Below, piece after piece: positions 1 through 64,000 of a DNA stretch of 64,000 nt. The stretch is taken from contig NC_043020.1 of NCBI RefSeq assembly GCF_006345805.1, forward strand, positions 8,308,001 through 8,372,000, in the 5' to 3' direction. The notes beneath the pieces were generated by a model. That model saw only the letters and a program-made list of their open reading frames with translations. It did no database searches and was not told the DNA's origin. This stretch comes from Octopus sinensis (Eukaryota). Within the stretch, counting starts at the first letter, position 1; each line of letters starts with the position of its first letter. Made by a program: the position numbers and the translations under genes.

Positions 1-482
1 TCGAAATTGAACCAATCCTATGACTGGCACCCGGCAAATGCCAGGACCCCTGGACTGGAGATACGTAAAAAGCACTATCCGAATCGTGGCTTCCGTGTCG
101 GTGGCACGTAAAAAGCACCATCCAAATCGTGGCCAATGCCAGCGTTGCCTCGACTGGCTTCCATGCCGGTGGCACGTAAAAAACACCATCCGAATCGTGG
201 CCGAAGCCAGTGCCACCTCGACTGGCTTCCGTGCAGGTGGCACGTAAAATGCACCAATCCGACCGTGGCCGATGCCAGCCTCGCCTGGCACCAGTGCAGG
301 TGGCACGTAAAAAGCACCCATGACACTCACGGAGTGGTTGGCGTTAGGAAGGGCATCCAGCTGTAGAAACATTGCCAGATAAGACCGGAGCCTGGTGCAG
401 CCTTCTGGCTTCCCAGATCCCCGGTCGAACCGTCCAACCCATGCTAGCATGGAGAGCGGACGTTGAACGATGATGATGAGCG
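1..482 (+). mobile_element. Retroposon family D with internal ~65-bp tandem module and (GAT)n tail
   Basis: Module ggcacgtaaaaagcaccaatccgatcgtggcc..; tail aacgatgatgatga; about 18 copies (e.g. 15215-15505, 17768-18215 -, 22845-23095, 25828-26210 -, 37055-37350 -, 44105-44475, 48522-48960 -, 55322-55600, 59910-60140 -). Confidence 0.7.
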
Positions 483-489
483 ATCTACT

Positions 490-720
490 CACTGTAGTTC
501 CAAGAATAACCTGGAATCTAATCTGTGGGTTATGGCCCTTCGAGAGTTTAGCAAAACCAATGTCATTGTACTTGGCATCAGCAAACCATTCAACTGTGTC
601 TGGCATGAGAACTTGGCTGTGTTGCCCACCCAGGGACGCCATCAGTCTCCCATCTCTTGAATAGAAAGCTTCTTGTCTGTCTGCAATGTGTTGTCAGGAC
701 TCCCTTTCGGCCACACTAGC
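490..720 (+). mobile_element. Degenerate LINE reverse-transcriptase fragment
   Basis: VIVLGISKPFNCVWHENL resembles the RT motif ALDISKAFDRVWH. Confidence 0.5.
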
Positions 721-786
721 AATTCTAGCATGCATACACCAAGGATCGCTAATGTCCCTTAAACTCATCTACCAGGATCTATAGGA

Positions 787-1177
787 GCAGGAGTGGCTGT
801 GTGGTAAGTAGCTTGCTAACCAACCACATGGTTCCGGGTTCAGTCCCACTGCATGGCATCTTGGGCAAGTGTCTTCTGCTAAGTCCCCGGGCCAACCAAT
901 GCCTTGTGAGTGGATTTGGTAGACGGAAACTGAAAGAAGCCTGTCATATATATGTATATATGTATATGTTTGTGTGTCTGTTTGTCCCCCTAGCATTGCT
1001 TGACAACCGATGCTGGTGTGTTTACGTCCTCGTCACTTACCAGTTCGGCAAAAGAGACCGATAAAATAAGTACTGGGCTTACAAAGAATAAGTCCTGGGG
1101 TCGATTTGCTCGACTAAAGGCGGTGCTCCAGCATGGCCGCAGTCAAATGACTGAAACAAGTAAAAGAGTAGAAGAGA
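787..1177 (+). mobile_element. tRNA-headed SINE family A (octopus OK-like), ~400 bp with internal TA/TG microsatellite
   Basis: Head gcaggagtggctgtgtggtaag...ggttcagtcc (A/B boxes), tail gaaacaagtaaaagag; about 30 full or partial copies in the window. Confidence 0.8.
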
Positions 1178-1544
1178 GTCCTTTAACAATCTGCTTACAG
1201 ACAATATGACCCTTGATTCCTCTCCCACCTTCCATACCCAAACGTCCCTCCCGGTCATGCAACCTCAACACCTCCTAGAAAACCTCCCTCAGAAACATCC
1301 CCCAAAGAAGTCATGCCAATCTGAATCCCCTCTTCTGACAGCAATAAAAGACCCAACCATCAAGAAAATACCAAATCTCTCCCTTTGAAATTGAACAGCT
1401 CAAACCTTTAACATTGCTACAGATACTAGGCATTACCAACTTTACCTGCTAGAAACAACAGCCAAATCTCTCCCAAATCAGAGTTCCCTGTACACAGAAA
1501 ATAGATGAAATGATCACAGCTGGAATAATACCTTTGACTGGAAA

Positions 1545-1918
1545 GAAGCACTCCGTCGGTTACGCCGACGAGGGTTCCGGTTGATTTGATCAATGGAACA
1601 GCCTGCTCGTGAAATTAACGTGTAAGTGGCTGAGCACTCCACAGACACATGTACCCTTAACGTAGTTCTCGGGGGATATTTAGCGTGACACAGAGAGTGA
1701 CAAGGCCGGCCCTTTGAAATACAGGTACAACAGAAACAGGAAGTAAGAGTGAGAGAAAGTTGTGGTGAAAGAGTACAACAGGGATCGCCACCATCCCCTG
1801 CCGGAGCCTCGTGGAGCTTTTTAGGTGTTTTCACTCAATAAACACTCACAACGCCCGGTCTGGGAATCGAAACGGCGATCCTACGACCGCGAGTCCGCTG
1901 CCCTAACCACTGCGCCTC
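1545..1918 (-). mobile_element. tRNA-headed SINE family B (octopus OR1-like), ~380 bp
   Basis: Head gaggcgca..gtggttagggcagcggactcgcggtc..ggtttcgattccc; tail acggagtgcttc. Confidence 0.8.
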
Positions 1919-2601
1919 CTTTACCTTTGACTATCAATCAGCTCCATCTGGGGTCATGGAACTAAACAACAATCTGTGTCCCCTCTGTATCTTGTCTTCC
2001 CCACTATGGTGCAGTCATTCTTCTCCAGAACATCAACCTTCAGGAATTCCCTCCTTCCCATTCACATTCTTTTTCAGTAAGGGTCATCTTACAGATGATC
2101 AGACTACTGAACATAAACCCTATCAATCTCACCAAACTGGGACAACCTGTCTCCTTCCTCCAGATTAAAACCAGCACAAAAAATAAAAAAAGGAATCCCT
2201 ACTGTACTGGGTAGAGGTGTGACTGTGTGGTTAAGAAGATCACTTCACAACCAAAGTGGTTTCAGGTTCAATCCCACTGTGTGACACCTTGGGCAAATCT
2301 TTAATTTAACCCTGGGCCGACCAACACCATGGGAGTGAATTTGGTACAGAGAAACTGTGTGGAAGTCAGTCATACATAAGTGTATGTATATGAGTGCCTT
2401 CATGTTTGTCCCTCAATTGCTTAACAGATGTTGGTTTGTTCACATCCCCACGACTTATCAGTTCAACAAAAGGTAACCAACAAAATAAGCATCAGAACTT
2501 TAAAAAAATTAGTGCTGGGGTCAATTTGTTTAACACTTCTAAGCAGTGCCCCAGCCTGGCCACAGTCCATTAACTGAATCAAAGAATAAAAACGTACTTA
2601 C

Positions 2602-2707
2602 CCAATAACTCGTAGGTGCGGAGGGTTCTATTGTAAACATCCCTCTGGTGGTCAAAGGTCAACATGGACATCTTACTGAAGTCAAGATCATGGGACTTAG
2701 GATACCA
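2602..2707 (-). CDS. Coding exon of divergent gene
   Basis: attatttcag / gtaagt on - strand; WYPKSHDLDFSKMSMLTFDHQRDVYNRTLRTYELL+G, open in the phase 0 required by the preceding exon; gene probably continues left of the window. Confidence 0.8.
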
Positions 2708-2849
2708 CTGAAATAATCAAATGAGACATCTTTTGGATGGGAAACTGCTGAACTTATAAACTTACCACTAAAGCAAAAGAAAAATTATGACTATGAGTTA
2801 AGGTAGTGGGATGAGAAGGGATGGCCACGGAAGGATAAATTCAACTTAC

Positions 2850-3007
2850 TTCTTCAATATGCTTTGCCAATTCCAGCCGTTTCTCTTCACATTTCTGATA
2901 AAGATCTACCAGCTGTTTCTGCAACTGTTGCAAGCATTTCCGCTCCAAGAACGAAGGAGTTTTAGTCTCAAATCTGTCTGCTTTACTGAAGAAGCTGAAA
3001 ATATCCT
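2850..3007 (-). CDS. Coding exon of divergent gene, coiled-coil segment
   Basis: tttctttgcag / gtaagt on - strand; (K)DIFSFFSKADRFETKTPSFLERKCLQQLQKQLVDLYQKCEEKRLELAKHIEE; an alternative acceptor 13 nt downstream exists. Confidence 0.8.
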
Positions 3008-3506
3008 CTGCAAAGAAACGGTATTTGTTGTTCAATGAGATTTAAAGAACATGCAGACAACATGGAGACTATGGAATAATAACAAACATTAAGATTGGTT
3101 TCAAATTTTGCTACAATGCCAGAAAGTTCAGAAGGGGGCCAGTAAATTAGATCAATCCCCAGTGTATAACTGGTACTTATTTTATTGACTCTGAAAGGAT
3201 GAAAGGCAAAATTGACCTCGGTGGAATTTGAACTCAGCATAAATACAGACGTAACAAACATTAAAAGTAGCAAATATATAAAGCAAACACAGTCATCATT
3301 TGTAAGTGAGCCCAACTTGGTAATGTCTAGTATAGGAATCATTTTAGGGGCTTGTGTAGTCAGGATTTTTATTTCTTCATATCTCTTTTTGAAATGCATA
3401 ATAATGCTTTGCAGAAATACATTTTCCTTGGTGTAGATTATAGAGTGCTGTGGTTTCAAACACACACACACATACATACATACATACACACACATACATA
3501 CATACA

Positions 3507-3542
<36 letters not shown>

Positions 3543-3753
3543 TATAGCTACATGGTTTCGGGTTCAGTCCCACTGCGTGGCACTTTGGGTAGGTGCCTTC
3601 TACTGTAGCCCCGAGTCAACCGAAGCTTTGTGATGGAATTCGGTAGGCGGAAGTTACTGCCGTGTGTGTATGTGTGCGTATAGGTGCTCAGTGCCTCTCC
3701 GAAAGAGAGGGATATAAGTGTATATTGAGGCAGTCAGAAAAAATATATATGTA

Positions 3754-4036
3754 CTAGCAGAATTGCCCGGCGTTGCTCGGGTTTGTAAGGGAAATAACTA
3801 TATAAGCATTTTTAGAGAGTTACTTCCCTTATATAATAGCGAAAAATGGGAAAAAATGATGGTAAATTTTTTTTTAAATCGTAGACTCATCGTAGACGCG
3901 CGCTGATACCCAGAAGGGCTCGATATGAATCACGACTATAAGATACCCGCTTTTGGTTACACTGCACCGCAAAATGTGGGAGTAGTTAGGAATCTAAATC
4001 GTAGGAGACAGACACACAACTTCACTTTTATATATA
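3754..4036 (-). mobile_element. Non-autonomous Helitron (same subfamily as 6361-6755)
   Basis: CTAG plus cccggcgttgctcggg end and shared internal sequence in reverse complement. Confidence 0.75.
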
Positions 4037-5547
4037 TGTATATACACCCACAAAGCCATAACCAGTGAGAGTCTATTTAATCTTTGATACACTAAATACA
4101 AGATGTGATGGTCATAGCTGGAATGTCTTTCTGTCTATGGTAGTACAGCTGATGACAGTTTGAGAGTGCCATTCATGTTGTTTGGCTGGATTTGTACATT
4201 TTCATTTGTTATGGTATTTGTAATGTCGGAGGTATTTCAAGGGTTGGAGAGGTTAACGCTTCTCCTGGTGTTGGCCATATATGAGTGTGTGATGAAGGCA
4301 TGTGGCCCTGTTGTTAGAACATATGAGTGTGTGACTATCAGTTTTTCTGTCTCCTCTTCTAATCTCTCTTGTTTTTAGTCAGGTGCAATGTTCTGCATTT
4401 TCCAATTTCTTTCTCTCTTCACAAGAATCCATTCTGGTGATTCTTTCCAACCAATTTCCTTGTGAGGCAAGTTTTCGCAGTTGGAGAAATCTGTGGCAGG
4501 AGAGGGTTGTTGTGTCTGTGCAGTCACATATTTCTGTGTTGGTTGACTGTGGTGGTGGGGGTGGTCAGGCCCCTTGGGGTTGTGCTGACCCTTTTTGTTT
4601 CCTTGGTTGTGGGATTGGTGTTTGCTGTTGATGCTGCTGAATGTTCCTCTTGTGGTCCCTTTTAGTGCTGCTGCTCATACTACTGTAGTGGTGAAAGGGT
4701 TGGCAGTAAAAAGCAGGGCCTCATATGTTTTGCAGTGGACAGAAAGCCCTGAAATGATTTGCATCTCCACATATGTGGCACCTTGGCCTTCTGCCCTCGA
4801 CTACGATAAAAATCTTGCAAGTCATTTGGGAGGTTGATCGGATCATCTGGAACCCATTTTGTTGTAACCAACAGAACGCCAGTTATTAAGGTAAATAATT
4901 CAGCCATTCCGTGCAAGATGCATTTTTGCATTACTCTTTACTCTTTACTCTTTACTCTTTTACTTGTTTCAGTCATTTGACTGTGGCCCATGCTTGTCGT
5001 GTTTTGTCAAGTGTCAGTTGACGAAATGAGAGGAGGAGAAGAAAGCTAATGGGTTGTACGTGTGTGTGTGTGCTTGCTCCTCTGTCTGTGTGTGCATGCT
5101 TGTTCTTGTCCGAGTCTGTGTTTAAGCACGCACACACAGACAAAAACAAGCACATACACACAGACAGAGCAACAAGCACACACACACACGTACAACCCCT
5201 TAGCTTTCTTCTCCTCCTGCCATTTCGAAGGAGATTACTCTCGGTAGATCCCTTTTTCGTTTTGCTTTCCTGCTTGACCACCAGAGGTCACTACAATTCC
5301 ATTTTTGTTATATTTGAATCTCACTGCTAGAAAAAACTTCCTCATTTGGAAAACCCATGGCAGTACTTAGAAAATTCTAAGATTACAAGTTCAGTGAAGT
5401 TGCACTGAAAATCGCTCTCAAAAGGGTTGATAAATTAGTTTGCGCATGCATTTAACTTGAAGAACTTTACGCATCTAGTGGCCAAAGAGGTTCTGAACTC
5501 TTTTGAGCACCTTGCACATGCGTTTAACTAGAAGAATTTTACGCATA

Positions 5548-5908
5548 CTCTCTTTTACTCTTTTACTCTTTTACTCTTTTACTCTTTTACTTGTTTCAGT
5601 CATTTGACTGCGGCCATGCTGGAGCACCGCGTTTAGTCGAGCAACTCGACCCCGGGACTTATTCTTTTGTAAGCCCAGTACTTATCCTATCGGTCTCTTT
5701 TGCCGAACCGCTAAGTGACGGGGACGTAAACACACCAGCATCGGTTGTCAAGCAATGCTAGGGAGACAAACACAGACACACACACACACACACACATACA
5801 TATATACGACAGGCTTCTTTCAGTTTCCATCTACCAAATCCACTCACAAGGCATTGGTCGGCCCGGGGCTATAGCAGAAGGCACTTGCCCAAGATGCCAC
5901 GCAGTAGG
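5548..5908 (-). mobile_element. SINE family A copy
   Basis: Reverse complement of family A with (ttactct)n tail. Confidence 0.8.
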
Positions 5909-6360
5909 ACTGAACCCGGAACCATGTGGTTGGTTAGCAAGCTACTTACCACACAGCCACTCCTGCGCTTATCTAAAACGTAGAAATCTGAAAAAAATTT
6001 TCAAAAAACTGCATTTGTCAAGGAGAGGTGCGAAACTGCAGTAACACCCATTTTTCTGAAAGTTATAATCATCCAAAGTCGGGGCGGGTGGGGGCAGATA
6101 TCTGTAGTTACGCCCAAAACTGAACATAGAAAACATACTGCATTCCCCTTAATTTACAAATAAATCATCATTTTGAGGTAAATGACAACTAAAATTAATT
6201 AAATTGCGTTAATTGCTGTTTTATGGCATATTTTACAGGCATAAAACACACCTTAGAATTTTTGCAGACATTCGAGAACTGCATACGTATATGTTTAGCC
6301 AATGAAGAAATCTGTGTTTATTATAATTAATGAAATTGAGTTAATTACTATTTCATGATA

Positions 6361-6755
6361 TCTTTATATATAAAAGTGAAGTTGTGTGTCTGTCTCCTAC
6401 GATTTAGATTCCTAACTACTCCCACATTTTGCGGTGCAGTGTAACCAAAACCGGGTATCTTATAGTCGTGATTCATATCGAGCCCTTCTGGGTATTAGCG
6501 CGCGTCTATGATGAGTCTACGATCTTTTAAAAAATTTACCATCATTTTTTTCCATTTTAATGCATTTTTTGCTATTATATAAGGGAAGTAACTCTCTAAA
6601 AATGTCTACGATGAGTCAACGATTTAAAAAAAAATTTACCATCATTTTTTCCCCATTTTTGATGCATTTTTTTGCTATATTTTGGCTATAACTCTAAAAA
6701 TGCTTATATAGTTATTTCCCTTACAAACCCGAGCAACGCCGGGCGATACTGCTAG
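6361..6755 (+). mobile_element. Non-autonomous Helitron
   Basis: A|TC 5' end, CCCG-AGCAACGC-CGGG hairpin, CTAG|T 3' end, no TSD. Confidence 0.8.
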
Positions 6756-6777
6756 TATTTTATAAACGGTATACCTA

Positions 6778-7026
6778 TATAGCTCGACACGGTCGAGACA
6801 CTTCGCTTCGGGTATTTCCGTGGGTTGTGGAGTATAGATATAACGAAATTATGCCATCAATGTCTCAATTTAAACTTGAAGAAAAAAAAGGCCTTGCATA
6901 TTTGTTCTAACCTGCATCATGTATGTATGTAAAACCCGCAAACTTCCAAGCAGAAAACAGAATCGAACTGTTATTTGCTTCCACGGAAATACCCGAAGTG
7001 AAGTGTTTTGATTTTGTCGAGTTATA
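6778..7026. mobile_element. MITE with ~45-bp TIRs, TA-flanked (Tc1/mariner-like)
   Basis: CACTTCGCTTCGGGTATTTCCGTGG vs CCACGGAAATACCCGAAGTGAAGTG (24/25 complementary), extending imperfectly to TATA ends. Confidence 0.55.
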
Positions 7027-7201
7027 TCGAAAGAATACCTTATAAACAATAAAACAACACACATAACTTTTGTAGATATTCGGAAATGATTCCACTCGAC
7101 TGTAATGTAAAGAATGCTTTATAAAACCTCTGCGGGAACCTGTAATTACTAAACTAACGAAGCTGGCTTCACTGCAGTCTTATAACGGATTTTATAACCA
7201 A

Positions 7202-7585
7202 CTAGCAGTATCGCCCGGCGTTGCTCAGGTTTGTAAGGGAAATAACTATAAAGCATTTTTAGAGAGTTATAGCCAAAATATAGCAAAAAAATGGGAAAAA
7301 AATGATGGTAAATTTTTTTGAGAGTTAAAAAAGGTCGAGTTGCGTCCCCTAGTCCATCTGTGGTTTGGGTTTCTGATTCTCGACCCCATGTCGAATTTAT
7401 CGATTTTTTTCAGAACTGAGGGAACTTTTCAAAATTTTCGCTGCGTTAGTTTTGAATTATGACATTGGGTTATGTGTGTGTCAAGTTTCATCAGAATCGG
7501 TTGAAAGCCGTGGTCAGGGTGAGGGTACAAGTAAACAGACACACAGACACGCAGACAGACAAACTGCCGTTTATATAGAGAGAGA
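7202..7585 (-). mobile_element. Non-autonomous Helitron, second subfamily
   Basis: A|TCTCTCTCTATATAAACGGCAG 5' end on - strand; shared hairpin plus CTAG 3' end. Confidence 0.75.
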
Positions 7586-7684
7586 TAAAACACAATAGCT
7601 TAGAAGTTTTGGAGACATTAGGGGAGTCCGGCTGTCGTAGTTGATTCGAATACATACACCACCGGTTTTCGGCATAACAAAACC

Positions 7685-7868
7685 TTTAAATTTCGTTTTT
7701 GGATTTGGTTTGCAAGATTCTTTATATGAGTTCGTGTGTTGAAGCATATTGTTGTGTCTGGGGAGAGTCATTCTCTTTTAGTGCCTTATTATTTAACACA
7801 CTCACCGGTGAGTGTGTGTTAAATAATAAGGCACTGAAAGAGAATGACTCTCCCCAGACACAACAGAA
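7685..7868. mobile_element. Long-TIR foldback element family (other copies ~12282-12990, interrupted by a SINE, and ~49490-49730)
   Basis: Shared TIR sequence ttttgggatttggtttgcaagattc...tgttgtgtctggggagagtcatt...aacacactcaccggt appears in both orientations. Confidence 0.6.
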
Positions 7869-7970
7869 AAACCCCTAAAACTAACCCTAAACCCAACCAC
7901 CGGGTGTAGGTATTCATCACCTTCGCGTGTGGTCGCTTCTGTTTTGTACAGGAGTTCGTTGTTTATGTAT

Positions 7971-8310
7971 ATAATAATAATAATAATAATGAAATTATTG
8001 TATACAGTGCTCAGGTGCACCACAACTTGTCAGAAAGTGCGTATAAAGTACATGCAGTAATGTAGAAATGTCTGGAAAGCGAACAGTGTACGAGTCAGAT
8101 ACATGCTTGTGTGTGTATGGAGGGGAGGAAATCAGGTGTAGTGTTGGCGAATCTCAGGAAGCATGGAAGTTTTGAAGGATGCAGTGCTCCGACAACTAAC
8201 AACTGATGCTGGCAGTTTGTTCCATGCTTCAGCAACTCTCAGCGTGAAAAAATGTTTCCTGAAGTCATGGGAGCTGTGCTGTTTTCTGACTTTGTAAATA
8301 CTTTGTATAT
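7971..8310 (-). mobile_element. CR1-type LINE 3' fragment
   Basis: YKVRKQHSSHDFRKHFFTLRVAEAWNKLPASVV (CR1-like ORF2 C-terminus), 3' UTR and (ATT)n tail. Confidence 0.8.
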
Positions 8311-8456
8311 TATTCAACAGGTTTACGAATAACAGCTTTTAATTTGTGAAGCACGAAGCCAATACTAATAATTATTACATGTTAATATCATAATATCTCA
8401 CCGTATCCATATATCTTTGTGTGCGTGTTTAAGGAAAAGAATTGCTATCAACTTAC

Positions 8457-8475
8457 TTTTTGAGTTTGCCGCCAT
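8457..8475 (-). CDS. First coding exon of divergent - strand gene (exon ~8457-8523 including UTR)
   Basis: On - strand: ttttattcag acceptor (AG at 8525-8524), cgtgATGGCG start at 8475, MAANSK+A, gtaagt donor at 8456; phase 1 matches the exon at 2850-3007. Confidence 0.65.
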
Positions 8476-8601
8476 CACGGTTCCGTCGGGTGTGGAGACG
8501 GTGTAGCTTGGAATTAATTCCCTCTGAATAAAAGGATTCATTTACGGAATTGTCCAGCAAAAAAAAATAATATAAAAACAGTTTAAAGGGAGATAACTGA
8601 C

Positions 8602-8850
8602 ATTAACTCACGTTACGACAATTGCCTATTTCTCGTGACGTCACAGCGCGCCAAATTAGTATTTCGAAATCAAATGCGTTTGATTTTTAACTCACGGGAA
8701 CTTTCCTAACTTCGACGCAAATCCTTAACGTGAGTTAATCTTTTCTCCAGACTATTGTTTTGTTGTTGCTTTAAGACTTTATCGTACTTATATCATCTTT
8801 GTGTGCCAAATAGGAGTTTTATGTATACATATATAGTGGTTGGCGGGAAC
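8602..8850. promoter_or_regulatory. Putative bidirectional promoter for FANCD2 and the - strand gene
   Basis: CpG-enriched patch with palindromic CRE GTGACGTCAC (8635-8644), E2F-type TTTGGCGC (- strand, 8648-8655), CHR-variant TTCGAA (8663-8668) and E2F-type GGCGGGAA (8842-8849); divergent GTGAGT donors at 8611 (-) and 8730 (+). TSS positions are inferred. Confidence 0.55.
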
Positions 8851-9883
8851 ATTTTCGTTTGAATATGTATAAAATTTATTAAACTCACATCTTTATTTAA
8901 TTTTCTTGAAATTCTTTTTTTTTTTTCTCTTTTGAATTTTCATATTTTGGAATATCCTCACAATAGCAATCCTCAATTCAAACCAGTCTTCTGGCCGCTT
9001 TTTGTCACTTTTAGGTGTCATGTAACGGCGTATAATAGTTACGTGGAGTTTTAACCCCACGTAAAACAAAACAGTCAAAATACATTTATTTTTTCTTAGT
9101 CTAAAACATTTTGAACGGAAGACATAATATGAGTTTAATTAAAGATTATAGATTTTATTCTATTTTAAGTTATATTTTTTTTTATGTCTGCACGATTTGC
9201 TTTGATGAAAATGCACCCTGAGCAAGTATCCTCCACTCTAGCCCAGGGCTGACCCGTGCCTTGTGAGTGTGACTTTGGGAGATGTGAACAGTGGGGTCCC
9301 TTGACAATATATTTTTTTTTTACTGCCCAGAAGGAGCTAAACATAGAGGGGACAAACAAGGACAGACGAAGGGATTGAGTCGATTATATCGCCCCCAGTG
9401 CGAAACTGGTACTTTATTTATCGACCCCGAAAGGATGAAAGGCAAAGTTGACCTCGGCGGAATTTGAACTCAGAACGTAGACAATATAACCTTCGTTTAA
9501 CTAAGGTATATTCGGCCTGATAAGTAGCTAGTAGAGTACCCCACGCGTCGAGTAATTATTACTTCCGATGTTCTGCTAGCTGGGAAGCTTGTAGCTTTGT
9601 GTCTGTCCCCCATCAATGGCTCTGTAAAAGCGGGTGGAGTGTAATGAAAACACTTTTAAAATCTACCCGAAAAACTTCATTACCAAAACAAACGGTTAAT
9701 ATAAAACGTTGAAACTTTTTCTGGGACTGATTTGAAACATTATTGAATTCATCCGACTTGTTTGATACACAAATATAATAAAACATAGCCATGATGATGA
9801 TTGTTCTTATTCCTGTTTTTTTGTTTTGATGTTGAGATTGAAAAATTCGACTTTGTTTATTTCTGAATCTGGTTGCACCCTCT

Positions 9884-10265
9884 GGCAATCTTTCGTCTCT
9901 AGTAGACCTTTCCGTCGATTTCCGTAAAAAAATTTTTTTTTTTACATATGGGCTTGCGGGAACTATTGAAGTAATGAGAGCGAAAGAGACTAAGAGAAAG
10001 CGATTGTATGACGAGGGAAGTTCTTTTGAAGTTACCGTGCATGGGAGCATTGATGTACATGTGTGTGTGTGTGTGTTTGATAGGGTGTGGGAGACAGACA
10101 GTATGTTGTGTAAGTGAAGTGCTTCTGTTAGTGTGTGTGAAGAGACAGAGAGAGTAATGTGTCTCTTTCGCTCTCATTACTTCAAAAGTTCCCGCAAGCC
10201 CATATGTAAAAAAAAATTTTTTTACGGAAATCGACGGAAAGATCTACTAGAGACGAAAGATCGCC
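9884..10265. mobile_element. Foldback / Mutator-like non-autonomous DNA transposon
   Basis: ~105-bp TIRs (9884-9990 / 10161-10265) starting GGC(A/G)ATC, with a few mismatches and one homopolymer indel; 8-bp TSD CACCCTCT at 9876-9883 and 10266-10273. Confidence 0.8.
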
Positions 10266-10752
10266 CACCCTCTCCCCCAAGCAAATTTCGTTCTCGCACT
10301 TCTGGTCCCCATATCGCTTGACAATGTGTCTTACGTCCTTGTAACTTAGCTGTTGGCAAAAGGGGCCTGATAGAATATATACAGAAGACTTGAAATAAAT
10401 ACTCGAGTCGATTTGATCGACTAATTACTTCAAGGCAGTGCCCCAGCTTGGTCACAGCCCAGTGACTGAATTTAAAACGTTTTATTGACGGAGGTAAAGA
10501 ATACATGTTTTCAGCGTAACCCTAACACTTACCCTAAACACCGAAAACGGGTGATGTACGTATCCTTTACCTTCACCGTTTTATTCGGATATATCCAAGG
10601 AAACGTAACCAATTTGTGAAGCTTTTTAGAAGTTTTTTTTTTGTCTTAAGTCAACACTTTATAATGTACGCGAGGAAAAAATATAAAAACTTATAACTCG
10701 ATACAAACTCTCTCCCCTCTCTCTCTCTCTCTCTCTCTCTCATACACACACT

Positions 10753-11155
10753 CTCTTTTTACTCTTTTACTTGTTTCAGTCATTTGACAGTGGCCATGCT
10801 GGAGCACCGCCTTTAGTCGAGCAAATCGATCCCGGGACTTATTCTTTTGTAAGCCCAGTACTTATTCTATCGGTCTCTTTTGCCGAACCGCTAAGTGACG
10901 GGGACGTAAACACCCCAGCATCGGTTGTCAAGCAATGCTAGGGGGACAAACACAGACACACAAACACGCATACATGTATATATATACATATATACGACAG
11001 GCTTCTTTCAGTTTCTGTCTACGAAATCCACTCACAAGGCATTGGTCGGCCCGGGGCCATAGCAGAAGACACTTGCCCAAGATGCCACGCAGTGGGACTG
11101 AACCCAGAACCATGTGGTTGGTAAGCAAGCTACTTACCACACAGCCACTCCTGCA
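10753..11155 (-). mobile_element. SINE family A copy
   Basis: Full-length reverse-complement copy. Confidence 0.8.
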
Positions 11156-11833
11156 CACATGTATTTCCATCGTTGCATCCACACTAACAGAAGGTATCTT
11201 ATACTATAACTGGCACTCCGACAGTTACGATGACGATGACAAGGGTCCCACTTGATCCGATCAACGGAACAGCCTGCTCGGGAAATTAGCTTGCAAATGG
11301 CTGAGCACTCCACAGACACGCATACCCTTAATGTGGTTCTCAGGGAAATTCAGCAAGGTACACAGAATGCAACAATGCTGACCCTTTTGAAATACAGGTA
11401 CAACTCATTTTTGCCAGTGGACTGGGGTAACGTGTAATAAAGTCTCTTACCCAGGAACACAATGCCCCACCAGGAATTGAACTCCTGACCTATAATCATA
11501 AACCGAATGCTTTCACCACTAAGCAACACGTATTCACCAAAGGTATCACCTAACCTGTCCTCTCTACCCCCGACATTGTCTTTGCTCGTTTACCAACCTC
11601 TTTCCAGAGTGTACTGGGTGCATTTCATTGTGACATCTTCGCCTTACATCCTGAAAGACTAGAGAGGTCCTCAGAATCCTTTTATGTCTTCATACCCTCC
11701 GGGTAACATGTCCGTAAAAATGGCAAAGAACATCTCAAAACTCCCTCTATCCAAAACCCAAGAAAACAAATTCAACACCCAATTCACATACAAGCATAAA
11801 ATGTATGAATTTTCTACAAGAAATCATTCATGT

Positions 11834-12242
11834 AGGCGCAGGAGTGGCTGTGTGGTAAGTAGCTTGTTTACCAACCACATAGTTCCGGGTTCAGTCCCAC
11901 TGCGTGGCACCTTGGGCAAGTGTCTTCTACTATAGCCTCGGGCCAACCAAAGCCTAGTGAGTGGATTTGGTAGACGGAAACTGAAAGAAGCCAGTTGTAT
12001 ATATGTATATATATATATGTGTGCGTATGTGTTTGTGTGTCTGTGTTTGTCCCCCTAGCATTGCTTGACAGCCAATGCTGGTGTGTTTGTGTCCCCGTTA
12101 CTTAGCGGTTCGGCAAAAGAGACCGATAAAATAAGTACTGGGCTTACAAAAAGAATAAGTTCTGGGGTGGATTTGCTCGATTAAAGGTGGTGCTCCAGCA
12201 TGGCCGCAGTCAAATGACTGAAACAAGTAAAAGAGTAAAGAG
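11834..12242 (+). mobile_element. SINE family A copy (next copy 12566-12935 +)
   Basis: Full-length copy. Confidence 0.8.
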
Positions 12243-13123
12243 TTGAATCCCTGAAAAGGACAAAAGCATTAAATAAATATTCTGTTGTGTCTGGGGAGGG
12301 TCATTTTCTTTTTGTGTCTTATAATTTAACACACTCACTGGTGGTAAAATTTCCACTTATTTCTTATTTTTATTTTCCTCAATTTTTGTTGAGTCTTGTA
12401 ACCTTGACTATTGAAAAGGTTGCAAGATGCAACGAAAAAAGTTTTAAGAAAATAAAAATAAGAAATAAGTGGAAATTTTGCTGGTGAGTGTTGAAATTAT
12501 AAGGCAGCAAAAGAAATTGGCTCTCCCCAGACACAACAGAATATGCTTCAACACACAAACTCATGTGGTAATTAGCTTGCTTACCAACCACATGGTTCCG
12601 GGTTCAGTACCACTGCGTGGCATCTTGGGCGAGTGTCTTCTGCTATAGCCTCGGGCCGACCAATGCCTTGTGAGTGGATTTGGTAGACGGAAACTGGAAG
12701 AAGCCTGTCGTATATATATATATATGTATGTTTGTGTGTCTGTGTTTGTCCCCCTAGCATTGCTTGACAACCGATGCTGGTGTGTTTACGTCCCCGTCAC
12801 TTAGTGGTTCGGCAAAAGAGGCCGATAGAATAAGTACTGGGCTTACAAAGAATAAGTCTCGGGGTCGATTTGCTCGACTAAAGGCGGTGCTCCAGCATGG
12901 CCACAGTCAAATGACTGAAACGAGTAAAAGAGTCATATAAAGAAACTTGCAAACCAAATCCCAAAACGAAATTAAATAAATAGTTTTTTATCTAAATCTT
13001 GACCACCTTCTTTGTATGAATATATAAAACCTTAAACCACTTCAAATAATACACACACAGGTATGATGTTTCTTTACACATCAAAAATATATATTTCCAG
13101 GTGTTATCCATTAAACGACCGAG

Positions 13124-13187
13124 ATGCTTTCAAAAAAATCACAGAAAAAAGGCAAAAAACTACAGCTTTCTTCAGATTTTGCCAAAC
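13124..13187 (+). CDS. FANCD2: FANCD2 coding exon 1 (exon starts at 13101 with 5' UTR)
   Basis: tttccag acceptor at 13100; ATG at 13124; MLSKKSQKKGKKLQLSSDFAK+C; gtaagt donor; 64 coding nt, phase 1. Confidence 0.85.
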
Positions 13188-16100
13188 GTAAGTCTTTGAG
13201 ACATTACTTTTTACTGTTTTTGTTGTGTCACACCAAGCTAGCCTTAACCCTTTAGTGTTCGCATTATTCTGCCAAAATTAATCCTTTTTTATCCACATTG
13301 TTTTGAACTAATCATGCCTTATCTTGTAGCTATGAGAATTTGATGAGGCAGATGTTAATTTTTAAAATGATATTGTAGGGTTGGTGTGAGAGACCAGATA
13401 TGGCCAGTTTGAACATAAAACAGGCAGAGTACTTTTGGCCGGTTTAAATACTAAAGGGTTAAATGGACAAAACTATAATGAAAGACAATCCAGCCATGAC
13501 AATCCCAAACTTTTTCTTTGGTGGGTGTTAGGGGTGTTCATGCAGCTTCAAATTCACCATGGTATTTGGGGATAATTTTCTTCTGGCATCACTAGTTTTT
13601 ATTTATCCTTTTGGGGTTTTTAAAATAAGGACCAGTTGAGCATCGGGGCCAAAGGAATCGACTTAACCACTCTTGAGGTATGAATTTATAAAAAACTGCA
13701 TCCTTCATGTTTACTGTAAAAGCTTTCATAGCAATAAAATAAAAACAAAATGATAATAATTTTGAAAGAATCTCTCTCTATATAAACGGCAGTTTGTCTG
13801 TCAGGTTGTACCCTCACCCTGACCACGGCTTTCAACTGATTCTGATGAAACTTGACACACACATAGCCCAATGTCATAATTCAAAACTAACGTGGCGAAA
13901 ATTTTGAAAAGTTCCCCCAGTTTTGAAAAAAATCGATAAATTCCACATGGGGTCGAGAATCTAAGCTTTTTATATGCAACACATTTTCTGTCTAGGGGAC
14001 ACAACTCGACAGCTAGGAACATCGTATACACAGAAGTATTCGAGTGAAGAGAAGACATTGCAACCTACACATACGCCTTCATTCCCTAGAGGGAAAGGAC
14101 TAGATTGGGATTAGTCGTTGCCTAGTAGGGGCTCTTACATACCCGAGCAACGCCAGGCTATGCTGCTAGTTATCTATAAAACTGGTTTTTAAACATTGAA
14201 TGGATATTGGGGTCCACCAGAAATTAACAGTAATCGAAGGAGTTCATAGATATATAAAAAAAAAATGGTTGAAAATCACTGATGTAGGATATGTAATATA
14301 TGATTTATAGGGGTCAGGGGTCATTTAACTCTGCTGGAATTTAAAAGGTTTGAAGAGAATCACTGATGTAGGATGTCAGGGGTCATTTAACTCTGCTGGA
14401 ATTTGAAAGGTTTGAGTTCAAAACATTGTAATGGCTGCTGGCCACCCTTCTTCTCCCTACAGGGATATTTTTACCCAATTTTCTGAAAGTTGTTTTTACA
14501 GCTATTCTCCCATATTGGAGATTTTCTCAATTTCTAAAACTATGAAATTGTGGCACGTAAAAAGCACCACTACACTCTCGGAGTGGTTGATGTTAGGAGG
14601 GGCATCCAGTTGTAGAAACATTGCCAAATCGGATTGCAGTCCTCAGTCAAACCGTCCAACCCATGCCAGCATGGAAAGCGGACATTAAACGACGACAATG
14701 ATGATGATGAGTTATAATATTGATCTCAGATTTTGGCACAATGCCAGCATGTCTGGTGGGGGGATGAGTCACTTACATCAGACCCCAGTGTTCAACTGGT
14801 ACTTATTTTATTGACCTCGAAAGGATGAAAGGCAAAGTCAACCTCAGCGGAATTTGAACTCAGAACTGTCTGCCACACATACAGACTTGTCCCTTTAGGT
14901 GCCGGTGCCACTTGAAAAGCATCCATGTCAGTTGGCAAAAGAGACTGATAGAATAATAAATCCCAAGCTATGAAAAAAGACCTACAGAATGTCCTGGGGG
15001 TCGATTTCTTTGACTAAAACTCTTCAAAGTGGTGTCCCAGCATGGCCACAGCCAGATGACTGAAACAAGATATCTGCTGTGAGACCTGGTCTATTGGATT
15101 AAGAACCTCCTACATAAAATGTCCGTTGTGTCTCCGTAGTCTTTCTTTTGACAATTGTCTGTGAAGGAGAAAACCGTTGTATAGTTTTGTTTTGTTATTT
15201 CTTTAATTATGTCGGTGGCCCATTAAAATGCACCACCCGAACGTGGCCGATGCCAGCGTCTCTTTGACTGGCTTCCATGCCGGTGGCACGTAAAAAGCAC
15301 CAATCCGATCGTGGCCATTGCCAGCCTCGCCTGGCATGTAAAAAGCACCCACTACACTCAAGGAGTGGTTGGCGTTAGGAAGGGCATCCAGCTGTAGAAA
15401 CACTGCCAGATCAGACTGGAGCCTGGTGCAGCCTTCTGGCTTCCCAGATCCCCGGTCGAACCGTCCAACCCATGCTAGCATGGAGAACGGACGTTAAACG
15501 ATCGATATGAGATGCACTAATTAGTGTTAGTATCTCGTTTACTCTTTCATCCTCTTCAATTAAATTGTCTGTTATTTTCCAGGAAATGCAACCAAAAGTA
15601 AACCTGCCGAAGATATGGAAGAATCTGATACAGAGTTCTCGGATGGTACAATCTTCTGCGAGCAGCTGCGAAAGTCTGGCATCATTCTGAAGAAAGGAGA
15701 CCATAACCATGAGCTAAGTGAGTTGAAATAGGGATTATATTTGAAAAGGGTATCAGAAGATTTGGCCTGGAATGGATACAGGGGTTTATTTCTGGAGAGC
15801 ATATTACATCAGGATTCAAAATAGCACAAGTTTTCAGAGGATATCGAAAAATTCGATCAGAGAAGATACTTAAAAGCAATCATAGGGCTTTACTTGAACG
15901 TGTGTCCTGTTGGTCACTCACTATACACCCCAGCTGACCTCTTTCCCATAGCAAGACACCTGTTTCTGTCGCTCTGTCCTTTCATCATTTGACACAGGAT
16001 CCCCTCCTCCAGTGCCCCCTTCTCCTCTCAAAGGATCTTTATCTTGCAAGTTACTTGGTGACCCTGCCTGTGTTGGTGTCACGTAAAAAGCACTCCGTCC

Positions 16101-19100
16101 ACTCTGTGGGGTGGTTGGTGTTAGGAAGGGCAACCAGCTGTAAAAAGATCTTGCCAAAACTGACCCTGTCTGTGCTGGTGCCACGTCACCAAATCCCAGT
16201 TACATCTTCACTTTTATTTCAAGTATTCGTGAAATGTAGCATCACTTAGTGTAAGGCTCAAAGTGGGGCCCTAATATGATGATAAATGCTTCACAAATCA
16301 GTGAAGGGGGAGACAAAGGATATAAACACAACAGCTCGTTAGATAAGTGGGGAAGGAGTGTGAGGGTAACGACTTCCAATTATTTATTAGAAGTTGTTGA
16401 TGATGATGATGATCTCCATCTAATGTTTGTTCCTTCATTTGTTACAGATGTGGAACCAACTGTCTTCTACAAGAATTTATCAAAGGCATTGAAGAAACAC
16501 ATAAACTACCCTGAGGTAATTATCTTTATCATTCTTCATATAAACCAGTAACTTAAATCCTTTTGATGCCAAACTGCCTAAGAGGCATAATACCAACTTC
16601 TTGTCTTAAAGAGATCTCTCTTTTACTCTCTTATACTTGTTTCAGTCATTTGACTGCGGCCATGCTGGAGCACCACCTTTAATCGAGCAAATCGACCCCG
16701 GGACTTATTCTTTGTAAGCCCAGTACTTATTCTATCGGTCTCTTTTGCCGAACCGCTAAGTGACGGGGACGTAAACACACCAGCATCGGTTGTCAAGCAA
16801 TGCTAGGAGGACAAACACAAACACACACACATACACACATATATATATATATACATATATACGACGGGCTTCTTTCAGTTTCTGTCTACCAAATCCACTC
16901 ACAAGGCATTGGTCGGCTCGGAGCTATAGCAGAAGACACTTGCCCATGATGCCATGCAGTGGGACTGAACCCGGAACCATGTGGTTGGTTAGCAAGCTAC
17001 TTACCACACAACCACTCCTGCGATTAAAACCTTCCATCAAAATTCATTATTTTTTAATGTCCATATTTTCCATGCTTGCCTGGATCAGATGGGATTCATT
17101 TAAGACAGATTTTCCAGGACTAGGACTGGATGCTCTACCTGTTGCCGACCCTCATCTGTTTTCAAGCAAAGTAAGATCTCCTCCCCATGGCCAGCCCCGG
17201 CTTGTTTTTTCACAGAAGACTGGAAACCAATGATGTCACTTATATGACAATCATTTTACAACCATCATGTGAAGTCAAGAGAGATGGGAGGCGGCACACA
17301 GACATATATATATATATGTTGGGCTTCTTTTCAGTTTCCATCTATCAAATTCACTCACTTTAATTTCAGGTGATTGACAAGTTTCTGGAGGGTTTGCAAG
17401 ATTACATACAGATAAGACACAGGTGAGTAATTAACATTCATCCAGGGGAGTAAATTGTAATAGTTTTACTACAACAGGGGAGGACAGATTGTAGGCTATT
17501 AAACTCAATTACAATGGCTCAATTAGCTGACCAAACTAGCACTCACACTCAGCTCAAAACAATATCTGTGTATCGCAATTTTGAGCTGAGTGGGAGTACT
17601 AGATTCCCTTGTTCCAAAATATAAGGACACAGATCGTGTCGTATAGCCAGATAGAGACGATGTCTCCTGGGACTAAATTACAGCAACATTCATCCTAAAC
17701 CAGGACTGCCATGTTATGTTGGCAAACAATCTTTACTACAAAGTACTGTTGCTGAATATCTCATGTTGTCATCATCATCGTTTAACGTCCGTTTTCTGTG
17801 CTAGCATGAGTTGGACGGTTCGACCAGGGTCTGGGAAGCCAGGAGGCTGCACCAGGCTCCAGTCTGATCTGGCAGAGTTTCTACAGCTGGATGCCCTTCC
17901 TAACACCAACCACTCCGTGAGTGTAGTGGGTGCTTTTTACGTGCCACTGGCACAGGTGCCAGGGGAGTCTGGCAGCAGCCACGATCGGTTGGTGCTTTTT
18001 ATGTGCCACCAGCACAGAAGCCAGTCAAGGCGGCACTGGCATCGGCCACGTTCGGATGGTGCTTTTTACGTGGCACAGATGCCAGGGGAGTCTGGCAGCG
18101 GCCACGATCGGTTGGTGCTTTTTACGTGCCACCAGCACAGAAGCCAGTCAAGGTGGCACTGGCATCGGTCACGTTCAGATGGTGCTTTTTACGTGCCACC
18201 AGCACAGGTATCACAACTACTATTTCCATTTGATATTTATTTCGATGTTCATGTACTTGAGATTTAAAAATAGTAATTTTCTAATTATTAATATTATTAA
18301 GGTGGCAAGCAGGCAGAATCGTTAGTACACTAGACATAATGCCAAGTAGCATTTCATCTGTCTTGACATTCTGAGATCAAATTCTGCCAAGGTCGATTGT
18401 ACCTTTCATCTTTTTGGGGGCGATTATTACCAACTATCCCTGCCACCAGAATTTCAAGCCTTGTACACATAGTAGAAAGGATTGTTGTTATTATTTTTGC
18501 CTTTCATCCTTTCAGGGTCAATAAATTAAGTACCAGTTGAGTACCGGGGTCAAAATAATCAGCTTGTCCCCCTCCCCCAAAATTTCAGGCCTTATGCCTA
18601 TAGTAGAAAGGATTATTATTATTATTAATAGGCCGTTTGCCAGCCTCCTCTGGTACCTGTGCCAGTGGCACGTAAAAAGCACCCACTACACTCACGGAGT
18701 GGTTGGCGTTAGGAAGGGCATCCAGCCGTAGAAACATTGCCAGATCAAATTGGGGCCTGGTGCAGCCTCCTGGCTTCCCAGACCCCAGTTGAACCGTCCA
18801 ACCCATGCTAGCATGGAAAGCGGACGCTAAACGATGATGATGATATATGATGTGCTGAAATTAAAGGTGGTGATCTGCATTTTGTCCCGTCTTTACATTC
18901 TGAGTTCAAATTCCGCTGAGGTTGAATTTTTACTTTTCATCCTTTCGGATGAAGTACAGTGGAACATTGGGGTCAATGTAATCGGCTAGTCCCCTCCCCA
19001 CAAATTTTAGGCCATTTGCTTCCAGTAGAAAAGATTATGATGTGTTGAAATATATTTTATTATTTTTTTATTTTATTTTATCTAGTTTCAGCTCACGAGC

Positions 19101-22100
19101 TGTGGCCATGCTGGGGCACCACCATTTAGATTTACGTGGAGCTTTAGGTGCTTTCGCTCAATAAACACTCACAACGCCCAGTCTGGGAATCGAAACCGCG
19201 ATCCTACGACCGCGAGTCCGCTGCCCTAACCACTGGGCCATTGCGCCTCCACATTGTGCATATTCTGTTTTTTTTTTCAAAGTAAATTATTTATTTTTGC
19301 TTTTCCTCTTTTGCTGTCCTTTTAAAGGTTTATCAAGAGTCTTATGCCATGTACAGTTGCCAAAGACAGGTAAGATGCTGCCTTGTCTCTCTTTTTCTCT
19401 GTTCTTATTGTAACATAGTTACTTGTCACCAATTATTGTAGTATCACCACTATTAACCCTTTCATTACCAACCCAACTGAAACCGGCTCTGGCTCTGTAG
19501 TACAAATGTCTTGTTTTCATAAGTTCTGAATTAAAACCTTCCACCAAACCTTAGTCACAATTTATGTTCCTAAACACTAGCTTAATGATAACCAAGTTAT
19601 TTTACTAAATTCTTTGTTATATTTAAAGTAATTGAAAGAAACACAGAGCATCTCAGCAGAAATATGGTAAGAAAAGGGTTAAAATATGTAATAGAGAAAC
19701 AATTCTTAATCCTTTCATTACCAACCTGGCTGAAACTGCCTCTGACTCTGTAGTACAAATGTCTTGTTTTTATAAGTTTTGAATTAAAATCTTCCACCAA
19801 ACCTTAGTCATAATTTATGTTCCTAACACTAGCTGAATGATAATGAAGTTATTTTACAAAATTCTTTGTTATATTTAAAGTAATTGAAAGAAACACAGAA
19901 CATCTCAAAATAAATACAGTAACGAAAGGGTTAATGACAATACCTGCTTACACTATAACCATGTAGTGACAATAAAATATATAACGAAGCCAGGTAACAA
20001 CAAGGTAACCATCCAACAAATTCTCCACAAACCAACAAACAATATTCCAACAAATTACCAAAACATCACCTTACGACTTCCTGCGATTAACGCCTACTCT
20101 CTCTCTGTCTCTCACTCAGACCGCTACTACTTATAGTCGTTTGGTCAAGTCTATTCTCACAAGTCTATTCTCTCCTTCACATACCTACTCATACACACAG
20201 ATACAGTCATGCTCCATCTCTCTCTCTCTCCTTACCTATACATACAATCAACTCATTTCTCCTTTCATCTCTCTCTCTCCACATACAATCACACTTAATC
20301 CCTCACTCTCTCTCACTCTCCTTCCACATTCACTTGTCTCTCTTCTGCTTACCACATATAATCACACCTCTCTCTCTTTACATACTGTCATATCTCTTCT
20401 CTCTCTCTCTCTCTTCTCTCTCTCTCATCTTCCTCTTTGTCTCTTCTGTTTCAGTGCCATCAAAAGCCAACGACCTCGCTGTCTGATAAAGTTACTCCTG
20501 GAAGTTGAATCTCTGCAGGTCAGTGTTAGACGGCTGCAGCTGGTCACTACACAGACTGCACCAAGCACTATTACATTTTTTGACCACTAAGTGACCTTAA
20601 CATAAGATAAGTGTTCTAATTGGTGACTGTACAACTAGGTAAATGAGCCATTAGATGGTTGGAGCAATGGGTGAGGGCACCAATTAACATAAATGTCACT
20701 AGATTTGGGTACCATTTGGTAAGGGTATGACTAGATTTGGGTACCATTTGGTAAGGGCATGACTAGATTTGGGTACCATTTGGTAAGGGTATGACTAGAT
20801 TTGGGTACCATTTGGTAAGGGCATGACTAGATTTGGGTACCATTTGGTAAGGGTATGACTAGATTTGGGTACCATTTGGTAAGGGTATGACTAGATTTGG
20901 GTACCATTTGGTAAGGGTATGACTAGATTTGGGTACCATTTGGTAAGGGCATGACTAGATTTGGGTACCATTTGGTAAGGGTATGACTAGATTTGGGTAC
21001 CATTTGGTAAGGGTATGACTAGATTTGGGTACCATTTGGTAAGGGCATGACTAGATTTGGGTACCATTTGGTAAGGGCATGACTAGATTTGGGTACCATT
21101 TGGTAAGGGCATGACTAGATTTGGGTACCATTTGGTAAGGGCATGACTAGATTTGGGTACCATTTGATAAGGGTATGACTAGATTTGGGTACCATTTGGT
21201 AAGGGTATGACTAGATTTGGGTACCATTTGGTAAGGGCATGACTAGATTTGGGTACCATTTGGTAAGGGCATGACTAGATTTGGGTACCATTTGGTAAGG
21301 GTATGACTAGATTTGGGTACCATTTGGTAAGGGCATGACTAGATTTGGGTACCATTTGGTAAGGGCATGACTAGATTTGGGTACCATTTGGTAAGGGCAT
21401 GACTAGATTTGGGTACCATTTGGTAAGGGTATGACTAGATTTGGGTACCATTTGGTAAGGGTATGACTAGATTTGGGTACCATTTGGTAAGGGTATGACT
21501 AGATTTGGGTACCATTTGGTAAGGGCATGACTAGATTTGGGTACCATTTGGTAAGGGCATGACTAGATTTGGGTACCATTTGGTAAGGGCATGACTAGAT
21601 TGGGTACCATTTGGTAAGGTATGACTAGATTTGGGTACCATTTGGTAAGGGTATGACTAGATTTGGGTACCATTTGGTAAGGGTATGACTAGATTTGGGT
21701 ACCATTTGGTAAGGGCATGACTAGATTTGGGTACCATTTGGTAAGGGCATGACTAGATTTGGGTACCATTTGGTAAGGGTATGACTAGATTTGGGTACCA
21801 TTTGGTAAGGGTATGACTAGATTTGGGTACCATTTGGTAAGGGTATGACTAGATTTGGGTACCATTTGGTAAGGGTATGACTAGATTTGGGTACCATTTG
21901 GTAAGGGTATGACTAGATTTGAGTACCATTTGGTAAGGGTATGACTAGATTTGGGTACCATTTGGTAAGGGTATGACTAGATTTGGGTACCATTTGGTAA
22001 GGGCATGACTAGATTTGGGTACCATTTGGTAAGGGTATGACTAGATTTGGGTACCATTTGGTAAGGGTATGACTAGATTTGGGTACCATTTGGTAAGGGT

Positions 22101-25100
22101 ATGACTAGATTTGGGTACCTCATGATTGGAGTCTCAAAGACTTGAGAAATACTTGATGGGAATACCAATGAATAAAACTAGCATCCCTTGGTGTTTTAAA
22201 ATCTGTTAAATTAGTTCCCTATACATTCTGTATGTGAAGGCACATGGCTCAGTGGTTAGAGTGTCGAGCTCACAATCATGAGGTAGTGAGTTCGATTCTT
22301 GGACCAGGCTATGTGTTGTGTTCTTGAGCAAGACACTTTATTTCATGTTGATCCAGTTCACTCATTTGAAGAAATGAGTTGTGGCATCACTGGTGCCAAG
22401 CTGTTTCGGCCCCTTTGCCTTTCCCTTGGATAACATCGTTGGCATGAAGAGGAGAGGTTGGTATGCATGGGTGACTGTTGGTCTTCCATAAACAAGCTTG
22501 CCCAGGCTTGTGCCTCTAAGGGGAACTTTCTAAGTGCAATCCCATTCATTACCAAAAAGGGTCTTTACCCTTTCACTCTTTATGGGTTGGACGAATTCAT
22601 TGTGGATGATTTTCTACATAGTTCTTTACCCTATACATTCTGAAGTCAATCAAATTTTGTCAGAATCGAATATTTGTGTGTGTGTGTTTGTCAAAGGGGT
22701 ACTTACCTATAGGAATTCCGGAGAAGGGTTAAGTCGATTACATCAGGGGTACCTGTCAATTTAATTGAGGGTGGCAATGCTGCTATCCCACTGCCAAAAA
22801 TTTGTGGCTTTATCTCAGTGTACGAAATAATCATACATACATACACCCGACTGGCCTCCGTGCTGGTGGCACATAAAAAGCACCATCCGATCATGGCCGT
22901 TTGCCAGCCTCATCTGGCACGTAAAAAGCACCCACCACACTCATGGAGTGGTTGGCGTTAGGAAGGGCATCCAGCCATAGAAACACTGCCAGATCAGACT
23001 GGGCCTGGTGCAGCCTTCTGGCTTCCCAGACCCCAGTTGAACCGTCCAACCCATGCTAGCATGGAAAGCAGACGTTAATCAATGATGATGATGACATAGG
23101 CCAAACCTCTAAGTCAGTTTTAAATTCTGTGAAAGCTGTTTTACTTCATGTTTGTTGTTAATATTCTTAGGACAGAAAGGCAGGGGGGCTGGCAGAGTGG
23201 TTAGCACGCCGGGCGAAATGCTTAGCGGTATTTCGTCTGCCGTTACGTTGTGAGTTCAAATTCTGCCGAGGTCGACTTTGCCTTTCATCCTTTCGGGGTC
23301 GATAAATTAAGTACCAGTTACGCACTGGGGTCGATGTAATCGACTTAATACCTATGTCTGTCCTTGTTTGTCCCCTCTGTGTTTAGCCCCTTGTGGGTAA
23401 TAAAGAAATAGAAATGGGTATTTCGTCTGTCTTTACATTCTGAGTTCAAATTCCATCGAGGTCGACTTTGCCTTTCATTCTTTAGGGGTTGATAAATTAA
23501 GTACCAGTTGTGTACTGGGATCGATCTAATCGACTGCGCCACCCCCACCCCCCTTCCCAAAAATTTCAGGCTTTATGCCTCGAGTAGAAATGAATATTTC
23601 CATAAAGTAAGACAGTGAGCTGGCAGAAACATTGGCACGCTGGGTGAAATCCTTAGCAGTATTTCGTCTGTCTTTATGTTCTGAGTTCAAATTCTGCCGA
23701 GGTCAACTTTGCCTTTCATCCTTTATGGGTCAATACATTAAGTGCCAGTTGCATACTGGGATCGATCTAATCGACCGGCCCTCTCTCCCAAAATTTCGGG
23801 CCTTGTGCCTAGAGTAGAAAAGAATATCCTTCGGAGAGAATAAGGCAGCAAACTGTCAGAATTGTTAGCGGGCCAAGCAAACCGTTTAGTGATGAGTCAT
23901 CTGTCTTTATGATCTGAGTTCAAATTCCACCAAGTTCGACTTTGCCTTTCTTCCTTTTGGAGGTTGATAAAATAAGTACCAGTTGAGCACTAGGGTTGAT
24001 GTAATCCACTTAACCCCTTCTCCGGAATTCCTAGCCTCGTGCCAAAATTTTAAACCGATATTTTTCTGGCAGAATTATTAGCATGCTGGACAAAAAGCTT
24101 AAAGGCATTTCATCCATCTTTACGATTTGAGTTCAAATTCCACCAAGGTCAACATTGCCTTTCATAATTTTGGGGCTCATAAAATTAAGTGCCAGTTGAA
24201 GTTGCTGGCCTTGTACCAAAATTCAAAACCAGTATTCTTAGGACGGGCATGAATGTCTCCCAATCTCATCCTTTCTATAAACCCTATATTTTTTGTCTAT
24301 TTGCTTTGTTTTGCAGCCAAAACTAATAAACATTCTTCTTGAGAAGTTACCAGAATTCATGGACGAAGATGAGTAAGTAACATACAGCATGTCCACCATC
24401 AGATGTGTTCCAGCCATGACCATCACCTCCATTTCTTTTGTTTTAGATATAGTCCATCAAGGACTACATTAGTCAATGTGTCCATTCTTGAGACATTATA
24501 TTTGAAACAATATGGGGAAGCCCACATTGGATAATGCTGTTATAGATACAAAATTTCTGAATAATAGGTGTGATGGTCATTGCTGGAACACTTTTGACCA
24601 TAGGTCTGCTGAATCAGATCAACAACAACAGTAATTATAACTGCATCATCATCATCATCATAGGGTGGTGAGCTGGCAGAATCGATAGCACATCAGGCAA
24701 AATGCTCAGAAGTATTTCATCTGTCTTCGTGTTCTGAGTTCAAATTCTGCTGAAGTCAACTTTGCCTTTTATCTTTTTGGGGTTGATAAAATAAATACCA
24801 GTCATGTACTGGGGTTGATGTAATCAACTGTCCCCCATTTCTCAAATTTCAGGCTTTGTGCCTATAGTAGAAAGGATTATTATTATTATTGCGGGTGTGA
24901 TGGTAGAATTGTTAGCACGCTGGGCGAAATACTTAGCAGCATTTTGTCCACCTTTGCATTCTGAGTTCAAATTCTGCCGAGGTCAACTTTGCCTTTTATC
25001 CTTTTGCAGGGGTCAATAAAATAAATACCAGTTAAACACTGGAGTCAATGTAATCAACTCTCCCACTCCCCCCAAAATTGCTGGCATTGTGCCAAAATTT

Positions 25101-26557
25101 GAAACCAATATTATTTTCATCATCACCATCATCATCACAACTGTTGACATCAGTTCTCGTTATGCTAATAATTATCGTTATCAAAGACATCATCGTTGTC
25201 ATTAACCTGACCTGCTTCATCAGTTTAACCTTTGACCTTTTGTTTCCAGGTCAATATTTTCCTGTGAGGAATCTCCAGTAAACATACCTCGACAGATTCT
25301 GACCCAGCTGCAGTGGTTGGAGAACATTGTGAACATGACGGTAAGGTGTTGCATTGTGGGAACAATGGATCTGAGTCACGTCGGGAGCTTAATTGTTGAG
25401 TGAGAGAGAGAGAGTTCTTTTGGACTAAAATCTATGCAAAGAGTAATCATCATCATCATCATCATCGTTTAACGTCCGTTTTCCATGCTGGCATGGGTTG
25501 GACGGTTCAACTGGGGTCTGGGAAGCCAGGCCCAGTCTGATCTGGCAGTGTTTCTACAGCTGGATGCCCTTCCTAACGCCAACCACTCCGCGAGTGTAGT
25601 GGGTGCTTTTTATGTGCCACCTGCACAGGTGCCAGACGAGGCTGGCAAATGAAGCAATGTATTGTAACGGTGGGATTGTTATAACGGCTGATTGGGTGTC
25701 ACTTTTGTAATGTTGTGTATTATCTTATTCATGTGGTTTCTACTGGGATTGATAATAAATACATTTTATATCTTGAGTGAGAATCTATATTGATAAACCC
25801 ATGACTTATAACTTGATTATAAGTATTATCATCATCATCATCATCGTTTAGCGTCCGCTTTCAATGCTGGCATGGGTTGGACGGTTCAACTGGGGTCTGG
25901 GAAGCCAGAAGGCTGCACCAGGCCCAGTCTGATCTGGCAATGTTTCTACAGCTGGATGCCATTCCTAACACCAACCACTCCATGAGTGTAGTGGGTGTTT
26001 TTTACGTGCCAGACGAGGCTGGCAAACGGCCACGATCGGATGGTGCTTTTTACATGCCACTGGCACGGAGGCCAGGCGAGGCTAGCAAACGGCCGCGATC
26101 GGATGGTGCTTTTTACGTGCCACCGGCACGGAGGCCAGTCGGGACGGCGCTGGCAACGGCCACGTTCAGATGGTTCTCTTATGTGTCACCGGCACTGGTA
26201 TCACAGCTACAATTTCTATTGGTGTTGATAATTTTGATTTTGATTTATCACTAAACAAATCTCAACTCAAGCTATATAAACGCCATAGGGAAAAGTATAT
26301 ATATATCAAGACGCTTGAAAGGACATGTTGAATGTGCATGTATTTTACTCACATGTACTTATTTGTTTCAGTCATTTGACTGCGGCCATGCTGGAGCACT
26401 GCCTTTAGTCGAGCGAATCGACCCCAGGCCTTATTCTTTGTAAGCCTAGTACTTATTCTATCTGTTTCTTTTGCCAAACCGCTAAGTTACAGGGACGTAA
26501 ACATACCAGCATCGGTTGTCAAGCAATGTTGGGAGGACAAACACACACACATACACA

Positions 26558-26603
<46 letters not shown>

Positions 26604-27233
26604 AATATATGACAGGCTTCTTTCAGTTTGTCTACCAAATCCACTCACAAGGCTTTGGTTGGCCCGAGGCTATAGTAAAAGACAATTGCCCAAGGTGCCG
26701 TGCAGTGGGACTGAACCCATAACCATGAGGTTCATAAGGTAGCTACTTACCACACAGCCACTCTTTCGGTATCCTCAGCAGATTGCCAATTTACAATTAC
26801 TAAACCAAAAGGAGTTCTTTGTGTTGTCACAAACTATTTGTAATGCTTACGTCTGTCATTTGCCAGGCCCTCCGTGAGAAACTGATGGACGTCTTACAAG
26901 TGACCTCTTGTGAAATACAACGTGAAATCATTTCCTGTCTGCCAGAAATTATGGATGTCACTGAACATGTGAATATAATTACAGTACTGAAGTAAGTGTG
27001 TTCTTTCAACTTTGTAACTTATTGGTCTCTTTTACTTGTTTCAGTCATTTGACTGCGGCCATGCTGGAGCACCGCCTTTAGTCAAGCAAATCGACCCCGG
27101 GACTTATTCTTTGTAAGCCCGGTACTTATTCTATCGGTCTCTTTTGCTGAACCGCTAAGTGACGGGGACGTAAACACACCAGCATCGGTTGTCAAGCAAT
27201 GCTAGGGGGACAAACACAGACACATAAACATAT

Positions 27234-27266
<33 letters not shown>

Positions 27267-27801
27267 CGTATATACGACAGGCTTCTTTTCAGTTTCCGTC
27301 TACCAAATCCACTCACAAGGCATTGGTCGGCCTGAGACTATAGCAGAAGACACTTGCCCAAGATGCCACGCAGTGGGACTGAACCCGTAACCATGTGGTT
27401 GGTAAGCAAGTTACTTACCACACAGCCACTCCTGCGCCTGAGTTCACTAACCAATAATAATCTTTTGGTGAAGTCTTATTTTTTCTGTTTAACAATTGAA
27501 GTCCCCTAGAGCTTTCTCTATAATAAAAGGCATTTGTTTATATGTCCCTTTGCCCAAGGTGCCACACAGTGGGATTGAACTCAGTGAACACGTTAAATTA
27601 CTCTTTTACTTGTTTCAGTCATTTGACTGTGGCCATGCTGGAGCACCGCCTTTAATCGAGCAACTCGACCCCGGGACTTTATTCTTTTGTAAGTCCAGTA
27701 CTTATTCTATCGGTCTCTTTTGCCGAACCGCTAAGTAACGGGGACATAAACACACCAGCATCGGTTGTCAATCAATGCTAGGGGGACAAACACACACACG
27801 C

Positions 27802-27832
<31 letters not shown>

Positions 27833-28394
27833 GACGGGCTTCTTTCAGTTTCCATCTACCAAATCCACTCACAAGGCTTTGGTCGGCCCGAGGCTATAGT
27901 AAAAGACACTTGCCCAAGGTGCCACGCAGTGGGAATGAACCTGGAACCATGTGCTTGGTAAACAAGCTACTTACCACACAGCCACTCCTGCGCCAATATA
28001 AATTTTAATTATATTTGTTTTTCTCTAGAGATTTGCTGGAACAAGAGAAGTCCTTGACCGTTTCAATTCTGGATAATTTGTCTAATTTGGTGCTCAAAGA
28101 AGAACTATTGGCGGAGGTAAAACTTTGATGATAACTTTTTCATTTTTTTGGGTGGGGGAGTGTAGATTAATATGCCATTGAGGCGTTGTTTTACAATGAG
28201 ACACCCTTTCTAGTATTAACCCTTGCTGTTTTTCGAGTAAGGGATCTTTTATTCCGTATGGCTTGAATGGCATGAAATGAGCCGATATTGACTGGAGAAA
28301 TGGTAGCAACACCACCACCACCACTTGAAGATCATAACTTTCATATGAGCAAGTGCAGGTGTAAACAGTCACACACATGCATATATGCACATGT

Positions 28395-28435
<41 letters not shown>

Positions 28436-31400
28436 ACATGCATATATGTTCTACTTTTTACTTGTTTGTCATTTGACTGCGGCCATGCTGGAGCACCGCC
28501 TTTAGTCGAGCAAACCGATCTCAGGACTTATTCTTTGTAAGCCTAGTATTTATTCTATCAGCCTCTTTTGCTGAACCACTAAGTTACAGGGACGTAAACA
28601 CACCAGCATGTATATATGTCTATATATAATATTTTGGAGTAATGGGTATATAATGATTAGTGTGTTGAAGTGTTGAGTAGAGCACCGGCACGGTTTGGGC
28701 TACCTGGCGTCATCTGCAGTCTGGGTGTATTACCGTTGGATCTCCTTCAGGAATGCCACATTGTTATTTGATATAAAGATGATAATCTATTAAGTAATGA
28801 GAAGGTGGATTTGGTATTAATCTTTATTTTGTACAACAGTTGTTTCGAACCAGCCTGCTACTGTCCCTTATGGGTGGTACCCTGTTCAACATGTGTCTAT
28901 TTTGCAGTTTGGATCTTATCAGGTACATCCATACATAAAGTTGTGTCTCGCTAAAGATCCTGGCTTTTGGCTGTCATGTTGTTATGGAAGCACTCCGTCA
29001 GTTACGACGACGAGGGTTCCGGTTGATCCGAATCAACGGAACAGCCTGCTCGTGAAATTAACGTGTAAGTGGCTGAGCACTCCACAGACACGTGTACCCT
29101 TAACGTAGTTCTCGAGGATATTCAGCGTGACACAGAGAGTGACAAGGCCGGCCCTTTGAAATACAGGTACAACAGAAACAGGAAGTAAGAGTGAGAGAAA
29201 GTTGTGGTGAAAGAGTACAGCAGGGATCACCACCATCCCCTGCCGGAGCCTCGTGGAGCTTTAGGTGTTTTCGCTCAATAAACACTCACAACGCCCGGTC
29301 TGGGAATCGAAACCGCGATCCTATGACCGCGAGTCCGCTGCCCTAACCACTGGGCCATTGCGCCTCCACATGTTGTTATATATCCATCTGGTTAGGGAAT
29401 GTGTGTGTGTGTGGCATGTGGATAAGGGGTTAGAGTGTTCAGCTCAAGGTTGTAAGGTTGTCAATTCGATTTCCAGCAAAGCATTGTGTCCTTGAGCAAG
29501 ACACTTTACTTCACGTTGCTCATGTCCACTCAGTCGGCAAAAATGAGTTGTACCTGTATTTCAAAGGTATATATACATTGTCAAGAAGGACAAAATACTA
29601 CAAATCATTTTACCCAGCATGCTAACAATTCTGCCAGCTCACTGCCTTATAGATATAAAAATATTAATGAAGTGGAGCAAGAACACACATGAAAACAAAA
29701 AGTGTTGCTGAAGAGGTCACAGATGTGTGACGAAAGATTTCCAGACAATGGACATGAGTTAAAATAATAAAATAAGAACAGTAATAAACGAGTGAAGAAA
29801 AAGAAATATATATATAGTGCGTGTGTTTATTTACTCTTTTACATGTTTCAGTCATTTGACTGTGGCCATGCTGGAGCACCGCCTTTAGTCAAGCAAATCG
29901 ACCCCAGGACTTATACTTTGTAAGCCTAGTACTTATTCTATCAGTCTCTTTTGCCGAACCGCTAAGTTACGGGGACGTAAACACACCAGCATTGGTTGTC
30001 AAGCGATGTTGGGGAGACAAACACATACACATATATATATATACATATATACGACAGGCTTCTTTCAGTTTCCGTCTACCAAATCCACTCAAAAGGCTTT
30101 GGTCGGCACGAGGCTATAGTAGAAGACACTTGCCCAAGGTGCCACGCAGTGGGACTGAACCCGGAACCATGTGGTTGGTAAGCAAGCTACTTACCACACA
30201 GCCACTCCTGGCAATAAAAAAAAATTAATCTTGAAATACAGCAATATTAACTTATTGTTTATATTATATTTTGTCTCGTTAAATATTATCGTGTTAATTA
30301 TTTCCTTTGTTTATTATCCCCAGGTATTGACATCTGTTTTACAAATATTGCCGTCTTGTGAGCTTGATGACCTCCCAGTTGTGGTCAAGTTTATCTTGCA
30401 GTCAGTCCAAAGCAAGGATGCACTGTCGGTAAGTCATTACCTCCACCTTCACACACACACACACACATGCATGTATACACACACATACTCTTGTTACCAA
30501 CAGCAACTCCCTTTCATGGGAGCCTCTTGGGCATTTGAGAGAATCTATTTTTCATGCGCTGTTAGTGTTTATTGCTCATGTACATCGACCACTTTGTGGT
30601 CTGCTTTTCCTGTTAACCTTCTCGTGATTCCGTTACACCTTTTGTGTGTCTAGAATTTTGTATTGTGTATACCACATCACCTGGCATCAAGCCACCTTCC
30701 TCAATACTGTTCCCTTCTCAGTTGAGGGGCCTTGTCTTGTAAGTTACCTGGCAACCTTACTAATACAGGTACCACTTAAAAAGTACCCACTATACTCTGT
30801 TAGCAGGTATATATTAGAGTTAAAAAAGGACAACAAAAACCAAGTCATTTTATATAATAAAACAGAGTTTGTGTTTGTGCGTATGTTCCTTATGGATTCG
30901 AAAACTAAGTTGCTGAATTTGACATATGAGGTATGAAAAGATTCAGTAATCTTTTGACTACCAACTAAAGTATGTTTTTGGCACAACACTTTTTTACTAA
31001 AAAAAATAACCTCAAAAATGAGGTCGGGTCACACAATTTTGAGGTCTTTAGCTAAGGAAGGCAACTCTGCCTGAACAAGTAGACTGAGATGTACATACAC
31101 TGTTATTGTATAGAGTGGAAGTTGAATATAAAGTTTTGAACTCATTATCTTGTGGTTAGTAATCCATTACCTTGGATTTGAAGCCATTAAGTCTTTAAGC
31201 ATTATTTTACTGGGTTTAACCTTTCGACTTTCGCCATGATGGGGTATCACCTTCCAACATTTAATTGATCATAATGACCTCCGTATGTATTTCAATCTGG
31301 CATTTATTTTATAGATCTCTGCTTGATGAACTGCTAACTTTGAGACATAGTGGGAACACAATACTCAATTTAACAACAATTACAAACACACACACACACA

Positions 31401-34400
31401 TTACATGCAAGAATGATTGTGTGGTTGAGAAGTTTGCTTCCCAACCACATGGTTCCATGTTCAGTCCCTCTGCACGGTACCTTGGGCAAGTGTTTTTTAC
31501 TATAGCCCTAGGCCAACCACAGACTTGTGACTGAACTTGGTATTCAGAAACTGCAGCGTTGTTCTTCAGAAGATGACTGAAGAACATTTTTATAAAGAGG
31601 AGTGTGTGTGTGTGTGTGTGTGAATCTGTATGTTTTATGTGAATGTGCAACTGTTTGCATGTTAATACATGTGTGTGTATGTGTGCATCTATGTATATGA
31701 ATCTATATGTGTATGAGTTTGTAACTGTCTATATTTATTGTATGGTTGCTTCTAAATGTGTGTCTATGGAATGTAATTTCTATGATGATGATGATGATGA
31801 TGATGATAATAATAATGTTTGTCTATTCCTCCCTTCTTCAGGTATTCACTGAAATGAGGAATTACTTGCAGTTTGACTCCCTGGTGCCAATAGCTTCCTC
31901 GACTCCTCTTCCTGGACCATCAACTAGCAGGTAGGTTGCCATGGTAACCACTCCATTAGTAGGCCTGGTGGTCGTGATGTCATGTCAGCTGTGGCAGTGG
32001 GGTGATGGTGGCGGCTGTGTGTGTGGGGGGGTGTAGCTGTAGAAGATGTGTTATTTCCATGTCAGTCACAACAAAGCTCTCTCTCTCTCTCGTTTTAAAA
32101 GGTTTTTCACTTTTTAATCAAGGTGGATTGTGGAAGCACTCCGTCGGTACGACGACAAGGGTTCCGGTTGATCCGAATCAACGGAACAGCCTGCTCATGA
32201 AATTAACGTGTAAGTGACTGAGCACTCCACAGACACGTGTACCCTTAACGTAGTTCTCGGGGGATATTCAGCGTGACACAGAGAGTGACAAGGCCGGCCC
32301 TTTGAAATACAGGTACAACAGAAACAGGAAGTAAGAGTGAGAGAAAGTTGTGGTGAAAGAGTACAGCAGGGATCACCACCAACCCCTGTCGGAGCCTCGT
32401 GGAGCTTTAGATGTTTTCGCTCAATAAACACTCACAACGCCCGGTCTGGGAATCGAAACCGCGATCCTATGACTGCGAGTCCGCTGCCCTAACCACTGGG
32501 CCATTGCGACTCCACTTAAGCAAGGTACCTTTATCATTGAAAGTGATGTTATCATCATCATCACCCTCATCATCAAATGTCCAAAGACTATATCTTTCGG
32601 CAAGGTTTCTAAGGCTCGATGCTCTTCCTAACGTCAACCCCTTTACAACATGGACTGGGTGCTTTTTTTGTTTGTGCCACCAGCATTTGTGAGGATTACA
32701 AGCCTTGGGTTTGGTGGTGGGGGTCAGCTTCATGGCAAGGAATAAGGGGATTACTATGAGAGAAGGGGGCAGTCCAAGCTACTGTAGAAGGACCTGCATG
32801 GCTACTCAAAAAGGGTTGGTGGGTGATCAGTAGGGACTGCAAGACAGAGATGATGGCAGTAAGGTGCATGGGTAGCCCCACAAGGGCACTAGCTGAGTAG
32901 AAGTAGGTGGGTGGTTTTTTTTCAGATTTTATGGGAAGGTGAATGACAGGTGGGGGTTGGGGGTCAGACTGCCTAATTGGCTAAGGGTGAAAGGAGGATG
33001 AAAAGAGTGGGAGCGGTGCAAGTGAAAAAAGGTGACAGTAAAGTTCCATTCTTGAGTCATGCCAACTCCTAAGGGGCCAGTTTCCATGGTGTATAAATCC
33101 CACACCTGGACGGGACGCCAGTCCATTGCAGCGTTACTCATTTTTGCCAGCTTAGTGGACTGGAGCAACATGAAATGAAGTGTTTTGCTCAAGGACTCAA
33201 CGCGTTGCCCGGTCCAGGAATCGAAACCACAATCTTACAATCACGAGTCCAACACCCCTAGCCACTAAACCACACATCTCTACTGGTGGTGCAAGTAGCA
33301 GGATTTGTAAAGATGATACAGCTGCTGGTGGCAGCAGGGATGAGGTAGACGTAGTGCACGAGAGGAGGGAGGAGACACTGTCATGGGCAGAGGACCCTGA
33401 TTATACCACTTCCAGAATTCAGTCTTGTTGAGGAGGATGAGTCTTTTTAAGGATCACCATCAAATATTACCCACCATGACCACCACTGCTGCATCATCAA
33501 CTAAAAGCCTCCAAACAGTATTATTGCTACCATCAGGGCAGTGAGCTGAAAGAATCGTTAGCCCACGGGGCAGTGAGCTGGAAGAATCGTTAGCCCACGG
33601 GGCAGTGAGATGGAAGAATCGTTAGCCCACGGGGCAGTGAGCTGGAAGAATCGTTAGCCCACGGGGCAGTGAGCTGGAAGAATCGTTAGCCCACGGGGCA
33701 GTGAGCTGAAAGAATCGTTAGCCCACGGGGCAGTGAGCTGGAAGAATCGTTAGCCCACGGGGCAGTGAGATGGAAGAATCGTTAGCCCACGGGGCAGTGA
33801 GATGGAAGAATCGTTAGCCCACGGGGCAGTGAGATGGAAGAATCGTTAGCCCACGGGGCAGTGAGCTGGAAGAATCCTTAGCCCACGGGGCAGTGAGATG
33901 GAAGAATCGTTAGCCCACGGGGCAGTGAGATGGAAGAATCGTTAGCCCACGGGGCAGTGAGCTGGAAGAATCGTTAGCCCACGGGGCAGTGAGCTGGAAG
34001 AATCGTTAGCCCACGGGGCAGTGAGCTGAAAGAATCGTTAGCCCACGGGGCAGTGAGCTGGAAGAATCGTTAGCCGACGGGGCAGTGAGCTGGAAGAATC
34101 GTTAGCCCACGGGGCAGTGAGCTGGAAGAATCGTTAGCCCACCGGGCAGTGAACTGGAAGAATTGTTAGCCCACGGGGCAGTGAGCTGGAAGAATTGTTA
34201 GCCCACGGGGCAGTGAGCTGAAAGAATCGTTAGCCCATGGAGCAGTGAGCTGAAAGAATCGTTAGCCCACGGGGCAGTGAGCTGAAAGAATCGTTAGCCC
34301 ACGGGGCAGTGAGCTGGAAGAATCGTTAGCCCATGGGGCAGTGATGGTTTTGTGGCATTTCATCCATCTTTACATCCTGAGTTCAAATTCTGCTGTGGTC

Positions 34401-35189
34401 AACTTTATCTTTTCTCCTTTGAAGGTCATTAAAGTAACAGTTGATCATTGGGCTCAATGAAATCTACTTACCCTTTCCCCTGAAATTGCTGGCCTTGTGC
34501 CAGAATTTGAAATCACTATTAGTGATACCAACACCATCATTTTCGTAGGCACGTGGCTGAGTGGTTAGGGTGTTAGACTCATTATTGTAAGGTTGTTGTT
34601 TGGATCCCTGGACTGGGTGACACATTGTTTTCTTGAGCAAGACACTTCATTTCGTGTTGCTCCATCCACTCAACTAACAAAACTGAGTAACCGTATGATG
34701 GACTGGCGTCCCCTCCATCTGGGGAATGAAGCCGGGAAAGCAGCCCTTATGAGTCAGGCATGACTCAGGAAAGGAACTTACTTTACCATCGTCTTCATAG
34801 AGAGAAAGAAGGAAAGATAGAAATGTCTGTATGTGTGAATGTGAGTAAAGCGGTTCGGCAAAAAGAGACCGATAGAATAAGTACTGGGCTTACAAAGAAT
34901 AAGTCCCGGGGTCGATTTGCTCGACTAAAGGCAGTGCTCCAGCATGGCCGCAGTCAAGTGACTGAAACAAGTAAAAGAAAAAAAAAATAATAATAAGTCT
35001 GACAAAATGTATTTTGTTCCACTTACAATTGTTTGATTAAATATCTTGACTCTTTGATTTCTTTATTTTAAGGGGTTTGACAAGGTTTTTTTGAACCCCT
35101 TGCCTTCATGTATATTATGTGTGTGTACATGCACACACCCACATTCTCTCTGTCTCTCTCTCACACACATTCTCTCTGTGTCTCTCACA

Positions 35190-35229
<40 letters not shown>

Positions 35230-35234
35230 ACTCA

Positions 35235-35273
<39 letters not shown>

Positions 35274-35630
35274 ACCCTCTGCAGTGTTGTGGACTTTCTG
35301 TTTCAGAGCTGCTCCTGCACCTGAGAAGTCCACTGCCAATTCAGAGCTGCTGGTTATGAGATCAATTAACTCCTGTCTCCAGTTTGAGAAGTCACTGGCT
35401 GCTCCCTGCATAAAGGTCTGTGTTCTCTCTTTCTTCTTTCTGATGTACATGATCCCCCCCCACACACACACACCCGCCTCATTATCCTAACTTTTACTCT
35501 GCTTAATCTCAATGGTCAATTTGGCTGTGTCACTGTGACATTGTCATCTGGGATGACAAGGTAAGGAAGTTGTTTAAAGAGTGCAACCTGATCATCTCTG
35601 TCCCTCTCTCCCCCTATATATATATGTGTG

Positions 35631-35670
<40 letters not shown>

Positions 35671-36744
35671 TAATACAAAATAAGAAAATAGAGAAATACA
35701 CCTTAATCAATAATCAACTACCAGATAATACCCAATCACATAATTTATTAACCCACTAGCTGAAACAGCTGTAAGTTGTAGTTTATAGTTATATTTATAT
35801 TTATACATATTGTACTTATTGTATCATATTACTCATTGATGTGCATTGTTTTGTTCTGTACTATTATGTTTGACCTTGATGTTCATATGTGGTGCTTATT
35901 TTGAATATATATATATATATGTAGACCTATCAAGCCGAGCAAAATCACAGTCATGGCAGATACTGGTGTCATGCAAATGGCACCCGTGCCGGTGGCATGT
36001 AAAAGCACCCATTACACTCTCAGAGCAGTTGGTGTTAGGAAGGGCAACCAGCCGCAGAAAGCCATGCCAAATCAGAATGGATCCTGGCACAGCCTTCCAA
36101 TGTGCCAGCCCAGTTAAACCATCCAACCCCTGCCAGCATGGACAACGGACGTTAAATGATGATGATGATGATAACTTTTCTTTCTTCTGTCTCCCTCTTT
36201 CTCTCCATCTCATTCTCTCTTTTTGTTTCTCTGTTTGTCCATTTTGCTTTTCCTTTTCCTTTTCTCCCCGTCTGACCTCCCATCCGTTCCTCTCCCCCAC
36301 AGATGATCGAACAGATCCATGGAGGCAGCAACCACCAAGTCTTGGACCTGTTGCTCCTCTTCCTGCTTCACTCTCTCAACCACACCAAAGCCGTGGAGAG
36401 TCTGTTCCGCAACAAGATCCGAGCTGGAGACTTCACACTAAAACTCCTCAATTCGGCCTTCCTGCAGCACTCGGTTGTGATGCAGGAGTACTTTACCAGC
36501 ATCCAGTCCCTGTGTGTCACCTTCATCTCTTCACCTGAGTCATCCATCTCGCATTTTGCTAGTGTCATGTACCATCTGGCATTCCAGGTGTTTGATCGCT
36601 TCTGTCAACAGGTAAGTAGTGGATCTGTGTTGTATATATAAGTTGGGGGCGGGGGTATGTGTGAGTATACATGTGTACACGTTTGTATATGTATTGTGGG
36701 GGGAAATATTTGTGTGTGTATGTGTGTATGCATATATTTGTGCA

Positions 36745-36786
<42 letters not shown>

Positions 36787-37881
36787 ATAACAATTTAATA
36801 AATGAAACATATACATACATATATGTACATACCTACATCTATATGTATATATACATGCATATATGAGTACAAGACACCACAAATATAGAACACAACGAGA
36901 AACGAAAACATAAAATCAAACAAGGAAACAGACTTTTTTTAACAACGAAAAAACAGAGTACAAGACAAACAATACAAGGAATAATATACATATATATATA
37001 TATATAATATATATATATATATATTATATATATATATATTATATATATATATATCATCATCATCGTCGTCATCATCGTCGTTTAACGTCCGTTCTCCATG
37101 CTAGCATGGGTTGGACGGTTCGACCGGGGTTCTGGGAAGCCAGAAGGCTGCACCAGGCTCCAGTCTAATTTGGCAATGTTTCTACAGCTGGATGCCCTTC
37201 CTAACGCCAACCACTCCGTGAGTGTAGTGGGTGCTTTTTACGTGCCACCTGCACAGGTGCCAGGCGGGGCTGGCAACGGCCACGGTCAGATTGGTGTATT
37301 TTATGTGCCACCGGCACGGAAGCCAGTCGAGGCGGTGCTGGCATCGGCCATGATATATATAAAATACAAAATGAGACAAGAGCACAAAACATCCGGAGAA
37401 CTAGGTGATACAAAAAGGGACAACAAAACATCCAGACAGACGATACAAAAAAAACAAAACAAGGGCGGGTCATTTGAAGCCCTCTATCCTCAGTTAAACA
37501 CCAGATCATTGTCACAATTTTACCTGATTATTCTTGAGATTGCTCCAATCTGGCCAGCCCCAAGGAAAAACTAAGAAAGCAGCAAATGTATAAATAAACA
37601 AGGATGTACATACATACCTTTTGAAGATAATGTTACTCGGATGTTCGTGTACCCAGGTTTCAGAACACTGGTCCTTTGGGCCTCAATTTCTCATCAGCAT
37701 GATTTACCAAGACAAAAATTCAAAACACATCACATCTGAATTCTGTCTGTGTTCTGATTTGTTTGTACCAAGACCAGAAGTGCCTCAGTGTAAATACTCA
37801 TTATTAATTAATATATATTTCTATATTATGTGTGGGTGTAGTTATCTTTGTATATGATTCTGTATAATCTTACACCTGTGT

Positions 37882-37915
<34 letters not shown>

Positions 37916-40179
37916 GTAATATGTCCTTGTATCTTTTGTCAGGAAATCATTGACAATTTGATCACCCACATTGGTTCTGGAATGCCATCAGAAGTTGATA
38001 TGGCTCTCAATATTCTTATGAATCTGGCTGACACCTGTCTAAACTTGATCTCTCCTTTTGCCATCTTTATTAAGGTTTGTCTTGCCTTTTTTTTATATAT
38101 ATATCTGTTTAAAACTTGTTCATTTTCTGTATGTTTTTAACCCTTTCAATACTGTATTTATTTTGAGATGCTCTGTGTTTCTTTCAATTAATTTTAAATA
38201 TAACAAAGAATTAGGTAAAATTACTTAGTTATCATTAACTTTGTAAAGGTTCAGGTACAAGATTTTTTTTTTTGCATCTCTTTATTACTCTTTTACTCTT
38301 TTACTTGTTTCAGTCATTTGACTGCGGCCATGCTGGAGCACCGCCTTTAGTCGAGCAGATCGACCCCGGGACTTATTCTTTGTAAGCCCAGTACTTATTC
38401 TATCGGTCTCTTTTGCCGAACCGCTAAGTGACGGGGACATAAACACACCAGCATCGGTTGTCAAGCAATGCTAGGGGGACAAACACAGACACACAAATAC
38501 ACACACACATACATATATACATATATACGACAGGCTTCTTTCAGTTTCCGTCTACCAAATCCACTCACAAGGCAAAGGTCGGCATGAGGCTATAGCAGAA
38601 GACACTTGCCCAAGATGCCACGCAGTGGGACTGAACCCGGAACCATGTGGTTGGTAAACAAGCTACTTACCACACAGCCACTCCTGCACCTTGTTAATTT
38701 TTATTTCTTCTTCCACCAGGGTCTTCTTGACTATTTTGACAAACTACGTCTCTCTCAAATTCGGAAGCTGTATTCAATCATCAGCCAATTAGCTTTCCAT
38801 AGTGACCATGATGGCGGACACACAAAAGTAAGTTCCTATGTTCTTATAAATTCAAAATATGTCTAGTCTTGTTATGGAATGAGCTGCAGGACGTTAACCC
38901 TTTTATTACCATATTTATTTTGAGATGCTCTGTGTTTCTTTCAATTAATTTCAAATATAACAAAGAATTTAGTACAGTAACTGAGTTATCATTAAGCTAG
39001 AGTTAGGAACATAAATTGTGACTAAGGTTTGGTGGAAGATTTTAATTCAGAACTTATGAAAACAAGACATTTGTACTACAGAGCCAGAACTGGTTTCAGC
39101 CAGGTTGGTAACAAAAGGGTTAAAACAATAAGATTTTTGGAAGGGTGTTTGAATACAAACTGAAAATTGGTTATGATTCCTGTAGCATTTTGGCTCTTTT
39201 AACAGATTGACTGATATCGGTCACATTGTTCCCCATCTGACACTACCATATTTATTTCAGTAGGGTGCACATTCCTGTACACTGTGTCTCGCACATTGTA
39301 GGTAATGAAATTTTAGAAAAAGAAATATTTCATGCATATCATCATCATCATCATCATCAACTATTCTACCTGTTTTATGTTCAAACTGGCCAGATCCAGC
39401 CTCTCGCACCTACCCTACAATGTCATTCTGGAAGTAAACAGTCAAATCATTGAAATAAACACACCAACATCTGTTGTCAAGTGATGGCGGGGGACAAACA
39501 CAGACACATAGATACACGTGGACATGCCTACAAAGTCAGAAAACAACACATCTCCCATGACTTTCGGAAACATTTTTTCACGCTCAGAGTTGCTGAAGCA
39601 TGGAATAAACTGCCTGCGTCAGTTGTTGACTGCCATGACACTGCATCCTTTAAGGCCCTCATGCTTTCCAAAATCCGCCGAAACTACACCTGATTATATA
39701 TACACTTTAGATGAGTTGTAGTGCACCTGAGCACTGTACACAATTATTATTATATATAAATATATGACAGTCTTCTTTGTTTCCGTCCACCAAATCCTCT
39801 TACAATACTTTAGTCAGCCTGAGGCTATAATAGAAGACATTTGCCCAAGGTACCACACTGGGATTGAACCCAGAACCATGTAGTTGGGAAGCCAACTTAT
39901 TACCACACAGCAATGCCTACTCCTATATGTTCATATATATACACCCATACACATATTCTTTATTAATACTGATGGTCCCATTCACACTCTCTCTTTTAGT
40001 TGTTTCAGTCATTTGACTGCGGCCATGCTGGAGCACCGCCTTTAGTCGAGCAAATCGACCCCGGGACTTATTCTTTTGTAAGCCCAGTACTTATTCTATC
40101 GGTCTCTTTTTGCCGAACCGCTAAGTGACGGGGACGTAAACACACCAGCATCGGCTGTCAAGCAATGCTAGGGGGACAA

Positions 40180-40220
<41 letters not shown>

Positions 40221-43200
40221 CATATATACGACAGGCTTCTTTCAGTTTCCATCTACCAAATCCACTCACAAGGCATTGGTCAGCCCGGGGCTATAGCAGA
40301 AGACACTTGCCCAAGATGCCATGCAGTGGGACTGAACCCGGAACCATGTGGTCGGTTAGCAAGCTACTTACCACACAGCCACTCCAGCGCCTATTTGTTT
40401 ATACACGTTTATTTATACCTAAGTTATTACAAGTTAACAATAATCTATATTCTTTCTCTTCCTGTCTCTCTCTCTCTCTTGTAGACAGACCTCCACATTG
40501 TGGTCAAGAAACAATTAATGAGTAACAAATTAAAGTAAGTACAGATAATTAATTAGTCACTAATTCAATATCATTGTTTTAACGTCCACTTTTTCATGTC
40601 AGCATGAGTCAGATGACTGGTGTACATTTTCACTCAGAAATTTGTTGCCTTGGAACTAATTACGTAAACCACTTTATTCTTTTTCTTGAAGGTATAAACA
40701 AAATGGAATCATTGGTGGTGTTATGTTGGTAAAGAACCTTATACCTGTCAGGTAAGTTAGTTCATTTGGATCTAGAACCTGCCTTGCATCTCTCAGGTAT
40801 GTTGTCTCTTTGGGTCTTGAACAACATGCCTGTCGAGTATGTTGTTTCAATTTGGTGAAGACTTCACACCTGTCAGGTATGTTGTATGTTGTTTTGAGTT
40901 GGTCAACATCTCACACCTGGCAGGTAAGTTGTGTAATGTTGATCAATAACCTCACATCTATCGGGTAAGTTGTGCCTTTGAGTCAACTTCACACCTGTCA
41001 GTAAATTGTTTCATGTTGGTGAAGACTTTTATATTTGTCAGGTATGTTGTGTGGTGCTGATCAACCTCTCACACCTGTCTGGTATGTTGTTCATTGAGAA
41101 CCTCGTATCTGTCAGGTGTGTTGTGTGATGTCATTTAAGCTTTCACACCTGTCAGGTAAGTTAATTCATGTGAGCCAACACTGCACAACTGACAGATAAG
41201 TTTATTCTTGTTAGTTAAGACCTGACACTTGCCAGGTATGTATTATTGTTTGAGTCAAGCCCTCACACCTGTCAGGTATATTGTGTGATGTTGGTTAAAA
41301 CCACCATTGTATTACTGGTACCAGTTTGGTGACTTGGTGTGCTTGAAAAGAATCGTCAAACCAGGTGAAATCATAATTGTGACTGGTGCCAATGGTATGT
41401 AACAGCTCCTGTGCTAACGTTTCTGCCAGCTTGCCGCCTCTTCTAATACCCCTTTTGTTGTGGCAAGACACCTGTTTCTGTCTCTATCTCTTTGTCAAAC
41501 TCTAACCTTTCATCCTCTGGCACAAGTTCCCCTCCTCAAATGCCCTGCCCCTCTCGTAATTCCTTGTATTGTGAGTTACTTGGTTACCCTGCCAGTGCTG
41601 GTGCCATGTAAAAAGCATCCAGTCCCCACTGTAAGGTGGTTGGCATTTGGAAGGGCACCCAGCTGTAAAAAATCATGCCAAAACTAACCTCACCTCTGCT
41701 AGTGCCACGTAAAAAGTACTGAGTCCACTCTGCAGAGTGGTTGGTGTTAGGAAGGGCATCCAGCTGAAAAATCCCTGCCAAAACAGACAGAATAGCCTAG
41801 GGTAATTTTTCTACCAGACCAGCTCCTGTCACAGTGATTATATATAATATATACACATATGTGTGTGTGAAGGTCCATGGCTTAGTGGTTAGGGTACCCG
41901 GCTCATGATTGTAAGGTTATGAGTTCAATCATGGCACAGGGCATCATAATCAATGGAGTGTCACTTATCTATCTATCTATCTATATATATACACACACAC
42001 GTGTGTATTTTTTCAATGTGTACAAATAACACAGAAAAAAAATAGTTACCAGGGTAGCAAAAATTCACATAAGTGCCAACGATGTTACAGCCTACTTATA
42101 AAGGTAGAAATTCCAGGGTTTAGTGAAATGTTTTTGTATGACATAGATAAATTAAGAAATGGAGTTAAACGCAGGTGTTATTCAAATCTTTATACTTCCG
42201 ACATATGTTTCGAAGAAGACATTGGTATTATTCCTAAGGGAATAAAATGATGTAAAACAATGTAATCATCTCGTCAGGGAAAAAAGAGAAACAAAACACA
42301 TCAATAATCCATTTTAACCGAATGTGATTACCACGTATATGATGGAGGGAACGCTGGCAAGTTATTTCTTTTGTTTCTCTTTTTTCCCTGATGAGATGAT
42401 TAAATTGTTATTGTTTTGCATCATTTTATTCCCTCAGGAATAAACCAACGTTTTCTTTGAAACATATGTCGGAAGTATAAATATTTGAATAACACCTACG
42501 TTTAACTCCATTTCTTTATCTATGTTATATATATATATACATATATATATATATGTGTGTGTGTGTATGTCAGTTTTGTATGTCTCAACAATTTCCTACA
42601 ATTCTTACTGTTTTTGGTAATTTTCCTCCAACAGTGCTGATAATTTGGTGACCCCTGAAAATGTAAATGATGCCATTACCCTGTTGAAATTGATGAACAC
42701 CAGCAGTCTGCAACTGGCCAGTGCTCGTGCTTTGTTCATGGACGAGCTGTCCATGGTCATCACCCACACAAAATTACATCCGAAAGTAGAGGTGAGTTCT
42801 TTGATCTAACTTCTCCAGTATTTTTGTGTCTCTTGCAGTTGTTAGTGGCAATGTCTAAATTCTTTTGTTACCATGTTTCTGTTGAGATGCTCTGTGTTTC
42901 TTTCAATTAATTTTAAATATAACAAAGAATTTAGCAAAACAACTTAATTATCATTAAGCTGGTATTAGGAACATAATTGTGACTAAGGTTTGGTGGAAGA
43001 TTTTAATTCGGAACTCTTGAAAACAAAGACATTTGTATCACAGAGGCGGTTTCAGCCAGGTTGGTATCAAAAGGGTTAAGCTGATCCTGATCAAGAAAAG
43101 ACCTGTGATCAAAGGTGTTCCATCCATGACAGTCCTGTCTTTAAATGGGAATGGTAGGCCTTGCCTTGCTTTACCTTGGGTCTTGAGAGGCGGTTGGATG

Positions 43201-46200
43201 GAACCTACACTCGCCTCCTTATGAGAGCTCAAAATCTCTCGTGGAAGTGCCATCCAACCAAAATGCAAATATATGGGAAATTACCACCTGTGTCATCTCT
43301 TGTGAAAGGTAGGAGAGTCCAGTTTGCTGGACAGTGTTGTAGAGCTGAAAAAGAAGTAATTTCTACTCTTCTCCTCTGGAAGCCATCTACTCGCAATACC
43401 AGAGGGCGCACACTCTCCTACCCTGATGTAATCTCCAGGGATACAGGCATCCAGCAACAGGACCTCCGTAATGCCATGATGGACCGTGAAGTCTGGCGTA
43501 GCATGGTAAATTCCATTGTCTCGACCACGGTCGAACAATGATGATGATGATGGGCCTTCAACTCTTGGATGCTGTCATAGGGTTGCCTTGTGTTGAGGAT
43601 TTTCACACCTGACCGTGCTTCTCTCTCTCTCTACCATTCTGATCACAATTTTTGTAGTGGAAAGAATTTATATCGGATTCTGTCTTTATTCTTCAGGAAT
43701 GGATCGAAGAGAACGTCATTGCAGACTTCCAGGACAGTTATGTGATTGATGTTCATGATGACTACTTAAAAAAGTAAGAACTACCATTACTACTACTACT
43801 ACCAACACCACTATTCTACTACTACCACCACTATTACTACTCCACCCACTATACTAACTACCCCACCACCATTATTACTACTACTACCACCACCATCACT
43901 ACTACTATCACCACCACTACCACCACCACCGCTATTACCACTACTACCATCACTACTACTACTACCACCACCACCACCACTACTACCACCACTAACTCTA
44001 CCACCACCACTATTACTACTACTGCCACTACTACTTCTTTGTTTCTGAATTCTTTTCCTTCTTTCTTCTAACTTCTGAGTTCCTTTCAAGCGCTGGGTTC
44101 TCACAGAAGCAATGGCCAAGACTTTTGCTATAATGTTGTGCTTGAGAAGAAGACCCATCAAGCCGAGCAAAATCACAGTCATGGCAGATACCGATGTCAC
44201 ACAAATGGCACCTGTACTGGTGTCATGCAAATTGGCACCCGTGCCAGTGGCATGTAAAAGCAGCCCAGTGTCACGCAAATGGCACCTGTGCTGGTGGCAC
44301 ATGAAAGCACCCATCACATTCTCTAAATGATTGGCATTAGGAAGGGCATCCAGCTGTAGAAAACCATGCCAAATCAGACTGGAGTCTGGCGCAGCCTTCC
44401 AGCATGTCAGCCCAGTTAAACCGTCCAACCTATACCAGCATGGACAATGGATGTTAAATGATGATGATGATGATTATCATTAAACTTTAGTATTTAAACC
44501 GGCTATATCCAGCCAAAATATTTAATCTGTTTTATGCTCAAACTGACCAGATCCAGGCCCTCACACCTACCCTACAATGTTATTCTACATTAAGTAATTA
44601 CACCATCAAGCTCTTGAAGATATGAGATAATACATGATTAATTCAAATCAATGGGAATCAATAAGCATTATGTTTGATTGAATAATCTGAACACTAAAGG
44701 GTTAAACAGAGAAAAAAGGAATTTCTTTTTTTTTTTTTTTTTTTTAACATAAATTCTCTCCGAAATGATTTTTACTTTGTATCCCTTTCTCTCCTCAGAC
44801 AAACTCTGCTTCCTCTGGATTTCCAATACTCCCTGGACGATGATGTCGAAGACAACGTTGCCGTGATCATCCTACCACTCTTACTCTACGGAACAGCTTC
44901 CACTTCTCCTGTCTTTGACTATGCTGAAAGGTAAAGTTCATTGTGGATCTCTGCAATTTTTGATTGATTTCCTTGTTTCTGGAAATTTCCATAGAATCAC
45001 TGAGGCTACAGTTCTATTTTACGTCTACTTTCCATGCCAGTATAGGTTATTGGGGACACAAACACACCAACACTGATTGTCAAGCAATGGGAGTGGTGAG
45101 ACAAATACAGACACACATACACACACATATATGATGGGCTTCTTTCAGTTTACCAAATACACTCCATCCGGGGGATCACCACCATCCGGCAGGGGATGGT
45201 GGTGATCCCTGCTGTACTCTTTCACCACAACTTTCTCTCACTCTTTCTTCCTGTTTCTGTTGTACCTGTATTTCAAAGGGCCGGCCTTGTCACTCTCTGT
45301 GTCACGCTGAATATCCCCGAGAACTACGTTAAGGGTGCACGTGTCTGTGGAGTGCTCAGCCACTTACACGTTAATTTCACGAGCAGGCTGTTCCGTTGAT
45401 TTGGATCAACCGGAACCCTCGTCGTCATAAACGACGGAGTGCTTCCATCCATAGGTTTTGGATAGGAATTGATATGAAGCAAGATTCTTACAGCTTGATG
45501 CTCTTCCTGTTGCTAACCCTTAACTGTTTGCTCTATTAAGTAAGGGATTTCTTTTTTATTGCACAGGTTGTAGAAAGTGCTGAACTACCTGTAGTTCAGT
45601 CAAAAAAGAAATCCCTTACTTAATAGAGCAAACAGTTAAGGGTTAGCAACAGGAAGAGCATCAAGCTGTAAGAATCTTGCTTCATATCAATTCCTATCCA
45701 AAACCTATGGATGGAAGCACTCCGTCGTTTACGACGACGAGGGTTCCGGTTGATCCAAATCAACGGAACAGCCTGCTCAGTGATTGCCACCATAAAAACA
45801 GATGTTAAATGTTGAATATATATATATGAGTAGGAGTGGCTGTGTGGTAAGTAGCTTGCTTACAAACCACATGGTTCCGGGTTCAGTTCCACTGCGTGGC
45901 ACCTTGGGCAAGTGTCTTCTACTATAGCCTCAGGCCGACCAAAGCCTTGTGAGTGGATTTGGTAGACAGAAACTGAAAGAAGCCCATCGTATATATGTAT
46001 GTGTGTGTATATATTTGTGTGTCTGTGTTTGTACCCCCAACATCGCTTGATAACCGATGCTGGTGTGTTTACGTCCCCGTAACTTAGCAGTTCGGCAAAA
46101 GAGACCGATAGAATAAGTACTAGGCTTCCAAAGAATAAGTCGCGGGGTCGATTTGCTCGACTAAAGGCGGTGCTCCAGTATGGCCACAGTCAAATGACTG

Positions 46201-49200
46201 AAACAAATAAAAGAGTATGAGTGTATTTGGTAAACTGAAAGAAGCCCATCATATATATGTGTGTGTATGTGTGTCTGTATTTGTCTCACCACTCCCATTG
46301 CTTGACAATCAGTGTTGGTGTGTTTGTGTCCCCAATAACTTAGCAGTTTGGCAAAAGTGACCAATCAAATAATTACCAGACTTAAGAAAGTAAATAAAAA
46401 CAAGGGTCAATTCATTCAGAAAAGAAATCCCAGCATGGCCACAGTCTAATGACTGCAACAAATATAAGCAAATGATACACACACATAAACATGGCATATG
46501 GCTTAGTGGTTAGGGTGTTGGACTCCTGATTGTAAGATCGTGGTTTCAATTCCTGGACTGGCTGATGCATTTTGTTCTTGAGCAAAACACTTCATTTCAC
46601 ATCGTTCCAGTCCACTCACTTGTCAAAAATGAGTAACCCTGTGATGGACTAGCATCCCATCCAGGTGGGGGTGAGGGGAATTTATACACCATAGAAACCA
46701 GGAAACCGTCCCTTATGAGCCAGTATGCCTCAAAAGGGTAACCTTACCTCTACATAAGCATACACATTCACAATGGACTTCATGTGGTTTCTGTCTCCCA
46801 TATTTCTTCACAAGACCCTGGCTCTTGTGGACTTGGGGTTTTAGGTGCAGACACTTACCCGAGATATTGTGAAGTGGGGCTGAAATTAAAATCCCACATA
46901 GTTACATCATCATCTCCATCATCAACATAATCATCATCATCCTCATCATTTGTTTCATCCGTTATTGTTTTCATCATTGTCATTCTCCTCCTTATCATCA
47001 TTATCCTTTTCTACTCTAAGCACAAGGCCCGAAATTTTTGGGGAGGGGGGCCCAGTCAATTAGATTGACCCCAGTACACGACTGGTACTTAATTTATTGA
47101 TCCTGAAAGGATGAAAGGCAAAGCCGACCTCGGCGGAATTTGAACTCAGAACATAAAGACAGACGAAATACTGCTAAGCATTTAACCCAGCGTGCTAACG
47201 CTTCTGTCAGCTCGCCACCTTTATTATTAGTGTCATCACTATTAGTGTCATCACTGAAGGTGGCAAGCTGGCAGAATCATTAACGTGTCCAACAAAATGC
47301 TTAGCAGTATTTTGTCTGCCGCTACGTTCTGAGTTCAAATTCCGCCGAGGTCAACTTAGCCTTTCATCCATTTGTCTGTCCTTGTTTGTCCCCTCTATGT
47401 TTAGCCCCTTGTGGGTAGTAAAGAAATAAGAATCACTAACGTGTTGGACAAAATGCTCAGTGGTATTCCATCTGTCTTGTGTTCCGAGTTCAAATTCTGC
47501 CCACGTCAACTTTACCTTTTGTCCTTTTGGGGTCAATGAAATAAATGCTAGTTGCACACTGGGGTCAGTGTCCTTGACTTACCCCTGTCCCCAAAAACAA
47601 TCAAGCCTCACACCTATAATAGAAAGGGTCTTTATTGTCATCCCTGCTTCTTCATTATCTTCATTGCTGTTGTCATTATTAACTAAAGTCATCCCTCTTT
47701 CTTTCTTTTGTATATCCTTTGTAGTAGCCTGTCATCTCCCTTGTGTCTCGTGCCCACCCTTCGTCTCCTTGGAGTCCAACAGTTACAGAAAAACAATAAC
47801 CTTGACGACATCATGGCCTTATTAGGTAAGGGAGGAGGATTTTGAAATTTCAACATTTTGTAATTCCTATTTTTGTTGTTACCATTTTTTAAAAGCCTTT
47901 GTTAATTATAGTTTGTCTTCTTGGAATCACTTTTTTCGTGGGAATTACTGTTTATTATGATGTTTAATGCTAATGAAACAGCTGTTGAGCACATGAATTA
48001 CTTGTCACCTTAGGCAAGTGTCTTCTACAAAACTCCAGGTTGACCGATGCTTTGTGAGTGAATTAGATGGATATATATATATATATATACACTTTATTAA
48101 AAAGCATAAAAATATCACAAAAACTGTTACTCAGAGTATCACATTCCTGTTCGTCAGACAAAGCAAAACTGTCCGATGAGCAAGAATGTGAAACTCTGAG
48201 TAACAGTTTTTTGTGATATTTTTGCTGTTTTTATTAAAGCATGTTACTCTACCTCTGGTATTCGAGTACTATTTTACCACCTTGTTTCGCATTTATGTGC
48301 TTACTCTTGTATATATATATATGTATATATATATATAATCGATTGCACATACTTAATGTACAAGGTATGAGTATTTGTCGGTAAGCTGTGATTTGGTATG
48401 GGAAGATTACTCTCTCAAAGCACTGGGAGTTAAAACACCTGAAAGTCATGGACAGGTGAGACACCCCAAATCCCATTCAGGAGTGATGGCAGTTGATATT
48501 TCGCTGTTTTGGGGATGTTAATCATCATCATCATCATCATCATCATTTAATGTCCGTTGTCCATGCTGGCATGGGTTGGATGATTTGACCTAAGCTGGTA
48601 GGCTGCACCAGACTGCAGTCTGATTTGGTATGGTTTTCTACAGCTGGATGCCCTTCCTACTGCCAACCACTCTAACAGTGTAATAGGTATTTTTATGTGC
48701 CATTGGCACAGGTGCCATTTGCGTGACACCCGTATCTGCCATGGCTGCAATTTTGCTTGGCTTGATGGATCTTCTTCCTAAGCAGAATATAATGCCAAAG
48801 GTCTGTCGTTGCCTGCGTGAGGCCCAATGCTCGAGAGGAACTTGGCCACTTTGTCTCCATGAGGCCCGACACATGAAAGGAGCTCAGCCACTTTACCTCT
48901 ATGAGGCCCTACGCGTGAAAGGTTCTCTTTACGGTGCCAGTTACACAACACCAGCATCGGTACTGCCAAATACACAAAGCATATACATCGAGTATGTGTG
49001 ATCGATAATGTTTATTACACTCGCGCCCCTGCTTCTGTTTCATATTTGAATATATGTGTAGGCGCGGGCATGGCTGTGTGGTTAGGGAGCTTGCTTCCCA
49101 GCTTCATGGTTTCGAGTTCAGTCCCACTGCGTGGCACTTTGGCCAGGTGTCTTCTACCAAAGCCCCAAGCCGACCAAAGCTTTGCGATTGAATTCGGTAG

Positions 49201-52200
49201 GCGGAAGTTACTGCTGTGTGTCTGTGTGCGTGTAGGTGCTCAGTGCCTCTCCGAAAAAGAGAGAGAGGGGGGGTGTCTTTGTGCTTGTTTACTTCCCTGT
49301 AACTTCGCGGTTCAGCAAGAAGGTACCAATAGAATAAGTATCAGCCTGGAAAATAAATACTGGGATTGATTTGTTCGACTAAACCCTACAAGGTAGTACT
49401 CCAGCATGGCCGCAGTCCAGTGATTGAATCAAGTCAAAGTTAACCTCTGTATGTGAAATACATGAATTTCCTGCTTTGCCTCCTAAATATTTCGTTTTTG
49501 GGATTTGGTTTGCAAGATTCTTTATGTGAGTTCGTGTGTTGAAGCAAATTTTTCGTTGAGTCTTGTAACCTTTTCAATAGTCTTGACTATTGAAATTGAA
49601 AAGGTTGCAAGACGCAACGAAAAATTTTATGGAAAATAAAAATAAGAAATAAGTGGAAATTTTACCGGTGAGTGTGTTACATTATAAGGCACAAAAAGAA
49701 AATGACTCTCCCCTGACACAACAGAACTTCTAAATAGTGTTTAGAACGAAATGTAAGGGAGATAACTCTAATCCGATTTTTAATACGTGATATCACGAAG
49801 AAAGATAACTCTAGCCCTCATAATCTCTATCTCTCTCTTACCCTTTGTCTTATTGGGAGATAACTCTAATCTATTAAGTGCAAAACGAAATTGCTATTCT
49901 TCGTCTGAACACAGAAATTAGGATAACAAGCATTCCTGATCCTTTATCTTTTACTTGTTTCAGTCTTTGTAATGCGGCAATGCTAGAACACCGCCTTGAA
50001 GAGATTTTAGTTGGTCAAATTTTTCCTTTTTTAAAGCCTGGTACTTATTCTATCGTCGTCTTTTGCCGAACTGCTAAGTTATGGGGATGTAAACAAACCA
50101 ACACCGATTAAGTGGTGATGGGGTGAAACACATACACACACACACACCTCGATATATATATCATCCAATCCATGCCAGCATGAAAAACAGACATTAAATG
50201 ATGATGATGATGATACATGGTTCTGGGTTCAGTCCCACTGCATGACACCTTGGGAAAGTGTCTTCTGCTATAGTCTTGGGCCAACCAAAGCCTTGTGAGT
50301 GGATTTGGTAGGCGGAAACTGGAAGAAGTTTTTCACCTACCACTACTTAACAACCAGTGTCGGTGTGTTTACATTCCTGTAACTTAGCAATTCAGCAAAA
50401 GAGAATGATAGAATAAGGACCAGGCTTAAAATGAATGAGTACAGGGGTTAATTTGTTCAACAAAAGTTGTTCAAGGTGGTGCCCCAGCAGGGCCACAGTC
50501 TAATGACAGATACAAGTAAGAGATGAGAGATAAGAAAATCCTAGTTCAAGGAAGATTTGGGTACTATTTCTAGCAATTCAAACTTCCACATGGAGGATCA
50601 TTCCCGAGCTCATGGCACTACATTTCAAAGTTTGATGAGCAAAAGGAGTGATTTTTTTTTTCCTCTTCTGTCCACCCACGATGAAGGTCATCTGAGATTG
50701 TTTGTCTATTCTAGGTTGTCCATTGTGTGTGACAACATCCCAGGTCATTGAGAAAATCGAGACATTGCCATCCGCAGAGAAAGAAATCCTATGCTCCTCT
50801 TTGTTCTACACCCTGAATTGGTTCCGTGAGGTGAGTGTTGATCCTTTTATTTTAATCAACCCTGTCTCTTCTTAGCACTCTCCGTCGGTTACGACGATGA
50901 GGGTTCCGGTTGATCTGAATCAACGGAACAGCCTGCTCGTGAAATTAACGTGTAAGTGACTGAGCACTCCACAGACACGTGTACCCTTAACGTAGTTCTC
51001 GGGGATATTCAGCGTGACACAGAGAGTGACAAGGCCGGCCCCTTTAAATACAGGTACAACAGAAACAGGAAATAAGAGTGAGAGAAAGTTGTGGTGAAAG
51101 AGTACAGCAGGGATCACCACCATCCCCTGCCGGAGCCTTGTGGAGCTTTTAGGTGTTTTCGCTCAATAAACACTCACAACACCCGGTCTGGGAATCGAAA
51201 CCGCGATCCTATGACCGCGAGTCTGCTGCCCTAACCACTGGGCCATTGCGCCTCCACAATCAACCCTGTAAAGTGGTTGGCATTAGGAAGGACAACAAAC
51301 TAGGCCTTGGGCAGAATTTGATCACAGGATGTAAAGACAGACAAAATACCCATGTCCAGTGTGCTAACAATTCAGCCAACCCACACCTTAATAATAATAA
51401 TAATAATCCTTTCTACTGAAGGTACAAGGCCTGAAATTGGGGGTGAGGGGACTAGTTGATTACATCAACCCCAGTGTTTCACTGGTACTTAATTCGTTGA
51501 CCCCAAAAGGATGAAAGGCAAAGTTGACCTCAGCAGAATTTGAACTCAGAATAGGAAGATGGTTGACTATAATAATAATAATAATAACAATGGTTTCTGA
51601 TTCAGAGACAAGACCAGCAGTTTTGCGGATCAGAGATTGGTCAATAACCATCAACTGCAGGATTGTAACTGGTGCTTCAAAAGGGATGAGAGACAAAGTT
51701 GACTTTAGTTGGATTTGAACTCAGGCCATAAAGAGATGGAATGAATACTGTAAGGCACTTCTACCGACACCCAAACTATTCTGCTAATCCACCACCCTTA
51801 TCTAAGAACTAATAACGGTTTCTGATTTCAGCTGAAGGCCAGTTATTTTCAGGGGAGCGTGTTAGTCAGGGTCATCAACCCCAGAGATGAACTTGTCTGG
51901 GGTTTCCTTTTATCGACAGTACACCCCACCACTTGCTGGTTCAATGTGAAAAAACCAGTTGAATAGAGTACTGTACTTGAAAATGAGAGTTGGCATCAGA
52001 AACGATGTCTGGCAGTAGAGCAGTTCTTTTTGTGGCCTCTACAACACTGTATATCACAGATTCTTCTTCTTACCCCCCCCCCCTCTCTCTCTCTCAGTCT
52101 GTCTCTTAATCTATCTCTTTGTCTCTCTCTCTCTCCTTACAGATCATCAATCTATTCAGCACCCAGAGTGATCCGGAAGTTTCAGGCAAAGTTATCTTAA

Positions 52201-52993
52201 GGTTGAAGAACATCACAGAGACACAAGAACTTCTGGTGAAATGTCTGGCTGGTAAGTAGACAGAACTGCTGAACAAAGGTAGCACATGTAGCTTATTGTC
52301 ATGGCAATTCTCAATAAGCTCCAGCTGAGTTCATCAAATGATCAAAGGCAATCTAGCCATGACCACCCCATGTTATAATATTTCTAGGACTTTATTTCGG
52401 TCAATGTTATATTCTAGTGATTTTGCTGTGAATGTGTGCAGAAATGTTGCATTATGTGTAAATTTTGCATTTCTTTACAAAGCATGTGTGCATCTATGCA
52501 AGTAATCATTTTTCAAATATTTTTAATTAAAAAGGATCTTGATTTCATCTAGAAAATGCTCTGTGTTTGCACATGCATTTTCTATTGTCATAAAACATCT
52601 GTCTTAGTGATGATGAAGGATGTGATGGGAGGGTAAAGATCCCCCACCCAGGGTCACTATTGTTGTTTATCTCTCATCTGTTTCTGTGTTCCTTGCAGCA
52701 ACTCCTGGTTATGTCCCACCCATAACCTGCTTTGACACCGATGAAGCACCTGCTGTGGTCTCTGCTTCCAAATCTGCATCGGCAGCAGCAACTGGCACAG
52801 CATCAACATCAACAACTAATGGCAGCAAACGGGCTAAGAAAAGGTAAAGGAATGCAGTTGATCTTTTCATTGATATACATTGCATGCATGTGTGTGTGTG
52901 CGTGTGTGTGTATGTGGCTGCATTTATGCAGGGCTGGATTAAGACCCTTAAGAGCCCAAAGTACTTAAAAGATTTTAATGCCCCTATATATGC

Positions 52994-53030
<37 letters not shown>

Positions 53031-54621
53031 GGGAAAGTTTACGAAAAAAACAAAAGACGAAGACAGGTGGTGTACAAAACAAACAGATGTATTAGTATCA
53101 AATCCATTCATAAGGCCTTGATAAGCTCAAGGCTTTAGTAGAAGATGCTATCCCAAGGTGCAACACACTTGAATGAACCTGAAACTACACAGTCGCAAAG
53201 CAAGGTTCTTGACCACACAGCTTCTTCGTTTTTGTTTTTATTTTCCAAATATCTTATAACATCCTTCCTTTATTACTCTCCTCTCACCTCCCCCTTCTTG
53301 TATTTGTAGGAAGAAACCCAACAAAACCAGTGAAGATTCCTGTGATGCTCCACCTGTAAGTTCTTGGTTTACCATTCCTTTAGAACATGTTCCTGTAATA
53401 TTGTGTTTTGGGACAGTCATTATGCCAATAATAATAACACACACACACTGGTTCAATATCACTTTATTATTAGCCAAATATTTTCCTCTCTGGCCAACCT
53501 CTCATCAACTTTTTCAAGTATAACTTGAAAAGGAAGGTGAGAGTAGAGATGGAAGTTTTGTCAAATGAAAAGTTTAATAAAAGGTGGGTGAATGTGGCAA
53601 GGATGGTACGCATGAAAAATGGACCCACTTTGAGCATGTACCTGTATAACAAAAAGAGAAAGGGTGCTTTGCTCTCATGTTTTTTTCCGAGGTTACCGTG
53701 ATGTTTTTTCGAAGGTTTTTCTTTCTACAGATAACCTTAGTCAGTGTTATATTTTCTCCCCCTTTTGGGAATTTCTGCTGTTAAAACATTACAGTGTTAT
53801 CTCTTTGTGTACACGTCTCAAAGCGTTTTTGATCCCTATTAATCGGTTTTGAAAAGAAAAATTCTACATTGTATTGTTCCCTCTGTGTTTGGCCCTGCGT
53901 GGCTTAAGAAAGAAATCTATTACCAGTTAACTTCTCAATTATTTGTTTAATGTGCTGGTTAAACAATCAATCGATTAGTTAGTTGGTTTGATATTTAACC
54001 AATTAACTTATAATAAAGAAGTGATATTAAACCAGTGCATGTGTTGTTATTGGTGTAGTGACACTCTCAAGACAAGATTAGTTTCAACACATAAATTCAC
54101 ATCATGGATCTTGCAGACCAAATACAAAACCAAAGTAATGTCATTGTAATGTGTCATAGTTTAACAGTCTTCTGAATTTAAATTACTTCATTAGCAATGC
54201 AGTAATTAATTAAGAAATATATAATGCAGATCAATAACTCCAAAGGGATAGAAAGAAAAAGTAATTAGTATTTTAAGCACAAAACAGACCTCCTGCTTCA
54301 GATTATCTTCTCAATTTTAGATTTTTAAAAAATTGATGCTTGTTTCCCAACCACATGGTTCAGGGTTCAGTCCCACTTCATGGCACCTTGGACAAATGTC
54401 TTCTATTATAGCCTCAGACAAACCAAAGTGTCATGAGTGGATTTGGTAGAGGGAAACTTAAAGAAGCCCATTGCTGGTGGTATGTAAGAAAATCAACCTT
54501 TAAACGTTGGGCCTCACAGAGGCAAAGTGGGTGCGCACGCACCTATATATATATATATATATATGAGTTTTGATTCCTGGACATTGTGTAACACCACCTT
54601 GGGTCTTCTTGATACCAATAC

Positions 54622-54655
<34 letters not shown>

Positions 54656-55882
54656 TAACCACTAAACCTTTTTTTTTATTTTCTCTCTCTGTTTATTTCT
54701 GTGTTCCTTTCTGACGAAGAGCATAGGCTCGAAACATAAAAGACTTTCTCACTTCCCGAGCGTTAAACTAGTACATCCGTTTGTTGTTTACACACCTGTC
54801 TTCGTCTTTTGTTTATTTTTTTGTAAATTTCAACTATATATACATATGCATATAAATACATGGTATATTGTGGGTACATGTTATACATTCCAAAGCACCT
54901 TAAGGTACACAGACAGTGCACCCTTGTACCTTATAATAGTGGAAAACTATTCCAAACTGGTATAGTTTCATCTCCTGGATACAAATTTATTGTTTATTTT
55001 GCTGCAGGAAAATACTTCAGGGTCGGGTTCACAGGTGGACAGCAGCAAAGAAGGTAAAGAAGGTACCCCGAATACTGTTGACCTTCTTAGCTATCACCAG
55101 TATTTCAGGTATGTTTCTTTTCTTTTTCACCTGGATTTTTTACCTTTGTTATTTAAAGAGTTCATAATATATTTAGTCTGTTTGAAACTATGTGCTAAGT
55201 CAACCTCACTCTGTAAAGGACATGGTAAATATATATAAACATGTGGTCTAGTGGTTAGGATTCCTGGCTTTCACCCAGGCGGCCCGGGTTCAATTCCCGG
55301 CATGGGAACGCTAGATTTTAAGGCCGATGCCAGCGCCGCCTCAACTGGCTTCCGTGCAGGTGGCACGTAAAATGCACCAATCCGACCGTGGCCGATGCCA
55401 GCCTCGCCTGGCACCAGTGCAGGTAGCACGTAAAAAGCACCCACTACATTCACAGAGTGGTTGGCGTTAGGAAGGGCATCCAGCTGTAGAAACATTGCCA
55501 GATAAGACCGGAGCCTGGTGCAGCCTTCTGGCTTCCCAGATCCCCGGTCGAACCGTCCAACCCATGCTAGCATGGAGAACGGACGTTAAATGATGATGAG
55601 GGCAAGTTTAATTATTTCTCTCTGAGTGAAGGAAAATGATGATAGATACATATTTACATATGTGTGTGTGTGTATGTAAGTTTATGTGTCTATATGTATA
55701 TATAGATCATCATCATCATCATTTGGGATCTGTTTTACATGCTGGCATGTGTTAGATGGCTTAACCGGAACTGGTAAATCAGAGAACTGCACCAGGTTCC
55801 AGTCTGATCTGGCAGGATTTCTACAATTGTATCCCCTTCCTAGTGCCAACCACTCCAAGGGTGAAGTCTTTTATATATCCTG

Positions 55883-55967
<85 letters not shown>

Positions 55968-55984
55968 ATATATATATATATATA

Positions 55985-56016
<32 letters not shown>

Positions 56017-56517
56017 TACTGCCTGATTGGCACCCATACCAGTGTGGCACATAAAAAGGACCATTAAAGCGTGATCATTGCCAGTGCCGCCTGACTGGCT
56101 CTCATGCCATTGTCACATAAAAAGCACCCACTAACACTCTCGGAATGGTTGGCATTAGGAAGGGCATCCAGCTGTAGAAACTTTGCCAGATCAGACTGGA
56201 GCCTGGTGCAGCCATCTGGTTCGCCAGCCCACAGTCAAACCATCCAACCCATGCCAGCATGGAAAGCATACATTAAACGACGATGATGATAATGATGAGA
56301 GAGAGAGAGAGAGAGAGAGCACAAAAATGAAGTAAAAAAAAAAACTAACGAGCCAAGGAAATTGATATACGTTTATATTTCTTTTGATTTTGTTTTTCTT
56401 TTTTATCTAATTACCAGAGAATTAACGATTGATGTTTTAGACATTCTGTTGGTTGGCAAAATCACGAGTAAAGATCTTGATTCCCAAATGAACACAGAGG
56501 TTTGTCTTACTTTCACA

Positions 56518-56559
<42 letters not shown>

Positions 56560-56649
56560 CCTTTCTCTCTCTCTCTCTTCCCTTTCTCTCTCTCTCTCTT
56601 CCTTCCTCTCTCTCTCTCTCTCTTCCTCCCTCCCCCTCTCTCTCTCTTC

Positions 56650-56683
<34 letters not shown>

Positions 56684-59600
56684 TCTCTCTCTCCCTCCCT
56701 CTCTCTCTTCCTCCCTCCCCTTCTCCCTTCCCTTTCTCTCTCTCTTCCTCCCTCCCTCCCCCTCTCTCTTCCCTTTCTCTCTTCCTCCCTCCCTCCCTCT
56801 CTCTCTTCCTCCCCCCCTCTCTCTCTCTCCCCTTCTCTCTCTCTCTTCCTCCCTCCCTCTCTCTCTTTTCCTCCCTCCCTCCCTCTCTTCCTTTCTCTCT
56901 CTCTCTCTATCATTCTGTATTTCTCTTTCTCACCTGCACTCTCTTTCTTGCCTGTCTCTCTCTCTCTCTTTTCTTCTCCCTCTTTCACTTTCTCTCTACT
57001 ACTCTATCTCTTACTCTCCTCTCTCTTACACTCAAGTCAATAAAGACTACAACTAATAATGATTGAATAATGTGTCAGTTTTTTTCTTTTTTTTTTCTTT
57101 ACAATAAAATACCAGTCATATACTGGGGAAGGGAGGTCAGTATAAATGATTATTCCTTCTCCCAAAATATGTCACTGCTTGAAATCATCTCATCATTCTC
57201 TATTATTATTATTATTATTATTAAGGTGCTGAGCTGGCAGAATCATTAGCACGCCAGGCAAAATGCTTTCAAACTTTCAGGGTCAATAAATTAAGTACCA
57301 GTGATGCACTGGGGTTGTTGTGATCGACTAGTCCCCTCCCGCAAAATTTCAGGCCTTGTGCCTTTAGTAGAAAGGATTATTATTATTATAATTATTATTA
57401 TTATTATGTTTGTTTGTTTTTCTCCTTTTCCTGAAGACCCAGAGGGAAGTGAAGATTGAACCTCCACAGGTGGAATTCTTGCTGAAGGACCTCACTCATA
57501 AACTCCAACATGCGTTCCAAGCCTCACAACCAAAGAAGATATTTTTCAGTAAGGTAAATAACAAAAATAAATAAAATACATAAAATACAAATATAAGATC
57601 AAAGGAAATGGAATTTCATTCGATTTCTGTAAATATGTTTTCATGTTTAATTTTTTTTTATTGCTATGTGTTGATTTTGTTTAATTTTTAATTTGAAGTA
57701 ACTTTAGATGTCTTTTTTTTAATTTTTTAATGACTTTTTGAGAGGTGGGGAACCATTCTCCACTCCCTCCCTATTGAGCCCTTTTTTAGGGTTTCTGTGT
57801 TTGGTGAGTGAAAGGAAAGAAATGAATGGTGAGCTGGCAGAAACGTTAGCATGCCGGGCGAAATGCTTTGTGGTATTTCATCCGCCGCTGCATTCTGAGT
57901 TCAAATTCCGCCGAGGTCGACTTTACCTTTCATCCTTCGGGACCGATAAATTAAGTACCAGTTACGCACTGGGGTCGATGTAATCAACTTAATCCATTTG
58001 TCTGTCCTTGTTTGTCCCCTCTATGTTCAGTCCCTTGTGGGTAGTAAAGAAATAAGACTTATATATTGTTATTCTTTGTAGGACACTGGAAATAAAAACA
58101 TTGGATTCACTTTACTCAACCAGAAAAGTCCAGAAGATGTTGCAAAGAAAACCATCCATTTGCTGCCAGCACTTTGCCAACAGCTGGAAGGGGCAAGTGC
58201 TTTTTTCCAGGTAAGTCGGAATTAAAGACGTCCTGAGATGATTTGACAGGTGACAGGTTGTTGGTGTTGAACTCCTGGATAGGAAGGTTGGATAAAAGTA
58301 TATCAAATACCGTACAAGATAAATTATCTTTTTGTTATTTGTTAATTTCAGTCATTGGATAGCAGCCATGCTGGGGGGGGGGTCACTTCCTTGAAGGGTC
58401 AAAGAAGTTGGCCCCATTACTGCTACGTACCCTATCAGTCTCTTTTGCCAAATCACTAAATTGAGGGGACATAAACAAATCTACACCAATTGTCAAGTAG
58501 TGGTAAGGAAAACACACAGATACACACGTGTATGTATGTATGTATGTATATATATATATATGTGTGTGTATATCATTCAGCATCTGTTTTTCATGCTGGC
58601 ATGGGTTAGATGGTTTGACTGGAACTTGTAAGCCAGAAAGCTGTACCAGGCTCCAGTCTGATTTTGGCATGGTTTCTACAGCTGAATGCCATTCCTAGCA
58701 CCAACCACTTCAAGAGCATAGAAGGTGTCTTTTACGTGTCCTGTATCAATGTTGCCATGGTTTTAAATTATAATTCCCTAAGCACTCCTTGTTTTACGAA
58801 TATGTCTCTCACTGCTGCCATGGAGTGGCTGTGTGGTAAGTAGCTTGCTTAACAACCACATGGTTCTGGGTTCAGTCCCACTGCGTGGCACCATGGGCAA
58901 GTGTCTTCTACTATAGCCTCGGGCTAACCAAAGCCTTGTGAGTGGATTTGGTAGATGGAAACTGGAAGAAGCCTGTCGTATATATTGTATGTGTGTGTAT
59001 ATGTTTGTGTGTCTTTGTCCCTCAACATCGTTTGACAACCGATGGTGATGTGTTTACGTCCCTGTAACTTAGCGGTTCAGCAAAAGAGACCGATAGAATA
59101 AGTACTAGGCTTACAATGAATAAATCCTGGGATCGATTTGCTCGACTAAAGGCAGTGCTCCAGCATGGCTGCTTTTTACATGCCACTGGCACAGGGGCCA
59201 AAGGGGGCTATCATCGACCGCAATCAGATCTGAGGCCTCCTTCAGTCATGACTGACCATGGGTTTGCACCTAGAAAGTTACCCTCCCAGGAACAATTTTT
59301 AGCACATCAACCTGTCACGGGTCACTCTGATCTCTTCCCCCTATACCCCTACCACTCCCCCTCCTCCTCCTCTCTACCGTTATCTCCTTCCCCCATTCTA
59401 ACACCACCTTCTCCTCTCTTACTATTTCAGGCCCTAATCGCCAGTAACGATGGAATCATGGACAGCCTCTGTCAGCAAACCAACGAAGTCTCCTGCGTTG
59501 TGGCTTGTTTCCAGCTCCTCCTTGAGGTCTTTCACAGCTTGTTCTCTTGGTAAATAAATGACTAATTCCTCCTCTTTACTAGCCTGGCTGGGCGGGGTGC

Positions 59601-60839
59601 GCATGGTGGCAGGGGCAGTCTGCCTTGGGTGGAACTTTTAAAGGGGTGGCACTTTAGGGTCTGCTGAAGGTAATAGTAGAAAGGATTATTATTATTATTA
59701 TTATTATAAGGCAGCAACCTGGCAGAATCGTTAGCAGTGTTTCATCCATCCTTACATCCTGAGTTCAGATTCCACTGAGACTGACTCTGACTTCCATCCT
59801 TTTGGGGTCGATAAAATAAGTACCAGTGAAACACTGGGGTCAAAAATTTACTAATTTATATATATTATGATATTTAATATAATATTATATAATTTGTATA
59901 CAATACTATAATCATCATCATCATCATCATCGTTTAACATCCATTTTCCATGCTGGCATGGGCTGGACGTTCGACTGGGGTCTGGGAAGCCAGGAGGTTG
60001 CGCCTGGCTCCAGTCTGGTCTGGTAGTGTTTCTACAGCTGGATGCCCTTCCTAATGCCAACCACACTGAGAGTGTACTTGGGGCTGTTTACATGCCACCA
60101 GCACAGAAGCCAGTCAAGGCGGCGCTGGCATCGACCATGTTCGATAAATTCATAGCATCCCCCAATCCGTTGCCTTCCTCCCAATGCTGCCTTTTTCTCT
60201 ACTGCTGCTCACCAGGGGGCAGTAGTGCCTACTTTGAAAACCTATGTTGTTGATGGTGATGAGTGTGATGTTGATGGTTGTGAAATAAATGATAGAAAAG
60301 GTTGTTGTATTCATTTGATGGGGGTGGGAGTGTTGTGATGATGATGATGATGATGTCTAATTGTTAATCTCAACTTTTCCAGGAAAGACATTGACAGTCC
60401 AAAGAACACAAAACTATTCAACTCTGCTCTCTCCATTCTTGCCACCAGAATCAACCCCTCAGATTCTACCTGTCTCCCACAGCAACAGAGCATCAAGTGA
60501 GTAATAAAGACTATTGTTGTTGTTGTTGTTTAAAAATAGAGGAATACATAACCACACACACACACACACACACACACACTCTCTCATGCATATCTGAGTA
60601 TATGTATTCCTGAATATATATACGCTTTACGCTTTTACTTGTTTCAGTCATTTGACTGTGGCCATGCTGGAGCACCACCTTTAATCGAGCAACTCGACCC
60701 CGGGACTTATTCTTTGTAAGCCCAGTACTTATTCTATCGGTCTCTTTTGCCGAACCGCTAAGTAACAGGGACTTAAACACACCAGCGTCGGTTGTCAAGC
60801 AATGCTAGGGGAACAAACACAGATACACAAACATACACA

Positions 60840-60877
<38 letters not shown>

Positions 60878-63359
60878 TACGACGGGCTTCATTCAGTTTC
60901 CGTCTACCAAATCCACTCAAAAGGCTTTGGTCGGCCCGAGGCTATAGTAGAAGACACTTGCCCAAGGTGCCACGCAGTGGGACTAAACCTAGAACCATGT
61001 GGTTGGTAAACAAGCTACTTACCACACAGCCACTCCTTTTTTTCAGAATGAGATGAAAAACCAAGGCTGAGAAGATTTTAGAACATTTATAGATAGAAGG
61101 TCTTACAGCTGTTTCCAGGATATTTATTATATCCCTTTATCGGAGACGGTGTGAGAAATGGTTAAGCAAATGAGGACATCTCAACCCGCATATCTGACCT
61201 CTCTTCCACTGAGGAAATTTTCAATAATCACGCACCATATTATAATCAAGCACTCACCGCTAGCGGATTTTCCCAACAAATAGAATACACCAGGCTCAAA
61301 CACCAGGCTCAAACAATACATAACACCAGGCTCAAACAATACATGTCTCAAATCACATCTCAAACACGTACCAACCATCACAATCGCACAGCCTTGGTTT
61401 TATATCTCATTCAGATATGATGGCAGTACTTTATTGTTTGTTCCTTCTCGAGCCATCCCTGGCTCATTAAGGCCAGTTTCCTTGGCATATAGGTTCCCCA
61501 CCTGGACGGGATGCTGGTCCGCCGCAAGTGAGCTACAAGATGCAGGAGGAAAGAGTCAGCAGAAGTTTGCCATTACCTCCTGCCGGAGCCACATGGACCT
61601 TAGTGTTTCACTCATAAACACACACATCGCCTGGTCTAGGATTCGAACCCGTGATCCCTCGACTGTGAGTCCGCTGCTCTAACCACTAGGCCATGGGCCT
61701 CCACCAGTACTTTACTGCGGGTCTCATATTAATTTTGTAAAGGGTCATTACTTATTTGAGAGCCCGAATATTTTTTTATTGTTGTTTTGTTTTGTTTATT
61801 TTGTTTATTTATATTTCATTTGTTCCACTTCACTGACCCTGACCCTGGCTGCACATCATTTAGGCTGGCTATTGAATACCTCCAGAACTTTTCTGATACA
61901 AGTCCTAATGTGCAGACTGCTGTGAAGTTGGTTGAAATTCTCATTACCCTGGTTGAGAAAGGGGCCCCTGAATACTGCCATAAACCTGGTAAGCCAAGCA
62001 CTTCCTCCTCCTTTTTCCTCTTCTCCCTCTGCTTTCTCTTCTTCCCCTTCCTCTTCTTCCTCCCTTTCCACTTCTTCCTCCTCTTCTCGTCTCCCTCTTT
62101 TTTGTCTTCTTCCTCTTCCACCTCTGTCTCTTCTTTTTCTTCCTCTTCCTCCGCTTCCTTTTCTTCCCCTTCTTTTACTTCCTCTTCTTCCTCCCCTTCC
62201 ACTTCTTCGTCCTCTTCCTCTTCTCCCTCTTTTTTGCCTCCCCTTCCACTTCTTCCTCTTTTTCCTCCTCTTTTCTCCCTCTTTTTTGCCTCCCTTCCTC
62301 TTCTGCCTCCCCTTCCACTTCTTCCTCCTTCCTCTTTTTTGCCTTCTTCCTCTTCCCCATCCACTTCTGTCTCCTCTTCCTACTATTCTTTTTCTCTTTT
62401 CCTCCCCTTCCTCCCCACACTTTTCCACAGTAAACAGTGTGTCTTAAAGTAGACTTAGCATAAATCAGAGTTTGTAACTGTCTGAGTTAAAAAGAACCGT
62501 TGGATGGTAATAATGGCCAAAGATGATGCCAGCACGGAAAACAGACATTGCAGAAGGATGATAATGATCCTGGTAGGTATTGAACCTCTGACTGTATCCA
62601 CTCTGAGAGACATTGATCAAATTATTTATTTACATATTTACTATAGATGTGGCTGTGTGGTAAGAAGCTTGCTTCCCAACCACATAGTTGATGTTCAGTC
62701 CTACTGAATGGCACCTTGGACAAGTGTCTTTCTTCTATAGCCTCAGGCCAACCAAAGTCTTTGTGAGTTGATTTGATAGATAGAAACCGAAAGAAGCCCA
62801 CTGTACATGTGTGTTTGTTTGTCTGTGTTTTTTCCTCACCCACCGCTTGACAACTGGTGTTGGTGGGTTTACATCCCCATAACTGAGCAGTTCAGCAAAA
62901 GTGACTGGTAAAATAAGCACCAGGTTAAAAAAAAAAGTACTGGGGGTCAATTCTTTCAATTAGAAATAATTCTTCAAGGCGGTGCCCCAGCATGGCCACA
63001 GTCCAATGACTGAGACAAGTAAAAGGTGAACAATATTTCATAAAGGTTCTTCATTTTTTTTTTTACATATGCATAGCTGTGTGGTTAGGAAGCTTGCTTC
63101 CCAGCCGTGTGGTTTTGGGTTCAATCCCATTACATGGCAAATATCTTCTTTAAGCCCCAGACCAACCATTTTGCTCTCTCATCCACATTTTCTTCCACTA
63201 TTCTTCTCTCTTTTTCATTTCCTTTATGTTCACCTTCCTGAATAATCTTCTTCGTCCAGCGGAACTGGCTGAATCCTTCCTCCACAGAGCCTGGCTCACT
63301 CCCACTGGTGCACGAGAAAAAGGAGCCACATTTAACAAATACATTCAGAAGATACTAAA
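13124..63359 (+). CDS. FANCD2: Fanconi anemia group D2 protein orthologue, multi-exon; 34 coding exons in window, 3' end beyond window
   Basis: Spliced exons give one open frame, MLSKKSQKKGKK...GIILKKGD...CLIKLLLEVESLQ...LPVVVKFILQSV...RNKIRAG...DLHIVVKKQL...SPLCLVP...LNWFRE...GYVPP...FLHRAW. This is colinear with human FANCD2 motifs (SLIKLLLGIDILQ, LPVIIKFILHSV, RNKIRSG, DMHLVIRKQL, SPLCLAP, LNWFRE, DYVPP). All introns are GT-AG with matching phases, and many exon lengths equal those I recall for human FANCD2. Confidence 0.97.
13248..13458. mobile_element. piggyBac-type MITE family 1 (another copy ~44485-44705)
   Basis: TTAA|CCCTTTAG...CTAAAGGG|TTAA. Confidence 0.8.
13771..14169 (+). mobile_element. 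Non-autonomous Helitron, second subfamily with different 3' internal segment
   Basis: A|TC start, CTAG|T end; 5' 200 bp matches 7202-7585. Confidence 0.75.
15583..15717 (+). CDS. FANCD2: FANCD2 coding exon 2
   Basis: ttttccag / gtgagt; (R)NATKSKPAEDMEESDTEFSDGTIFCEQLRKSGIILKKGDHNHEL. Confidence 0.92.
16448..16515 (+). CDS. FANCD2: FANCD2 coding exon 3
   Basis: ttacag / gtaatt; (N)VEPTVFYKNLSKALKKHINYPE; 68 nt. Confidence 0.92.
16617..17021 (-). mobile_element. SINE family A copy
   Basis: Full-length reverse-complement copy. Confidence 0.8.
17370..17422 (+). CDS. FANCD2: FANCD2 coding exon 4
   Basis: tttcag / gtgagt; VIDKFLEGLQDYIQIRH. Confidence 0.9.
19328..19369 (+). CDS. FANCD2: FANCD2 coding exon 5
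   Basis: pyrimidine tract+aaag / gtaaga; (R)FIKSLMPCTVAKD; phases 2/2 fit neighbours. Confidence 0.85.
19457..19930. mobile_element. Two tandem piggyBac-type MITEs, family 2 (19457-19678, 19710-19930)
   Basis: Each bounded by TTAA|CCCTTT...AAAGGG|TTAA (the second starts TCCTTT); shared ~220-bp body. Confidence 0.8.
20455..20518 (+). CDS. FANCD2: FANCD2 coding exon 6
   Basis: tttcag / gtcagt; (S)AIKSQRPRCLIKLLLEVESLQ. Confidence 0.93.
20697..22120 (+). repeat. 32-bp minisatellite, 44 full units
   Basis: Unit GACTAGATTTGGGTACCATTTGGTAAGGG(T/C)AT, head-to-tail with no spacers. Confidence 0.97.
22236..22560 (+). mobile_element. tRNA-headed SINE family E (others 33020-33280 -, 34550-34780 +, 46490-46745 +, 61470-61700 -)
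   Basis: Head gaaggcacatggctcagtggttagagtgtc..gagttcgattc followed by cttgagcaagacactt..ccactca. Confidence 0.65.
23180..25110 (+). mobile_element. Cluster of ~7 tRNA-headed SINE family C copies (octopus OR2-like, ~230-270 bp) around exon 7
   Basis: Repeated gagctggcagaa..gagttcaaattc..gtcgactttgcctttcatcc..aagtaccag; many other copies elsewhere (e.g. 9320-9478, 47005-47630, 57830-58055). Confidence 0.75.
24317..24372 (+). CDS. FANCD2: FANCD2 coding exon 7
   Basis: ttgcag / gtaagt; PKLINILLEKLPEFMDED. Confidence 0.93.
25250..25340 (+). CDS. FANCD2: FANCD2 coding exon 8
   Basis: ttccag / gtaagg; (E)SIFSCEESPVNIPRQILTQLQWLENIVNMT. Confidence 0.92.
26355..27993 (-). mobile_element. Three SINE family A copies (26355-26762, 27027-27438, 27600-27993) around exon 9
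   Basis: All on - strand; further copies at 28455-28610 and 29832-30210. Confidence 0.8.
26867..26991 (+). CDS. FANCD2: FANCD2 coding exon 9
   Basis: tgccag / gtaagt; ALREKLMDVLQVTSCEIQREIISCLPEIMDVTEHVNIITVL; 125 nt. Confidence 0.95.
28029..28116 (+). CDS. FANCD2: FANCD2 coding exon 10
   Basis: ctctag / gtaaaa; (K)DLLEQEKSLTVSILDNLSNLVLKEELLAE; 88 nt. Confidence 0.95.
28830..28927 (-). ncRNA. Degenerate type I hammerhead motif (G8A)
   Basis: - strand: TGTAC-CTGATAA-GATCCA...TGGTTC-GAAA-CAACT-GTT^GTACA; perfect 5-bp helix I. Confidence 0.55.
28986..29367 (-). mobile_element. SINE family B copy (others 32132-32513 -, 50876-51255 -, 45188-45447 + truncated, 19135-19251 - head only)
   Basis: Near-identical to 1545-1918. 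Confidence 0.8.
29703..29747 (+). ncRNA. Degenerate minimal hammerhead motif
   Basis: TGTTG-CTGAAGA-G-GTCACA-GATG-TGTGAC-GAAA-GAT-TTC^CAGACA. Confidence 0.5.
30324..30428 (+). CDS. FANCD2: FANCD2 coding exon 11
   Basis: ccccag / gtaagt; VLTSVLQILPSCELDDLPVVVKFILQSVQSKDALS; 105 nt. Confidence 0.95.
31842..31930 (+). CDS. FANCD2: FANCD2 coding exon 12
   Basis: cttcag / gtaggt; VFTEMRNYLQFDSLVPIASSTPLPGPSTS. Confidence 0.92.
33536..34344 (+). repeat. 32-bp minisatellite, 25 units, derived from SINE family C 5' head
   Basis: Unit GGGCAGTGAG(C/A)TG(G/A)AAGAATCGTTAGCCCACG; continues directly into the SINE C body (34345-34520). Confidence 0.93.
35307..35415 (+). CDS. FANCD2: FANCD2 coding exon 13
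   Basis: tttcag / gtctgt; (R)AAPAPEKSTANSELLVMRSINSCLQFEKSLAAPCIK; 109 nt. Confidence 0.92.
36303..36611 (+). CDS. FANCD2: FANCD2 coding exon 14 (large, 309 nt)
   Basis: ccacag / gtaagt; MIEQIHGGSNHQVLDLLLLFLLHS...RNKIRAG...FDRFCQQ. Confidence 0.96.
37645..37702 (-). ncRNA. Type I hammerhead ribozyme-like motif
   Basis: - strand: TCATG-CTGATGA-GAAATTG..CAGTGTTC-T-GAAA-CCTGG-GTA^CACGA; helix I with one mismatch. Confidence 0.6.
37943..38074 (+). CDS. FANCD2: FANCD2 coding exon 15
   Basis: tgtcag / gtttgt; EIIDNLITHIGSGMPSEVDMALNILMNLADTCLNLISPFAIFIK; 132 nt. Confidence 0.96.
38285..38688 (-). mobile_element. SINE family A copy (another at 39990-40390 -)
   Basis: Full-length reverse-complement copy. 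Confidence 0.8.
38720..38827 (+). CDS. FANCD2: FANCD2 coding exon 16
   Basis: caccag / gtaagt; GLLDYFDKLRLSQIRKLYSIISQLAFHSDHDGGHTK. Confidence 0.96.
38898..39119. mobile_element. piggyBac-type MITE family 2 (partial copies ~38140-38260, ~42860-43079)
   Basis: TTAA TSD, CCCTTT TIR, body is the reverse complement of 19457-19678. Confidence 0.8.
39510..39755 (+). mobile_element. CR1-type LINE 3' fragment (same family as 7971-8310)
   Basis: TRGHAYKVRKQHISHDFRKHFFTLRVAEAWNKLP...; shared 3' UTR gttgtagtgcacctgagcactgta. Confidence 0.8.
40485..40534 (+). CDS. FANCD2: FANCD2 coding exon 17, contains predicted monoubiquitination lysine (codon 40509-40511)
   Basis: ttgtag / gtaagt; TDLHIVVKKQLMSNKL aligns to human DDMHLVIRK561QLSSTVF. 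Confidence 0.94.
40692..40751 (+). CDS. FANCD2: FANCD2 coding exon 18
   Basis: ttgaag / gtaagt; (K)YKQNGIIGGVMLVKNLIPV aligns to human YKLIGIIGAVTM. Confidence 0.93.
40712..41295 (+). repeat. Degenerate ~40-bp tandem repeat of the exon 18 3' end and donor site, 14 units
   Basis: Recurring cacacctgtcag|gt(a/g)(a/t)gttgt at ~40-bp spacing. Confidence 0.88.
42195..42282 (-). ncRNA. Type I hammerhead ribozyme motif, canonical core
   Basis: - strand: TTTCC-CTGACGA-G...C-GAAA-CATAT-GTC^GGAAG; helix I TTTCC/GGAAG; long helix II ending in TTATTCC-CTTA-GGAATAA; palindromic helix III ACATATGT. Confidence 0.8.
42381..42475 (+). ncRNA. Type I hammerhead ribozyme motif, sense to FANCD2
   Basis: TTTCC-CTGATGA(42388-42394)-G...T-GAAA(42459-42462)-CATAT-GTC^(42470)GGAAG; G-U at the base of helix II. 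Confidence 0.75.
42635..42791 (+). CDS. FANCD2: FANCD2 coding exon 19
   Basis: caacag / gtgagt; (S)ADNLVTPENVNDAITLLKLMNTSSLQLASARALFMDELSMVITHTKLHPKVE. Confidence 0.94.
43165..43552 (+). mobile_element. 5'-truncated RTE/RTE-X-type LINE 3' end
   Basis: ORF LDGTYTRLLMRAQNLSWKCHPTKMQIYGKLPPVSSLVKGRRVQFAGQC...LLLWKP...DREVWR, stop at 43539-43541, then (TGA)n tail. Confidence 0.8.
43697..43773 (+). CDS. FANCD2: FANCD2 coding exon 20
   Basis: cttcag / gtaaga; EWIEENVIADFQDSYVIDVHDDYLK. Confidence 0.95.
43783..44035 (+). repeat. (ACT/ACC)n degenerate trinucleotide tract
   Basis: Direct inspection. Confidence 0.9.
44799..44930 (+). CDS. FANCD2: FANCD2 coding exon 21
   Basis: cctcag / gtaaag; (K)QTLLPLDFQYSLDDDVEDNVAVIILPLLLYGTASTSPVFDYAE. 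Confidence 0.93.
45381..45778. repeat. Near-perfect inverted repeat, 177-bp arms, 44-bp spacer
   Basis: 45381-45557 vs 45602-45778; one mismatch seen. Confidence 0.95.
45829..46465 (+). mobile_element. Young SINE family A copy (45829-46216) followed by an older 5'-truncated copy (46219-46465)
   Basis: Family A head and tail; the older copy carries private mutations. Confidence 0.75.
47725..47825 (+). CDS. FANCD2: FANCD2 coding exon 22
   Basis: tagtag tandem acceptor / gtaagg; (S)SLSSPLCLVPTLRLLGVQQLQKNNNLDDIMALL; 101 nt. Confidence 0.93.
48123..48162 (-). ncRNA. Degenerate minimal hammerhead motif (GAAA to GATA)
   Basis: - strand: TTTGT-CTGACGA-ACA-GGAA-TGT-GATA-CTCTGA-GTA^ACAG. Confidence 0.5.
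48165..48210 (+). ncRNA. Degenerate minimal hammerhead motif (U4C)
   Basis: AAAACTGT-CCGATGA-GCA-AGAA-TGT-GAAA-CTCTGA-GTA^ACAGTTTT; 8-bp helix I. Confidence 0.55.
50715..50830 (+). CDS. FANCD2: FANCD2 coding exon 23
   Basis: ttctag / gtgagt; (G)CPLCVTTSQVIEKIETLPSAEKEILCSSLFYTLNWFRE; 116 nt. Confidence 0.96.
52143..52251 (+). CDS. FANCD2: FANCD2 coding exon 24
   Basis: ttacag / gtaagt; IINLFSTQSDPEVSGKVILRLKNITETQELLVKCLA; 109 nt. Confidence 0.96.
52699..52843 (+). CDS. FANCD2: FANCD2 coding exon 25
   Basis: ttgcag / gtaaag; (A)TPGYVPPITCFDTDEAPAVVSASKSASAAATGTASTSTTNGSKRAKK. Confidence 0.94.
53310..53355 (+). CDS. FANCD2: FANCD2 coding exon 26
   Basis: ttgtag / gtaagt; (R)KKPNKTSEDSCDAPP; supported mainly by splice signals and phase (2 in, 0 out). 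Confidence 0.78.
54706..54743 (+). ncRNA. Minimal hammerhead motif with extra core A and G16.2A change
   Basis: CCTTT-CTGACGA-A-GAGC-ATAG-GCTC-GAAA-C-ATA^AAAGA. Confidence 0.55.
55008..55108 (+). CDS. FANCD2: FANCD2 coding exon 27
   Basis: ctgcag / gtatgt; ENTSGSGSQVDSSKEGKEGTPNTVDLLSYHQYF. Confidence 0.9.
55237..55308 (+). tRNA. tRNA-Glu(TTC)-derived sequence, acceptor stem disrupted (probable pseudogene/retrocopy)
   Basis: A box TGGTCTAGTGG; anticodon arm CCTGG-CT-TTC-AC-CCAGG (TTC at 55270-55272); T arm CCGGG-TTCAATT-CCCGG; 3' end CATGGGA-A; TTTT at 55316-55319. The first three bases are AAA instead of TCC, so only 4 of 7 acceptor pairs form. Confidence 0.85.
55886..56015 (+). repeat. 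(TA)n followed by (GA)n microsatellite
   Basis: Direct inspection; many shorter TA/CA/GA/CAT microsatellites occur throughout the window. Confidence 0.95.
56418..56499 (+). CDS. FANCD2: FANCD2 coding exon 28
   Basis: taccag / gtttgt; (R)ELTIDVLDILLVGKITSKDLDSQMNTE, cf. human RELDIEVFSIL...DTEMHTE. Confidence 0.94.
56520..57020 (+). repeat. CT-rich polypyrimidine low-complexity tract
   Basis: ~500 bp almost purely C/T on + strand. Confidence 0.95.
57437..57553 (+). CDS. FANCD2: FANCD2 coding exon 29
   Basis: ctgaag / gtaaat; TQREVKIEPPQVEFLLKDLTHKLQHAFQASQPKKIFFSK; 117 nt. Confidence 0.94.
58082..58210 (+). CDS. FANCD2: FANCD2 coding exon 30
   Basis: ttgtag / gtaagt; DTGNKNIGFTLLNQKSPEDVAKKTIHLLPALCQQLEGASAFFQ; 129 nt. 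Confidence 0.96.
58820..59170 (+). mobile_element. SINE family A copy (others 60630-61037 -, 62645-63030 +, 49058-49440 +, 50210-50530 +)
   Basis: Family A consensus match. Confidence 0.75.
59431..59549 (+). CDS. FANCD2: FANCD2 coding exon 31
   Basis: tttcag / gtaaat; ALIASNDGIMDSLCQQTNEVSCVVACFQLLLEVFHSLFS; 119 nt. Confidence 0.95.
60383..60496 (+). CDS. FANCD2: FANCD2 coding exon 32
   Basis: ttccag / gtgagt; (W)KDIDSPKNTKLFNSALSILATRINPSDSTCLPQQQSI. Confidence 0.94.
61100..61147 (-). ncRNA. Degenerate minimal hammerhead motif beside Penelope-like fragment
   Basis: - strand: GTCT-CCGATAA-AG-GGATAT-AATAA-ATATCC-TG-GAAA-CAGCT-GTA^AGAC; palindromic helix III ACAGCTGT. Confidence 0.5.
61185..61420 (+). 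mobile_element. Penelope-like retroelement coding fragment
   Basis: Translates to RISDLSSTEEIFNNHAPYYNQALTASGFSQQIEY..., which resembles the region C-terminal to the PLE reverse transcriptase (from recall); adjacent to an inverted hammerhead-bearing end. Confidence 0.6.
61864..61988 (+). CDS. FANCD2: FANCD2 coding exon 33
   Basis: ttttag / gtaagc; (K)LAIEYLQNFSDTSPNVQTAVKLVEILITLVEKGAPEYCHKP. Confidence 0.94.
62003..62425 (+). repeat. Degenerate CTT/CCT polypyrimidine tract
   Basis: Repeated cttcctcttc / cttccacttcttcctc motifs. Confidence 0.9.
63260..63359 (+). CDS. FANCD2: FANCD2 coding exon 34 (last in window)
   Basis: gtccag / gtaagt; (A)ELAESFLHRAWLTPTGAREKGATFNKYIQKIL. Confidence 0.94.
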
Positions 63360-63604
63360 GTAAGTCCATAGCCAGCTTTTGTATTAAACTACCACCACAA
63401 CCACCACAACCATAAATGGTTATTCTACATTTCTCCATAAGGACCATAGTGCTAGTTTTCTGGTTTCTCTGGCATATCTATTCTCCCACTGGATGGGATG
63501 TCAGTCCATCGTAGGACTGGAACATGAAATGGTTTTGCTCAAGAACACAATGCGTTGCCCAGTCCAAGAATTGAAACCACTGTCATGAGTCTGCTTCTGT
63601 AACC

Positions 63605-63828
63605 TATTTCTTTATTACCCACAAGGGGCTAAACACAGAGGGGACAAACAAGGACAGACATAGGTATTAAGTCGATTACATCGACCCCAGTGCGTAACTG
63701 GTACTTAATTTATCGATCCCGAAAGGATGAAAGGCAAAGTCGACCTCGGCGGAATTTGAACTCACAACGTAACGGCAGACGAAATACCGTTAAGCATTTC
63801 GCCCGGCGTGCTAACGTTTCTGCCAGCT
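63605..63828 (-). mobile_element. Full-length SINE family C copy nested in a family E SINE
   Basis: Flanked by direct repeat CTGTAACC; host SINE spans ~63455-63855 (-). Confidence 0.75.
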
Positions 63829-64000
63829 GCTGTAACCACTAAGCCATGCGTGTCCACACTGTTGCCAATACTAGCAAATGATTTGCAAAACGGCCCCTTA
63901 ACTGAGTGAAGTAGGGTTGTAGTATTGAGGGAAGTGGTTTTATGCCAGGGATTGGAAGGCTAAAGTATGACTGAAGGACAAAGAAAGGCATGTGGCTGTG

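Follow-up and report, generated by a model that had tools for sequence, protein, structure and literature searches.

An intron of the FANCD2 gene of Octopus sinensis opens with a series of degenerate copies of its own 5′ splice site, and this raises the question of whether the supernumerary donors regulate splicing or are simply carried along. A literature search brought up no publication about intronic repeats and splice sites in octopus. Analysis of the array within a window of 64 kb (the whole stretch of DNA under study) suggests that it is probably a locally born, old and slowly decaying minisatellite composed of exon-junction copies. In what follows a slash marks a splice junction.

The host gene

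The exons on either side of the array encode FANCD2 (Pfam FancD2, 5.7e-13; human FANCD2 residues 554–647), and three of them are relevant here:

40485..40537, + strand: FANCD2 exon with the K561 equivalent (TDLHIVVKKQLMSNKL + AA), preceding the 60-nt exon; donor AAA/GTAAGT
40692..40751, + strand: 60-nt FANCD2 exon, (K)YKQNGIIGGVMLVKNLIPV(S), opening with one codon-completing nucleotide and closing with a split-codon AG
42635..42792, + strand: following FANCD2 exon, (S)ADNLVTPENV...KLHPKVE; acceptor ccaacag/

The first of these aligns to human FANCD2 residues 554–570 and is 100% identical to residues 506–522 of the O. bimaculoides protein XP_014781670.1. It encodes VVKKQL, the equivalent of the human K561 ubiquitination site. 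The array had been described, in a prior sequence-only reading of this DNA, as lying right after the ubiquitination region, and this needs adjustment: the lysine equivalent sits at 40485–40537, one exon before the exon that bears the array. The array-bearing exon is the 17th coding segment as mapped with the partial O. bimaculoides protein; a Tegillarca (mollusc) gene model, P0025, is without this 60-nt exon. It is followed by an intron of 1,883 nt (40752–42634), across which the octopus protein reads KNLIPV/SADNL and that of O. bimaculoides reads KNLTPVSADDNL. (An 89-aa spliced query gave no match in a word-indexed protein search; an exhaustive search recovered XP_014781670.1.) The same 60-nt exon, with the same split-codon phases and the same intron position, is present in the cnidarian Actinia tenebrosa, a sea anemone (L002, 10358–10419). 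Judged by this comparison, the exon, its boundaries and the intron are ancestral and very ancient.

Organization of the array

The repeat is a degenerate 40-bp tandem array of ~14.6 units (40712–41302) that begins inside the 60-nt exon and extends ~550 nt into the intron. It has two parts:

40712..40760, + strand: unit 0, the founder, recognized by alignment to the intronic units; the exon's final 40 nt together with the real donor CAG/GTAAGTTAG
40761..41302, + strand: intronic units, 13 plus a partial 14th, 34–47 nt each (mode 40); consensus TTCATGTTGGTCAAAACCTCACACCTGTCAG/GTATGTTGT

Unit 0 is 48–71% identical to the intronic units across the full unit length, and the segment 40715–40758, covering the exon end and donor, matches them ungapped at 70–77%; the units include the conserved GGVM codons. 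A fuzzy search for ACCTGTCAG/GTAAGT locates 14 junction-like motifs, with the first post-junction base at 40752 (the real junction), 40797, 40837, 40877, 40924, 40965, 41002, 41042, 41082, 41116, 41156, 41196, 41236 and 41276. Their spacing is exactly 40 in 8 of the 13 intervals and ranges overall from 34 to 47. All 14 positions had been placed correctly in the sequence-only reading, offset by one base through a difference of convention, and its count of junctions stands; its end of the array does not, as the repeat continues into a partial 15th unit (founder counted) to ~41302.

Homology spans the entire unit, with gapped alignment yielding a 40-column consensus, and the single orientation, head-to-tail arrangement, constant period and whole-unit homology are those of a minisatellite. 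TRF reports just two pieces of the array, with periods of 47 and 40, as is to be expected of copies ~65% alike. No open reading frame of note crosses the array on either strand.

The array is unique in the window. A 21-nt core pattern, with up to three mismatches permitted, has six matches, all within the array, where none is expected (100 shuffles). The core motif is found nowhere else in the 64-kb window and has no matches among metagenome contigs, so the array is not part of a dispersed element; a transposon part or a known RNA was likewise rejected, there being no other copies in the window and Rfam scores falling far below gathering thresholds. Nor is this a general habit of the gene, as none of its other 21 donors in the window has local junction copies. 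The other large intronic arrays (20698–22119, 33536–34344 and 43780–44035) contain no GT site of at least 7 bits on the donor scale described below.

Donor quality of the copies

Each copy was scored, in bits, against a matrix built from the gene's other 21 donors. The 22 real donors range from -0.3 to 13.0 bits with a median of about 9.8, and 8 of the 13 intronic copies score inside the real-donor range as competent-looking donors. The earlier estimate that at least 8 of the 13 extra copies are near-consensus is thus upheld, eight of them scoring 7.9–13.0 bits:

40794..40802, + strand: candidate decoy donor CAG/GTATGT, 9.2 bits
40834..40842, + strand: decayed copy CGA/GTATGT, 4.7 bits
40874..40882, + strand: candidate decoy donor CAG/GTATGT, 9.2 bits
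40921..40929, + strand: candidate decoy donor CAG/GTAAGT, 13.0 bits, the same sequence as the real donor from -3 to +7
40962..40970, + strand: candidate decoy donor CGG/GTAAGT, 9.8 bits
40998..41007, + strand: decayed copy CAG/TAAATT with G deleted; shifted weak CA/GTAAAT, 5.8 bits
41039..41047, + strand: candidate decoy donor CAG/GTATGT, 9.2 bits
41079..41087, + strand: weakened copy CTG/GTATGT, 3.9 bits
41113..41121, + strand: candidate decoy donor CAG/GTGTGT, 7.9 bits; its core is a perfect E-box palindrome arm (CAGGTG)
41153..41161, + strand: candidate decoy donor CAG/GTAAGT, 13.0 bits, the same as the real donor
41193..41201, + strand: dead copy CAG/ATAAGT, GT lost (from the motif search)
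41233..41241, + strand: candidate decoy donor CAG/GTATGT, 9.4 bits
41273..41281, + strand: weakened copy CAG/GTATAT, 6.4 bits

Several features of the copies may be noted. First, the copies at 40924 and 41156 reproduce the real CAG/GTAAGTT and at 13.0 bits are level with the real site; they sit 172 and 404 nt past it, alongside degenerate copies of the exon's last 34 nt. Second, five of the 13 copies (40837, 41002, 41082, 41196 and 41276) are dead or weakened. Third, the majority variant among the copies is GTATGT, with T at +4, a base present at that position in 1 of the 22 real donors. Fourth, complementarity to the U1 5′ end is 9/9 in two copies and 8/9 in five. Finally, the sites are strongly concentrated: half of all the sites matching U1 at 8/9 or better in 51 kb fall within the array's 0.5 kb, and 8 of the 82 GT sites of at least 7 bits in 47 kb fall inside its 0.55 kb.

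Such a clustering of donors, two of them identical to the real one, lends itself to the view that the array is a maintained bank of decoys, or a rheostat for unproductive splicing. U1 snRNP would bind the eight strong copies, splicing from a downstream copy would bring in the TAA at 40753 and lead to nonsense-mediated decay (NMD), and the controllable fraction of transcripts so treated would set FANCD2 output just past the exon of the ubiquitination site. We regard this as unlikely, for reasons that emerge from the pattern of conservation below.

The same U1-complementary sites, strong ones beginning 45 nt downstream of the real donor, could alternatively be bound by U1 snRNPs that do not splice and that aid recognition of the 60-nt exon or shield the nascent transcript, by analogy with engineered exon-specific U1s or telescripting. 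The shortness of the exon would favor such a helper, and its absence from the Tegillarca model suggests that it is hard to recognize, at least for annotation pipelines. Nonetheless, the donor of the exon is already perfect at 9/9 and its acceptor good (6.4 to 13 bits class), and Actinia splices the same 60-nt exon with no such repeat in the ~100 nt read downstream, as judged by reading alone. The intron is also short (1.88 kb), so that little telescripting would be needed, and there is no donor-specific conservation. A role in exon definition thus seems quite improbable.

In-frame stop codon and splice site choice

Immediately past the real junction lies a stop codon:

40753..40755, + strand: in-frame TAA (GTC AGG TAA), encountered if the real donor is skipped; direct reading of the sequence

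That reading on beyond the real donor gives AGG TAA had been proposed before and is confirmed by the sequence: every downstream donor would add the in-frame TAA. Productive mRNA would be expected to take the first donor, since this is the sole choice that yields the conserved FANCD2 frame, and the O. bimaculoides protein agrees with it. Splicing from a downstream copy would place the TAA two bases (one codon) past the normal junction and would presumably lead to NMD.

In mammalian systems with two consensus 5′ splice sites separated by 45 nt or more, splicing takes place almost only at the intron-proximal one (PMC3413131). Given this preference the perfect copies at 40924 and 41156 should be costly unless they are suppressed, and by this analogy they would sit uneasily with a purely neutral view; together with the immediate stop, the predicted use of the copies counts in favor of a decoy bank. 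RNA structure that hides the decoys or exposes the real donor was considered and rejected. The predicted unpaired probability of the 9-nt donor windows is low everywhere, at equilibrium and at nascent lengths alike, and gives the real donor no advantage over the copies.

The juxtaposed CAG/GT also invites the idea that the copies are recursive sites, as put forward in the sequence-only reading, or dual-specific sites, each used as an acceptor and then as the regenerated donor in a stepwise removal of the intron that would leave no trace in the mRNA. Exact AG/GT is kept in 8 of the 13 copies, which read CAG/GT and as donors score 6.4–13.0 bits (seven of them at least 7.9), as at ratchet points; the next donor lies 40 nt on, the layout needed for a cryptic recursive exon (PMC8605326); and in human UBC and VCX3A the AGGT units of tandem repeats serve as both donor and acceptor (PMC10809524). 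The acceptor sides speak against it, however. Where 19 real acceptors have a median of 9.8 bits and a U fraction of 0.56, the pseudo-acceptors have 3.9 bits and 0.28, and just 2 of the 13 reach the lower range of real sites. Moreover, ratchet points occupy long introns and the host intron here spans only 1.88 kb, with its 3′ end outside the repeat. We therefore consider recursive splicing highly improbable here.

Age and conservation of the units

The mean pairwise identity of full units is 65%, and at lags of one to seven units it stays at 63–67%, independent of the distance between them. Adjacent units thus resemble each other no more closely than remote ones do, as befits an old array that is not undergoing homogenization; a higher-order repeat structure is rejected by the same flat profile.

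If the copies were kept as donors, the GT dinucleotides might be better conserved than neighboring unit positions, a check that the sequence-only reading had called for. They are not: agreement with the consensus is 88% at positions -1, +1, +2 and +5 and 83% across the rest of the core (permutation p = 0.25). This result is one half of what that reading had itself named as the refutation of a functional role.

Conservation is nonetheless uneven along the unit. A 22-nt block from -13 to +9 (TCACACCTGTCAG/GTATGTTGT) matches the consensus at 84% versus 63% for the other 18 columns (permutation p ~5e-4), a within-array comparison that is inflated by anchoring on the motif and by indels in the variable half. 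The contrast persists among the eight units of exactly 40 nt, and such an excess is not predicted by uniform neutral decay. The number of copies matching U1 at 8/9 or better, seven, compares with ~1.3 expected at 63% per site and ~7.3 at the core value of 84%.

For a decoy bank the better preservation of the junction core is favorable, but the details are not: GT and the U1-critical positions are kept no better than the adjoining core columns, the conserved block exceeds the U1 footprint by 10 nt on its upstream side, five of the copies are decayed, and the majority variant GTATGT is rare among the gene's real donors. More broadly, the proposition that selection keeps the array as a multi-site U1 platform, in which use of the first donor or of one of up to eight near-identical donors farther on would set the ratio of productive to NMD-targeted FANCD2 transcripts, or which would enforce recognition of the 60-nt exon, strikes us as distinctly unlikely.

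The upstream reach of the block could instead mean that the selected feature is not a donor at all and is rather a 17–22-nt near-palindrome, CACACCTG-T-CAGGTaTG, whose two halves are inverted, E-box-like CACCTG sequences. Its repeats would provide an intronic series of sites for dimeric DNA binding, or would work through RNA duplexes between units or between a unit and the exon end (for example as an ADAR substrate). The block from -13 to +9 is roughly centered on the palindrome center (-4) and extends upstream beyond what a donor needs; the array RNA folds better than shuffled sequence (z = -3.1, 20 shuffles); and pairing between the exon end and the last unit is 93% across 14 nt. However, the units owe the palindrome to the exon-plus-donor sequence itself, compensatory changes are absent, those in the left arm being plain C-to-T transitions, and predicted accessibility does not set the real donor apart from the copies. 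Exon-unit duplexes have energies of -17.5 to -26.5 kcal/mol, within ~1.6 sd of random intron controls (-19.0 ± 4.7), and on these grounds an ADAR-type duplex between the exon end and the array was rejected. Selection on the near-palindrome is very unlikely.

The array consensus CTC ACA CCT GTC AG encodes L T P V, and at the codon in question O. bimaculoides has T and the window I. The notion that the array preserves an ancestral codon was dropped because the ancestral state is ambiguous: a distant cephalopod-like homologue (P0002) has V at this position, and the T of the exon at -10 recurs in units 7 and 9.

Origin of the array

An ancestral exon, old unhomogenized units and an array found once in the window agree best with the fallback offered in the sequence-only reading, that of an old, neutral minisatellite to which the exon gave rise. 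It is the exon that seeded the array, because a sea anemone has the same exon with the same two boundaries. From the anatomy we infer that a ~40-bp segment over the exon 3′ end and donor (...GGTGTTATGTTGGTAAAGAACCTyAyACCTGTCAG/GTAAGTT) was duplicated in tandem and then grew to ~14.6 units by slippage or unequal exchange. The first copy alone is joined to the exon's upstream half and its reading frame, and the others would for that reason merely have lengthened a pre-existing ancient intron by ~550 nt. Because each copy brought a donor with it, eight 5′ splice sites that look competent and are weak on the acceptor side lie within the first 0.55 kb of the intron. These spare donors are most likely old passengers and not a built regulator. 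This mode of origin, the use of the first donor, the NMD fate of other products and the lack of a selected function are what we infer from the evidence as a whole.

If the array is merely a decaying minisatellite, it is a neat case of a junction-spanning duplication masked by splicing, with lengthening of an intron, and its reach is limited. If the copies are bound or used, the consequences would be wider. The mammalian in vitro rule predicts that a downstream site wins (PMC3413131), yet the conserved protein needs the first donor; with a real donor trailed by exact copies of itself, the locus is a natural test of how 5′ splice sites are chosen in vivo, by exon definition, by order of transcription or by context. 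Binding or use of the copies could also reveal unproductive splicing of a DNA-repair gene. Were the U1-platform reading true, a repeat would encode a splicing rheostat in a natural gene, and the spliceosome would there have to prefer, systematically, the intron-distal one among several identical 5′ splice sites.

Comparison with known systems

The array shares with intronic minisatellites and VNTRs a head-to-tail 40-bp intronic unit in ~14.6 degenerate copies with small indels. It is unlike ordinary members of this group in that the unit copies the adjoining exon 3′ end and 5′ splice site, giving a near-consensus donor per unit.

A second parallel is the Rogers model, which Hellsten et al. 2011 (PMC3265369) re-enacted and in which an intron is gained when a segment containing AGGT is duplicated in tandem. 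There too the intron resembles the flanking exon, the duplication spans AG/GT and splicing hides it. In FANCD2, by contrast, an intron was already present at the same position and phase in Cnidaria, and the duplication was then amplified to 14 copies; with the Actinia intron at the same place, this is a case of intron extension and not of gain.

The dual-specific arrays of UBC and VCX3A (Duan et al. 2024, PMC10809524) also carry an AGGT core in each unit, and splicing inside the repeat would restore the same junction; AGGT is present in 8 of the 13 intronic octopus units and in the exon unit. The octopus units differ in being non-coding, old and 40 nt long (not a multiple of 3), with weak acceptor sides, and unlike the UBC type, where donor and acceptor both fall inside the repeat and the intron is a whole number of units long, the true acceptor at 42634 lies 1.3 kb past the end of the array, outside the repeat.

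Recursive splice sites of Drosophila and vertebrates (PMC8605326) likewise have a juxtaposed AG/GT that regenerates a strong donor, and another donor farther downstream. Their introns are long, on the order of tens of kb, unlike that of the octopus copies, which are 13 sites clustered at 40-nt spacing in a short intron (1.88 kb) and have a poor polypyrimidine tract.

Closest to the question of site choice are the in vitro constructs of Hodson et al. 2012 (PMC3413131), in which identical consensus donors at least 45 nt apart share one pre-mRNA and U1 binding is expected at each, as here. The octopus locus differs in that the gene is a natural one, with as many as nine candidate sites, and in that its productive site must be the intron-distal (first) one, the opposite of the in vitro rule.

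Copies of an exon/donor junction in a FANCD2 intron

Most of the length of the FANCD2 gene lies on the + strand of the window, and the partial O. bimaculoides protein XP_014781670.1 was placed on it exon by exon between 13118 and 52256, most true exon matches being ~85–100% identical, so that the source octopod is a near relative of O. bimaculoides and a different species. One intron opens with a tandem array of ~40-bp copies of the preceding exon's 3′ end and 5′ splice site; the spliced translation around it has a Pfam FancD2 match (5.7e-13) and matches human FANCD2 residues 554–647. Junctions are marked by a slash, and positions within units are counted from them.

FANCD2 features around the array
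40485–40537, +: exon with the human K561 equivalent (VVKKQL), by protein alignment
40692–40751, +: 60-nt exon coding (K)YKQNGIIGGVMLVKNLIPV(S), read from the sequence
40712 to ~41302, +: junction array, ~14.6 units, by fuzzy search and unit alignment
Start 42635, +: following exon, by exon mapping

The last two bases of the 60-nt exon, AG, belong to a split codon and abut a perfect CAG/GTAAGT donor; since the following exon begins at 42635, the host intron is 1,883 nt. Fuzzy search found 14 copies of ACCTGTCAG/GTAAGT, recovering every junction position listed by the sequence-only reading, with a spacing of 40 nt in 8 of 13 cases and 34–47 nt in the remainder. Exon segment 40715–40758 aligns to the intronic units ungapped at 70–77% identity, the homology extending beyond the donor, and a gapped unit alignment yields the 40-column consensus TTCATGTTGGTCAAAACCTCACACCTGTCAG/GTATGTTGT. 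The core motif does not occur elsewhere in the 64-kb window (0 expected by chance), and no local junction copies were found beside the window's 21 other donors. An Rfam search of the array returned nothing meaningful, and no notable ORFs cross it on either strand.

If the real donor is ignored the frame runs GTC AGG TAA, as had been claimed, so that splicing from any downstream donor would add an immediate stop; such transcripts would presumably be cleared by NMD. Spliced from the first donor, the coding sequence agrees with the O. bimaculoides protein on both sides of the junction, and because the frame is conserved only from this donor, productive mRNA must use it. Two differences from that protein lie nearby. 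Counting back from the junction, the third full codon is I in the window and T in O. bimaculoides; as evidence that the array predates the split from that species this difference was ambiguous and was dropped. At the start of the following exon (42635–42650) the window has SADNL and O. bimaculoides SADDNL (residues 542–547), which either an indel of 3 nt or a change in acceptor position could explain.

Origin and age of the array

In the sea anemone Actinia tenebrosa (locus L002, 10358–10419) the equivalent exon is also 60 nt, is bounded by the same one-base/two-base split codons and is flanked by introns in both corresponding places. This makes the exon with its donor older than the array by hundreds of millions of years, and it was the exon that seeded the array. 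Mean pairwise unit identity is 65%, independent of the distance between units, which argues against recent homogenization and for a long time since the last duplications. With the ancestral exon and this divergence, the earlier suggestion of an old minisatellite seeded from the exon is the simplest account. We lean toward it: a tandem duplication spanning the junction would have come first, later amplification of the duplicated segment would have lengthened an ancient intron, and the array would have been decaying ever since.

The annotated Tegillarca granosa protein P0025 lacks the 60-nt exon (alignment gap over YKQNGIIGG), a short exon probably missed by the bivalve gene model. Unit 7 (41011–41050) is closest to unit 3 (82% identical), from which it differs mainly by clustered C-to-T changes in the core left arm (CTTCACACCTG to TTTTATATTTG); like the exon, it has T at −12 and −10, and the pattern may reflect clustered deamination or conversion from the exon copy.

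The copies as splice sites

The gene's own splice sites, 22 donors and 19 clear acceptors, supplied the log-odds matrices (small samples of ~20 sites each), the array's own donor being excluded when copies were scored. Real FANCD2 donors span −0.3 to 13.0 bits (median ~9.8).

Donor scores of the copies, named by the first base after the junction
40924, 41156: 13.0 bits, equal to the real site
40797, 40877, 40965, 41042, 41236: 9.2–9.8 bits
41116: 7.9 bits
40837, 41002, 41082, 41196, 41276: weakened or dead

Eight copies (7.9–13.0 bits) are therefore within the range of real donors, in keeping with the proposed minimum of eight near-consensus extra donors. Exact duplicates of the real donor lie 172 and 404 nt downstream, each after a degenerate copy of the exon's last 34 nt. 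Half of the sites matching at least 8 of 9 U1-pairing positions in 51 kb of the gene fall in the array's 0.5 kb. Of the 82 GT sites in 47 kb that score at least 7 bits, 8 are there too. The CAG/GT copies could also be read as recursive splice sites; however, the array copies make weak acceptors (median 3.9 bits versus 9.8 for real acceptors; U fraction 0.28 versus 0.56), only two scoring as high as the lowest real ones, and the host intron is short, which makes recursive splicing the least likely explanation.

Constraint within the array

When unit is compared with unit inside this one array of one genome, consensus matches in the 13 intronic units reach 84% over a 22-nt block (−13 to +9) and 63% over the other 18 columns; motif anchoring, together with indels in the variable part of the unit, enlarges the difference. 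Permuting the columns seldom brings well-kept ones together to this degree (p about 5e-4), and the pattern survives when only the eight units with a length of exactly 40 nt are compared. The expectation that GT would be better kept than its neighbors failed: the donor-critical positions −1, +1, +2 and +5 match at 88% versus 83% for other block columns (p = 0.25), and GT is intact in 11 of 13 copies versus 13 of 13 for −6T, −3C and +6T. The array itself thus gives no indication that the copies are selected for donor function. On its upstream side the block passes the U1 footprint by 10 nt. Its sequence, CACACCTG-T-CAGGTaTG, is nearly palindromic, a property that the original exon end and donor already contain implicitly. 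Among the copies the most frequent variant is GTATGT, whose T at +4 is shared by only 1 of 22 real donors. Judged from the units themselves, the array contains a slow core that donor constraint does not explain.

A decoy or NMD rheostat, an exon-definition helper, and a palindrome-binding or RNA-duplex element are functional readings that even jointly seem rather unlikely. Compared with shuffled sequences, the array RNA has a more stable fold (z = −3.1, 20 shuffles), as expected from palindromic cores; predicted accessibility does not separate the real donor from the copies, and exon-end/unit duplexes are within ~1.6 sd of random intron controls.

Other repeats in the window

Two further FANCD2 introns contain 32-bp minisatellites. 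The first (20698–22119; 44.5 copies, 98% matches, unit ACTAGATTTGGGTACCATTTGGTAAGGGTATG) is young and begins ~180 nt beyond the 5′ splice site of the exon that ends at 20518; none of its 43 GGTAAGG copies reaches 7 bits on the in-gene donor matrix. The second (33536–34344; 25 copies, 96% matches) has 18 copies of CAGTGAGC and no strong donor-like site. A degenerate (ACT/ACC)n tract of ~250 nt (43780–44035) starts only 6 nt past donor 43774 (AAAAAA/GTAAGAACTACC). Tandem SINE-like units of 56–68 bp (up to 123 bp), containing GGTGCTTTTTACGTGCCACC or its complement, recur in both orientations at 87–318, 17929–18207, 26008–26138 and 41596–41771, one pair sharing the intron of the junction array. 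At 42128–42542 lies a MITE-like inverted repeat whose 99-nt arms are 84% complementary and separated by 217 nt; further arms of 46 and 34 nt are nested in it, and ~90 nt lie between its end and the acceptor of the next FANCD2 exon.

Relation to known systems

One of three things must hold: the first site is strongly favored in vivo, the copies are silenced in a way invisible in sequence, or an appreciable share of FANCD2 transcripts is unproductive. Exon definition and order of transcription are candidate routes to first-site preference in octopus, and the array is of value chiefly as a natural test case for how one 5′ splice site is chosen over others. It is a real sequence feature and a fresh example of already known kinds of event. 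Like intron gain in the Rogers model, re-enacted by Hellsten et al. (PMC3265369), it would involve tandem duplication of an AGGT-containing segment; here the junction already existed, so that an intron would have been extended and none created. Its layout, with AGGT once per unit, resembles the UBC and VCX3A repeats (PMC10809524), from which it differs in coding content and, probably, in use.
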